A DNA stretch of 39,531 bases from contig JACMMG010000015.1 in assembly GCA_014379165.1 (NCBI GenBank), positions 1 through 39,531 on the forward strand. Direction: 5' to 3'. A model generated the notes under the pieces. The model was not told the origin of the DNA, did not search any database, and saw nothing but the letters and a program-made list of their open reading frames with translations. Both the position numbers and the translations under genes were made by a program. Each line of letters begins with the position of its first letter. Within the stretch, counting starts at the first letter, position 1. Below are positions 1-39,531 of the stretch, one piece after another. This DNA comes from Candidatus Parcubacteria bacterium (GTDB lineage Bacteria > Patescibacteriota > Minisyncoccia > Phycocordibacterales > SBAW01).

Positions 1-274
1 CTCGTATGGCAAGATTGTCTCTGCCATTTTTGCAGTAGGCTTCAAATGCCTCCCGGGAGAAGATGTTCATGTTGCAAGCGATTGCTGCCGCATGAAAAGT
101 GCCTATTGCCTCCCCAAACGTTTCCTTGAGGCGTAATCTGCCTACCTTAAGGCGAAAAAGAAGGTTTTCTTGCGTTTGTGGCGGGCCCTCTTCCAGTTCT
201 GCCGGGTAACGTTGTTGGAGAAATTGTCCCAGTTCTTGCATTTCTGCAGGGGTGAGTCCACTGTGCACATTCAT
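1..274 (-). CDS. hypothetical protein, N-terminal fragment (gene runs off left edge)
   Basis: Manual reverse translation finds ATG at 274-272 with an AAAGGGGA SD-like motif ~8 nt upstream. The frame is open to position 1 (MNVHSGLTPAEMQELGQFLQQRYP...). It is absent from the ORF track because there is no in-window stop. An alternative in-frame ATG lies at 295-293. Confidence 0.35.
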   Translation of the reverse strand, partial: MNVHSGLTPAEMQELGQFLQQRYPAELEEGPPQTQENLLFRLKVGRLRLKETFGEAIGTFHAAAIACNMNIFSREAFEAYCKNGRDNLAIR

Positions 275-399
275 AGCAAATCCCCTTTTTCTCATACTCG
301 ATTGAGATCTGTCCGCTTCTACTAAAACTTTAGCACGTCGAAAGAGGTAAATCATCGACCGACTTGCCAAACTGCGGTATAGTGGCAGTGAATCTTCTA

Positions 400-428
400 A
401 AAATAAAAAACCCCGCCAGAAGGCGTGG
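400..428 (-). terminator. intrinsic terminator downstream of 454..702 ORF
   Basis: The minus strand reads CCACGCC-TTCT-GGCGGGG (7-bp stem, one mismatch) followed by TTTTTTATTTT. Confidence 0.55.
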
Positions 429-453
429 TTAAACCTCGATTGGAGTCACCGCA

Positions 454-702
454 TTACTTCATTAGGCTCCACCGTCTGCTTCTTTCAGAAGTTACAGAAA
501 CCTCTTTGTTTTGCTGAGCCAAACGTTGAAGGGACTCAATCACGAGCCTTTCAATGCGGAAGAAAGAAGCATTTACGAACCACCCCTTTTTACGCAGGGG
601 ATACTCGATGAGGTAGGCAATTTGCAGGGCGGTCTGACCTTTTGGCTCCAGGACACCAAGAACGATTTCGTCGAGCGCCTTGTCTGAATGAGATTTCGGC
701 AT
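454..702 (-). CDS. hypothetical small protein (82 aa)
   Basis: ORF from the track, followed by an intrinsic terminator. No family recognised. Confidence 0.5.
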   Translation of the reverse strand: MPKSHSDKALDEIVLGVLEPKGQTALQIAYLIEYPLRKKGWFVNASFFRIERLVIESLQRLAQQNKEVSVTSERSRRWSLMK

Positions 703-769
703 CGTATGTACCCTTTGACTTTTACTCTGCGTCTAGAATAGGGAAAGCAGGAGTAAAGTCAATCGCGGC

Positions 770-2353
770 TCAACTCTTACGTTCCCTATATTGGAGTGCC
801 TCGAGAATATGAGACTCTTCGATGCTTTCTGACCCATCGAGGTCCGCTATAGTGCGCGCAACTTTTATAACGCGGTGGAATGCTCGCGGAGAAAGATTTA
901 GGCGTTCCCCCGCTTTTTCTAGGGTCAAGCGTACCGGAATACCAAGCGGTACTTTTTCTTCAAGCTCCCTTGGCGAGAGGTCGCTGTTTGTTTTGCCTGA
1001 CGCACCAAATCGCCTTTCTTGCATCGCGCGCGCCGCAAGCACCTGTTTACGCGCCAAACCTGTTTCATCGAATTCAGTATTTCTTTTTCCAAGTTCACCG
1101 AGCTCAATCGGCCCCATGACAGCCCAGAGGTCTATACGGTCAGCAATTGGCCCCGACATTTTTCTGCGATATCGCTCAAGATTTGAAGGCGAGCATGTGC
1201 ATGCGATAACCGGGTGGCCCCAATTGCCGCAGGGGCACGGGTTCATAGCGGCAACAAGCGTAAAGCGTGCCGGAAACAAAGCGCTTCCTTTTGCCCGTGC
1301 AACGGAAATAACGCGGTCTTCCATCGGCTGACGCAGCGCCTCAATAACGCGCCGGTCAAACTCGGGGAACTCATCCATAAATAAGACACCACGATGCGCG
1401 AGTGTCGCTTCACCAGGACGTACTGCAGTTCCACCACCGACAATTGAAACGTACGAAGCGGTGTGGTGGGGCGAGCGCATGGGAGCGGTCGTCATGATTT
1501 CTCCGCGCAATACTCCGGCAATAGAATGAATACTGTTTACTTCAAGCACTTCATCAAATGACAGTGGGGGCAAAATTGACGCCAGGGCGCGAGCAAGCAT
1601 TGTCTTTCCGGTGCCCGGAGGTCCCGAAAGCCCAAGATTGTGTCCACCCGCAGCAGCGATCAGTGCCGCGCGTTTTGCATTTGCTTGGCCGCGAATGTCT
1701 TCAAATGCGAACTGCGAATCTCCAAAATCAGTGATAAGTTCGGTTTGCTGCGCTGGTGTAAGTGGTGAGACTTCTTTTTTACCCGACGCTTTGGTCGGGC
1801 TTCCGTCCCCTGAAGCAGAGTTTCGAGGCGGCTTTTTTATATTCAAAAAATTAACGACCTCTTGGAGCGTCTGTGCGCCGTAGATTTCTATACCTGGCAC
1901 AAGTGCGGCTTCGCGCTCATTTTCTTTCGGTACGAATACCGCCCGCTTCCCTTTCTTTTTTGCTTCAGCAACAAGTGGCAAGATACCACGTACGCCTCGT
2001 AGCTGCCCGTCTAGCGATAGTTCGCCGACAAAAAGATACGGCTCCGGATCAAATCGAATATCATCTGCCGCCAAAAGATATGAAAGCGCTATAGGGAGAT
2101 CGAGCATCGGCCCCTCTTTACGCATATCGGCAGGGGCAAGAGAGATGACGATTTTCTGATTGCGACTCTTGGGTGATTCAAAACCTGCATGCTTGATCGC
2201 ACTTGCTACTCTGTCGCGCGATTCTTCAACGGCTTTGTCGGGAAGGCCGACAATAGTAAAGGCGTGCAGGCCACGTGAAAGATCCGTCTCTACCGAGACG
2301 ATATATGGAGTCAAAAAAGATGTCTGCGCTCCGTAAACACGGGCGTAGTTCAT
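770..2353 (-). CDS. comM: YifB/ComM-family Mg-chelatase-like ATPase
   Basis: Track ORF 770..2422. Walker A GPPGTGKT, an N-terminal Lon-S16-like region (VSVETDLSRGLHAFTIVGLPD) and a C-terminal ChlI/ComM-like region. Start moved to ATG 2353 (MNYARVYGAQ...), which matches typical family N-termini. Confidence 0.9.
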   Translation of the reverse strand: MNYARVYGAQTSFLTPYIVSVETDLSRGLHAFTIVGLPDKAVEESRDRVASAIKHAGFESPKSRNQKIVISLAPADMRKEGPMLDLPIALSYLLAADDIRFDPEPYLFVGELSLDGQLRGVRGILPLVAEAKKKGKRAVFVPKENEREAALVPGIEIYGAQTLQEVVNFLNIKKPPRNSASGDGSPTKASGKKEVSPLTPAQQTELITDFGDSQFAFEDIRGQANAKRAALIAAAGGHNLGLSGPPGTGKTMLARALASILPPLSFDEVLEVNSIHSIAGVLRGEIMTTAPMRSPHHTASYVSIVGGGTAVRPGEATLAHRGVLFMDEFPEFDRRVIEALRQPMEDRVISVARAKGSALFPARFTLVAAMNPCPCGNWGHPVIACTCSPSNLERYRRKMSGPIADRIDLWAVMGPIELGELGKRNTEFDETGLARKQVLAARAMQERRFGASGKTNSDLSPRELEEKVPLGIPVRLTLEKAGERLNLSPRAFHRVIKVARTIADLDGSESIEESHILEALQYRERKS

Positions 2354-2434
2354 GGCGGAAATCTGAAGGTGAGTAAAAAGCCGCCGGTTTCCCCTAAACT
2401 TCTGAAGTCGGGCGTCCGGCAAAGCCGGATTAGC

Positions 2435-2791
2435 CTACATGTGGGCCTTGCAAGTTCGCGCTGCCGGGTCTGCCTCCAGTCGAGCTTCTTCAATAGGTTC
2501 CCCTCCTATTTCGCACACACCATACTGCCCATTTGAAATTTTATCAAGCGCCGTTTTTATTTCGTTGTACCGCACTTCGAGCGTGTCGTTTATCGCGCGA
2601 TTCTGCGTATACTCCTCAAGTTTGTCTGCCGCCTCGTTAGCGTCGGCCATCGGCGTTGCCGTATCCATCTTTGTTTCCTTTGCTTCCCAATCTGCAGGGT
2701 TCTCAGGATTTTGAGTGCCTACCGATTTCAATTCTGTTTCCACGCTTTTGAATTCTGCTTCCAACTTCTCTTTAAAGTGTTCTGTATTCAT
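2435..2791 (-). CDS. DksA/TraR-family zinc-finger-like protein
   Basis: 118 aa with an acidic coiled-coil N-half and a C-terminal CEIGGEPIEEARLEADPAARTCKAH resembling the DksA/TraR finger. Only two Cys are visible, so the C4 finger is degenerate. Confidence 0.75.
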   Translation of the reverse strand: MNTEHFKEKLEAEFKSVETELKSVGTQNPENPADWEAKETKMDTATPMADANEAADKLEEYTQNRAINDTLEVRYNEIKTALDKISNGQYGVCEIGGEPIEEARLEADPAARTCKAHM

Positions 2792-2950
2792 ATGAAAGCT
2801 TTATAATCTAGTGAAGTGAGTGAATAAGAGTGTGCTTTTTGCCGTTGCTGGCTCGGAAAAGAAAGTATACTTTCTTTTCTCTCGCTCAGCTAGGCAATAA
2901 AAGTTTACTTTTAATTCCGAGCGAACGACGATTATATAATCCGTAGGATT

Positions 2951-4216
2951 CTATATACTAACAGGAGCGCTCTCGAAGCGCGAGATAACCTCGCGCAGCG
3001 TGTATTCGTTGGTAGTTATCACAATCGTGCTGCGGTCAAGAAATGTCCAAAGCAAAAGTACATCACCGTTTTCGTTCAATATCGCGCGTGCGTCATGATT
3101 TTCCACAACGCTGTCACTAAATTTTGTCGGCACCACTCGCACCGGTGTAGTGCTTGCAGTTGAAGTCGCAATATTTTCTTCAGGAATGCGAGCTCGTGGT
3201 GTGCGCGTAAAAAATGGAGCAAGGTCGTACTGCATGGTTGATTCCCATTTCAACATACCGGAATAGGCTTGTTGGTACGAGTCGACTCGAAGTACAAGAA
3301 ATGGCTGATTACCATCAAAAGAATGAATGCCGAGTAGGTATGGTTCTGGCATTATCGTGCGCGCGAGCGATTGCGGGAGCAACAGCGAAAGAATGGAAAG
3401 GAATTGACCGCTATCGATCGGACTGTACGTCGCTTCTCCATTTGTGCCAGTAGACGCTTGTGCCAAATATATTCGCTCAATGAGCCCGAGCGAAAGACTG
3501 AGACTGTCGCGCTCTGCTTGAAGAATATTCATTACTGCACCTTTTGATAAGTCGGCGGGGCGTATTGCGATACTTTTAGTTTCATCAACGATAATAAAAG
3601 GTGCCTGAGAAGCATTTTGCAGCGGGTCTAGCGGCCGCGTCTTAAGATATACGAAATAAAAAATCCCTGCTGCCAGCGTAAAAAATAAAATCCCTACCAG
3701 GACCATGCCAGTACGAAGAAGCCATTTCTTTATTGATGATTCTCCGCGCGGTGAAGCAGGAGCCTCGACAGGTTTTTTCGAGCGTCGTGCTGCCTCAGCA
3801 GCAGCTATCGAAACGACGGAAATATTTTTTTGTCCAACTACTTTTTCGATATCACCTTGATACGTTTCTATAGGTCGTACGAACGATTCTTCTTTTGGAG
3901 GCTGCACGGCGGGCTGTCTTGAAATAGATCCTTCTTGCTCAACCGGTCGTAAGGTAGCGTTTTGTTCCGACTCAAGAAGCGCTCCGGCGTTAATACGCTG
4001 TGCATTTGCAGGATCGTGAACCTCCTTTTTTGGTAGGAGGATTTTATCCAGGTCAATACCCGTATTTCCGCCTGTCTGTCCAGTGGGCTGGGTAGGCAGA
4101 ATCCCCGCATCCTGCGGTTTAGAATTCTTTGCGGGGTCTTGGGGGTTGTTCTTGTCTTCCTGTGGCATTGGTTGTTGATGGCTTGAGGCCGCGGCGTGTG
4201 GCAAACTCGGGGTCAA
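2951..4216 (-). CDS. hypothetical membrane-anchored protein
   Basis: 421-aa ORF with a Pro/Gln-rich low-complexity N-terminus, one clear TM helix (WLLRTGMVLVGILFFTLAAGIFYFVYL) and a ~230-aa C-terminal domain of no recognised family. The first ATG overlaps the pnp 3' end by 98 nt, so the true start is uncertain (next ATG at 4168). Confidence 0.6.
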   Translation of the reverse strand: MTPSLPHAAASSHQQPMPQEDKNNPQDPAKNSKPQDAGILPTQPTGQTGGNTGIDLDKILLPKKEVHDPANAQRINAGALLESEQNATLRPVEQEGSISRQPAVQPPKEESFVRPIETYQGDIEKVVGQKNISVVSIAAAEAARRSKKPVEAPASPRGESSIKKWLLRTGMVLVGILFFTLAAGIFYFVYLKTRPLDPLQNASQAPFIIVDETKSIAIRPADLSKGAVMNILQAERDSLSLSLGLIERIYLAQASTGTNGEATYSPIDSGQFLSILSLLLPQSLARTIMPEPYLLGIHSFDGNQPFLVLRVDSYQQAYSGMLKWESTMQYDLAPFFTRTPRARIPEENIATSTASTTPVRVVPTKFSDSVVENHDARAILNENGDVLLLWTFLDRSTIVITTNEYTLREVISRFESAPVSI

Positions 4217-6299
4217 CCATTTTAATAGAAAGGTTGATACGGCCTTTTTCGTCGATCTCCTTTATCATAACTCGCACTTTGTCCCCGACCGCAACGGCAC
4301 TTCCTATCTTATCCACTCGAAACGGCGCAACTTCAGAAACATGCACGAGCCCTTCGGCATCTTTGCCTGGGCCAATGCGCACGAATGCGCCGAAGTCCAT
4401 GAGGCGCGTTACTTCTCCGTCATATGTCTCCCCTGCTTTGTACTCCTTCACGATAGCCTCGATCATTTCTTTTGCTTTCGCCGCGGTGCCGCCCTTGCCG
4501 GTGATGAATACAGAACCGTCATCCTCTATTGTGATGTCCTCAACGCCAGAAACATCTTTGATACCATTGATCGTTTTACCGCCACCGCCTATTACGAGGC
4601 CTATTTGTTCGGGTTTCACGCGCATGCTTATTATTTCCGGCGCGCGTGGGCTGATATTGGGGCGCGCCGCAGCGATCTCTTTTTCGATAACATCAAGTAT
4701 CTGCAAGCGCGCGGCTTTTGCCCCTGCGAGCGCTTCAACTAAAACGGGTACGGCAACGCCGTCGAGTTTTATATCCATTTGAATAGCAGTAATCCCCTGC
4801 CTCGTGCCGGCAACTTTAAAGTCCATGCCGCCAAATTCGTCTTCAGGACCTTGAATGTCGGTTAAAACACGGTAGTCATTACCGTGGGTCATAAGTCCCA
4901 TTGCAATACCGGCAACAGGGCGCGTAATCGGCACGCCGCCGTCCATGAGTGCAAGTGTCGCTGCGCACGTTGAGCCCATCGATGTTGAACCATTACTTGC
5001 AAGACATTCGGAAACGACGCGTATGGTGTAGGGAAAATCTGCAGCGGCTGGTAAAACCGGCTCAAGTGCTTTTTCCGCTAAGGCGCCATGGCCGATCATG
5101 CGGCGGTTAAGTCCGCCCATGCGTCCTGTTTCGCCGGCCGAATATGGCGGGAAGTTGTAATGATGCATGAAGCGTTTCTTTCCTTCCTGACTTTCCATCG
5201 TATCAATAAGCTGCGAGTCGCCAGGACCTCCGAGTGTGAGCGCTGAAAAGACATGTGTACCTCCGCGATAGAAAATTCCCGAGCCATGGAGAATTTCGGA
5301 AACGCCGCCAGCTTTTGCGTAAAGCGGGCGCACTTCGTTAAATGCACGGCTGTCTGCACGCTTATTGTCTTCCACTGCGCCGCGATGGATTTCTTCGTCG
5401 ACTTTATCTTCGAAAAATCGTTTTGCGATCGAAGATTTCATTTCTTTTAATTCTTCCATTTCGGCCACGCGCATCATCCATGCATCAGAAAGTTCATATA
5501 TTGCATCTTTGCTTGGTTTTCCGCAGAAAACCGCCGCGTTCAATTTTCCTGCAAACTCGGTTTGGAAAAGATTGGTAAGTGCGGAAGGTACTTCTGGTTT
5601 TTCTGCTGAGCGTTTTTCTTTTCCGATCTCTGCAATTATTTTTTTCTGCCACGCTAAAATTTTATTGTGTTCTTCTACTGCACGCGCAAATCCGTTTGCT
5701 ACGTCTTCTTCAGACGCTTCACTGCCCGCGACCTCGATCATGTTTATTGTTCCATCTTTGCCGCATGCCAAAACATCGAGCGAAGATTTTTCGCGCTGCG
5801 CATATGTTGGGTTTATCACTACTTCGCCGTCAATGTTTCCAATGCGCACTGCTGCAACTGGACCACCCCACGGAATATCGGATGTTGAGAGTGCAAGCGA
5901 TGCCGCGTTAACCGCGATCGCATCAGGATCTTCTTCGTCGAGCGCCAAGACAGTAATGATGACTTGTACTTCGTTGCGAATATATTGTGGAAATAGTGGA
6001 CGTATCGTGCGGTCAACAACGCGACCGGAAAGTATCGCTTGCTCGGAGGGCCGGCCTTCGCGCCGCATAAATCGTGAACCTAAAATTGCGCCCGCGGCAT
6101 AGAAGCGCTCTTCGTAATCAACAGTGAGCGGAAAATAATCTATTTCGTCGCGGGTTTTTGCGCTCATCACTGCGGTTGCGAGTACTGCAGTATTGCCGTA
6201 ACGCAAGATGACCGAGCCGTCGGCTTGTTCGGCAAGGTCGGTGAACTCGGCGATCATTTTTTTGCCGCCGATCTCTGTCTCAAAACTTTTGCTTTGCAT
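4119..6299 (-). CDS. pnp: polyribonucleotide nucleotidyltransferase (PNPase)
   Basis: 726 aa with duplicated RNase PH domains plus C-terminal KH and S1 (GEVTRLMDFGAFVRI) regions. Typical PNPase length and order. Confidence 0.95.
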   Translation of the reverse strand: MQSKSFETEIGGKKMIAEFTDLAEQADGSVILRYGNTAVLATAVMSAKTRDEIDYFPLTVDYEERFYAAGAILGSRFMRREGRPSEQAILSGRVVDRTIRPLFPQYIRNEVQVIITVLALDEEDPDAIAVNAASLALSTSDIPWGGPVAAVRIGNIDGEVVINPTYAQREKSSLDVLACGKDGTINMIEVAGSEASEEDVANGFARAVEEHNKILAWQKKIIAEIGKEKRSAEKPEVPSALTNLFQTEFAGKLNAAVFCGKPSKDAIYELSDAWMMRVAEMEELKEMKSSIAKRFFEDKVDEEIHRGAVEDNKRADSRAFNEVRPLYAKAGGVSEILHGSGIFYRGGTHVFSALTLGGPGDSQLIDTMESQEGKKRFMHHYNFPPYSAGETGRMGGLNRRMIGHGALAEKALEPVLPAAADFPYTIRVVSECLASNGSTSMGSTCAATLALMDGGVPITRPVAGIAMGLMTHGNDYRVLTDIQGPEDEFGGMDFKVAGTRQGITAIQMDIKLDGVAVPVLVEALAGAKAARLQILDVIEKEIAAARPNISPRAPEIISMRVKPEQIGLVIGGGGKTINGIKDVSGVEDITIEDDGSVFITGKGGTAAKAKEMIEAIVKEYKAGETYDGEVTRLMDFGAFVRIGPGKDAEGLVHVSEVAPFRVDKIGSAVAVGDKVRVMIKEIDEKGRINLSIKMVDPEFATRRGLKPSTTNATGRQEQPPRPRKEF

Positions 6300-6460
6300 A
6301 ATGGGCCTATTGTTAGACCCTCGAATTTTAGGTCACAAACCTGGTATTTCGGCTTCGCCGAGGGTTTGCTGGCCTACCTATTCAAGGGCCGGTTACTAAT
6401 AGAGAAAATATATCAAAAAAGCCCCTATTACGCCATATTTGGGAAGCGTCAAGAACTGAC

Positions 6461-6490
6461 TTGACACAAGCCTAACTGATATGGTATAAT
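6461..6490 (+). promoter_or_regulatory. sigma70-type promoter for 6552..7520
   Basis: TTGACA (6461-6466), 18-nt spacer, TGgTATAAT extended -10 (TATAAT 6485-6490). Confidence 0.6.
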
Positions 6491-6551
6491 AGACAGGAAT
6501 GCACGCCTAAAGGACTATCCTAGGGCGAATAATTGAAAAGGAGGGCAAAAA

Positions 6552-7520
6552 TTGAGATATACCTTCTATACAAGCATCCTTCTGCTGGTGGCGCTTGCCG
6601 CTGGCTTTGGGATGAGCCGCCTCACTCAGCCGGCCTCTTTCGAGTTGGCATTGGCTGAGGCGGAGATGAAAGAGGCCGATCCGCAGCTTGCTGCGGCTCT
6701 GGCACAATACCCCGAGGCAACTCGGCGGGTGCTCACAATTTACGGGCACACGCAGGAGTTCCAGGAGGTATTGCATTGGTATGGGCACAATCAAGTCGTG
6801 CCCATCATCAACAAGTGCCTTGCCGGGGGTGGCGACACGCTTATCGAGCTTGGCAACGACCTCGATGAGCTAATCGATGCGGCGTGGAACTGGCGCAAGC
6901 CGGAACTCACAGCATTCGATCCCGTACAGTGCGGTTGGCGAGCGATCGTTCTGACGCACGAAACCGGGAACGACTTTCTTGGGCAGTTCGTTATTGACCA
7001 TGAAAGCGGTAACGCCATGCGTCGCCCCAGCAACTCCATGCTCGCGGTGGTTAAGGGTCTGACCATTAGTGGGCTTCAAAAACTCGAGGAGCGTTTCATC
7101 TTGGGTGAAAGCCCGACGCTCACCGAGTGGGGTATGGGGGCGCTTGACCTCGCGATAATTGGCGCGGCTGGAAAGTCGGTTGCGGTGATCGTAAAGGGAG
7201 GGCTCGCCAAGAAGGCTCTTCCCCGCACTCTCGTGGGCCGCTTTGCAGCAGCCAATCGTGGGGTGCTCACGGTCGCCAAGGCCTATGCGCCGACACTCGC
7301 AAAGTACGGAACGATTGTGGGGGTGGGATACTTGGCGATCTATCATCCCGCAATCATTACTGGATGGGCAGGGACAATCGCTGAAGTGCTCGGCTTTGAC
7401 CCCCTCCTCATCCAGACGTTGGTCTGGGGGGCGATTCTCTTTGTTCCCGTCTGGCTTATCCTCAGCATAATCTCCCCTTTCATCTGGCTTTTCCGGATCG
7501 GAAGGGGAATAACGAGGTGA
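6552..7520 (+). CDS. hypothetical membrane protein (orphan, G+C-richer)
   Basis: TTG start preceded by AAGGAGGG (6538-6545). N-terminal TM/signal segment and C-terminal TM helices. No family recognised. Own promoter and terminator. Confidence 0.6.
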   Translation: MRYTFYTSILLLVALAAGFGMSRLTQPASFELALAEAEMKEADPQLAAALAQYPEATRRVLTIYGHTQEFQEVLHWYGHNQVVPIINKCLAGGGDTLIELGNDLDELIDAAWNWRKPELTAFDPVQCGWRAIVLTHETGNDFLGQFVIDHESGNAMRRPSNSMLAVVKGLTISGLQKLEERFILGESPTLTEWGMGALDLAIIGAAGKSVAVIVKGGLAKKALPRTLVGRFAAANRGVLTVAKAYAPTLAKYGTIVGVGYLAIYHPAIITGWAGTIAEVLGFDPLLIQTLVWGAILFVPVWLILSIISPFIWLFRIGRGITR

Positions 7521-7533
7521 CCAGACATGTTTC

Positions 7534-7575
7534 GATCGCCGGCGGGTAACACTGCCGGCGATCTTTCTTTTTATT
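7534..7575. terminator. strong hairpin / bidirectional terminator
   Basis: Perfect 10-bp stem GATCGCCGGC (7534-7543) / GCCGGCGATC (7554-7563) with a 10-nt loop, followed by TTTCTTTTTATT. It lies between convergent genes. Confidence 0.7.
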
Positions 7576-7584
7576 AAACAATCT

Positions 7585-8250
7585 CTATTTTTCTGGCTCG
7601 GGCTCCCCTGACATGCTTATTGCCGGGTCTTCGCTGTCAGTGTCTTCAATGTGTGCCTCTGTATTTTCTGGGCTAGTATCGGCACTTTGCGAGCGGTCTT
7701 GCCCGCCACTAGTAAAGCCTGGTATCCAGCGTCCGCCGCCCCGATAACCAATAAGATATGCGCGCGGGTCGTCGCACATGTCGATAAAGTCGTCTGCTGC
7801 TTCGCGCAGAGTGCCTGCGGACGATTTGCCAAAGGCAATAACTTCAACCTGGCACCCTTCGGTAAATCGCAAATACTCAACAAGCGGCACGAAGTCGCCA
7901 TCGCCAGTTGCCAAAATTACCGTGTCGAGCTTGTTGGCCATCGCAATGGCATCTATCGCCATGCCGATGTCCCAGTCAGCTTTCTTTGCTCCTCCGGCAA
8001 AAACGCGGATATCTTTTATTTTTGTTTCGATGCCAATTTTATTGAGCGCTTCAAAGAAACTTTTTTCCTCTTCAGACTCGGTACGTATCACGTAGGCCAC
8101 TGCGCGAATGAGTTGGCGGCCTGCGAGTGCTTCTTTAACGACCGCGCCGAAATTTACTTTTGATTTATAGAGATTTTTAGCGGAATGATAGAGATTTTGC
8201 GTGTCTATAAAAATGCCGACGCGCTGGCCTTTATGTTTGATGATAGCCAT
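7585..8250 (-). CDS. NYN-domain (LabA/DUF88-like) protein
   Basis: VGIFIDTQNLYHSAKN... and ILATGDGDFVPLVEYLR motifs typical of the NYN/LabA family, with an acidic disordered C-terminal tail. Confidence 0.85.
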   Translation of the reverse strand: MAIIKHKGQRVGIFIDTQNLYHSAKNLYKSKVNFGAVVKEALAGRQLIRAVAYVIRTESEEEKSFFEALNKIGIETKIKDIRVFAGGAKKADWDIGMAIDAIAMANKLDTVILATGDGDFVPLVEYLRFTEGCQVEVIAFGKSSAGTLREAADDFIDMCDDPRAYLIGYRGGGRWIPGFTSGGQDRSQSADTSPENTEAHIEDTDSEDPAISMSGEPEPEK

Positions 8251-8376
8251 AAAAAATAACCAGAACTATTAACAATAAATACGACAGGTACGATTAAGAA
8301 CAAAATCGCCATACCTATCGTGCAAACTAAAGCAAGTATATCACATCGTACTTGTCGTACGTTTTGTACTTGTCGT

Positions 8377-8643
8377 TTATTTCTTTAAGTCGAGTTTCTT
8401 AAGAATCGCGTTGTAGCGCTTCTTGCTGCTGTTTTCGAGATACTTCAAATGCGTGCGGCGGTCTGCAACCATCTGCAAAAGGCCTCGGCGCGAGTGTGTG
8501 TCTTTAAGATGTTTCTTTAAGTGCGTTGCAAGCTCGTCGATACGCTTGGTGAGTATCGCGATTTGCACTTCAGGAGAGCCAGTGTCTGTCTCGTGGACCG
8601 CCGCTTCCTTAATAACCTTCTCTTTTTTTCGCTTTGTAAGCAT
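8377..8643 (-). CDS. rpsO: 30S ribosomal protein S15
   Basis: TGSPEVQIAILTKRIDELATHLKKHLKDTHSRRGLLQMVADRRTHLKYL is canonical S15. Start set to ATG 8643 (88 aa) rather than the track start at 8676. Confidence 0.95.
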   Translation of the reverse strand: MLTKRKKEKVIKEAAVHETDTGSPEVQIAILTKRIDELATHLKKHLKDTHSRRGLLQMVADRRTHLKYLENSSKKRYNAILKKLDLKK

Positions 8644-8861
8644 AGTTAAAGGGAGAACTTGTAATCTCCCAGTCACATAAGCATATCACAGTACCTTCAT
8701 TTTTGCAAGCCCCCACACTAACTTTCATGTCGTTTTTTCTGCGAAGCTTTACATATGCATATTTTATCCAGTAAATCACACATACTCCGATTACCGCCTT
8801 TTTTAACAAAAAACTTCCTTCGCAACATGAAAGTTGGTGTAGGGGCAAGGAGTTTGAGTCT

Positions 8862-8896
8862 TGAAATAAAAACGACCACCCCGTTTTGAGGTGGTC
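8862..8896 (-). terminator. intrinsic terminator after SleB-like gene
   Basis: The minus strand reads GACCACC-TCAAAACGG-GGTGGTC followed by GTTTTTATTT. Confidence 0.6.
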
Positions 8897-9499
8897 TCAG
8901 TTCATCGCAGTTCTCTCTGGTCGCGGTCGTGGAAGGCGGGCTACAGTACGATCTACGTCCGCTGAAGTTGTGGCTGCTGGGGTATAACATTTTTGGCTCG
9001 TTCCTCGCCACCATTCCGGGGCGGAACGATGAGGACGGTAGAAGTCGTGATTCCATCGCGTCTCGACGAATATGGTATTGCGATCAAACCAACACGTTCC
9101 TCCCGGGCCTGCGGCACTCGAATTCTTGTAGAAGCGCACTGAGGAATTGCATGCCCTGGCTATACTTCCGGAACGAGTGCCTTTCGCAATCTGCCACGCA
9201 ATCTGCATCGCGTGGTGATCGGTCGGAATCGAAGGATGTTCCCACCACGAGAACTCCGCCGTCTCTCTGCCGTCTTCACGTATGTTTTTCTTGAATACAA
9301 CACTGCGAATACTCGGCCCGCCAAAATAATACTTGTTATCGTAGGCACGGTCGAGAGTCACGTATGCAATGCAGATCTGACCTTCTTTTGGCTCCCCTCT
9401 CGCTTCGTGATAAATGTTGGCCGCCAAAAACGCGGTCTCGAACTTTTCATTGATCTGCACGCTCCAAACAAGGGAGAGCGCAAGAAGATATTCGAACAT
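8897..9499 (-). CDS. cell wall hydrolase, SleB/CwlJ (Hydrolase_2)-like
   Basis: N-terminal signal-like segment, then AANIYHEARGEPKEGQICIAYVTLDRA ... VVFKK ... EFSWW, resembling the SleB-family core. Confidence 0.7.
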   Translation of the reverse strand: MFEYLLALSLVWSVQINEKFETAFLAANIYHEARGEPKEGQICIAYVTLDRAYDNKYYFGGPSIRSVVFKKNIREDGRETAEFSWWEHPSIPTDHHAMQIAWQIAKGTRSGSIARACNSSVRFYKNSSAAGPGGTCWFDRNTIFVETRWNHDFYRPHRSAPEWWRGTSQKCYTPAATTSADVDRTVARLPRPRPERTAMN

Positions 9500-9600
9500 C
9501 GCGTCCTCCCTTTCACAGGTGCGGTTTCTAGTTTAAGTACTCCGTATACTTTTTTTCACATTCTGACAGGTTGTGCAAGTGGTATAATATTGTGCGACGT

Positions 9601-10512
9601 ATGGCTAGTGGTGATTTGAAATCTCTTAAAACGCAGTTCCTCGAATATCTCGAGATAGAAAAGGGTCGCTCTGTAAAAACGGTCGAAAATTACGACCGCT
9701 ACATCGACCGTTTTTTGCAGCACAGTAAGATAACCTTTCCCGCAAAGCTGACCGAAACCTCTGTGCGCGAGTTCCGCTTGCACTTAAACCGCCAAGCGGG
9801 CACTTCTGGCACAATGAAGCACAAAACGCAGAACTATTACCTCATTGCCATACGCGCGTTTCTTAAATTTTTGCGAAAGCGTGAGATTGAAAGCCTTAAT
9901 CCCGAGCGCATCGAGCTAGCGAAAGTGGGCGCGCGCGACTTAGACCTCATTACCCACGACGAGCTTAATCGCCTTATGCAAGCGCCCAAGGGGCCAGCGC
10001 TCCAATCGCTTCGGGACAGGGCGATGATGGAACTTCTATTTTCAACCGGTCTACGTGTTTCAGAGCTTGTGGGACTCGACCGCGACCTAGACCTCTCTCG
10101 CGATGAATTTAGCGTGCGTGGCAAAGGTGAAAAAATCCGTGTCGTGTTTCTCTCCCCTACTGCAAAAACGGCGATTAAGCACTATTTAGACAAACGCACC
10201 GACCTCGATAATGCGCTCTTTGTTCAGATGGGAAAAGCGGTAAAAAGCGCTAAAGAGCTACGTCTTACCTCCCGCTCGGTAGAGCGCTTAGTCAAACGTC
10301 ATGCGATTAAGGCTGGAATTACCCGCAAAGTGACCCCACACGTCATTCGGCACTCCTTTGCGACCGATTTGCTTGAAAATGGAGCCGATCTGCGCTCTGT
10401 ACAGGCACTTTTGGGCCATGCCAATATCACCACGACCCAGGTCTATACCCATGTAACAGACAAACACTTGCGGGAAATTCATAAGAACTTCCATGGCAAA
10501 AGGCGCAAATAG
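9601..10512 (+). CDS. xerC: tyrosine recombinase, XerC/XerD family
   Basis: N-terminal SAM-like core-binding domain. Catalytic motifs RHSFAT, LGHANITTTQVYTHV and the R..E box (GLRVSELVGL). Start set to ATG 9601. Confidence 0.9.
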   Translation: MASGDLKSLKTQFLEYLEIEKGRSVKTVENYDRYIDRFLQHSKITFPAKLTETSVREFRLHLNRQAGTSGTMKHKTQNYYLIAIRAFLKFLRKREIESLNPERIELAKVGARDLDLITHDELNRLMQAPKGPALQSLRDRAMMELLFSTGLRVSELVGLDRDLDLSRDEFSVRGKGEKIRVVFLSPTAKTAIKHYLDKRTDLDNALFVQMGKAVKSAKELRLTSRSVERLVKRHAIKAGITRKVTPHVIRHSFATDLLENGADLRSVQALLGHANITTTQVYTHVTDKHLREIHKNFHGKRRK

Positions 10513-10526
10513 AGTATTATGGAGGT

Positions 10527-11354
10527 GTGAAAATCGTCTCGTGGAACGTTAATGGTATACGGGCGGTGCATAAAAAGGGCCTTTTTTTGCCTTTTATTAA
10601 GGAAATACAGCCCGACATCCTCTGCCTGCAGGAAACTAAGGCCGAACAAGGCCAGGCGCAGATAGACCTCCCCGAGTATGAGGAGTATTGGAATTCTGCG
10701 GTTAAAAAAGGATACAGCGGCACTGCTATCTTTGTCAGGACAAAGATAAATAAAAAAGATGTTAATTTTAAGCCGCTTCAGGTGCTTAAGGGTCTTCCTG
10801 AAGCCATCATCAAAAAACATACAATAGAGGCCGACGGCTATGGCGACCCCAATACTGAAGGCCGAGTCCTAGCGGCTGAGTTTAAAGACTTCTGGGTTGT
10901 CACGGTCTACACGCCTAATTCCAAAGACGACCTCTCAAGGCTGGAGCTTCGGCATAAGTACTGGGACCCTGCCTTTCTAAGTTATATAAAGAGCCTGGAG
11001 GCCTCCAAGCCTGTTATATTCTGTGGCGACCTTAACGCCGCTCATACCGAGGACGACTTGGCTAACCCGAAGCAAAATGAAGGTGAACACGGCTTTACTA
11101 AAGAGGAACGTGAAGGCCTCAGCACAATCATAGCTGCAGGGTTTGTAGATTCTTTCCGCCATTTCATTCCGACCGGCAAGGGCCACTATACCTGGTGGAC
11201 GCACTGGGCTAATGCTCGGGTTCGTAACGTGGGTTGGCGTATAGATTACTTTTTTATATCAAAAAAATTGCTCCCGAAGCTTAAAAAAGCTGAAATTTTG
11301 AGCGCCGTCCTGGGCTCTGACCACTGCCCTGTTTTAATTGAATTAAAGGGGTAG
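10527..11354 (+). CDS. xth: exodeoxyribonuclease III
   Basis: GTG start after GGAGG. MKIVSWNVNGIRA..., CLQETK and GSDHCPV are typical of the ExoIII/APE family. Confidence 0.93.
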   Translation: MKIVSWNVNGIRAVHKKGLFLPFIKEIQPDILCLQETKAEQGQAQIDLPEYEEYWNSAVKKGYSGTAIFVRTKINKKDVNFKPLQVLKGLPEAIIKKHTIEADGYGDPNTEGRVLAAEFKDFWVVTVYTPNSKDDLSRLELRHKYWDPAFLSYIKSLEASKPVIFCGDLNAAHTEDDLANPKQNEGEHGFTKEEREGLSTIIAAGFVDSFRHFIPTGKGHYTWWTHWANARVRNVGWRIDYFFISKKLLPKLKKAEILSAVLGSDHCPVLIELKG

Positions 11355-11633
11355 AAACAATAAAGCCGCCGGAGCGACAATGAGATCTAGTCACAAAACG
11401 GCGGCTTTTTTTGAGCCGGTGTTATGTCGAGCGATCTGTTATTTCCCACCCAGGATGATGTGAAGTAACGTTCGGGCTAATACAGTTACTACTTTGTCCA
11501 ACAATGATGTTTGGGTGCGAGTATCTGTACTAAGTATCCGAGATCGATCCGCATAACGGCTCGAGCATGCTCATGAAAGAACGTCTTTCGCAACTCCCGA
11601 TCAGAGTTTCGCAGGGCAACGGAACTCAGTTTC

Positions 11634-11688
11634 CCTGACCTTCAAAATTTAGTCGAACTCTTTTCTCAACTAAATTTTGAAGGTCAGG
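11634..11688. repeat. perfect 20-bp inverted repeat (hairpin) in long non-coding gap
   Basis: CCTGACCTTCAAAATTTAGT (11634-11653) and its exact reverse complement (11669-11688), with a 15-nt loop. Confidence 0.85.
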
Positions 11689-11805
11689 AGTGTCAATCAG
11701 TAATTTGAAAGTTTGTCTGCTACTCATCGTACTCTCATCAAGGACACTGTAAAGGACATTTGCTGTGGATAAGTATTTCATTAAAGGACAATACCTATAA
11801 AAGCT

Positions 11806-13281
11806 TTAATCTACAAAGTATTTTTGCCGTATCTCTTTTATGTCTTTTTCTTCTTCTTCATCTTTTCTTCCCTTCCCTTCCTCCCCTTTTGTCTTTAGTT
11901 CATCATCCGAACATGCAGATAATTCGACCGCTTTTTTTTCTAAATAGTCCTCCGTATTTTTAGCAGGATCATCTAAAACCTCTTCCAAAAGTGCGTGGAG
12001 AGTCCACCCGATGCGCGGTCCGGGCTTTTGAAGTGTAACTTCCATTAGTCTCTTCCCATCGATCTTGAGCATAGAAACAGAAATAGGGTCTCGCAGTGCT
12101 TGATCAATCATTGACTGGTATTTTCGAAGTCGAAAAGGTTGCTCTTTTGGCCTCCCGGTACCTATCCGGTCGCAAATTCGTAGTTCTATGAGCTCTTCAA
12201 TATTCTCCCTGCCTACGTTTCGGATGACTCTCCGGACTGCGGATAAAGTTACCTGATCGGGATCTGAAAAGAACATGTGCCAGCGAACCAGTTTTTGTAC
12301 CTTATCGATTGTTTCCCGTGAAAACTTCAGATTCTCCAGGATTTTACTTGTCATTCTTGCTCCAACGACGTCGTGTCCGTGGAAGGTCCAGTCCTTCTTT
12401 TCTTCCGACCACTTTCGTACCTTGGGTTTCCCTATGTCATGAAACAGGGCAGCAAGTCTTACCTCGAACTCCCAGCCTTTGTCAGCGGCATGCTGGAGGG
12501 ACCGCAGGTTATGTTCGAACACGTCGAAGCTGTGAGCCTGGTTTTGGGCAATCCCAATCCCCTGCTCTATTTCTGGTGCTATGTACTTTAGAACCCCAAT
12601 ACCTTGTGCAAAGACAAGTGCTTTCATAGGCTTCTGGGAGCTAAGGATCCTTACGAACTCTTCTCTGATCCTTTCTTTGGAGATCTTTTCAAGCTGAGAG
12701 GCGTTTTGTGCCATAGCTTTTTTTGTCTCCTCTTCTATCGAAAAGTCGAGCTCCGCCGAAAGCCGTACAGCTCGTAGTATGCGCAAAGCGTCTTCCCCAA
12801 AGCGAGCCTCCGGGTTCCCCACTGCTCTGACTATATTGTCCTTTATGTCCTTTAAACCCTCATATAGGTCAACCAGGTCGTTTGTAGAGGGATTATAGGC
12901 CAAGGCATTGATCGTGAAGTCTCGCCTCTTAAGATCTTCTGCGAGTGTTTTGGCAAAAATAACTTCATCCGGGCGTCTGGCATCACTATACTTCCCTTCT
13001 AGTCTATAAGGAGTAACCTCTATCACTTTTAGGGTTGAGTCTTCTACTTCCTCATTTACTACCCCAACAGTGCCAAATTCATTAGTGTAAAAAGTATTTT
13101 CAAAGCAAGCTTGAATCTGCTCTGGGGTGGCATTGGTAGTTATATCCCAGTCTTTTGGCTTTTTCTCTAAAAGGAGGTCCCGTACGCACCCCCCTACTAT
13201 AAAAGCCTCAAATCCTTGTTTTTCAAGGGTTTTCACGACATTGAGCACTTCATGAGGTATTTGGCTTTGAGACACTTGCAT
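11806..13281 (-). CDS. cca: CCA-adding tRNA nucleotidyltransferase with HD domain
   Basis: FEAFIVGGCVRDLLL..KDWDITT polymerase-beta head, tRNA-NT body, HD motif (LFHDIGKP). 491 aa. Confidence 0.9.
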   Translation of the reverse strand: MQVSQSQIPHEVLNVVKTLEKQGFEAFIVGGCVRDLLLEKKPKDWDITTNATPEQIQACFENTFYTNEFGTVGVVNEEVEDSTLKVIEVTPYRLEGKYSDARRPDEVIFAKTLAEDLKRRDFTINALAYNPSTNDLVDLYEGLKDIKDNIVRAVGNPEARFGEDALRILRAVRLSAELDFSIEEETKKAMAQNASQLEKISKERIREEFVRILSSQKPMKALVFAQGIGVLKYIAPEIEQGIGIAQNQAHSFDVFEHNLRSLQHAADKGWEFEVRLAALFHDIGKPKVRKWSEEKKDWTFHGHDVVGARMTSKILENLKFSRETIDKVQKLVRWHMFFSDPDQVTLSAVRRVIRNVGRENIEELIELRICDRIGTGRPKEQPFRLRKYQSMIDQALRDPISVSMLKIDGKRLMEVTLQKPGPRIGWTLHALLEEVLDDPAKNTEDYLEKKAVELSACSDDELKTKGEEGKGRKDEEEEKDIKEIRQKYFVD

Positions 13282-13318
13282 GGCACAATCGTAACACGCC
13301 TGCCTAGTAGACAGACAG

Positions 13319-13390
13319 GCTCCTGTGGTGAAATGGATATCTTCGCTGCCTTCGAAGCAGTTGTTGGGGGTTCGACTCCCTCCGGGAGCA
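13319..13390 (+). tRNA. tRNA-Arg (anticodon UCG), no encoded CCA
   Basis: Hand-folded 72-nt cloverleaf. Acceptor GCTCCTG/CGGGAGC (one G-U). Anticodon stem GCTGC/GCAGT with loop CTTCGAA (U33, A37). T arm GGGGG-TTCGACT-CCCTC. The D stem is weak. An alternative Gly-GCC fold is less canonical. Confidence 0.7.
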
Positions 13391-13414
13391 CAAGCGTAGC
13401 GTAGTGCGACCGGA

Positions 13415-13437
13415 AAAAGCCAATTGATTGGCTTTTT
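13415..13437 (+). terminator. hairpin/terminator after tRNA-Arg
   Basis: AAAAGCCAA-TTGA-TTGGCTTTT, a 9-bp stem ending in a T-run. Confidence 0.5.
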
Positions 13438-13599
13438 AGGGATTCGAAAGGCGGAAGCTTATTGCATCAGCAGATGCAATGCTGAGCCGGGGTCGCGAGC
13501 GACTTTTTCGACGGAAAAAGTCGACTTGTGACCGAATTCCCTTCCAAAGCAGCATTTGTTGGAGAATTTCATAGAACAAGCTAGAATTGCTCTGTTCTT

Positions 13600-13670
13600 G
13601 CGGCCATAGTTTAGGGGTATGACGGCTCCTTGCCAAGGAGCAGACGCGAGTTCGATTCTCGCTGGCCGCA
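13600..13670 (+). tRNA. tRNA-Gly (anticodon GCC), no encoded CCA
   Basis: Acceptor GCGGCCA/TGGCCGC. Anticodon arm GCTCC-TTGCCAA-GGAGC. T arm GCGAG-TTCGATT-CTCGC. 71 nt. Confidence 0.88.
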
Positions 13671-13813
13671 CTGGGAAATAGGAGTTTTAAAGGACTTCCC
13701 TCGCTTCACTTGTGGATAACATTGGGGACATGTGCATAAAAGACACTTTTGTGTCCTGTAGAAGGTCCTTTATGTTTCATATGAAACGTTTTCACGTGAA
13801 AATGCCTTAAAAT

Positions 13814-14230
13814 ATGACCCCATCCCCTAAAAGGAAAATTGGTGACACGGGAGAAGAAATAGCATGTAAGTTTCTCCAAAAAAAAGGCTATAAAATCGTG
13901 GAAAGAAACTACTGGAAGCCTTGGGGAGAGATAGATATCGTCGCCCAAAAGCCGAAATCACTAGTATTTGTCGAAGTAAAATCCGTTTCACGTGAAATTG
14001 AAGTAAAGGGTGGTTCACGTGAAATCACCCTTAGGGAAGGGAATGAAGAGATGCGGCCCGAAGAGAACATGCATCCGGAAAAGCTCAAACGTCTTCACAG
14101 AGCAATACAAACGTACCTATTAGAACGTAAAATTTCTGAAGATAGGATGTGGCAGATTGATTTAGTTTGTGTCTTTTTAGATTTTTCGACTAAAAAGGCT
14201 AAGGTGGAGTTATTAGAAAACATAAGTTAA
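13814..14230 (+). CDS. yraN: YraN-family (UPF0102) endonuclease-like protein
   Basis: GDTGEEIACKFLQKKGYKIVERNYWKPWGEIDIVAQ...LVFVEVKS matches the YraN core. It carries an insertion relative to short family members. Confidence 0.85.
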   Translation: MTPSPKRKIGDTGEEIACKFLQKKGYKIVERNYWKPWGEIDIVAQKPKSLVFVEVKSVSREIEVKGGSREITLREGNEEMRPEENMHPEKLKRLHRAIQTYLLERKISEDRMWQIDLVCVFLDFSTKKAKVELLENIS

Positions 14231-14288
14231 GGGAACACTTATGCCTATTCGATAGGCGAAGGGAACACTTATGCTAAGTACTCTCGCG
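14229..14288 (+). repeat. two tandem 30-nt units sharing AAGGGAACACTTATGC
   Basis: Unit 1 is 14229-14258 and unit 2 is 14259-14288, with an identical 16-mer at the start of each. A degenerate third unit starts at 14289. The motif recurs at 30407-30426. Confidence 0.8.
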
Positions 14289-14405
14289 AAGGGTATATGT
14301 ACCCCATGCAAAGCGGCATAAAGGACAAATCTGTTTTCTGTGTTAGATTAATAGTCACCCAGGCGTCGCATATTAGTAGCGCTTGCGTGAGGTGAAAAAT
14401 TTATT

Positions 14406-14479
14406 CGGGGCGTCGTATACCGGTAGTACGCTTGCTTTGGGAGCAAGATGACCCAGTCCGATTCTGGGCGCCCCGACCA
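14406..14479 (+). tRNA. tRNA-Pro (anticodon UGG), CCA encoded
   Basis: Acceptor CGGGGCG/CGCCCCG. Anticodon arm CTTGC-TTTGGGA-GCAAG (G37). T arm CCCAG-TCCGATT-CTGGG, with an unusual C at the position normally U55. Followed by A-CCA. Confidence 0.8.
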
Positions 14480-14489
14480 ATAGAAAAAT

Positions 14490-15362
14490 ATGGAACGCTT
14501 TGTTTTAACTACTAAGAGTTCGAGCGATTATGAACTTCTCGACTCCGGAGGAGAGGAAAAGCTCGAACGGTATGGCGGCGCGCTCCTTACAAGGCCTGAT
14601 CCGCAAGCCCTTTGGAGCAAACACCTGTCGGAAGCAGAGTGGGCAAAGTCAGATGGAAGGTTTGTGCGCGAAGGAGGGGAGGGGAGATGGAATGTAAAAG
14701 CAGAACTTCCAAAGGAATGGCAGATCAGCTTCGGTGGTCTGCAGTTTTTCATCCGTCCGACGTCTTTTAAACATACGGGCCTTTTTCCTGAACAGCTTCC
14801 AAATTGGGAGTGGGGAAGAGAGCTTATAAAAAATGCCAACCGCCCTATTTCTGTTTTAAATTTATTCGGCTACACGGGTGGAGCGTCGCTTGCCGCTGCA
14901 CAGGCTGGCTCTTCAGTCGTACATGTAGACGCGTCAAAAACAGCTGTGGCGTGGGCCCGTCAGAATGCAGAGGCCTCAGGGTTAGGGGATAAACCCATTC
15001 GTTGGATCGTGGAAGATGCGTTGACCTTCGTAAAGCGTGAAATAAAGCGGGGAAATAAATATGACGCAATTATTATGGACCCGCCAGCATTCGGCCACGG
15101 TCCAAAAGATGAATTATGGAAAATTGAAGAAGATTTCGTCGCCTTCGTTGAATTGTGTACTCAGCTTTTAAGCGACAATCCGCTATTTGTCTTGGTAAAC
15201 GGCTATGCTGCGGGGTATTCGTCTTTTGCATTTGCGTATAATCTTGATGCTCTTAACAAAAAGTTTGGAGGAAAAGTAGAACACGGCGATCTTACAATTG
15301 AAGAGAAGACGACTGGTCGGCTACTACCATGCGGCATTTTCGCCCGGTGGCAGAGAATTTGA
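14490..15362 (+). CDS. class I SAM-dependent methyltransferase (RlmI/PF10672-like)
   Basis: VLNLFGYTGGASLAAAQAGSSVVHVDASKTAVAWARQNAEASGL ... YDAIIMDPPAFG are typical SAM-binding and catalytic motifs. Confidence 0.85.
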   Translation: MERFVLTTKSSSDYELLDSGGEEKLERYGGALLTRPDPQALWSKHLSEAEWAKSDGRFVREGGEGRWNVKAELPKEWQISFGGLQFFIRPTSFKHTGLFPEQLPNWEWGRELIKNANRPISVLNLFGYTGGASLAAAQAGSSVVHVDASKTAVAWARQNAEASGLGDKPIRWIVEDALTFVKREIKRGNKYDAIIMDPPAFGHGPKDELWKIEEDFVAFVELCTQLLSDNPLFVLVNGYAAGYSSFAFAYNLDALNKKFGGKVEHGDLTIEEKTTGRLLPCGIFARWQRI

Positions 15363-15385
15363 TATAGTAGCGAAGCGTTTACATA

Positions 15386-15456
15386 GCGGGATTAGTTTAG
15401 TGGTAAAACGACAGTTTTCCAAACTGTAGTTGGGAGTTCGATTCTCCCATCCCGCA
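15386..15456 (+). tRNA. tRNA-Gly (anticodon UCC), no encoded CCA
   Basis: Acceptor GCGGGAT/ATCCCGC. Anticodon arm ACAGT-TTTCCAA-ACTGT. T arm GGGAG-TTCGATT-CTCCC. 71 nt. Confidence 0.88.
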
Positions 15457-15577
15457 CACGTAGTTTGCCTGCCAAACGTAGTGGCAGGGATGGAAGAATC
15501 GAAAGGCACAGCGGGGCACCCATCCCGCACATGTTGGGGTTAATTTAATAAATTATGCTTTGTGATAGAGTTTAAAT

Positions 15578-15904
15578 ATGGAAAAACTCACCTTAGAACA
15601 ACTTTCGACGCTAATTTTAGAACAGGCAAAAGAAAAAGGCTTCGGGACAAAGCCGGAAGAGATAAATGTTGCGGAAAAAATTGCTCTTATACACTCGGAA
15701 GTATCAGAGGCTTTTGACGCGTATCGTCATAAAAACATGCAGGGAGCTCATGGCTTCCAAGAAGAAATGGGGGATGTCCTCCAGAGGATTCTTCATTTGT
15801 GTGGTGTGTTAAATGTTGATGTCGGTGAAGCTATTTTAGAGAAGCTTGAATACAATAAAGCGCGAAAGTGGGATTGGGAGAAAATCAATGAACAACATTC
15901 CTAA
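15578..15904 (+). CDS. MazG-like nucleotide pyrophosphohydrolase domain protein
   Basis: 108 aa, all-alpha, with EVSEAFDAYR and EEMGDVLQRILHL (EXXE...EXXD-type metal motifs). Confidence 0.8.
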   Translation: MEKLTLEQLSTLILEQAKEKGFGTKPEEINVAEKIALIHSEVSEAFDAYRHKNMQGAHGFQEEMGDVLQRILHLCGVLNVDVGEAILEKLEYNKARKWDWEKINEQHS

Positions 15905-15931
15905 TAAAAATGTCCCGACCGAAATCGGGAC
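15903..15931 (-). terminator. intrinsic terminator after cmk (minus strand)
   Basis: GTCCCGA-loop-TCGGGAC 7-bp stem. On the minus strand it is followed by ATTTTTATTA. Confidence 0.55.
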
Positions 15932-15960
15932 CAAGGTATGAGGGAGAAGTAGGGACGAAG

Positions 15961-16704
15961 CTAGCCCAAACTGCAGAAAGCGCAAAAAAGTCTGCGCACT
16001 GCTTCTTCGGGAGTTGTGTCATTCCGCAGACGATAGAGCACGCCAGATCGCGACCTCGTTTCTGTGTCGAGCATGGCACCCTCTTCCGGCGGAAGAGTGC
16101 CGCTTTCACGGTCTCGGTTGTCTCGTTCGAGTTCATCCTGCACCAGTTGATCGACATAATGCTCTGGCCGACCTCTGGATTGAAAATGCTCGACTAAACG
16201 CTGTCTCTGCACTTCTTTCGACACGGAAAGATTAACAGCGAGTGAAGGTACATCCGGCAGTCCTGCGGCGATCTTAAGCGAATCCCTGGCGCCTAAAATA
16301 GCATGCGTACCACTTCTACTGAGCGTACGCACGTGTTGAGATACGGCGGCGAAAATGAACCTCTTGTACGCTGGAGAAGTCGCGGCGAAACGACTGCCGA
16401 GTGATGCTACTTCAGGCTTCTGGTACTCATCCTCGGCGTATGTCGTCCTTGCGAGCCCCCTTACGATACCGACCCGCGAGTGCTCAAGAGAAAGAACTAC
16501 TCCTTCGAAGGTATCAGCTGGCAATGGCAACTCTGGTGAGTTGCCCCGCTCATACACCCAAAGTGCCACTGAACGGAATACTGCCGTGCCGCTTATGCAC
16601 GATGCCCCAGCACCGGTCTCGGTGATTCTCTTTTGAAGTAGCGACGCAAGGGTATCTTTGCCGCATTTTGCGGGCCCTGTCAGGGCAACAAATATACCGA
16701 CCAT
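15961..16704 (-). CDS. cmk: cytidylate kinase-like P-loop kinase
   Basis: P-loop GPAKCGKDT, SGTAVFRSVALWV (compare DTGAMYRAVAL), GARDSLKIAAGLPDVP, and ERDNRDRESGTLPPEEGAMLDTE (compare ERD..D..R..aPL...DA..lDt). Aligned by eye to Cmk from memory. Confidence 0.7.
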   Translation of the reverse strand: MVGIFVALTGPAKCGKDTLASLLQKRITETGAGASCISGTAVFRSVALWVYERGNSPELPLPADTFEGVVLSLEHSRVGIVRGLARTTYAEDEYQKPEVASLGSRFAATSPAYKRFIFAAVSQHVRTLSRSGTHAILGARDSLKIAAGLPDVPSLAVNLSVSKEVQRQRLVEHFQSRGRPEHYVDQLVQDELERDNRDRESGTLPPEEGAMLDTETRSRSGVLYRLRNDTTPEEAVRRLFCAFCSLG

Positions 16705-16809
16705 TGAACACCCTCCATGAATGAAGCATCTCGATCGGCGAGCTTTATCTATACAAGCATGAATTTTGTTGAATGTCAGATACGGATAGAGAGAACGTAA
16801 ATATTGGAT

Positions 16810-17439
16810 TTACGTTGTTCCCTCGATCCACTTCACTCCAACACGTTCAAATTGCATCTTCAGATCTTTCTTTATAGCATCAAGAAAATCTTTCAGCTCG
16901 GGAAAGTGCTGCGTCGCTTTGTCGAATGTCTCTACCACCTTGTTCGCATAGTCGGCATGAAATTCTTTTGGAATGTACGCTTCCACCCCATTTTCAGCAA
17001 TGTGCAGAAATCCTTCAATCCTGTCGAGCGCCTTAACGAATTTTGCCTCGACGGTGATTTGATCTTCGTACTCCTTCCACATGCTGTAGACCCAATCGCC
17101 GAAAGGCAAGTCACCCGTCATTTCGCGCATCGCTGCTTCCTCTTTGGCGGCTTTATCTTCGAGCACCTGTTTTCCTCCCATTATTTGATCGAAGGCATCC
17201 AAATCGCCCGCCTTGGCTTCAGCAAGATCGTGAATGAGTGCGAGGGCAAGCGCGCGATTAGTGTCTACCCGTACCTTACATTCCATTCCGATGACAAGCG
17301 TCATAAGTGCCAGCCGCCATGAGTGTTCGGCAACCGTGTTCTTTTTGTCCCGCAGAGATGAGCTATACCGCTCGACTGTTTCAAGATCCTTGCTCCGCCG
17401 CAAAAACGTGAGGATATCGTCTATTTTTTGCTGTCTCAT
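16810..17439 (-). CDS. HD-domain phosphohydrolase (YfbR-like 5'-deoxynucleotidase family)
   Basis: VAEHSWRLALMTLVIG and ALALALIHDLAEAKAGDL are H...HD...D motifs of HD_3/YfbR-like proteins. Confidence 0.8.
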   Translation of the reverse strand: MRQQKIDDILTFLRRSKDLETVERYSSSLRDKKNTVAEHSWRLALMTLVIGMECKVRVDTNRALALALIHDLAEAKAGDLDAFDQIMGGKQVLEDKAAKEEAAMREMTGDLPFGDWVYSMWKEYEDQITVEAKFVKALDRIEGFLHIAENGVEAYIPKEFHADYANKVVETFDKATQHFPELKDFLDAIKKDLKMQFERVGVKWIEGTT

Positions 17440-17482
17440 ACGGTATGTAATTCTTGTTTATAAGTTTATCACTTTTAAAATA

Positions 17483-17521
17483 TTAAAAAAATGCCCCCAA
17501 CGCCGATATGGTGCTGGGGGC
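17483..17521 (-). terminator. intrinsic terminator after dut (minus strand)
   Basis: GCCCCCA / TGGGGGC 7-bp stem (17493-17499 / 17515-17521). On the minus strand it is followed by ATTTTTTTAATATTTT. Confidence 0.6.
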
Positions 17522-17553
17522 TAAAAGTTTCTGCCAAGAAGGATCGAGCATTG

Positions 17554-18033
17554 CTAGCGAACCTCGCCAGGTTGCAAGTAGCGTGGCTTATTGCCGCTCG
17601 AGCCAATGCGCGCGGTTCCCCGTTCCGTTTGAGGAGCTTGTGCAAATTCCTCCGGTGTGATTTCAGTGACTTCCGCCACCTCGTAACGGCGCAGGATGAC
17701 CTGTCCGAGGACAGTGCCACGCTCGACGAGCACGGGATTGTCGCTCTTGTTCCATGCGACGAGGTTGACTGCTCCTCTGTATCCCTCATCAACGATAGTG
17801 AGGTCGAATCCGACCCCGAGAATCGCGCTTGCCCCACGTGATTCCACATGGAGGTAATACCCTTCCGGAATTACGAAGTACAGATCGGTAACAATCTGCA
17901 CGCCACTGCGGGGGGAAATTACGATCTCAACGGCCGTCGGAAGCTGCAACCCCGCATCCCCCTCATATGCGTAAAAGGGTAACGGAAGTCCTTTCGCCAG
18001 CGGACCCTGCATCACCTGTAAAGGAACCTTCAT
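17554..18033 (-). CDS. dut: dUTP diphosphatase
   Basis: YAYEGDAGLQL, IVDEGYRGAVNLVAWN and a C-terminal RGTARIGSSG match dUTPase motifs 1, 3 and 5. Confidence 0.85.
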   Translation of the reverse strand: MKVPLQVMQGPLAKGLPLPFYAYEGDAGLQLPTAVEIVISPRSGVQIVTDLYFVIPEGYYLHVESRGASAILGVGFDLTIVDEGYRGAVNLVAWNKSDNPVLVERGTVLGQVILRRYEVAEVTEITPEEFAQAPQTERGTARIGSSGNKPRYLQPGEVR

Positions 18034-18303
18034 CTCATCCTCCTAAGTTAGCCAACGTTGTGTCATCAAGTAACAACTTCAGTTACTGCACTGAGCTACT
18101 TCAGCCTGGGGGCCCTCCTAGCCCTCAGCGATAAGGACCTCTCTTGTTAGCGTGCTCACCTCGTTGTTCCTCTTGTCAAAGATGCTTGGACAAATTGTCT
18201 GTATTTCTGCCGTTTGACAATATATAGACATTATGATAAAAACCCTAATAGGGAACACAAGTTTGTAAATATAGATTTTACAGTTTTAACCCCGTTGCGA
18301 AAT

Positions 18304-19119
18304 ATGGCTCAGCAAAAACCCAAAAAAGATACCACCATACGGACTCTTCAAGAGCTCGAATTAGGCGAGAACGAGGCTATCCTCTATACCCAGATGCTCA
18401 GCCATCCCCGAAGTACGGTCCAGGAATTGGTAACCCACGCGCCATTTCCCCGCACCATGCTCTACTACGTGCTGAAGCAACTTATGCAGCGCGGGTTGGT
18501 ATCGGCAAAAAAAGAAGGCTGGCGCACGGTTTATATAGCGGAAGATCCGGAACACCTATATGACCTCTTGGCACAAAAAGAACGAGAATTCCAGCGAGAG
18601 ACAGGCGCGGTACGCGAGCTCATTCCTGAATTAAAAAATCAATATCGCCTAGCTGGAAAGCGGCCGACCGTGCGAACCTTCGAAGGGATAGCAGAATATC
18701 AAAAGGCCCTCGAAGACATCATTGTCTCAAAGCCAAAAGAGATCCTTACGTATGAGATTCTGTCTGGAAAGAAACCGGCGCTTGAAGTAAGAGAGACGCA
18801 TGAGAGGCGACGTATTGCCCGAAAAATACAGAAGAACGTATTATTTTTTGAACAAGGAAATGCACTACAGGCTCTTAAGAATTATCCTTATAATGACTTT
18901 ACGCAATTCAGGAGCATCAACGAGTCCTCGTCCGAAGTATTTGATGTTGATCTCGCGCTGTACGAGGGGAAACTGCTCTACACTAGTTACTATGACGAAC
19001 ATGAGCCCACTGCTATCTTAGTGGAAGATAAAGCGCTATACGAAATGCAAAGGAACCTATTCGACGCGTTGTGGAAACAAGGAAAAGAGCGTACACTCGC
19101 TTTTACAGAAAAAGTATGA
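18304..19119 (+). CDS. TrmB-family transcriptional regulator-like protein
   Basis: N-terminal wHTH (GENEAILYTQMLSHPRSTVQELV...MLYYVLKQLMQRGLVSAKKEG) followed by a TrmB-like C-domain. Start set to ATG 18304. The stop overlaps the next start (ATGA). Confidence 0.7.
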   Translation: MAQQKPKKDTTIRTLQELELGENEAILYTQMLSHPRSTVQELVTHAPFPRTMLYYVLKQLMQRGLVSAKKEGWRTVYIAEDPEHLYDLLAQKEREFQRETGAVRELIPELKNQYRLAGKRPTVRTFEGIAEYQKALEDIIVSKPKEILTYEILSGKKPALEVRETHERRRIARKIQKNVLFFEQGNALQALKNYPYNDFTQFRSINESSSEVFDVDLALYEGKLLYTSYYDEHEPTAILVEDKALYEMQRNLFDALWKQGKERTLAFTEKV

Positions 19120-19541
19120 ACATTTTCTTTATCGGATCAATCCGGGGAGGTCGCGCAGATCAGCCGAGATATGCACGGATCGTCAAAATCCTTGAACAAT
19201 ATGGCAGCGTCTTTTCACACCATGTATCAGATGAGACGCTCTCGCAGTACGGCGAAACAGAACTCTCGGGCAAAGAAATTCTCGAACGAGAATTAGAGAC
19301 TCTTGCTAAGAATGACGCGATAGTTGCTGAAGTTACTACGCCCAGCCTCGGTGTTGGGTATCTCATCGCCCGGGCAACGTCTCTGGAGAAAAAAGTTATA
19401 GCACTCTACTGTGGGGACGATGCATTGAAACTCTCCGCAATCATAAAAGGGGACCCCAGAGTCGAGGTACATACATACAAGGCGGACGAAGAAATTGAGA
19501 ACCTGCTTGTAGAGATTTTTAATAAAGAAAAAGCTTCATGA
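19116..19541 (+). CDS. 2'-deoxynucleoside 5'-phosphate N-hydrolase (DNPH1/Rcl)-like, nucleoside 2-deoxyribosyltransferase superfamily
   Basis: MNIFFIGSIRGGRADQPRYARIV...HV and DAIVAEVTTPSLGVGYLIARA closely resemble the DNPH1 signature (GSIRGGR ... AEVTxPSLGVGYE). Confidence 0.8.
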   Translation: MNIFFIGSIRGGRADQPRYARIVKILEQYGSVFSHHVSDETLSQYGETELSGKEILERELETLAKNDAIVAEVTTPSLGVGYLIARATSLEKKVIALYCGDDALKLSAIIKGDPRVEVHTYKADEEIENLLVEIFNKEKAS

Positions 19542-19575
19542 GAAGTTTAGTGATTGATGCTACTATAAAGAACTT

Positions 19576-20340
19576 ATGAATTCACGAAATACCATCATTT
19601 CCGTCGTTCTGGTTATTGCCGTCTTGGGAGTTGGATACATTCTTATGCAGCGAGGGGGCACCGCCCCTGCGGGGGTAGTAACGCAAGAAGGAGACCGTCA
19701 TTACACGCAAGATACGCAGTATTACACTATCGATATTGCCTACCCTATACAAACCGCGCTCGGGGTACGAAAAGGTGCAGACGCAGGGGCAGACGTTAAG
19801 GCGATGCAAACGATAGAAAGTACAATAGAAGATATTGCCCAACAGTTTAAAGACGCCGCAGACCCAGCTAATCTGCCGCAAGTAGAAAAAGATCGTCTTG
19901 CAGGCAGCGGCATCAAATATTCCCTTACTGGAAATTATTATGCGTATTCTTCTCCATCTGGTATCTCTTACGAGTTCACGTTCTTAAGCGATACCGGAGG
20001 AGCTCATCCCAATGCGTTTTACAAGACGCTCGTCTTTGATACGAGCGGCAACATCGTTGCATTAGGAGATCTCTTCACTTCGCAAGACTATCTTAGTCGC
20101 ATCTCGCAAATAGCTAAATCGCAAGTTACCCGACAACTGACAGAAGAAGGTGCCGGCGGTACGATTATTGAAGAAGGTCTTGCTCCTACAGCAGAGAACT
20201 TCCAGAATTTTGTCATCGACAGCGACACGTTACGTATCTTCATTCCACCATATCAGGTGGCGGCGTATGCGGCGGGGTCATTTGAAGTAGAAATACCCTT
20301 AACTGACTTGAGGGATCTTCTAAAAGAGACGGTTCAGTAA
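19576..20340 (+). CDS. membrane-anchored DUF3298/DUF4163 (RsiV/PdaC-like) domain protein
   Basis: N-terminal TM helix, GGAHPNAFYKTLVFD and LRIFIPPYQVAAYAAGSFEVEIPL, typical of DUF3298. Confidence 0.7.
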   Translation: MNSRNTIISVVLVIAVLGVGYILMQRGGTAPAGVVTQEGDRHYTQDTQYYTIDIAYPIQTALGVRKGADAGADVKAMQTIESTIEDIAQQFKDAADPANLPQVEKDRLAGSGIKYSLTGNYYAYSSPSGISYEFTFLSDTGGAHPNAFYKTLVFDTSGNIVALGDLFTSQDYLSRISQIAKSQVTRQLTEEGAGGTIIEEGLAPTAENFQNFVIDSDTLRIFIPPYQVAAYAAGSFEVEIPLTDLRDLLKETVQ

Positions 20341-20378
20341 ACGAAAAACCCCCGCGTGAAAGCGGGGGTTTTTCGTTT
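20341..20378 (+). terminator. intrinsic terminator
   Basis: AAAAACCCCCGC-GTGAAA-GCGGGGGTTTTT, a GC-rich stem followed by a T-run, directly after the stop codon. Confidence 0.85.
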
Positions 20379-20513
20379 CGAGGGGATACTTGGAGTTTGT
20401 TTAAAATTGATGAGATACAAGGCGCGGGTGAGGATTTTTTTGAGCGCTATAGCAATAGCGTGAGAAAAAACCGGAACCCGTAACGCCGTAACTCGCGATT
20501 TTAAGCGAACTCG

Positions 20514-20786
20514 CTATTTAACGGCTTCTTTAAGGGCCTTAGCTGCCTGGAATTTCGGTACGCGCATTGAAGGCACGTGCACCGTCTCTCCAGTGCGCGG
20601 GTTGCGCGCAGTGCGAGCGGCTCGCATCTTTGTCTTAAAGATACCGAGACCTGCTACAGAAACCTCCTCATTCTTCGTGAGGGCTCCTACAATGGTCTCA
20701 ATGATCGTTTCGACTGCTCTTTCAGCGTCTGCCTTGGTAGTACCCAAGACTCCGTGAACTTTTTCAGCAAGATCTTGCTTATTCAT
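20514..20786 (-). CDS. hup: HU-family DNA-binding protein
   Basis: 90 aa. MNKQDLAEKV..., GLGIFKTKMRAARTARNPRTGETVHVP is the canonical HU beta-arm. Confidence 0.93.
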   Translation of the reverse strand: MNKQDLAEKVHGVLGTTKADAERAVETIIETIVGALTKNEEVSVAGLGIFKTKMRAARTARNPRTGETVHVPSMRVPKFQAAKALKEAVK

Positions 20787-20939
20787 AACGATTTATATTA
20801 GTGGATAATACATTTTGCCCTGGGCCTCAGTATAAACTTTCCAAAAAACCCTGCAATAGAGCCAAACTCTTATAATAAATTGACAAAATTTACAAATATT
20901 TTCTCATTCGTTAGAAATTATGCTATTCTCCCTCTTATC

Positions 20940-21521
20940 ATGCCTCGTGTATCTAAAAAAGACCTAAGAATAGGGGTTTCTGGAGCTCCAGGCAGCTTTT
21001 CGGAAGAAGCAGCTCGTCTCTATGCTTCCAAACATGGCATTAAAAACCCCGAGTTGGCCTATCTGATAACTGTGGAAAATGTTCTTACTAGCCTTGAAAA
21101 AGGGGATATTGAGCTTGGAATCTTCCCAATTGAGAATAGTAACGGTGGAATCGTTATAGAGGCAGTGCATGCCATGGCAAAACATCGTTTTTCCATCAAA
21201 AAGATCTTTGAAATAGACGTCCACCAGAACCTTTTGGTTAAAAAAGGCACGACCGCAGATAAAATTAAGACAATAGTGTCGCACGATCAGGCTATCAAAC
21301 AGTGCAGAATGTACTTAAAGCGTATATGGCCCAAGGTAAAAGTAGAAGAATACGCCGACACTGCTAAAGCGGCTGAAGATTTAAGCCGAGGTAAACTTCC
21401 TAAAACTACGGCTGTTATTGCCTCAAAAGCTGCGGCAGAACTCTACAAGCTCGATATTCTCGAAGAATCTATCCAAGATTTGAAATTCAATTATACGTCT
21501 TTTGTGGTGGCCGTGAGGTAA
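20940..21521 (+). CDS. pheA: prephenate dehydratase (PDT domain only, no ACT domain)
   Basis: IGVSGAPGSFSEEAA, FPIENSNGGIV, SHDQAIKQC, TAVIASKAAAELYKLDIL and NYTSF match the PDT domain. The ORF ends where an ACT domain would begin. Start set to ATG 20940. Confidence 0.75.
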   Translation: MPRVSKKDLRIGVSGAPGSFSEEAARLYASKHGIKNPELAYLITVENVLTSLEKGDIELGIFPIENSNGGIVIEAVHAMAKHRFSIKKIFEIDVHQNLLVKKGTTADKIKTIVSHDQAIKQCRMYLKRIWPKVKVEEYADTAKAAEDLSRGKLPKTTAVIASKAAAELYKLDILEESIQDLKFNYTSFVVAVR

Positions 21522-21612
21522 ATTTAAAGCCGACGGCTCTGGTCGGCTCCCCGACCGCTTTGCGCGTCGGGGCTATATGAGCTTTGTAGCGGCAGTGAAA
21601 GAGTAGGGGAGA

Positions 21613-23142
21613 CTACCGAGCAAACTCAATAGCGCGAGTCTCCCGTATAACAGCGATTTTTATTTCGCCTGGGTATTTAAGTTCGTTTTGTATACGAAGC
21701 GCTATATTGCGTGCTAAGTCGCGTGCGGCCAAGTCGCTCATCTCCTCTGGTTTTACAAATACACGCACTTCGCGTCCTGCGGAAATGGCGTATGACTTCT
21801 CAACACCCCCAAAGGAGTTCGCAATGCCTTCGATGTCACCGAGGCGCTTGAGATAATTTTCGACAGAATCGCGGCGTGCTCCAGGGCGACCGCCTGAAAT
21901 AGCGTCTGCTACCTGCACGATAATGCTTTCAGTAGTTTCGTACGGATATTCCTCGTGATGCGCCTGCATTGCCTTGACAACTTCTTCGGAAACGCCGAAT
22001 TTTTGCAAAATCCTGCGGCCGATTTCAACGTGCGTTCCTTGCACTTCATGGTCTAGCGCCTTGCCGATGTCATGTAAAAGCGCTCCTGCTCGCGCCACTT
22101 GCGGGTTCGCACCAAGTTCTTCGGCAATCATTCCGGCAATATGTGCCATTTCAACTGAGTGCTGCAAGACCGATTGTCCGTAGGAAGTTCGGAAGTGAAG
22201 TCGGCCTAAAATCTGAGTCAATTGGGGAGCAAGGTTAAGCACTCCTGCTTCATAGGCGGCTGCTTCGCCCTTTTCCTTAATTATTTTTGTTACTTCGCCT
22301 TTTGCCTTCTCTACTATTTCTTCGATTTTTGCAGGCTGTATGCGGCCGTCAAGTATTAAATTTTCAAGCGCTACGCGGGCAACGGCTCGGCGTAGGGGAT
22401 CGTAAGACGAAAGCACAATAGAGCCTGGCGTATCATCGATAATTACTTCAACACCGGTCGCGCGTTCAAATGCCTTGATATTGCGGCCTTCTTTACCGAT
22501 AATTTTTCCTTTAATGTCGTCGTTCGGAATAGTGATGGCACTAGCCATAGTGTCTGACGCTACCGAATTGCCGAGGCGATGAATTGCGGTCGTCAAAATT
22601 TCTCGTGCGCGGCGCTCAAGTTTCTCTTGCCCGGTTTGTTCGAGCTTTTGAATGCGCACCATAAAGTCTTCATCAGACTCTCGCGCAAGCTCGCTCATAA
22701 GAAGTTCTCGTGCGTCGTCTTTGGTGAGGCCTGCTACTTTGGCAAGTTCATCTTGACGCGCAAGGACGAGCGCATCGGCGCGCTCTTTTATTGCTTTTAC
22801 TTCTTCAATGCGACTCTTCACCCCTTCAACTTCACGTTCAAGTTCAGTTTGCTTTTTGTCGAGAGATTCTTCGCGTTTGAATACACGCTCTTCTGCACGT
22901 GTGAGCTTGTCTTCTTTTTCTTTTAGAGTTCCTTCGGCGGAAGCTGCTAGTTCTTTAGCTTGCGTTTCCGCTTCGCCCGTTATGCGTTTTGCATCTTCGC
23001 GCGCAGTGAGAATTATTTGTTTGACCTCAAGCTCTATCGAGCCTTTGCGAGAAAGCACGAAAAGCCAGCGGAATACGTATCCGATAATAATGCCCAGAAG
23101 CCCCGTCAAACTCATTAATATGAGTGCGTATGTAAGTGACAT
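21613..23142 (-). CDS. rny: ribonuclease Y
   Basis: N-terminal TM helix, long coiled coil, KH (IGKEGRNIKAFE) and HD domain (LLHDIGKA). 509 aa. Confidence 0.93.
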   Translation of the reverse strand: MSLTYALILMSLTGLLGIIIGYVFRWLFVLSRKGSIELEVKQIILTAREDAKRITGEAETQAKELAASAEGTLKEKEDKLTRAEERVFKREESLDKKQTELEREVEGVKSRIEEVKAIKERADALVLARQDELAKVAGLTKDDARELLMSELARESDEDFMVRIQKLEQTGQEKLERRAREILTTAIHRLGNSVASDTMASAITIPNDDIKGKIIGKEGRNIKAFERATGVEVIIDDTPGSIVLSSYDPLRRAVARVALENLILDGRIQPAKIEEIVEKAKGEVTKIIKEKGEAAAYEAGVLNLAPQLTQILGRLHFRTSYGQSVLQHSVEMAHIAGMIAEELGANPQVARAGALLHDIGKALDHEVQGTHVEIGRRILQKFGVSEEVVKAMQAHHEEYPYETTESIIVQVADAISGGRPGARRDSVENYLKRLGDIEGIANSFGGVEKSYAISAGREVRVFVKPEEMSDLAARDLARNIALRIQNELKYPGEIKIAVIRETRAIEFAR

Positions 23143-23386
23143 AAGCGATTTAGTTAAACCGCTTCCGCCCCTCCTGATGAATAGTCGCTGTGATCAGCGC
23201 GCACACTAAGCCCTCTGAATTTTTGTCACAGAATTAAACGTCAATGTGGAAGCAAAAGCGGAAAGAAACATACAAAATAAAAGTTAAGTGTTTAGAACGT
23301 TGAAGTCGAAATGAACGCTTCAACAATACCAGATTATTGCACAGGGTGCAATGAGCTTCTAGCGCCTAGCTTCTAGCCACTAGCAG

Positions 23387-24001
23387 TTACTTTTTCATCG
23401 ACTTGCTGCCGAAAATATCGTCGATAATGCCGTACTTCTGGGCTTCAAGCGCATCCATAAAGTAGTCACGCTCAACATCCTTTTCTATCTGCGAAAGCGG
23501 TTTGCCGGTCGCTTTGGCAAGAATTTTGTTGAGTTTATCGCGGGTGGCGATAATGTGTCTTGCGGTGATTTCAATATCGGTGGCCTGACCCTGGGCTCCG
23601 CCCCATGGCTGGTGGATCATCACCTCGGCATTCGGAAGTGTAAAGCGCTTACCCTTGGCACCTCCTGCAAGAAGTATGGCAGCACCTGATGCGGCAATGC
23701 CAATACACACCGTTGAGACATCGGGCTTGATAAAGCTCATGGTGTCGAGCATCGCAAGAGTTGCCGTAACAGAGCCGCCTGGGGAGTTGATATAAAGCTG
23801 AATATCTTTTTTAGGGTCTTCAGAGGCCAAAAAGAGGAGCTGAGCAATAACTAAGTTTGCAGTGTGATCTTCAATAGGACCGCCAAGGAAGATGATGCGC
23901 TCGCGTAAAAGACGGGAGAAAATATCGAATGCGCGCTCGCCGTAGGGGCTTTTTTCGACCACCATTGGCACTAGTTGGTTATAGATTTCGTTGTTTTGCA
24001 T
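23387..24001 (-). CDS. clpP: ATP-dependent Clp protease proteolytic subunit
   Basis: [44 protein letters not shown] and VMIHQP are canonical ClpP motifs. Confidence 0.95.
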
Positions 24002-24038
24002 AGCTATATTATGCCTAATTTTAAGGACTTTTTGAAGC

Positions 24039-24068
24039 TTGACAAATTGGTATTAAGTATGATATAAT
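24039..24068 (+). promoter_or_regulatory. sigma70-type consensus promoter
   Basis: TTGACA (24039-24044), 18-nt spacer, TATAAT (24063-24068). Confidence 0.6.
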
Positions 24069-24115
24069 ATAAGGTAAAGTACATTTCGGTTCAACTCAAA
24101 CCATTGGGGGCGAAT

Positions 24116-24499
24116 ATGCTCAATGTAGATCAAGAAACGTTCCGCGATCTGGTCTTGATAGGTGGGACGATCGCGGTAGCAGTCGTCTTGGGTGGCCTCT
24201 TGCTTTGGGGGCTCATCAGTATCATCAAGCGATTCTCGCTGACCTTCATCGCCATAATCGTGGCGGGCGCGATGGTGGTGGTGTTGGCAATCATGCCACC
24301 AACCCCTGAGATAGTGAGCTTACGTGAGGGTGCGATGGTCATTGGTGCCCTCGCGGTTATCGGCGGCTTCGCTATTGATCTGTTTAAGAAACACAACGAG
24401 GCCAAGGCAAGGCAGAAGAAGAAATCACACAAACCCAACAAGAAGGACCTCCTCGCCCAGCTTCTGGCTGCGGAAGCTGACGAGGGCAGGGGTCACTAG
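24116..24499 (+). CDS. hypothetical small membrane protein
   Basis: ATG 24116 after GGGGG (the track gives TTG 24104). Three predicted TM helices and a basic C-terminal tail. No family recognised. Confidence 0.5.
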   Translation: MLNVDQETFRDLVLIGGTIAVAVVLGGLLLWGLISIIKRFSLTFIAIIVAGAMVVVLAIMPPTPEIVSLREGAMVIGALAVIGGFAIDLFKKHNEAKARQKKKSHKPNKKDLLAQLLAAEADEGRGH

Positions 24500-24523
24500 T
24501 TCCAACTCGCGACCTTGTCGCAC

Positions 24524-24556
24524 AAGGGGCCCGGCAAAAGCTTGGGCCTCTTTTTA
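24524..24556 (+). terminator. intrinsic terminator
   Basis: AAGGGGCCC...GGGCCTCTT stem (one mismatch) followed by TTTTTATT. Confidence 0.5.
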
Positions 24557-24632
24557 TTCCAAATTGACGAAAATCACTCTTTACTGCAAAGTTTGATTAG
24601 AAGCGGTAACGCAAGGTCGTAGGGGTAGTGTC

Positions 24633-24989
24633 ATGGCAACGATTATTGTCAGACTGATTGCGAGCATATCACTCGCAGGAGCGTGGTGGCACATGTTTGT
24701 CCTTGGTCGCATCATATTTTCGACCTTCGGCTGTAACAAGATCGGCGCGCGCGGAGCATGTGCTGATCTGCAGGAGGCGTATTATGAGGGTCTTCGACAG
24801 GGGGGCATCGTGCTGCTGCTAATCGCCTTAGCCTATAGACTCATAACCCGGACTCGCCGGGGCTCACACACCGCTGATCAAGAGCGGTTCGACAAGTTCT
24901 TCTTCGTAGGCATACTGGCATCTTTTTTTGCTGGTTGCCTTGCTACAGGCATCACAGGCTACATGAACTACGGGATTGCGGCCCTGTAG
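24633..24989 (+). CDS. hypothetical small membrane protein
   Basis: 118-aa ORF with 3-4 hydrophobic helices. No family recognised. Confidence 0.5.
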   Translation: MATIIVRLIASISLAGAWWHMFVLGRIIFSTFGCNKIGARGACADLQEAYYEGLRQGGIVLLLIALAYRLITRTRRGSHTADQERFDKFFFVGILASFFAGCLATGITGYMNYGIAAL

Positions 24990-24999
24990 AAACTAGGAC

Positions 25000-25029
25000 T
25001 AGGCGGCGCGAAAGCGACGCCTATTTTTT
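25000..25029 (+). terminator. intrinsic terminator
   Basis: TAGGCGGCGC-GAAA-GCGACGCCTA stem-loop (GNRA loop) followed by TTTTTT. Confidence 0.7.
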
Positions 25030-25085
25030 ACTCCACTCATTGGTATTTATAGTTTCGCTATAGCGTAATTTAAAATACCGATGAT

Positions 25086-26159
25086 CTAAGCAGTCTTGAC
25101 CTCTCCCTCCAAAAGTTTAAGGACCTGTTCGTTGCGAAGCACTGTTTCAATATGAACGCGTACTAAGTCTGGCCGTGCCTGGGGGAAGTGCTCAAACGCG
25201 TGTTTCATCTCCGCCTCTATTGCGGTTGCGTCAGCCTCTACTTTTTCTTCTTCAGCAATTTTATTTAAGGTCAGCTGGAGTTTAGCGCGTTTTTTTGCTT
25301 GCTGCCGAAACTCATTGCGCAGGTCTTCCTCGGTTTTGTTTATCTGTTTTAGGTAATCTTCGAATTTTATATTGAAGCGCGCGATATCGTCTTTCATCTG
25401 CGCAAGTATTTTTTCAAGCTCACTTTCAATAAACACTCGCGGAACTTCCACTTTCGTCTTTTCAAGTATTGCGTCGATTATTTTGCCGCGCCTTGCATCG
25501 CGTGCCCCGCGCTCCTTCTCCTCACCGATGCCTTTTTTGATCTGTGCCTTAAGAGCATCGAGATTTTCAAACGCGCCAAGTGACTTTGCAAATTCATCAT
25601 TAAGCTCCGGCAACTCTCCCGGAGGACCGTCCTCCGTAGGATTTGCGGAGGACGGTCCTCCGGGACTTCTGCGAGACTGCCGCAGATCCTCAATCGTCTT
25701 ATCTACCTCTTCGTCTGTAGCAGGCAATGTTGCTTCGGCAACAATTCCTTCCCCAATTTTTTTCCAGTCTTTAGGGATTAGTATTAGGGGGTACACTGCC
25801 GCGAGTACCGTAATACCAACGGGGTTCCCGGGTGCCAATTTAGTAATTTTAATTTCAGGCCGGCCCACAGCATCAACTTTATGCCACGCAAGCAATAGGG
25901 GATAAAACTCCTGCATGAAGTGTTCTGTGGCCTCTTCTAAGACGGCAGTTTCGCCGACTCGTTTTAAGACCATATCTTTAGGTACTTTGCCTTTTCGAAA
26001 GCCCGGCAAGTCGACATGCTCTGCCATGTGGGTGAGCGCTTCGTCTTGGTATGCTCCAATTGCATCAGGAGGAACCTCGCCCGTGAGCTCTATTTCAGAG
26101 TCGGGAAGAGTCTTTAGCGAAAAAGTCTTCGCGATCGCTTCAAAATCTGGTTTTTGCAT
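25086..26159 (-). CDS. tig: trigger factor
   Basis: N-terminal ribosome-binding motif GFRKGKVPKDMV and a C-terminal helical arm domain. 357 aa, shorter than typical, so the PPIase region appears reduced. Confidence 0.85.
   Translation of the reverse strand: MQKPDFEAIAKTFSLKTLPDSEIELTGEVPPDAIGAYQDEALTHMAEHVDLPGFRKGKVPKDMVLKRVGETAVLEEATEHFMQEFYPLLLAWHKVDAVGRPEIKITKLAPGNPVGITVLAAVYPLILIPKDWKKIGEGIVAEATLPATDEEVDKTIEDLRQSRRSPGGPSSANPTEDGPPGELPELNDEFAKSLGAFENLDALKAQIKKGIGEEKERGARDARRGKIIDAILEKTKVEVPRVFIESELEKILAQMKDDIARFNIKFEDYLKQINKTEEDLRNEFRQQAKKRAKLQLTLNKIAEEEKVEADATAIEAEMKHAFEHFPQARPDLVRVHIETVLRNEQVLKLLEGEVKTA
25617..25665. repeat. perfect 20-bp-stem palindrome inside tig coding sequence
   Basis: 25617-25636 is the exact reverse complement of 25646-25665, with a 9-nt loop. 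On the tig strand it encodes ...SPGGPSSANPTEDGPPGE... Confidence 0.9.
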
Positions 26160-26177
26160 TGCAGGATAGTAGCATAA

Positions 26178-26342
26178 TTAATTTGCTTTTGCCTGGTCTT
26201 GCGAGGCTGGAGGAGTTTGCCTTTGCTCTTGCTGCATTACTAAAAAATAAATACCGCCTACGATAAACACAAGAACGATAACAAAGATTGCCGCAAGCGG
26301 CCCCATCGGCTCGGGCTTTTTGTTTGCAGGAGGGGTTTCCAT
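26178..26342 (-). CDS. possible small membrane protein (54 aa)
   Basis: Manual translation gives METPPANKKPEPMGPLAAIFVIVLVFIVGGIYFLVMQQEQRQTPPASQDQAKAN*, with one clear TM helix. It ends 18 nt before the tig start. No SD. Below the ORF-track length cut-off. Confidence 0.3.
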   Translation of the reverse strand: METPPANKKPEPMGPLAAIFVIVLVFIVGGIYFLVMQQEQRQTPPASQDQAKAN

Positions 26343-26422
26343 ATGCATTCACTATATCATTTCCAAAAAAAATCTCAGTTGAATTTATACGCAGTGCCGC
26401 TATACTATTCCTAACCACTACT

Positions 26423-27349
26423 ATGGCAGCTATTACTAAAGTTTTTGGGCATATATCGCCTGATACGGACACAACGTGCTGCGCAATTATATGGGCTTGG
26501 TACCTTAATAATCACACTACAACAAAAGCGGCACCCTTTGTACTTGGGGAACTTAATAAAGAAACCTCGTTTGTCCTTAATCGGTGGAATGTAGAGCAGC
26601 CCGCCCTCCTTGAGCTTGCTGCCGAGGACGATGTCGTCATTGTAGATACCAATAATCCGCAGGAGCTTCCGGAAAATATAAACGACGCGAATATTCTCAC
26701 TATCATTGACCACCACAAATTAACAGGAGGCCTCACGAGCAAAGTGCCGCCGACGGTTACTATGCGGCCGCTTGCCTGCACTGCAACACTTCTTTACGAC
26801 TTAATGGGTGAGGTAGGTGAATCTCTTCCGGAAGATATCGCAGGCCTTACTCTCTCGTGCATCCTTTCCGACACACTCCAGTTCCGCTCTCCAACAACCA
26901 CACCGCACGATAAAGACGTTGCCGAAAAGATAGCAAAAAAATTAGGAATAAATATTTCCGAATATGCGGCTGAAATGTTTGCTGCAAAATCTGATGTGTC
27001 AGATTACACCGATGCGGGCCTTATACATCTCGATAGCAAAAAATCCTCCGTCGGCGATAAAAATATTCGTATTTCTGTTGTAGAAACAACTACACCAGCC
27101 TCTATACTTGCAAGAAAGAGCGGTCTTATTGCAGCAATACAAAAGATTGTTGCAGAAGAGTCAGATGTAGATGACGTACTTTTCTTTATCGTTGATATCT
27201 TAAAAGAAGAGGCAACTGTGCTCACCTACAACGAGCTGACTTCAAAAATAATCGCAGTATCTTTCGGCATAACAGTCTCGGGCGATACGGTAGTACTGCC
27301 GGGGATTGTTTCTCGTAAGAAACAAATTCTCCCGGCCCTCAAGATATAA
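26423..27349 (+). CDS. ppaC: manganese-dependent (family II) inorganic pyrophosphatase, DHH/DHHA2
   Basis: FGHISPDTDT, IVDTN, IIDHHKL (DHH motif), ILSDTLQFRSPTTT and a DHHA2 C-terminal region. Start set to ATG 26423. Confidence 0.87.
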   Translation: MAAITKVFGHISPDTDTTCCAIIWAWYLNNHTTTKAAPFVLGELNKETSFVLNRWNVEQPALLELAAEDDVVIVDTNNPQELPENINDANILTIIDHHKLTGGLTSKVPPTVTMRPLACTATLLYDLMGEVGESLPEDIAGLTLSCILSDTLQFRSPTTTPHDKDVAEKIAKKLGINISEYAAEMFAAKSDVSDYTDAGLIHLDSKKSSVGDKNIRISVVETTTPASILARKSGLIAAIQKIVAEESDVDDVLFFIVDILKEEATVLTYNELTSKIIAVSFGITVSGDTVVLPGIVSRKKQILPALKI

Positions 27350-27369
27350 AGCGAAGACGTCGGTTTTTT

Positions 27370-28602
27370 TTATTCAGTCTCTTTGGTTTCTACTACCTCT
27401 GCTGGAGCTTCTGCAGGTGCTTCTTCTGCGGGTGTGGCAGCTTCGCCCGCTTCATCGGCTTTTGCAACTGTTTGACCGCCGACAGACTGAATGTCGATTC
27501 TCCAACCGGTCAGTTTTGCAGCCAAGCGCACATTTTGTCCGCCGCGACCTATCGCTAAACTCTGCTGGTCTTCCGCAACTTTGATTGTTGCTTTGTGTTC
27601 TCCTTCGTCAAGTTCAACAGATGCTACTCGCGCGGGAGAAAGCGCTTCTTCAATAAATGCTTTTGGATCTTCGTTCCATTCAACAATGTCTATCTTCTCG
27701 CCACCCAGTTCGCTCGTGACAGTTGAGACACGCACACCGCGCTGGCCAACTAGGGAACCAACCGGGTCAACGTGCGGGTCGGTTGAAGCAACGGCAACTT
27801 TTGAACGCGAACCGGCTTCGCGCGCGATAGCTTTAAACACGACCGTGCCGTGTGCGGCTTCCGGCGCCTCCATTTCAAAAAGTTTCGCAAGAAAGTTCGA
27901 ATGCGCACGAGAAAGGCGCAAGTAAATGCCGCGCGGGCTTTCTTCTACCTGGTAGAGAAGCGCGCGAATGCGCTCGCCTTGGCGATACCGTTCGCCCGGG
28001 ATTTGTTCTTCGTATGGAAGGATACCCGTTGCTCGGCCAAGGTCAATGTAAATATTGCCGCGCTCCATGCGTTGCACGGTACCGCTTACGATTTCTCCCT
28101 GGCGCGCGCCGTATTCTGCAACGACGGATACTTTTTCTGCTTCGCGGATTTTCTGGATGATAACCTGCTTGGCGGTTTGTGCGGCGATGCGGCCGTAGTC
28201 GTCTTTGCTTTCAAGTGGAAAGACAAGTTCCTCACCAACCTGGGCGTCGCGTTTTATGAACTTAGCGTCCTCAAGTGTAATGTGCTGCTCGGGGTTAAAG
28301 CGCGGAAGCTCAAGAATTGGTTTGCCCTCTTCGTCGTATTGAATTTCCCGTGGCGCTTCTTCTTCGTCTTCGGGCGCGAAGCGCACCGTGTTTTCATCAA
28401 CTACTTCTTTTACCTGCAGGAACTGAGTTGTGCCTGTGTCCATATCAAGGTGCGCACGGATTATCTGTCCTTTTTTTGCGTATTCTTTTTTGTACGCGGT
28501 TGCAAGCGCAGCTTCGATAGCCTCGATAACTTTCACGCGTGGAATGCCGCGCTCTTCTTCAAGCTCGGAGAGAACTGAGTTCATTACTTTTAGATCAAAC
28601 AT
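27370..28602 (-). CDS. nusA: transcription termination/antitermination factor NusA
   Basis: N-terminal domain, S1 (GEIVSGTVQRMERGNIYIDLG) and two KH domains (GQRGVRV, GRGGQNVRLA), with an acidic/Ala-rich tail. Confidence 0.95.
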   Translation of the reverse strand: MFDLKVMNSVLSELEEERGIPRVKVIEAIEAALATAYKKEYAKKGQIIRAHLDMDTGTTQFLQVKEVVDENTVRFAPEDEEEAPREIQYDEEGKPILELPRFNPEQHITLEDAKFIKRDAQVGEELVFPLESKDDYGRIAAQTAKQVIIQKIREAEKVSVVAEYGARQGEIVSGTVQRMERGNIYIDLGRATGILPYEEQIPGERYRQGERIRALLYQVEESPRGIYLRLSRAHSNFLAKLFEMEAPEAAHGTVVFKAIAREAGSRSKVAVASTDPHVDPVGSLVGQRGVRVSTVTSELGGEKIDIVEWNEDPKAFIEEALSPARVASVELDEGEHKATIKVAEDQQSLAIGRGGQNVRLAAKLTGWRIDIQSVGGQTVAKADEAGEAATPAEEAPAEAPAEVVETKETE

Positions 28603-28631
28603 AATGTTTTAGAGTATTTTTTTAAAAACCG

Positions 28632-28653
28632 AACCGCCCCTCTCAGGGCGGTT
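28632..28653 (-). promoter_or_regulatory. terminator-like hairpin in nusA leader
   Basis: The minus strand reads AACCGCCC-TGAGAG-GGGCGGTT, then CGGTTTTTAAAAAAA. It lies between the putative nusA promoter and the ATG at 28602. Confidence 0.45.
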
Positions 28654-28665
28654 TCAGATGCAATC

Positions 28666-28694
28666 AGTATACTCTCGCTATATACTAGTGTCAA
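28666..28694 (-). promoter_or_regulatory. sigma70-type promoter for nusA
   Basis: On the minus strand: TTGACA (28694-28689), 17-nt spacer, TATACT (28671-28666). Confidence 0.55.
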
Positions 28695-30325
28695 TGCAGG
28701 TTGATGAAGCAGGGCTACGGGATTTTTTGATTGACTCCGGCACACTTTCGCGCCGGCAGTTAAGCGATATAGGGGAAACAAACGCACCTTTATACGACAC
28801 GCTACTTTCGCGCGGCATTATTTCTCAAGATGAGCTGCGTCGCGCAGTTGCAGGAGTCTCCGGTGTACCGTTTGTAGTCCTTGGGCACGATGATATTGCA
28901 ACGGAAGCGCTCCTTTATATACCCGAGCCCATTGCTCGCACGCACAATCTTGCTGGGTTTCGCGTACAGGGTGGCGATTTGGAAGTGGCACTTCTTGATC
29001 TTGAAGATCTCTCGGCGATTACTTTTCTGCAAGAAGAAAGAGGTGTGCGAATACTTCCACGGCTTACGACCGCCGACTCGCTTAAGCGAGCGCTTATTGC
29101 GTACCATAAACACCTTAAAGAAAAATTTGCGGATTCGCTACGCTCCAAAAGTGATCCTATCGGGGCTGCCGATGCACTTTTGGCACACGCGATGCTCCAC
29201 CGCGCCAGCGCAATCCATATATCTGCACGGGAATTTCCCCGCCTCGCCGAAGACTCGCCTCGATTCAGCGAAGCGGGCGTCGAGTCGAGGCGGGTTTCAG
29301 GCCAAGGAGAACTCTTAGTGCGCTATAGGATTAACGGAAAAATGTTTGATGCGATGACGCTGCCGCGCGAAGCTGCGGGGATTATAGAGAGGTTTAAAGA
29401 GCTTGCGAATATTTCTTTAACGCTACCAACTCCACAAGAGGGAAGTTTCCGTGCGCGCTCAGGGGTTCAAGAGGAGATGCGCGTACGTGTTTCTACTATG
29501 CCAAATATGCACGGCGAGCGTGCAGTGCTACAGCTCACCCCCGTTGCGGGCACACTTTCGCGCAAAGGCTTTACGCTTGAGTCACTTGGGTTTCATGGAG
29601 AAAGTCTTGAAAGTGTGTATCGCACACTCAGCAACAGCTCCGGGCTTGTGCTTGTTGAAGGTAGCGAAGGTTCTGGAAAAACTACAACGCTCTACACGCT
29701 TCTAGATATTCTAAGCACCCCGCACCGCCTACTTGCAACAATTGAAGAACATATCGGTTTGCATTTGCCACACACAGAGCAAATGGAAGTCCGTCCGGAA
29801 ATTGGACTCACCATGGATGCCGGATTGCGCGCGATTCTTAAGCAAGACCCGCACGTAGTAATGATCGACAGTATCCGCGATACAAAAACCGCCGCGCTCG
29901 CCGCATCGGCGGCTTCGCGCGGCGCATTTGTCTTAGCAGGTACGCAAGAAAATTTTAAAGACGCAGGTGCAAAAATGCTATTACGAACGCGGGTAGTAGG
30001 GAAGGTCTGCCAGAACTGCAAAGAAAACTATCATCTTTCACGTACGGAGGCCGCACCTTTTGACGGTAAAGCAAATTTTGGCCGCGTACTTACAGCTTTA
30101 AAAGAGGAAGGAATAATTTCAAATGAAGTGCAATGGAAAGATTTACTGTTCTCCCATGCCGTTGGCTGCACAGAATGTGATAGTGGGTTTACGGGAGCGC
30201 TTGGGCTTCAAGAGGTAGAGGTAGGAGGGAAAATAGCGGGCCTTACTTTGGCGGAAGATGGGCTTTTTAAAGTTATTCAAGGACTCACAACAATAGAGGA
30301 GGTTACTAGGGCAATTGAGGCCTAA
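28694..30325 (+). CDS. GspE/PilB-family secretion ATPase homolog, divergent
   Basis: N-terminal T2SSE_N-like domain, VRYRINGK, PTPQEGSF, Walker A GSEGSGKTT (29660-29683) and CxxC...CxxC (CQNC...CTEC). The Walker B and His-box positions are non-canonical. Start set to ATG 28694. Confidence 0.8.
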   Translation: MQVDEAGLRDFLIDSGTLSRRQLSDIGETNAPLYDTLLSRGIISQDELRRAVAGVSGVPFVVLGHDDIATEALLYIPEPIARTHNLAGFRVQGGDLEVALLDLEDLSAITFLQEERGVRILPRLTTADSLKRALIAYHKHLKEKFADSLRSKSDPIGAADALLAHAMLHRASAIHISAREFPRLAEDSPRFSEAGVESRRVSGQGELLVRYRINGKMFDAMTLPREAAGIIERFKELANISLTLPTPQEGSFRARSGVQEEMRVRVSTMPNMHGERAVLQLTPVAGTLSRKGFTLESLGFHGESLESVYRTLSNSSGLVLVEGSEGSGKTTTLYTLLDILSTPHRLLATIEEHIGLHLPHTEQMEVRPEIGLTMDAGLRAILKQDPHVVMIDSIRDTKTAALAASAASRGAFVLAGTQENFKDAGAKMLLRTRVVGKVCQNCKENYHLSRTEAAPFDGKANFGRVLTALKEEGIISNEVQWKDLLFSHAVGCTECDSGFTGALGLQEVEVGGKIAGLTLAEDGLFKVIQGLTTIEEVTRAIEA

Positions 30326-30356
30326 TATAAGGAGAAAACAGCGTTACCCAATATAC

Positions 30357-30385
30357 TTGACAATAAGTCTAGTTAGGTGTATAAT
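30357..30385 (+). promoter_or_regulatory. perfect consensus sigma70 promoter
   Basis: TTGACA (30357-30362), exactly 17-nt spacer, TATAAT (30380-30385). Confidence 0.7.
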
Positions 30386-30421
30386 TGATACATACGCTTG
30401 AAATAGGTTAAGGGCACACTT

Positions 30422-30496
30422 ATGCCGAGTATTCTCGGCGAACAGCACTCTTTAGAGGAGAGGGCGCAAACCATTGGCTTTTCTATCTATTATTGA
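30422..30496 (+). CDS. candidate 24-aa small protein (or the unit is a ~165-nt sRNA)
   Basis: AAGGG SD-like motif 7 nt upstream of ATG 30422. Translation MPSILGEQHSLEERAQTIGFSIYY*. Bracketed by a consensus promoter and a long terminator. Confidence 0.4.
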   Translation: MPSILGEQHSLEERAQTIGFSIYY

Positions 30497-30499
30497 TGG

Positions 30500-30552
30500 G
30501 GCGATTGGGGAGCACTTCTTTTTATAAGGAGTACTGCCTAGTCGCCTTTTTT
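30500..30552 (+). terminator. long intrinsic terminator
   Basis: 19-position stem (30500-30518 / 30528-30546) with 14 Watson-Crick pairs, 3 G-U pairs and 2 mismatches, followed by TTTTTT (30547-30552). Confidence 0.75.
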
Positions 30553-30730
30553 CATACCGGCCTTTGACAAAAGAATAGACGAAAAAGAACAAAGGAGAGA
30601 AATCTCTAAATTGTTGTTCTTCTTCGCCAGACTCTAGGGGATAGCGTAAAAAACTCGAACCCTGGGTATGGCAGGAAGGACCGTAATAATAGTTCGTACG
30701 GTTCGAGGCTCAAAGCAGGGGAGAAGTAAG

Positions 30731-30832
30731 ATGAGCGAATTTGTGGAACGTATGTTCCCCAACCGGTACCACACTGCCGTCTGGGCGCTGGTTGCGGCGA
30801 TTATCACATCGCCGTTCGTGTTCATCGGCTGA
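30731..30832 (+). CDS. candidate small hydrophobic peptide (33 aa)
   Basis: GGGGAG SD upstream of ATG 30731. Translation MSEFVERMFPNRYHTAVWALVAAIITSPFVFIG*, with one TM-like segment. G+C-rich codon third positions like the rest of the island. Confidence 0.4.
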   Translation: MSEFVERMFPNRYHTAVWALVAAIITSPFVFIG

Positions 30833-30846
30833 AGAGGGAGACGAAG

Positions 30847-30960
30847 ATGAATTCGCAGATGTACACGCCGACTCCCTCGTCTGTTCTGGACGAGGAGATA
30901 TGGCAAGACGAGCTCACTGGACACGAGCTCGATACTCTTATCGCCCTCGTTGGCGAATAA
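30847..30960 (+). CDS. candidate small acidic protein (37 aa)
   Basis: GAGGGAG SD upstream of ATG 30847. Translation MNSQMYTPTPSSVLDEEIWQDELTGHELDTLIALVGE*. It starts 14 nt after the previous small ORF. Confidence 0.4.
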   Translation: MNSQMYTPTPSSVLDEEIWQDELTGHELDTLIALVGE

Positions 30961-30995
30961 GAGAATGGTGGTGACGGACTTTTTGCCCGTTACCG

Positions 30996-31042
30996 CCCCT
31001 CTCAAGCTCTTTACGCCTAAGGCGTAGAGAATTTGAGAGGGG
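30996..31042 (+). repeat. conserved bulged hairpin repeat, copy 1
   Basis: CCCCTCTCAAGCTCTTTACGCC-TAA-GGCGTAGAGAATTTGAGAGGGG. Preceded by an unrelated hairpin at 30970-30994. Confidence 0.9.
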
Positions 31043-31186
31043 TTATAGAAATATAATTCCTTCGTCTGCGTACTGACCTCCGTAGACGTAAAACTCGCAA
31101 ACGTTATTCCCGTACGCGGGGATGACAGGACTTTCACACAGTGCTCAAACCGCCCACCCCCGCGATAGCAGGGCTGGGTAGGAGGA

Positions 31187-32470
31187 ATGAAAATGTCGTG
31201 GAAATCTGATCGCATGAACGAAAAAGGTACCCGCCGCACAGCGCTTCGTCAGGAGCGTGCGCCGACCCTCGACGAGGCGATGAGCATGTTCCACGCCTCT
31301 CTGTCAGATGCGAGGCGTGTTGAACAGCGAGCGGGTAAGCGTGGTCTCTCCGGCTCGGGCATTTCGATGCTCGAAAATGCAGGGATCAACGCGTTTGAAT
31401 CTGCAACTGGACATCCGCTGCCCCCTAACCTGGTTGTTTCCGAAAGGAGCAATCTAGCGGTAGCAGGTTACCAGTTGCGCGACGGGGGCTTCCGTTTTTT
31501 TGAACGGGACGAGGCCGAGAAAATCCTCGTCACAGCTGCTCGCTTCGGCGGGTGGATGAAGGCCGCCGCGAAGTTGCCGGGAGTTCGCCGGCTTCTCCGT
31601 AGCACGCAGTCGGCGCGGGGCATCAACAGCCCCGCGACCAAGGTCGACTTGCGGGAAATCGTGCGCCGGTTTCCTTCACCGGGCCGCCTCGAGCGGCTCT
31701 TGTGGAATACGCGTCGTCGTGCGCGGGCGATTCTCTCGGATTTTGGTCCGGAGAAGCCCTCATGGGAGAATCTCGCGCGAGCCCTCCTCCATGACAGCCG
31801 CCCGAACAAGGCGGCAATCATGGCAGTGGCAGCTCAACTCGGTTGTCATTATGGCCGGAAGGCAACTTATCGCGCGGCTCGGGAATGGCTCACTGAGCGA
31901 CGTTCGGCCCTCTTCCCGCATATGGACACCACCGACGGTGTGACCGTCCGCATCGCTGCGGCTCCGGTCTACACAAAACTTGGCGTCGAAGTGTTTAGGG
32001 CTTTGCAGGTTGGCGAATATGGGCAGCGCGAGCTGCTCTGGTTTGTCCGCAAGGGCAAACGCACCTTCCACTGCGAAGAGTACCAGGCGGGATCCTATGT
32101 CGATGGGATATGGGTAACCAGCCCAAAGGCTGCAGTTCGCATTGCGATAGAGGCGTGGCAGAAGCAGGACGAACTCGCTGCCGAGGAGGCCAGGTTGGCC
32201 GCCGAAGCCCGGGAACATCACTCTGGACTCGCCATGTTTCTTGATGGGACCGAACTCGGGTTCTGTCCTCTCATCGACCGTCAGGACTCTTACGCGGCGG
32301 GCAACTGCCACGCAGGGACTGAAGGATGGGTTATGGAGCACGGTTGGAGAGCACGAGTTTTCCTTCCTGGCTTCAAACTCATCCCGTATCTTGGCGACGA
32401 ACGGGTTCGCAGGGTCGTCATGGCGGCACGTCGTCGTCGCGTCGATCAGACCGAAGCAGTCGCGGCTTAG
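31187..32470 (+). CDS. hypothetical Arg-rich protein (about 425 aa), orphan
   Basis: GGAGG at 31181-31185. ATG at 31187 or, with better spacing, 31193. Strong G/C third-position bias. No domain recognised. The antisense ORFs are judged spurious. Confidence 0.65.
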   Translation: MKMSWKSDRMNEKGTRRTALRQERAPTLDEAMSMFHASLSDARRVEQRAGKRGLSGSGISMLENAGINAFESATGHPLPPNLVVSERSNLAVAGYQLRDGGFRFFERDEAEKILVTAARFGGWMKAAAKLPGVRRLLRSTQSARGINSPATKVDLREIVRRFPSPGRLERLLWNTRRRARAILSDFGPEKPSWENLARALLHDSRPNKAAIMAVAAQLGCHYGRKATYRAAREWLTERRSALFPHMDTTDGVTVRIAAAPVYTKLGVEVFRALQVGEYGQRELLWFVRKGKRTFHCEEYQAGSYVDGIWVTSPKAAVRIAIEAWQKQDELAAEEARLAAEAREHHSGLAMFLDGTELGFCPLIDRQDSYAAGNCHAGTEGWVMEHGWRARVFLPGFKLIPYLGDERVRRVVMAARRRRVDQTEAVAA

Positions 32471-32557
32471 CCAGCTGCAATCGGTGATGGGAACACCGGA
32501 AGAAAAATAAAAACTCCAGATGTACCTTTGTTTGGCGCGAGTCTCTCTGACTCGTGC

Positions 32558-32604
32558 CGTCTTTCAAGCGCTTTACGCCCGAGGCGTAGAGAATTTGAAA
32601 GGGG
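32558..32604 (+). repeat. conserved bulged hairpin repeat, copy 2
   Basis: Shares an identical 43-nt core with copy 3. Preceded by an unrelated 9-bp hairpin at 32535-32557. Confidence 0.9.
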
Positions 32605-32655
32605 AGGTTAAATTAGTTTCGCGTGCTCCCCGCAACCCTAAAAGAGGAGGGCAAA

Positions 32656-32856
32656 ATGCAAGAACGCGATAAGTTCTGGGAGGAAGTCGAGCATTTCGGC
32701 TTCTGGCGCGCATTTGAGAGCGCCGAAGTTCAGCGGGAGGAAGAAAAGAGAAGGAAGTCTGCGGCGAGAAATCGGCCTGCAGAGTCTACTACTCTGAACT
32801 TCGTTCGCGCCGGCGAAACGCGACCCGGCATCCCGCTGTACGTTTTTGAACAATAG
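32656..32856 (+). CDS. hypothetical small charged protein (66 aa)
   Basis: GAGGAGG SD (32644-32650) upstream of ATG 32656. Translation MQERDKFWEEVEHFGFWRAFESAEVQREEEKRRKS... Confidence 0.45.
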   Translation: MQERDKFWEEVEHFGFWRAFESAEVQREEEKRRKSAARNRPAESTTLNFVRAGETRPGIPLYVFEQ

Positions 32857-32889
32857 GGAACAGTGAGGTTCCCGGAAAGGAAGGATAAA

Positions 32890-33333
32890 GTGCTGAGAAA
32901 AATCGCAACCCTGTTCTTCATGGTGCTGTGCGTTGCATATGCGATATGCTGTTCGCTGGTCTTCACCGAAGTGAAAGAAATTACCCACTTCGGATTTCTG
33001 CCGCCAATCCTGGCCGCAGTCTTGGCCGATAGCGGAGCGATGCACATGGTCGCGTTCCTCGCCGTTTTCTTCGCGCTCGGTTCCGGTCTCTTTGCTTGGG
33101 ACTGGTGGAGGTTGCCACGGTTACACGGCCGATACTACCAGGCCGAAGTAGTCGTCTTCCCCGATGACAATCCGGAATATTCGATTGAAGGGAAGATCTA
33201 TGCTCTATGGCTATGTGCTTGGGTGGAAATGTACACCCTCGCGCTTGGGCACTATGGCGCAAAGATGCGGCAAGTTCACCAGATCGACGCTCGCGATGCT
33301 GTCTACTATCGGCGGTACGAGCAGGCTCAATAA
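32890..33333 (+). CDS. hypothetical multi-TM membrane protein (147 aa)
   Basis: GTG 32890 after GGAAGGA (the track start GTG 32863 has poor SD spacing). At least three hydrophobic helices. No family recognised. Confidence 0.55.
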   Translation: MLRKIATLFFMVLCVAYAICCSLVFTEVKEITHFGFLPPILAAVLADSGAMHMVAFLAVFFALGSGLFAWDWWRLPRLHGRYYQAEVVVFPDDNPEYSIEGKIYALWLCAWVEMYTLALGHYGAKMRQVHQIDARDAVYYRRYEQAQ

Positions 33334-33376
33334 CAACTGGGGGGCGCGACGAGATGAGTAACTCTCGCGCCGCCCA

Positions 33377-33421
33377 CCCTTTCAAGCGCTTTACGCCCGA
33401 GGCGTAGAGAATTTGAAAGGG
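33377..33421 (+). repeat. conserved bulged hairpin repeat, copy 3
   Basis: CCCTTTCAAGCGCTTTACGCC-CGA-GGCGTAGAGAATTTGAAAGGG. Preceded by an unrelated hairpin at 33343-33371. Confidence 0.9.
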
Positions 33422-33482
33422 TTACAGCAATAGTGCGGCGGACCCTGCGCTCATGTATTTGGGCGCCAGTAGGAGTAAGCGT

Positions 33483-33677
33483 ATGCGTACGAGTAAGTTA
33501 TGGGAGAATCGTAGCGATGAGGAACAAGCAGACATCCTTACTGCTGCGGCGATCGCATATACGGCGCGGTCATTTGCTCAGGAACGCGATCAAAAGCCAA
33601 TTGATGCGGCACATGATCGCGGCCAAGCGCAAGTTGCTTGGCAAGACGCGTTTGACCTGATCTATAACAAACCCTGA
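33483..33677 (+). CDS. hypothetical small protein (64 aa)
   Basis: AGGAG (33471-33475) lies 7 nt upstream of ATG 33483. Translation MRTSKLWENRSDEEQADILTAAAIAYTARSF... Followed by a GC-rich terminator hairpin. Confidence 0.45.
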   Translation: MRTSKLWENRSDEEQADILTAAAIAYTARSFAQERDQKPIDAAHDRGQAQVAWQDAFDLIYNKP

Positions 33678-33684
33678 TCTCTCT

Positions 33685-33727
33685 TCCGGCGGCCCGCACG
33701 CGGGCCGCCGGAGAAGCTTTGTTCTTT
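33685..33727 (+). terminator. GC-rich hairpin terminator closing the island
   Basis: TCCGGCGGCCCG-CACG-CGGGCCGCCGGA 12-bp stem, then a T-rich tail (GCTTTGTTCTTT). Confidence 0.65.
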
Positions 33728-33828
33728 AGTTATGTATGGTCGCCTTTGTGCTGTGAGTGGATCCTCTAGCGCTTAATCTTCGGATTGAACGCATTCCATT
33801 CGCAGCCCAATGGCGATCAGCAGCAAAC

Positions 33829-33861
33829 AGAAGCCCCGCACAAAAATTGTGCGGGGCTTCT
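33829..33861. other. orphan perfect 15-bp hairpin
   Basis: AGAAGCCCCGCACAA-AAA-TTGTGCGGGGCTTCT. No adjacent ORF that it obviously terminates. Confidence 0.8.
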
Positions 33862-33915
33862 CGTTACTCTGTTTTATCCATAGCCCCGGCTCCTCATCTC
33901 AGCTCGCTTATCTTT

Positions 33916-33953
33916 ACTTGTTTAGTGTTCACGGTCGTGTATTATAAGCAAGT
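33916..33953 (+). promoter_or_regulatory. imperfect palindrome overlapping promoter-like elements, abutting PaaX-like start
   Basis: The left half TTACTTGTTTAGTGTTCACGGTCGTG (from 33914) matches the left half of the perfect palindrome at 34574-34611. It contains TTGTTT, a 16-nt spacer and TATTAT, ending 8 nt before ATG 33954. Confidence 0.5.
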
Positions 33954-34571
33954 ATGGCAAATGGAATCGGGAAGAAAAGATCGCTTGAAGAAGAATCAAG
34001 AAAACGCCTGCGACGTAGAAAAATAGAGAATGCTGTTTTGAATACTCTAACCGCAACCGCCGGTTTGGCAGTTGCGGTTACTGCGCCCAACATGCTTCGC
34101 ATGCTCAAACACATTGATCCCGACTGGAGAAAAAAACGCGATCCCCGTCAGCGACTTTTTGAAACAGCGAGTCGACTTAAGCGCAAAGGCCTTGTGATAT
34201 TTGTTCAAGAATCCGGGAAGACGCACATGCGTATCACTCGCCACGGCAGAGAAATATTGAGGCAAGATTTTTTGACGCCACATTCTTTGCCGAAACCTAA
34301 AAAGTGGGACGGTAGGTGGAGACTCGTTATTTTTGATATCCCGGAAACACAACGATCAGTGCGGGATAAGATTCGTAGTGCTATTACAACGTTCGGTTTC
34401 GTGTGCTTGCAAGACAGTGTATGGGTGTATCCGTATGATTGTGAGGAGTTGGTAGCGCTTTTTAAGGCTGAACTTAAGATCGGTAAAAACCTCTTGTATC
34501 TTATTGCCGATGCTATTGAGTATGACAAACCACTGCGAGCAAAATTCGGTCTTCCGGAACAGACTTCTTAG
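33954..34571 (+). CDS. PaaX-family / Cas2-fold wHTH regulator-like protein
   Basis: WDGRWRLVIFDIPETQRSVRDKIRSAITTFGFVCLQDSVWVYP matches the PaaX C-terminal/Cas2-like signature. N-terminal basic region plus a wHTH-like segment. Confidence 0.75.
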   Translation: MANGIGKKRSLEEESRKRLRRRKIENAVLNTLTATAGLAVAVTAPNMLRMLKHIDPDWRKKRDPRQRLFETASRLKRKGLVIFVQESGKTHMRITRHGREILRQDFLTPHSLPKPKKWDGRWRLVIFDIPETQRSVRDKIRSAITTFGFVCLQDSVWVYPYDCEELVALFKAELKIGKNLLYLIADAIEYDKPLRAKFGLPEQTS

Positions 34572-34573
34572 TT

Positions 34574-34611
34574 ACTTGTTTAATACTCACGATCGTGAGT
34601 ATTAAACAAGT
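34574..34611. promoter_or_regulatory. perfect 38-bp palindrome between PaaX-like gene and tpiA
   Basis: ACTTGTTTAATACTCACGA|TCGTGAGTATTAAACAAGT. It starts 3 nt after the stop codon. Confidence 0.85.
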
Positions 34612-34655
34612 GAATTCGAATAAAATTTGGTATACAGATATGGTATAGTCATTTT

Positions 34656-35414
34656 GTGAAAAAGAGATTGGTTGTCGGAAACTGGAAAATGTATGTCGAA
34701 GAGGCAAGTGAAGCGCGGGCATTCGGGCTCCAATTGCGCCGCAAAGCCCGCAGTCTTTCAGGAGTAGATGTCTGGCTAGCACCTCCTTTTATATTTCTCC
34801 CCAGCGTAGCGCAAGTTCTTGAGAGCTCCCCGGTTAAAGTGGGCGCGCAAGCGGTTTCTTCTTTTGCCGAAGGCGCGCATACGGGTGATGTGTCCGCACA
34901 TATGCTTAAAGAGGCGGGAGCGAACTTCGCAATTGTCGGGCATTCCGAACGTCGCATTGCGGGCGACACCAACGAGCGCGTGCGGCAACAGCTGGAACGA
35001 ACGATAGAGGCAGGACTTTCCGCAATTGTATGCATCGGCGAGCGTGAGCGCGACAAAGAGGGCGAACATTTTGAATTTTTAGAAGCACAAATCAATTCTG
35101 CATTTCTGACGTTTCCATTTACGCTCAGCAAAGTGGTCATTGCATATGAACCAGTGTGGGCAATAGGGAAGCGGGCGGATGAAGCGATGCAACCGCATGA
35201 CCTTCAGGAGATGACTATTTTTATCAAGAAAACTCTCACAGATATTTTAGGAAGAGAAAAGGCAAGCCGCGTTCCAATTCTTTATGGCGGATCAGTCGAA
35301 CCTGAAAACGCCGGGGCGTTAGTGCAAGAAGGCACAGTGGATGGATTGTTAGTCGGACACGCAAGTCAAAATTTTGAGCAATTTTTTGAGATAATCAAAG
35401 CATGCAAGAAGTAA
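34656..35414 (+). CDS. tpiA: triosephosphate isomerase
   Basis: GTG start. VVGNWKMY, IVGHSERR, AYEPVWAIG and LYGGSV are canonical TIM motifs. Confidence 0.93.
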   Translation: MKKRLVVGNWKMYVEEASEARAFGLQLRRKARSLSGVDVWLAPPFIFLPSVAQVLESSPVKVGAQAVSSFAEGAHTGDVSAHMLKEAGANFAIVGHSERRIAGDTNERVRQQLERTIEAGLSAIVCIGERERDKEGEHFEFLEAQINSAFLTFPFTLSKVVIAYEPVWAIGKRADEAMQPHDLQEMTIFIKKTLTDILGREKASRVPILYGGSVEPENAGALVQEGTVDGLLVGHASQNFEQFFEIIKACKK

Positions 35415-36484
35415 AGTCAATTCGCGAGGCGGACGTGCGGGGCAAGCGCGTACTCGTGCGAGTCGTATTAAATGTGCCTCTGCAAAATGGAGCGGTGACT
35501 GACGACCTGCGTCTTCGCGCGATTGTTCCTACACTCGAATTTTTGGATGAGAAAGGTGCAGCAAGTATCACCCTCATGGGGTATGTGGGCCGCCCCGAGG
35601 GGAAAGTTGTAGAAGAACTGCGTACCGCTCCGGTAGCAGCAAAACTTCGTGAACTCACAAACGTTACGTTTGAGGTTCTTGAAAATCTGCGTTTTGATCC
35701 GCGCGAAGAAAGCAACGACGAAGGATTTGCAAAAGAATTAGCTACGCATGGTGAGATATATGTAAACGATGCATTTGCCGACTCACATCGGGCATACGCA
35801 TCCACAGTCGGTGTCACAAAATTTCTTCCAAGCTACGCCGGGCTTCTGTTGGAAGAAGAAATAAAAAATTTATCTGAAGCGCTTACTCCTCCTGCAAATT
35901 CTCTCGCAATAATCGGAGGTGCCAAATTTCAGACTAAACAACCGCTTCTTGAAAAATTGCTCACGACGTACGGAAAAGTTTTTCTCGGGGGCGCGCTTGG
36001 GAACGATCTTCTGAAAGCTCGCGGCATGCCGGTTGGAGCATCACTCGTTTCTCCTATGCCGGTACCAATGTCTATAGCAGGCAATGATCGGCTAATTATT
36101 CCTGCCGACATCGCGCTTATTGATGAAAAAACGGGCGGGCGGCGCACAACCAATACTGCAGACGTTCGCGCGGGCGAGAAAATCTTTGATATAGGGCCGG
36201 AAACCATTAAAAACTGGTCAGCCGAGATTTCTAAAGCGTCTTTTGTACTTTGGAACGGGCCGCTAGGTGTATTTGAAAAAGGCTTCGCTGAAGGGACGCA
36301 AGGCCTCGCTTCGGCATTAGCTCAAGCCCCGTGTCGGGCAATTGTTGGGGGCGGGGATACTATTGCAGCGCTTTCAAAATTTAAATTCGATCCAAAACGC
36401 ATTTTTATTTCAACTGGCGGGGGTGCAATGTTAGAGTTTTTGGCAAATGGCACGCTTGCGGGTATTGAAGCGCTCAAGCGCTAA
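35402..36484 (+). CDS. pgk: phosphoglycerate kinase
   Basis: GKRVLVRVVLNVPL, NLRFDPREE, IIGGAKFQTK, WNGPLGVFE and STGGGAMLEFL. 360 aa, which is short. Overlaps tpiA by 13 nt. Confidence 0.93.
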   Translation: MQEVKSIREADVRGKRVLVRVVLNVPLQNGAVTDDLRLRAIVPTLEFLDEKGAASITLMGYVGRPEGKVVEELRTAPVAAKLRELTNVTFEVLENLRFDPREESNDEGFAKELATHGEIYVNDAFADSHRAYASTVGVTKFLPSYAGLLLEEEIKNLSEALTPPANSLAIIGGAKFQTKQPLLEKLLTTYGKVFLGGALGNDLLKARGMPVGASLVSPMPVPMSIAGNDRLIIPADIALIDEKTGGRRTTNTADVRAGEKIFDIGPETIKNWSAEISKASFVLWNGPLGVFEKGFAEGTQGLASALAQAPCRAIVGGGDTIAALSKFKFDPKRIFISTGGGAMLEFLANGTLAGIEALKR

Positions 36485-36546
36485 TCCACAGTTTGCATTC
36501 GGAAGTATCGAAGCAGACCTCCTCGGTGCTATCATTGAGACAGCGT

Positions 36547-36726
36547 ATGCCTTTTTCTAAAAGAAAGCTGACGTGGAATGAGGAGGTGCTTGCGGGCCTA
36601 ATCGTGCTGGTGATTATCATCGCTGGGATAACATTGTGGCTATGGATGCAGCGGGATTCTTTCGCCTCGTTGAAACAAGAGTCGCAGTCGGGGACAGTAC
36701 TGAACGCAAGCGACTATATACAATGA
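36547..36726 (+). CDS. possible small membrane protein (59 aa)
   Basis: ATG 36547 (MPFSKRKLTWNEEVLAGLIVLVIIIAGITLWLW...) with a single TM helix. The stop overlaps the next start (ATGA). Confidence 0.4.
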   Translation: MPFSKRKLTWNEEVLAGLIVLVIIIAGITLWLWMQRDSFASLKQESQSGTVLNASDYIQ

Positions 36727-37979
36727 AATCCTTGTTATCCATGCGGCATATAACAAAATTACAGCCCACGCTTCTTTTGTATAGCTTTGCGCTGGCGATT
36801 ATTGTCCTGGGTGCAGCTCTTCTTTCTTCTACGGAACCTCGTTTGCAAGCACAAACTGCGGCAAGCAACGCGGGAGTCTTTTCCGGCTACGCCTGGAGCG
36901 ACAACATCGGTTGGATCGACTTTAATCCGGTTAATGGCTCGGGTGTATATGTTTCGCCCACAGACGGGATAACACTCGGTGGCTACGCCTGGAGCGACAA
37001 CATCGGTTGGATCAGTTTTAATGAGAATAGCGGTTGCCCGAGCGGATTGGGACAATGTCGCCCATACCTGCAGGGATCAAAACCAGGCAGTATCCGGCTG
37101 TATGGATGGGCGTATGCAGTTTCCGCAAGTGACGGCTGGGATGGTTGGATTAGTTTGCGCGGCAACGACACGAATGCTGCAGCAAGCGTTTCAGGCAGTA
37201 CTCTTACTTTCAACGGTTATGCATGGGGAAGCGAGGTTGTCGGCTGGGTGCAGTATAGCGGCTCACCAAACAGCAACCCTCTTAAGGTGGCACTCACCCA
37301 ATGTAATGATGGGATAGACAACAACAGCAACTCGCTTGTCGACACCGCCGACACGGCAGTGTGTACTGCACGCTCGGACACGAGCGAAGGCGGCATTACG
37401 CCAACTATAGGAACATTTAACTGCGTGGCGCCGTCAAATAATCCACCTTTGACTTCCGGCCAGAGCTGCATGCTTACCTGGAGTGGCGTGGTCAATGGAA
37501 GTTCCGCAAGTATTGATCAGGGTATCGGCTCGGTAACGCCTGTCAGCGGTGGAAGTATTACGACCGGGGCCCTTGCGGCAACTAAGACCTACAGGTTCAC
37601 TGTCACTTCCTCAACCGGCGGAATTGCCTTCCGTGACGCTACCGTGACGGTGAACCCCGCGGGAGGACCAGTTCCAACGGGCGCTTTTTCTGCAACCTCG
37701 CCGGTTCGAAAGGGCGGCAGCACCACACTTTCATGGAGTGGCATACAAAATGCTTCCAGCTGTACGATTTCTGCAAATCCAAGTGCGGGGCTCGGTGGCG
37801 ACTATACAACGTCAATAAGCAGTCCTGCTACAGCAGGTTCTCGTACGGCAAGCAATCTTCAGACCAGCCCGACAATCTTTACCCTTATGTGCGTACCATC
37901 AGGCGGCGGGGCCGCACAGGCAACCGGTCAACCTGCAACCGTCATTGTTACCCCGATCCCTCGGTATCAGGAGATATAA
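36723..37979 (+). CDS. secreted/anchored Trp-rich repeat protein
   Basis: N-terminal TM/signal segment. Four GYAWS(D/E)NIGWI(S/D)FN-like repeats, two of them encoded by an identical 33-nt repeat. Thr/Ser/Gly-rich beta-type C-terminal region. Confidence 0.65.
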   Translation: MKSLLSMRHITKLQPTLLLYSFALAIIVLGAALLSSTEPRLQAQTAASNAGVFSGYAWSDNIGWIDFNPVNGSGVYVSPTDGITLGGYAWSDNIGWISFNENSGCPSGLGQCRPYLQGSKPGSIRLYGWAYAVSASDGWDGWISLRGNDTNAAASVSGSTLTFNGYAWGSEVVGWVQYSGSPNSNPLKVALTQCNDGIDNNSNSLVDTADTAVCTARSDTSEGGITPTIGTFNCVAPSNNPPLTSGQSCMLTWSGVVNGSSASIDQGIGSVTPVSGGSITTGALAATKTYRFTVTSSTGGIAFRDATVTVNPAGGPVPTGAFSATSPVRKGGSTTLSWSGIQNASSCTISANPSAGLGGDYTTSISSPATAGSRTASNLQTSPTIFTLMCVPSGGGAAQATGQPATVIVTPIPRYQEI

Positions 37980-37983
37980 AAAT

Positions 37984-38484
37984 ATGTTGTACGAAGAAAA
38001 TAATCTTTTTTCAAATAAAATCCTGTGGTTTTTTGTCGGCAGCGTGGTCGTTCTAGTGGCGATAGGTATGGTCACCTCGTACGTAGTTTTTGGGCGGGCA
38101 AACAACAAAATATCCGAAGAACAGCCTCCTGTGAACGCTGCCGTGAGCGAGAGCGTTAAACAGGCAGAAATAAACACTGCACTTGAATCTCTTACTCCGC
38201 CTCCGCCTTCTCGATCTCAAAGTGAAAATGAGAATGCGCTAGGCAGTCTTTCGGCTCCAAGCCAAAGCGGTTCAAGCGGAAGCGGCTCGACTGGAAGCGA
38301 CACAAGTCAGAGCAATGCGAATGCAAGCGCTCAAGAACAACCCCCGACTCCTCCTTCCTCTAAAGAAGAAGCAGCCGCGCTCAAGAGTCTTTCGGCTCCA
38401 AGCCAAAGCGGCTCGAGCGGAGGCGGAGCAAGTGTAAGCGCTCAGGAACAGCAGGCTGCGCTTGACTCGCTCCAGGCTAATTAA
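37984..38484 (+). CDS. membrane-anchored Ser/Gly-rich repeat protein
   Basis: ATG 37984 after GGAG. One TM helix. Repeated LxSLSAPSQSGSSG modules. Confidence 0.55.
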   Translation: MLYEENNLFSNKILWFFVGSVVVLVAIGMVTSYVVFGRANNKISEEQPPVNAAVSESVKQAEINTALESLTPPPPSRSQSENENALGSLSAPSQSGSSGSGSTGSDTSQSNANASAQEQPPTPPSSKEEAAALKSLSAPSQSGSSGGGASVSAQEQQAALDSLQAN

Positions 38485-38515
38485 CATAAGGTATAATTAT
38501 TTTAAAATTACTACT

Positions 38516-39531
38516 ATGCAAAAATTATCAGTAATTGCTTTCCGTAAACATGTTCTTGTCATCGCCCTCTCCCTCTGTACCTTCCTCCTTTGTGCAACCG
38601 CAGCCTCAGCAGCATGGAGCGGACCGCCCGCCGGTACGCCGCCAAACAACTGCACCACCGGGTACCCCGGCTGCGACGCTCCGATTAACATCAGCGGTAC
38701 TGCACAGTCCAAGCAAGCCGGTCTCCTCCTTAATACCCAAGGAGCAGCAAACGGTCTCCTCATGTACGGCAATCTCGGCGTCGGTACGCTTACCCCTGCC
38801 AGCCGGCTTACAGTAGTAGGAGATATCAGAGCATCTACAGGCGGCTCTCTACTTTTTGATACCGCAGCAGGCAACACGCGAGGATATCTAAAAGCGGTAG
38901 AGGCAGGCGTCGACGGCGGCGCCGCCGGAGGTGCAGGCCTCATCCTGGCGACCTCAGGCGGTGAAGGTATTGCCATCAAAGGTGGAGGAACTTCCGGCAC
39001 CACCTTCATGGCTATTGCTGGAAACGGCAATGTTGGTATCGGGACGGCGAGTCCAGGTACGACTCGTCTCAATGTACAGAAATCCGGCGATGGTGAATGG
39101 GCCGGAATCATTGCTAATACCATGAATAGTGGGGGCCCCAAGGGCCTTCTTGTTTTGACCGGTCAAAATGGCTCAAACGCCGCACTGCAAGTCGCCAACA
39201 ACACGCTCGCAGCTCCCATCCCTGTGTTTACGGTAACAGGTGGTGGCAGCGCGACCCTCAACGGCCAGATGAATGCGGCATCATATTGCATTGCGGGAGC
39301 CAACTGCATCACCGCCTGGCCGTCCGCCGTAGCCGAAGCTGACACGCTTGCGACGGTTGTTGCAAGGGGTAACTCAACGACAAATGCGATTGCTGTTGCT
39401 AATATTACGGATTCCAACAACAACAACTACTATATTGATCCGAACAATACGAGTGTCTTCAACGACATCCGCTCTACCCAGGCCCGCTCGAGTGTTTGGT
39501 ACGACAATGACAACACGAACTACACCATCGA
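38516..39531 (+). CDS. secreted Gly/Asn-rich surface protein, N-terminal part (runs off right edge)
   Basis: Manual translation from ATG 38516 is open for 338 codons to the window end. Signal peptide (...LCATAASA/AWSGPP) followed by Gly-rich beta-helix-like repeats. Absent from the track because there is no stop. The listed minus-strand ORFs here are judged spurious. Confidence 0.6.
   Translation, partial: MQKLSVIAFRKHVLVIALSLCTFLLCATAASAAWSGPPAGTPPNNCTTGYPGCDAPINISGTAQSKQAGLLLNTQGAANGLLMYGNLGVGTLTPASRLTVVGDIRASTGGSLLFDTAAGNTRGYLKAVEAGVDGGAAGGAGLILATSGGEGIAIKGGGTSGTTFMAIAGNGNVGIGTASPGTTRLNVQKSGDGEWAGIIANTMNSGGPKGLLVLTGQNGSNAALQVANNTLAAPIPVFTVTGGGSATLNGQMNAASYCIAGANCITAWPSAVAEADTLATVVARGNSTTNAIAVANITDSNNNNYYIDPNNTSVFNDIRSTQARSSVWYDNDNTNYTI

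Follow-up and report, generated by a model that had tools for sequence, protein, structure and literature searches.

A conserved post-pilB gene slot in Parcubacteria with hairpin-punctuated, variable orphan genes

The closest described counterparts of the gene array analysed here are chromosomal integron arrays, including CALINs (attC clusters without an integrase), with which it shares a single upstream promoter, co-oriented orphan ORFs lacking promoters of their own, a structure-conserved imperfect hairpin following every ORF or pair of ORFs, hairpins that resemble one another more in one genome than across genomes, gene content differing among related genomes, and a composition unlike that of the host. 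The attC sites of integrons fold on the bottom strand. A second point of comparison is offered by intercistronic stem-loops that process or stabilise mRNA, such as REP/BIME elements and the RNase III hairpins of the phage T7 early operon; in the T7 early region, a strong promoter is accompanied by small, variable genes led by Shine-Dalgarno (SD) motifs, by repeated intercistronic hairpins and by a terminator. The array resembles these systems in its repeated ~20-bp hairpins with internal irregularities between cistrons, its strong strand specificity and its small, variable, SD-led genes, but it is chromosomal, its frame appears to be vertically inherited, and its hairpin has a core of its own (AAGYRCUU ... 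UUGAGNRUUU), always with a G+C-rich hairpin upstream. Orphan toxin-immunity cassette arrays (CDI, Rhs) likewise hold hypervariable, co-oriented small orphans at a fixed locus, with many (here predicted) small membrane proteins and recombination-reshaped content. Unlike them, our array has no toxin-domain or immunity-family matches and no large upstream toxin gene, and its cassettes are edged by structured hairpins rather than toxin gene fragments.

The window, i.e., the whole 39,531-nt contig JACMMG010000015.1 of Candidatus Parcubacteria bacterium (assembly GCA_014379165.1), contains an island at 30553-33727 with 55.9% G+C vs 48.6% for the remaining contig. A first-pass annotation of this DNA had recognised six plus-strand ORFs, all of which are present (30731-33677), and a raised G+C content. 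Sliding windows bear out the latter, the island being the highest-G+C 3175-nt stretch of the contig (contig-wide windows: mean 49.0%, sd 2.4%, maximum 56.2% at 30651), but the earlier spot counts (57-75% inside, 38-53% outside) overstate a difference of about 7 points. Similarly, the two hairpins taken as border terminators are real but do not delimit the unit, which extends from ~30357 to ~33868, so that the left one lies within the array leader. The promoter, the three hairpin copies, and the conserved leader and trailer were absent from that annotation. The features, all on the plus strand, are as follows:

30357-30385, plus strand: sigma-70-type promoter, TTGACA-17-TATAAT, 12/12 matches, 32 nt past the pilB stop codon
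30392-30552, plus strand: promoter-proximal leader RNA of ~160 nt, with boxes UUGAAAUAG, GGCAC and CUUUUAGAGGAGG conserved in alignments
30563-30690, plus strand: second leader segment, including a ~22-bp stem-loop at 30611-30686
30731-30832, plus strand: ORF1, 33 aa, one hydrophobic segment; SD GGGGAG
30847-30960, plus strand: ORF2, 37 aa, acidic, net charge -8; SD GAGGGAG
30970-31042, plus strand: punctuation unit 1, G+C-rich hairpin A (30970-30994) followed directly by hairpin B (30996-31042)
31043-31192, plus strand: conserved 5' UTR of ORF3, hairpin at 31064-31088, then UAAAAC
31193-32470, plus strand: ORF3, 425 aa, 12.2% Arg, net charge +19
32534-32604, plus strand: punctuation unit 2, hairpin A (32534-32558) and hairpin B (32560-32604)
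32656-32856, plus strand: ORF4, 66 aa, charged; SD GAGGAGGG
32890-33333, plus strand: ORF5, 147-aa membrane protein, GTG start, at least 2 TM-like segments
33340-33422, plus strand: punctuation unit 3, hairpin A (33340-33375) and hairpin B (33376-33422)
33483-33677, plus strand: ORF6, 64 aa; SD AGGAG; GC3 0.46, host-like
33684-33713, plus strand: G+C-rich 13-bp hairpin, a hairpin A without a following hairpin B (the former "right terminator")
33738-33818, plus strand: conserved trailer, a ~35-bp long stem-loop with a UUCG-capped inner helix, alignable to L006
33826-33868, plus strand: closing intrinsic terminator, an inverted repeat

A PaaX-like gene starts downstream of the unit, at 33954.

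Related Parcubacteria all have a fixed gene slot after pilB, of which the island represents the local form. The same frame of promoter, leader, hairpins and trailer is found at pilB…tpiA in eight other Parcubacteria loci (L006; L005 joined to L003; L009; L014; L016; L058; L059; and, in rearranged form, L011), with PilB 43-61% identical to that of the window in the first seven. In none of the eight is pilB directly followed by tpiA, the arrangement proposed earlier as a synteny check, and no empty site was encountered among the examined relatives. By contrast with the frame, the content is highly variable: in L014 and L016, NusA, PilB, Tpi and Pgk are 72-82% identical at the nucleotide level and the leaders 88%, yet the two have no array ORF in common, and the hairpins are all that matches inside the ends. 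Protein-level conservation across genomes is seen for a few small array ORFs, with only 3 related pairs among 34 small ORFs from 9 arrays. Thus, the array genes are accessory and orphan, deviate in composition, and vary among relatives, so that the earlier interpretation is partly supported.

We propose, giving this reading roughly an even chance, that the stretch from ~30357 to ~33868 is a single native transcription unit between pilB and tpiA, an expression slot inherited by vertical descent whose cassettes turn over rapidly. A consensus promoter is followed by a ~160-nt leader ending in its own terminator, a long 5' stem, the ORFs, and a long 3' stem with a terminator. The SD-led ORFs would be polycistronic; cistrons or cistron pairs are separated by hairpin A and then the ~20-bp hairpin B, and the double hairpins could serve as RNA processing or stability punctuation, much as RNase III sites do in the phage T7 early operon. 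The frame would be passed on vertically while the inner ORFs turn over fast through replacement, gain and loss, probably with the conserved hairpins and end elements as homology patches for ORF exchange, which would leave a pool of orphan genes that are richer in G+C and carry SDs.

At one end of the unit, the promoter is kept in L006, L005, L009, L001, L014 and L059 and, together with the leader, also precedes the array where pilB is not adjacent (L001, L011); therefore, both belong to the array rather than to pilB. A long-stem intrinsic terminator (30498-30548, then U6; -30.1 kcal/mol, z = -6.4) closes the leader, and its stem shows compensatory changes across four loci. The leader, which matches no Rfam family, is a candidate for either an attenuator or a small RNA. 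The second leader segment is ~97% identical to that of L006, its stem covaries in four loci, and inter-locus homology breaks off right after this stem, a break common to six loci. At the other end, the lone hairpin after ORF6 is stable (-29.7 kcal/mol, z = -4.3) with a weak U tail, the trailer (-43.5 kcal/mol, z = -6.2) has 13 pairs with compensatory changes in four loci, and the closing terminator (-32.6 kcal/mol, z = -9.2) has equivalents of different sequence in the relatives.

Between these ends, a 43-nt hairpin repeat occurs in three copies between ORFs, where 0 are expected by chance. In an alignment of 25 copies of hairpin B from 7 genomes, 89% of cells are paired (vs <=57% in slid controls), with compensatory changes at 12 of the 18 pairs; hairpin A directly abuts hairpin B in all 25. 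The double hairpins lack U tracts, and some units divide ORF pairs rather than single ORFs. The covariance model of hairpin B matches only within arrays, always best on the ORF strand, and across nine loci (about 150 kb) every match at E <= 1e-4 is inside an array. G·U pairs outnumber A·C (55 vs 20), two wobble positions being conserved in 20/25 and 22/25 copies, and the sense-strand fold beats the antisense one by 4.8 kcal/mol (p = 8e-7). Because the hairpin is confined to arrays and to the ORF strand and conserves G·U pairs, RNA is its most likely level of action. Even so, a sense-strand fold could also operate as single-stranded DNA.

The latter option underlies an explanation that we consider doubtful, namely, an integron-like cassette platform without IntI, in which the hairpins are ssDNA recombination sites analogous to attC and the leader end is an analogue of attI. 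Several observations fit. The co-oriented ORFs stand promoterless behind a single strong promoter and are followed by imperfect, structure-conserved hairpins, related genomes carry unrelated content inside the conserved ends, and the genes differ from the host in composition. Moreover, the points where homology breaks are fixed, one behind the leader stem and the others just past the ...GGGTT that closes each hairpin on its 3' side; unit 1 of the window and the last unit of L006 are 84% identical despite unrelated flanks; and assemblies break or duplicate at the array locus. The recombinase could be the Xer-like tyrosine recombinase encoded at 9571-10512, 20 kb from the island, the 425-aa protein, or another enzyme. 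However, no tyrosine recombinase adjoins any of the 9 arrays, and the 425-aa protein is missing from the short hairpin-bearing arrays L006, L009, L014 and L016. Furthermore, a reading of the sequences found no R''/R' core motifs (RYYYAAC and GTTRRRY), the fold is on the sense strand with conserved G·U pairs, some units separate ORF pairs, the last cassette of the window lacks hairpin B, and junctions left by excision were not observed. The array also departs from integrons in the second, G+C-rich hairpin that always precedes the main one, in its elaborate conserved leader and trailer RNAs, in its host, a member of the Parcubacteria (CPR), and in that its mobility is putative.

In favour of the proposed slot, the array genes stand apart from host genes. 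GC3 is 0.40-0.55 in host genes on the contig; across several genomes it is 0.60-0.78 in arrays and about 0.45-0.56 in the host genes there, and SD matches of 4 nt or more lie ahead of 25 of 29 array genes (86%) but only 3 of 65 host genes (5%). All six ORFs of the window have the good SD motifs noted at the outset (4-6-nt match, 5-12 nt upstream of the start). Against the proposal, the higher GC3 and strong SDs could instead be marks of foreign origin, e.g., from a phage or another lineage, and a complete lack of homologous ORFs in genomes that are fairly close goes beyond what ordinary operon evolution usually yields.

Such an origin is the core of the first-pass interpretation, a discrete, recently acquired island of defence, toxin-immunity or phage-derived genes between pilB and the PaaX-like gene, which we now regard as improbable. 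In its favour are the G+C peak, the orphan status of all six proteins, the small hydrophobic and acidic products, and a distant ORF3 family member (L057) located among TA genes. The synteny result weakens it, because frame and site are conserved in every examined relative. As reported earlier, the borders bear no integrase, transposase or tRNA; no integrase or transposase lies within 10 kb of the island, and the tRNAs of the window are confined to 13.3-15.5 kb. There is no convincing direct repeat either; a 20-nt pair at 30530/33728 is only 75% identical and absent in L006 and L009. Pfam, PHROGs, PADLOC and NCBIfam gave no match for any of the six ORFs, in line with the initial failure to assign families, and there was likewise no match in IMG/VR, phage or plasmid collections. 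No defence, toxin-immunity or phage family was thus detected, and no defence or toxin assignment is possible for the array genes. Finally, ORF3 occupies the same slot in L005/L003 and is 47-62% identical there, with PilB 47% identical to that of the window; having diverged about as much as PilB in the same slot, ORF3 fits vertical descent.

A domesticated or decaying phage or satellite remnant, with small host-interaction genes as in an early operon, RNase III-type hairpins and a preferred site, appears similarly improbable. The layout may be likened to the T7 early region, SD use and GC3 are unlike those of the host, and the site adjoins genes of the type IV pilus, presumably relevant as a common phage receptor. 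Nevertheless, structural, replication, integration and lysis genes are all lacking, searches of PHROGs, BFVD, 50,697 phage records (tblastn) and IMG/VR gave no significant match, and the leader diverges in step with host genes.

The idea that ORF3 is the sole gene, the small ORFs being chance frames in a long structured RNA, would suit the covariation across large parts of the locus, the lack of homologues and the absence of ORF1 and ORF2 from GenBank (where the pilB and ORF3 accessions are consecutive), but is very improbable given the correctly spaced SDs, the GC3 raised inside frames, the recurrent hydrophobic TM-length segments and the few small ORFs that are protein-conserved across genomes. 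As no homologue of ORF1, ORF2, ORF4 or ORF6 was detected and ORF5 remained alone in its own cluster in a search of 5.8 billion clusters, these five are candidate coding genes on the basis of SD motifs, GC3 and hydrophobicity; many array genes are predicted to encode small membrane proteins. By eye, the C-terminus of ORF5 resembles that of a 114-aa ORF in L014.

ORF3 (60.4% G+C, GC3 0.64), of which the GenBank annotation covers only the C-terminal 269 aa, is preceded by a 5' UTR that aligns with L005 9865-10004 and L001 about 10185-10335 and shows compensatory stem changes (blastn and reading of the sequences). Its family is widespread, with about 300 clusters, and none of 81 members matches Pfam; there was no PDB sequence match, and the confident model (pLDDT 88.7) had no relative among the viral structures of BFVD and no Foldseek match at E <= 0.001 (best 0.036). 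The family invariants are His293, Gly370, Cys372 and Gly375, with the motif DSYxAGNCxxGTxxW; this basic protein with a conserved His/Cys/Asp set, a recurrent member of the arrays, may be an enzyme. As a lead only, and without implying membership, it recalls the permuted papain-like (LRAT / NlpC-P60) His...Asn-Cys enzymes: the invariant His lies on a predicted beta-strand and the invariant Asn-Cys follows ~80 residues later at a helix N-terminus, an order that we take to be that of permuted NlpC/P60 proteins.

The array that separates pilB from tpiA-pgk is a cassette-like operon with hypervariable content and hairpins between its cistrons, and it brings with it a new set of RNA motifs and a new protein family. 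Much of what the first-pass annotation had read at 30553–33727 was borne out. The six ORFs (ORF1 to ORF6) were found on the plus strand where they had been placed, each behind a well-placed Shine-Dalgarno (SD) motif; the G+C content is 55.9%, against 48.6% for the rest, making this the contig's highest stretch of that size; the hairpins at both the left and the right border fold strongly; neither an integrase nor a tRNA gene lies at the borders, the tRNAs of the window being confined to 13.3–15.5 kb; and the six proteins, described as lacking a family, yielded zero matches in Pfam, PHROGs, PADLOC, and NCBIfam. The left border itself has to be redrawn, however: the terminator taken for the start of an island is actually the 3′ end of a promoter-proximal leader. 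Since a perfect promoter is located upstream of it, this terminator closes a leader of ~160 nt and is more than the mere end of pilB. The relevant features of the window are:

30357–30385, plus strand: perfect promoter, TTGACA-17-TATAAT, upstream of the left terminator
30999–31041, 32561–32603, and 33379–33421: the three copies of the 43-nt hairpin
33954–34571: gene of a PaaX-like protein whose middle domain is Cas2-like (PF20803, E = 3e-23)
left neighbours of the array: RNase Y, ClpP, trigger factor, DHH phosphoesterase, NusA, and PilB
right neighbours of the array: PaaX-like protein, TpiA, and Pgk
9571–10512: Xer-like tyrosine recombinase with a SAM-like N-terminal domain, ~20 kb from the array, the window's sole Phage_integrase domain
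13319–15457: four tRNA genes (Arg-TCG, Gly-GCC, Pro-TGG, and Gly-TCC) with short ORFs interspersed

The frame of promoter, leader, hairpins, and trailer recurs in relatives. An exact-pattern scan first located the hairpin outside the window in L006, a locus from a MAG labelled Candidatus Saccharibacteria, in which the minus-strand order is pilB, the same promoter, the leader, two small ORFs, the trailer, and tpiA. The leader of this locus aligns to window positions 30357–30690, with its last 130 nt ~97% identical, and its trailer to 33738–33830, whereas its two small ORFs are unrelated and have the same hairpins in between. Further loci with the same frame were reached through PilB homologues:

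L005 joined to L003: at least nine ORFs, including an ORF3 homologue, followed by tpiA-pgk
L009: identical in sequence to L010, so that the two were dropped as strain variants
L014 and L015, and L016 and L017
L058 and L059

Elsewhere, the array unit precedes pilB-pilC (L011), or the promoter, leader, and ORF3 stand beside murG (L001); given these placements away from the usual pilB context, the promoter and leader travel with the array and not with pilB. Compensatory changes occur in the leader terminator, in the ~22-bp leader stem, and in the ~35-bp trailer stem, and homology between loci stops at fixed points, namely, just after the leader stem and just after the ...GGGTT that closes each hairpin. 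At gathering thresholds, the 4227 Rfam models identified only the four tRNAs in the window, and relaxed scans of 30300–34000 and of the L014 array returned only sub-threshold terminator-like matches; no tmRNA, tRNA, or known non-coding RNA was found as an integration target or as the leader. The leader also contains UAGAGGAGG, a conserved box that no ORF follows.

Within this frame, the genes turn over rapidly. L014 and L016 are 72–82% identical at the nucleotide level in NusA, PilB, Tpi, and Pgk and 88% identical in the leader, but from leader to trailer they match at the hairpins alone, the three ORFs of one array being unrelated to the five of the other. Among the 34 small ORFs of 9 arrays, kinship was detectable in 3 pairs only; about one third of these ORFs encode TM-like segments. 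A search of 5.8 billion clusters for homologues of the membrane protein ORF5 returned ORF5 itself only, as a cluster of one. ORF3, together with its UTR, is found at varying array positions and in varying loci. The array genes are further set apart by their composition and translation signals. Their GC3 exceeds that of the flanks in every genome compared (in the window, 0.64 for ORF3 versus 0.40–0.55 for housekeeping genes), which could mean either that the genes come from a pool foreign to the host or that a recombination hotspot has undergone GC-biased gene conversion. Of 29 array genes, 25 have an SD match of 4 nt or more, as opposed to 3 of 65 host genes counted in the window, L009, L011, L014, and L016. 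Many housekeeping genes, tpiA and pilB among them, instead have a TATAAT- or TATACT-like box 6–12 nt before the start codon, and the presence of such −10-like boxes directly before host start codons suggests that leaderless mRNAs are widespread. In their translation signals, housekeeping genes that are nearly SD-free, and in many cases apparently leaderless, are sharply split from SD-led array genes.

The punctuation between the cistrons is a double hairpin. In the window, all three copies of the imperfect 43-nt hairpin lie between ORFs, with 0 copies expected by chance, and in the outer stem a compensatory change sets copy 1 apart from the other two. A helix of 18 bp, in which 11 pairs are compensatory, emerged from 13 hand-collected copies of hairpin B, and a covariance model recovered extra copies inside arrays only. 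The set then comprised 25 copies in 7 genomes, each of them intergenic and on the strand of the ORFs; 89% of the cells pair, compared to at most 57% in slid controls, and 12 of the 18 pairs show compensatory change. A G+C-rich hairpin A, starting just past the upstream stop codon, directly precedes every hairpin B. Folding of the sense strand of hairpin B is favoured over that of its complement by 4.8 kcal/mol (p = 8e-7), there are 55 G·U pairs against 20 A·C combinations, and wobble pairing at two positions is almost invariant. This strand bias, along with the conserved wobble pairs, favours a role at the RNA level. The array has one promoter and one final terminator, and we infer that the hairpins might serve in RNA processing or stabilisation, by analogy with the RNase III sites of phage T7, which are likewise repeated sense-strand intercistronic hairpins within one transcription unit. 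In hairpin B of all arrays (e.g., window 33376–33422), the 5′ arm (CCCCUUUCAA) is pyrimidine-rich and similar to the 3′ tail of 16S rRNA, the 3′ arm (UUGAAAGGGG[AGG]) looks like an extended SD, and judging by these resemblances the hairpin may sequester an SD-like element. The hairpin pattern gave 39 single matches in IMG/VR, all attributable to chance under the covariance model.

The main rival reading is an integron-like DNA mechanism acting at the hairpins. The architecture of the locus fits such a mechanism, and the array hairpin is imperfect, as integron attC sites are, and covaries. A literature search for cassette or hairpin systems in CPR bacteria retrieved integron papers only. However, no tyrosine recombinase adjoins the arrays in the window or in L009, L011, L014, L016, L058, and L059, and no Phage_integrase domain is encoded within 10 kb of the array in the window. 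Furthermore, the outer stem, as read from the sequence, is devoid of RYYYAAC/GTTRRRY cores, and the hairpins fold on the sense strand of the ORFs rather than on the bottom strand expected of attC. With the R″/R′ cores absent and the folding strand wrong, the identification of the hairpin as a canonical attC was dropped. The earlier proposal of a horizontally acquired island is supported in part. The genes are indeed accessory, compositionally deviant (in both G+C and GC3, with the same offset in the arrays of other genomes), and variable, but they are not an insertion: synteny contradicts a recent one, with the frame and its site conserved and none of the eight relative loci having a pilB-tpiA junction empty of an array. 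The borders carry no integrase or tRNA, and the boundaries had been wrongly drawn. A 20-nt direct repeat flanking the supposed island (30530–49 and 33728–47, 75% identical) was rejected as an att site or target-site duplication because L006 and L009 show no such similarity and each copy falls within conserved structural stems. Assignment to defence likewise failed, with zero matches of the six ORFs to PADLOC-DB protein models at E ≤ 0.1; the PaaX-like neighbour alone gave a weak match, to a Cas2-like domain. As for type I toxin-antitoxin modules, ORF1 and others are small and hydrophobic without forming a conserved family, and the minus-strand promoter-like site at 30713–30686 is weak (9/12 matches). 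A phage origin found no support in any phage or viral collection searched: PHROGs matches appear only at E ≥ 0.025, tblastn against phages and the IMG/VR search gave none, and the best BFVD hit in Foldseek had E = 0.03 with a TM-score of 0.13.

Among the array proteins, ORF3 is a widespread one. Its start was set at 31193 (MSWKSDRMNE), and the L005 homologue opens with MSWKSSRMNE. The GenBank entry MBC7836390 (locus tag H7X87_01260) covers only the C-terminal 269 aa, but conservation and model confidence over residues 100–160, together with the agreement of the homologues, support the 425-aa reading; ORF1 and ORF2 apparently lack GenBank annotation. Close homologues (35–62% identity) are encoded in L001–L005 and L011, and a profile search extended the family to 300 clusters (50% identity level), of which 224 reach E ≤ 1e-10. 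His293, Gly370, Cys372, and Gly375 are invariant, and Asp248, Asp365, Ser366, Asn371, Thr376, and several Arg/Lys residues are nearly so. None of 81 members contains a Pfam domain, and ORF3 has no sequence relative in the PDB. An AlphaFold2 model from the 81-sequence alignment reached a pLDDT of 88.7 and a pTM of 0.74, whereas an earlier six-sequence model was poor (pLDDT 64) and its structure search uninformative. Foldseek with the improved model returned nothing at E ≤ 0.001, the best matches having E = 0.036 in the PDB and 0.029 in BFVD; tblastn of ORF3 against phage and plasmid collections was also negative, as were pattern-based searches for family proteins in IMG/VR and in the representative genomes of GTDB, the reach of which depended on the patterns used. 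The order of residues, with the His on a strand and a later Asn-Cys opening a helix, recalls permuted papain-like enzymes and offers a possible lead. The order of His293 and Tyr367 had prompted comparison with HUH replication proteins and relaxases, a candidate dropped since conservation does not extend to the second metal ligand and Foldseek detected no HUH fold. The hairpins do not depend on ORF3, which is absent from the short arrays L006, L009, L014, and L016. Distant family members were seen on two contigs with in-frame stops under code 11 (L012 and L013), which, going by these stops, probably derive from recoded CPR bacteria such as Gracilibacteria; there, a divergent TrmB-like gene lies upstream, followed by a long co-oriented run of unassigned ORFs. 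TrmB-like regulators also occur near L007 and L011, but they are not consistently adjacent and were discarded as a fixed partner of the array.

The simplest account is that the locus is one native transcription unit, with a frame inherited vertically and cistrons replaced rapidly. Transcription would begin at the consensus promoter, run through an attenuator-like leader and a 5′ stem beyond it, continue across SD-led cistrons punctuated by the sense-strand double hairpins, and be closed by a 3′ stem and terminator. The divergence of ORF3 is comparable to that of PilB. A more ambitious reading, which we regard as rather unlikely, is a previously unrecognised CPR cassette platform operating without an integrase, in which the inherited frame would capture and swap SD-bearing, GC3-rich orphan cassettes bounded by the conserved double hairpin, the hairpin would be at once RNA punctuation and recombination joint, and the ORF3 family would be a linked new enzyme. 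If cassette exchange at the hairpins were true, it would represent a second integron-like solution to gene capture, in an unexpected phylum. CPR bacteria have tiny genomes, and their accessory genes are mostly uncharacterised. Considering the many small membrane proteins and the adjoining pilus genes, we tentatively expect the array proteins to play strain-specific parts in the envelope or in host interaction; the locus, conserved, hypervariable, and adjacent to the type IV pilus ATPase gene, could be a hotspot of such surface or host-interaction proteins. The leader, double hairpin, and trailer constitute a strongly covarying motif set, absent from Rfam, that is now searchable, and the ~300-cluster ORF3 family has a confidently predicted fold without a solved match.

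Several further observations concern the surroundings of the array. The PaaX-like gene directly follows the array in the window only; its L009 homologue is 4 kb further downstream, and in L006, L014, and L016 no such gene separates the array from tpiA. Two independent Logan contigs (L007, 6384–6472; L008, 4168–4256) stop at the same base, 88 nt past pilB, and L014 has an N run at 10908–11008 flanked by a duplicated hairpin segment; these assembly failures fit either repeat-induced breaks or strain-level heterogeneity. In nr, the contig goes under Candidatus Parcubacteria bacterium; the assembly label "Acetobacteraceae bacterium" clashes with this, as well as with synteny and with a gene content of CPR type. 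In the window, the Xer-like recombinase gene is followed by an Exo_endo_phos nuclease gene. The interval from clpP to tig is another variable spot. In the window (24104–24989) it holds small plus-strand ORFs without a confident family and no hairpin B, and in L059 (972–2149) and L002 at least three small ORFs, joined in L002 by an ORF3 homologue and a hairpin B. Finally, an orphan gene at 6461–7520 shares the array-gene signature, with a TTGACA/TATAAT promoter of its own, AAAGGAGGG as SD, a TTG start, a GC3 of 0.67, a hydrophobic N-terminal segment, no Pfam match, and a terminator after it at ~7535–7560.

Follow-up and report, generated by a model that had tools for sequence, protein, structure and literature searches.

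Conserved hairpins that lie between unrelated genes are known from several systems. In integron arrays and CALINs, promoterless orphan ORFs on one strand follow a single promoter and turn over rapidly, each unit being bounded by an attC site; attC sites are imperfect, strand-asymmetric hairpins that are conserved at the base and variable at the apex. The REP and BIME elements of enterobacteria are intercistronic imperfect palindromes, found genome-wide in both orientations together with RAYT transposases, and REPs can protect the upstream mRNA from 3' exonucleases. The Correia (NEMIS) elements of Neisseria are repeated, intergenic and hairpin-forming; they are mobile, carry terminal inverted repeats and are scattered over the genome, and their transcripts are RNase III substrates that alter the stability of neighbouring mRNAs. 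RNase III hairpins composed of two stems and an internal loop separate the early cistrons on a long transcript of phage T7, an arrangement that yields separately stabilized mRNAs; selective RNA processing and stabilization of this kind is an established principle (PMC10667835). In T4-type phages, conserved stem-loop composites called PeSLs, which include an early promoter, bracket small orphan ORFs in hypervariable (hyperplastic) regions, and modular shuffling through recombination between copies has been proposed (PMC2839356, PMC4122927).

A locus that shares traits with each of these lies between pilB and tpiA in a 39,531-nt stretch (contig JACMMG010000015.1, positions 1-39,531) from a Candidatus Parcubacteria bacterium, the whole of which is referred to as the window. 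Three hairpins in it are members of an undescribed, conserved stem-loop family found in a few candidate-phyla-radiation (CPR) bacteria, which separates fast-changing orphan genes within one accessory operon and, judged from sequence, most likely acts at the level of the RNA transcript. CPR/Patescibacteria have tiny genomes and few recognized mobile elements, and their regulatory RNAs are nearly unexplored; the locus is a defined hotspot of rapid orphan-gene turnover with a conserved promoter, leader and 3' frame and a covarying, strand-specific hairpin at each gene junction. Should the hairpins serve to process or stabilize RNA, they offer a small and testable case of operon punctuation from an uncultured phylum and a sequence handle by which accessory operons of this kind can be located; should they be recombination sites, they would represent a new route of gene-cassette assembly outside integrons. 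Either way, the family is now amenable to modelling and to searches across genomes.

Comparison with described elements

The initial annotation had likened the hairpins to attC sites, REP/BIME elements and HUH-enzyme recognition sites. Its proposal that the structure is preserved stands, whereas membership in any of these classes is unsupported. Unlike attC sites (57-141 nt), the hairpins are 40-61 nt long and each is paired with a separate GC-rich hairpin; no composite among the 23 collected here contains RYYYAAC...GTTRRRY at the correct spacing on either strand (regular-expression search), and no IntI gene adjoins any of the arrays. The asymmetry of attC resides in extrahelical bases of the bottom strand, here in G·U wobbles of the coding strand: a small internal loop is present, the top strand pairs better in 22 of the 23 copies, and there are no conserved extrahelical bases. 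REPs are dispersed in both orientations, but this family occupies one operon in one orientation; the ORFs of the window that were scanned against Pfam include no HUH or RAYT gene. The family is also unlike the mobile, scattered Correia elements with their terminal inverted repeats. Conservation of the base-stem sequence far exceeds that of the T7 sites, where the obligatory adjacent GC hairpin has no counterpart. In contrast to PeSLs, the hairpins are cellular, confined to a single locus in CPR bacteria and have no promoter-like site between cistrons, and the copies in one relative, L016, may be too diverged for homologous recombination.

Other candidates were dropped: a boxA (GCUCUUUA), since the sequence lies within a stem; domain V of a group II intron (AGC with G·U), given the wrong loops, the missing bulge, the many copies and the absence of a reverse transcriptase; DNA uptake sequences, since the motif is not dispersed; and CRISPR or TIGR arrays, since genes 0.3-1.5 kb long take the place of spacers here.

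Paired hairpins at the gene junctions

The window holds three copies of the conserved hairpin and no more, all on the + strand (Table 1). Copies 2 and 3 match perfectly over a 43-nt core (32561-32603 and 33379-33421) despite unrelated flanks, and copy 1 (30999-31041) is 88% identical to it; the core had no match in shuffled sequence. When the window was scanned with a covariance model, filters off, the runner-up to the three copies (47.6-53.3 bits) reached 12.6 bits. Directly abutting each copy on its upstream side is a GC-rich hairpin without a U-tract; the three are mutually non-homologous, and the composites of GC-rich and conserved hairpin fold with z-scores between -5.7 and -9.3. Every composite is situated downstream of an ORF, with the next start codon 52-145 nt further on.

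Table 1. Features of the accessory array in the window, in order of position.
Feature	Position	Strand	Basis or remark
Sigma-70-type promoter TTGACA-17-TATAAT, array head	30357..30385	+	12/12 consensus positions; conserved in 7/7 platform loci
Conserved structured leader	30393..30730	+	Alignment of 7 loci including L005; without Rfam match
First array ORF, 33-aa hydrophobic peptide	30731..30832	+	Shine-Dalgarno; without Pfam or PHROG match
37-aa orphan ORF	30847..30960	+	ORF call; Pfam/PHROG searched
Variable GC-rich hairpin 1, without U-tract	30970..30994	+	Fold; homologue precedes L010 copy b
Putative punctuation hairpin, copy 1	30996..31042	+	52 bits, model R1; fold -34.2 kcal/mol
5'-UTR hairpin of 427-aa gene, loop UACUGACCUC	31063..31088	+	Stem covaries with L006 homologue
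427-aa orphan ORF	31187..32470	+	Without Pfam, NCBIfam or PHROG family
Variable GC-rich hairpin 2, without U-tract	32534..32558	+	Fold
Putative punctuation hairpin, copy 2	32558..32604	+	47.6 bits; 43-nt core identical to that of copy 3
66-aa orphan ORF	32656..32856	+	ORF call; Pfam/PHROG searched
Predicted membrane ORF, 156 aa (147 aa from 32890)	32863..33333	+	ORF call; Pfam/PHROG searched
Variable GC-rich hairpin 3, without U-tract	33339..33375	+	Fold
Putative punctuation hairpin, copy 3	33376..33422	+	53.3 bits
64-aa orphan ORF, last gene unit	33483..33677	+	ORF call; Pfam/PHROG searched
GC-rich hairpin with T-rich tail (13 bp), closing last unit	33684..33713	+	Terminator scan
Conserved right-end element, long hairpin TGGTCGCC to GGCGATCA	33737..33819	+	Consensus fold, 7 loci
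Intrinsic terminator, operon end (hairpin 33830-33861)	33830..33875	+	Canonical hairpin and U-tract here in all relatives

The initial annotation had already described the three copies, the identical core of two of them, the distinct hairpin before each and their placement between genes, and sequence matching, the covariance-model scan and folding agree with it; the exchange of C-G for T-A that it reported in the outer stem relative to copy 1 is a real compensatory change. Its account of the fold is corrected here: the inner stem, given as 5 bp, has 9-10 bp (CUUUACGCC/GGCGUAGAG, one U·G included), and the interruption, described as an asymmetric bulge, is a small, almost symmetric internal loop made of a G·U pair and a single C mismatch. 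The GTTA said to follow the hairpins is present after all three window copies but is no family feature, being conserved after only five of 23 hairpins, and was rejected as a crossover core on that count.

Distribution and covariation of the family

Five related lineages of CPR/Patescibacteria also carry the two-hairpin unit, again between pilB and tpiA and on the strand of the genes, where it separates small orphan ORFs that are unrelated to one another; from one related lineage the entire platform is missing, and the hairpin with it. The relatives were reached via TpiA homologues because the inner-stem pattern is too subtype-specific: in its exact form it retrieved one true relative (L002) and two chance matches among genome contigs and a single chance match among metagenome contigs, and neither this pattern nor a looser two-arm pattern was found in viral contigs. 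A covariance model built on 13 copies recovered nine clear new copies, and one of ambiguous strand, at two unseen loci. The resulting set comprises 23 copies from seven loci, with every unambiguous copy oriented along the gene strand; outside the arrays, the model found none in ~145 kb of flanking sequence from seven lineages. In the window as a whole, Rfam at gathering thresholds returned four tRNAs and nothing else, and a permissive scan of 30300-34660 gave no credible match.

The conserved stem-loop lies 0-2 nt from its GC hairpin and consists of a variable apex on a base of the form YCCYUUCAAG(C)...UUUGARRGGR, with one C mismatch and two fixed wobbles (G11·U51 in 21/23 copies, U16·G46 in 19/23). 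Its stem spans 15-26 bp (median ~17). In the 23-copy set, 93.6% of cells are paired and 13 of the 17 stem pairs covary, with both partners changing; none of 500 shuffles matched the observed covariation. The earlier view that structure is conserved beyond sequence is thereby strongly supported. Conservation and covariation are both present at homologous loci, and the family shows no REP-type dispersal into the ~145 kb of flanking sequence.

Two further observations extend the initial annotation, namely a strand bias with fixed coding-strand G·U pairs and the placement of the hairpins within a promoter-leader-3'-element platform. RNA of the + strand is the more stable in 22 of 23 copies, by a mean difference of -6.2 kcal/mol (Wilcoxon p = 4.8e-7), and G·U pairs favour it by 55 to 8; the adjoining GC hairpins are without strand bias. 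Hairpin subtype tracks the downstream ORF or is independent of either neighbour. The hairpin that precedes the 'MC' ORF keeps its position while its outer stem is altered by compensatory substitutions, and its apex motif GRACARTCGAG is kept in four of five lineages. The L016 copies are highly diverged from each other, yet every one folds, a pattern more in keeping with purifying selection on the individual junctions than with recent copy-and-paste.

The platform and its gene content

All ORFs and hairpins of the array lie on the + strand between one promoter at its head and the terminator at its end. A promoter scan of 30300-34700 revealed no second strong promoter-like site, and none was found at or after any of the three composites. 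The leader contains a TTTAGAGGAG motif, a terminator-like hairpin (30500-30552) and a TTGTTGTTCTTCTTCGCCAGACT element; at the opposite end, 12 of the 23 pairs of the right-end element show compensatory change among seven loci. Within the operon, T-rich tails are confined to the end hairpins at 33684-33713 and 33830-33861. The few remaining matches of the terminator scan, no more than chance would give, are short stems that lie within ORFs or belong to the opposite strand. A hairpin half-site at the 5' end of the leader was considered and rejected (no match within two mismatches), as was a promoter inside the hairpin with TTGAAA of the 3' arm as -35 box (-10 inconsistent, apex length variable).

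Between lineages whose TpiA proteins are 60-75% identical, gene content turns over almost completely. Relative to L010, the window carries an extra 2.7 kb (three units) that starts at the exact 3' end of a shared hairpin. Independent samples of the same lineage have identical arrays in each case compared (L011 = L012; L013 = L014 = L015).

Possible roles of the hairpins

The interpretation favoured here, tentatively and with a little less than an even chance of being right, is that the hairpins are RNA punctuation for processing and stabilizing a polycistronic transcript and also supply homology for gene-unit turnover. The pilB-tpiA operon of this small CPR/Patescibacteria clade would be read as one long polycistronic transcript, each intercistronic junction presenting a gene-specific GC stem-loop without a U-tract followed by the conserved stem-loop. 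A double-strand-specific factor, perhaps an enzyme of the RNase III type or a protein dedicated to binding the hairpin, would recognize and probably cut the conserved stem-loop, and the GC hairpin would act as a barrier that shields the upstream cistron from 3'-exonucleases. The transcript would thus be split into separately stabilized mRNAs, as in selective RNA processing and stabilization. As a likely side effect, ~45 nt repeated between unrelated genes would offer portable homology, by which gene units may be gained and lost.

The strand bias and the fixed coding-strand G·U pairs argue for an RNA-level role, although the + strand, folded as single-stranded DNA, would accommodate G·T pairs too, and strand bias alone is compatible with a role in DNA. 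The organism's own terminators have U-tracts and the junction GC hairpins do not, which suggests that termination is not what the latter are built for. With 15-26 bp of stem and a small internal loop, the conserved hairpins look like signals for the processing of double-stranded RNA, and the window includes genes for PNPase and RNase Y. Against this reading, the outer-stem sequence is conserved beyond what RNase III would require, and several stems are only 15-17 bp, short compared with classical substrates of that enzyme. A further point against RNA punctuation is that almost all gene units differ between lineages while a hairpin stands at every junction, which calls for a hairpin-coupled process at the DNA level.

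Such a process would be provided if the conserved hairpin, as folded single-stranded DNA, were a recombinase site at which a housekeeping Xer-type or unrecognized enzyme adds and removes gene units downstream of the shared promoter, an attC analogue without an integrase. This is unlikely, albeit a serious contender given the integron-like layout of a strong promoter followed by same-strand, promoterless, mostly orphan ORFs bounded by hairpins, the attC-like strand asymmetry with conserved base and variable apex, and the near-complete replacement of gene content. The identity of copies 2 and 3 between unrelated flanks, the lineage that lacks the whole platform and the occurrence of the 427-aa gene family next to hairpins in other contexts also favour it, as does the 2.7-kb segment absent from L010; for that segment, however, a single comparison, homologous recombination accounts equally well. 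Yet R''/R' core sites are found in 0/23 composites, and the genes called within 8-10 kb of six arrays include neither a tyrosine or serine recombinase nor a HUH enzyme. The sole recombinase of the window, 20 kb distant (9571-10512), scores as XerC/D; with the integron-integrase model TIGR02249 it attains 131.9 bits, below the cut-off of 265. Furthermore, the subtype of an integron attC tracks the upstream ORF, which is not the case here; the better-pairing strand is the mRNA sense with fixed G·U positions; and identical arrays are shared by independent samples of the same lineage. A broader version, that the locus is an integron-like CPR gene-capture platform lacking an integron integrase, whose strand-specific hairpins are recombined as single-stranded DNA and also punctuate the transcript, seems doubtful, somewhat more so than the recombination site itself. 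It would combine a fixed promoter and leader with orphan genes that enter and leave as units, using Xer recombinase or an unrecognized enzyme; transforming DNA could supply the substrate.

Comparably doubtful is a role of the tandem hairpins in factor-dependent termination, pausing or attenuation, by which they would set an expression gradient falling along the array, possibly countered by antitermination through the conserved leader. A GC-rich hairpin does follow right after each ORF, the two stem-loops invariably adjoin, the array is headed by a long structured leader that includes a terminator-like hairpin, and tandem terminators without a U-tract have been described in other phyla. Nevertheless, it is the operon's terminal terminators, not its junction composites, that carry U-tracts, and termination leaves the conserved sequence, fixed wobbles and mismatch of the second hairpin unexplained. 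Least probable by far is a functionless REP-, MITE- or Correia-like selfish repeat spread through intergenic spaces. The hairpin is a repeated, intergenic imperfect palindrome of 40-60 nt with identical copies in one genome, as such a repeat would be, but it occupies one locus per sampled genome, is absent from the ~145 kb of flanks and from the platform-less lineage, and yielded only one true relative when genome, metagenome and viral collections were scanned with exact patterns. Its orientation is single, terminal inverted repeats and target-site duplications are lacking, a GC hairpin always abuts it, and it is maintained at orthologous junctions via compensatory substitutions.

Additional features of the gene units

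A profile search with the 'MC' ORF recovered only its two query sequences. Homologues of the 427-aa protein were found on only five other contigs among 5.8 billion proteins, a sixth match being a shorter gene call on its own contig, and its AlphaFold model (mean pLDDT 64) matched no PDB fold with E < 0.03. Members of this gene family elsewhere also adjoin hairpins. In five related pilB-tpiA arrays the first ORF likewise encodes a small hydrophobic peptide. A difference in GC content, considered as a sign of possible foreign origin, is not seen in the relatives but is clear in the window (0.567 vs 0.486).

A conserved hairpin at every gene junction

At each gene junction of the pilB-to-tpiA arrays, a variable GC-rich hairpin is followed directly by a second hairpin whose base reads CCCTTTCAAGCNCTT...GAGNNTTTGAAAGGG and whose apex varies. 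In the window, the 43-nt core of this second hairpin, CTTTCAAGCGCTTTACGCCCGAGGCGTAGAGAATTTGAAAGGG, matches exactly at 32561-32603 and 33379-33421 and with 88% identity at 30999-31041. Shuffled sequence gave zero matches to the core, and folding of each composite (copy plus preceding hairpin) scores z = -5.7 to -9.3 against shuffled controls. The three copies recognized in the initial annotation are thus borne out, as are the mutually different GC-rich hairpins, devoid of U-tracts, directly 5' of them. The fold drawn there stands in its outer stem (9-12 bp), inner stem and closing triloop; the inner stem, CUUUACGCC/GGCGUAGAG, proved to be 9-10 bp long, one U·G pair included, and the internal loop, taken for an asymmetric loop or bulge, is very small.

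A covariance model (R1), built from 13 hand-collected copies, recovered these and nothing else in 116 kb; with filters off, it finds only the three copies in the whole window (47.6-53.3 bits; next best match 12.6 bits). Two loci fetched after model building, L016 and L017, served as an independent test: R1 detected nine clear new + strand copies (23.9-47.9 bits), each adjoining a different GC hairpin, plus one of ambiguous strand, and none outside the pilB-tpiA interval. The ambiguous hairpin, the last of the L016 array (7829-7876), was scored by the model on the - strand (26.2 bits), but its + strand fold is the more stable (-28.9 vs -16.8 kcal/mol), and its GC hairpin precedes it in the + strand direction, as in the other copies.

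The suggestion that structure is preserved beyond sequence is upheld by a 23-copy alignment, in which standard pairs fill 93.6% of cells, 13 of 17 pairs have changed on both sides, and the observed covariation is reached by 0 of 500 shuffles. Shifting the 3' partners by 1-3 columns lowers pairing to 22-61%. Two wobbles are fixed, G11·U51 (21/23 copies) and U16·G46 (19/23), and C12 is almost always unpaired. The hairpin family is real, conserved, covarying and previously uncatalogued.

An accessory platform between pilB and tpiA

An exact-pattern scan of 185,579 species genomes returned one true match, L002, a MAG labelled Candidatus Saccharibacteria; viral contigs gave none and metagenomes a single chance match. 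L002 is syntenic with the window, and relatives were therefore fetched via TpiA homologues. The interval shares its architecture with L010 (the L002 contig), L011/L012, L013-L015, L016 and L017: a promoter, a conserved leader, a + strand run of small orphan ORFs, and a right-end hairpin plus terminator. A sixth context, L005, adjoins murG, encodes a 537-aa relative of the 427-aa protein, and has the platform's promoter, leader start and a related form of the right-end element. In L018 and L019 (TpiA 61% identical), tpiA starts 20 nt after the pilB stop codon (7979-8001 and 3794-3816, respectively), and at this empty site neither promoter and leader nor array and hairpins are present, so the platform as a whole is accessory. 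A small number of CPR lineages, with varying source labels (Saccharibacteria, Adlerbacteria, Paceibacterota), carry this platform, a defined accessory operon that houses the hairpin family. Proteins of the window contig are named 'Acetobacteraceae bacterium' at NCBI, a label that is probably wrong: in gene content, synteny and closest relatives the contig belongs with CPR/Patescibacteria MAGs. In two lineages, the stretch from pilB to the platform promoter carries a Fic-domain gene and a small ORF as its partner, on the - strand (L011 6335-6964; L013 6920-7548), so the interval collects other accessory genes too.

Features of the platform and its surroundings (window coordinates unless a related locus is named)
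Feature	Position	Strand	Remark
NusA	27370-28602	-	upstream of array
PilB-like T2SSE ATPase	28658-30325		upstream of array
Promoter TTGACA-17-TATAAT	30357-30385		perfect consensus; sole strong promoter-like site within 30300-34700
Leader	30393-30730		~340 nt, behind promoter
Leader, related loci	L010 8950-9285; L011 7088-7530; L013 7758-8172; L016 2892-3258; L017 6788-7238; L005 9978-10320
Array ORFs, five groups		+	33, 37, 427, 66 plus ~150, 64 aa
GC-rich hairpins	30970-30994; 32534-32558; 33339-33375		no U-tract
Conserved hairpins 1-3	30996-31042; 32558-32604; 33376-33422	+
GC hairpin	33684-33713		T-rich tail
Long conserved hairpin	33737-33819		~85 nt, right-end element
Intrinsic terminator	33830 to about 33861-33875
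PaaX/Cas2-like gene	33954-34571		between terminator and tpiA
tpiA	34656-35414		downstream of array, as is pgk

Three features mark the structured leader (330-450 nt), which directly follows the promoter: a TTTTAGAGGAGG-like motif that is invariant, a hairpin resembling a terminator (window 30500-30552), and a TTGTTGTTCCTCGTTGCCGG...GGTACGGTACGAGG element. Rfam gave no match for this leader, which could be a riboswitch, attenuator or small RNA controlling the array. A small repeat, (A/G)AAGGG(A/C)ACACTTATGC..., occurs once in the window's leader (30403-30437), as an insertion relative to all relatives, and as a tandem pair (14222-14286) after a gene upstream of tRNA-Pro. In all platform loci, the array is closed by the right-end hairpin, which shows compensatory changes, and a canonical terminator (window 33737-33875).

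Turnover of the array

Gene content differs almost wholly between lineages, and independent samples of one lineage have identical arrays. The array ORFs have no family match in Pfam, PHROG or NCBIfam; a search of 5.8 billion proteins gave the 427-aa protein just five homologues outside its own contig, and its predicted structure (pLDDT 64) matched no solved fold. Only this family and a ~75-aa ORF starting with 'MC' (47% identity for L013/L017, 32% for L010/L011; no further members in the protein collection) are shared. Five lineages retain the hairpin 5' of the MC ORF in place, and four of them its apex motif GRACARTCGAG, with the outer stem altered by compensatory substitutions, a pattern of sequence change that indicates long-term selection at this junction. 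Window hairpin 1 and its GC hairpin share 84% identity with composite b of L010, with different ORFs on both sides. A 2.7-kb segment of three units (31043-33736), present in the window and missing from L010, begins exactly at this hairpin's 3' end. Copies 2 and 3 are identical amid unrelated flanks; the L016 copies have strongly diverged among themselves.

Strand preference and possible function

For 22 of the 23 copies, RNA folding favours the + strand (mean difference -6.2 kcal/mol, Wilcoxon p = 4.8e-7; G·U pairs 55 vs 8), whereas the upstream GC hairpins show no strand bias (G·U pairs 27 vs 23, p = 0.89). The conserved hairpin is thus shaped for the coding-sense strand. Action as RNA is the simplest reading, though the hairpin may act instead as folded + strand DNA. 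The genomic layout resembles integron arrays, and together with the gene turnover it makes an integron-like single-stranded DNA site attractive. Core sites were not found in any of the 23 composites, nor an integrase near any array (the one recombinase detected in the window, encoded at 9571-10512, is of XerC/D type by its score and lies under the integron-integrase cut-off), and the asymmetry favours the mRNA-sense strand, which leaves this explanation unlikely. Termination or attenuation would suit the position of the composites; the organism's real terminators have U-tracts, however, which the junction GC hairpins lack, and termination would leave the conserved second hairpin unexplained, making this role unlikely too. 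A selfish repeat of the REP/MITE type is hardly credible: in the sequences scanned, the element stays at a single locus, with all clear copies oriented alike.

An RNA element fits best, because the hairpin lies inside one predicted transcription unit, is strand-specific, has fixed wobbles and is always coupled to a GC hairpin without a U-tract. By the features tested, the family falls outside the integron and PeSL families; nor is it an established member of the intercistronic RNA processing or stabilizing signals, though its inferred function is most like theirs. Selective RNA processing and stabilization is itself well established as a principle (PMC10667835). The composites would process and stabilize the transcript: a putative double-strand-specific factor would recognize or cut the conserved hairpin, and the GC hairpin would then shield the upstream cistron against 3' exonucleases. 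Genes for PNPase and RNase Y are present in the window. Standing between unrelated genes, the motif may double as portable homology for gain and loss of units, a role also suggested for PeSL motifs in T4-type phages (PMC2839356, PMC4122927), whose arrays are similarly laid out.

Other repeats and hairpins

Two pairs of direct repeats occur: one of 42 nt at 36885-37022 (93% identity, spaced 96 nt), within a 447-aa ORF that has no Pfam family, and one of 64 nt at 38236-38440 (81% identity, spaced 141 nt), which overlaps a 179-aa ORF likewise lacking a family. The PaaX/Cas2-like gene, missing from the same position in relatives, is flanked directly by 40-nt palindromes (33914-33953 and 34572-34611; mutual identity 78%). 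On the GC-rich contigs L007 and L008, three tandem GC-rich hairpins (1460-1556 and 1540-1633) stand 3' of distant 427-aa homologues (35-37% identical), and a long hairpin outside the conserved family lies 5'. In the 427-aa gene family, the 5' UTR contains a hairpin whose loop, UACUGACCUC, is conserved (window 31063-31088; related locus L006 ~200-226) and whose stem shows compensatory differences between the two; a similar string, 'cagtactgact', stands after hairpin L016e.
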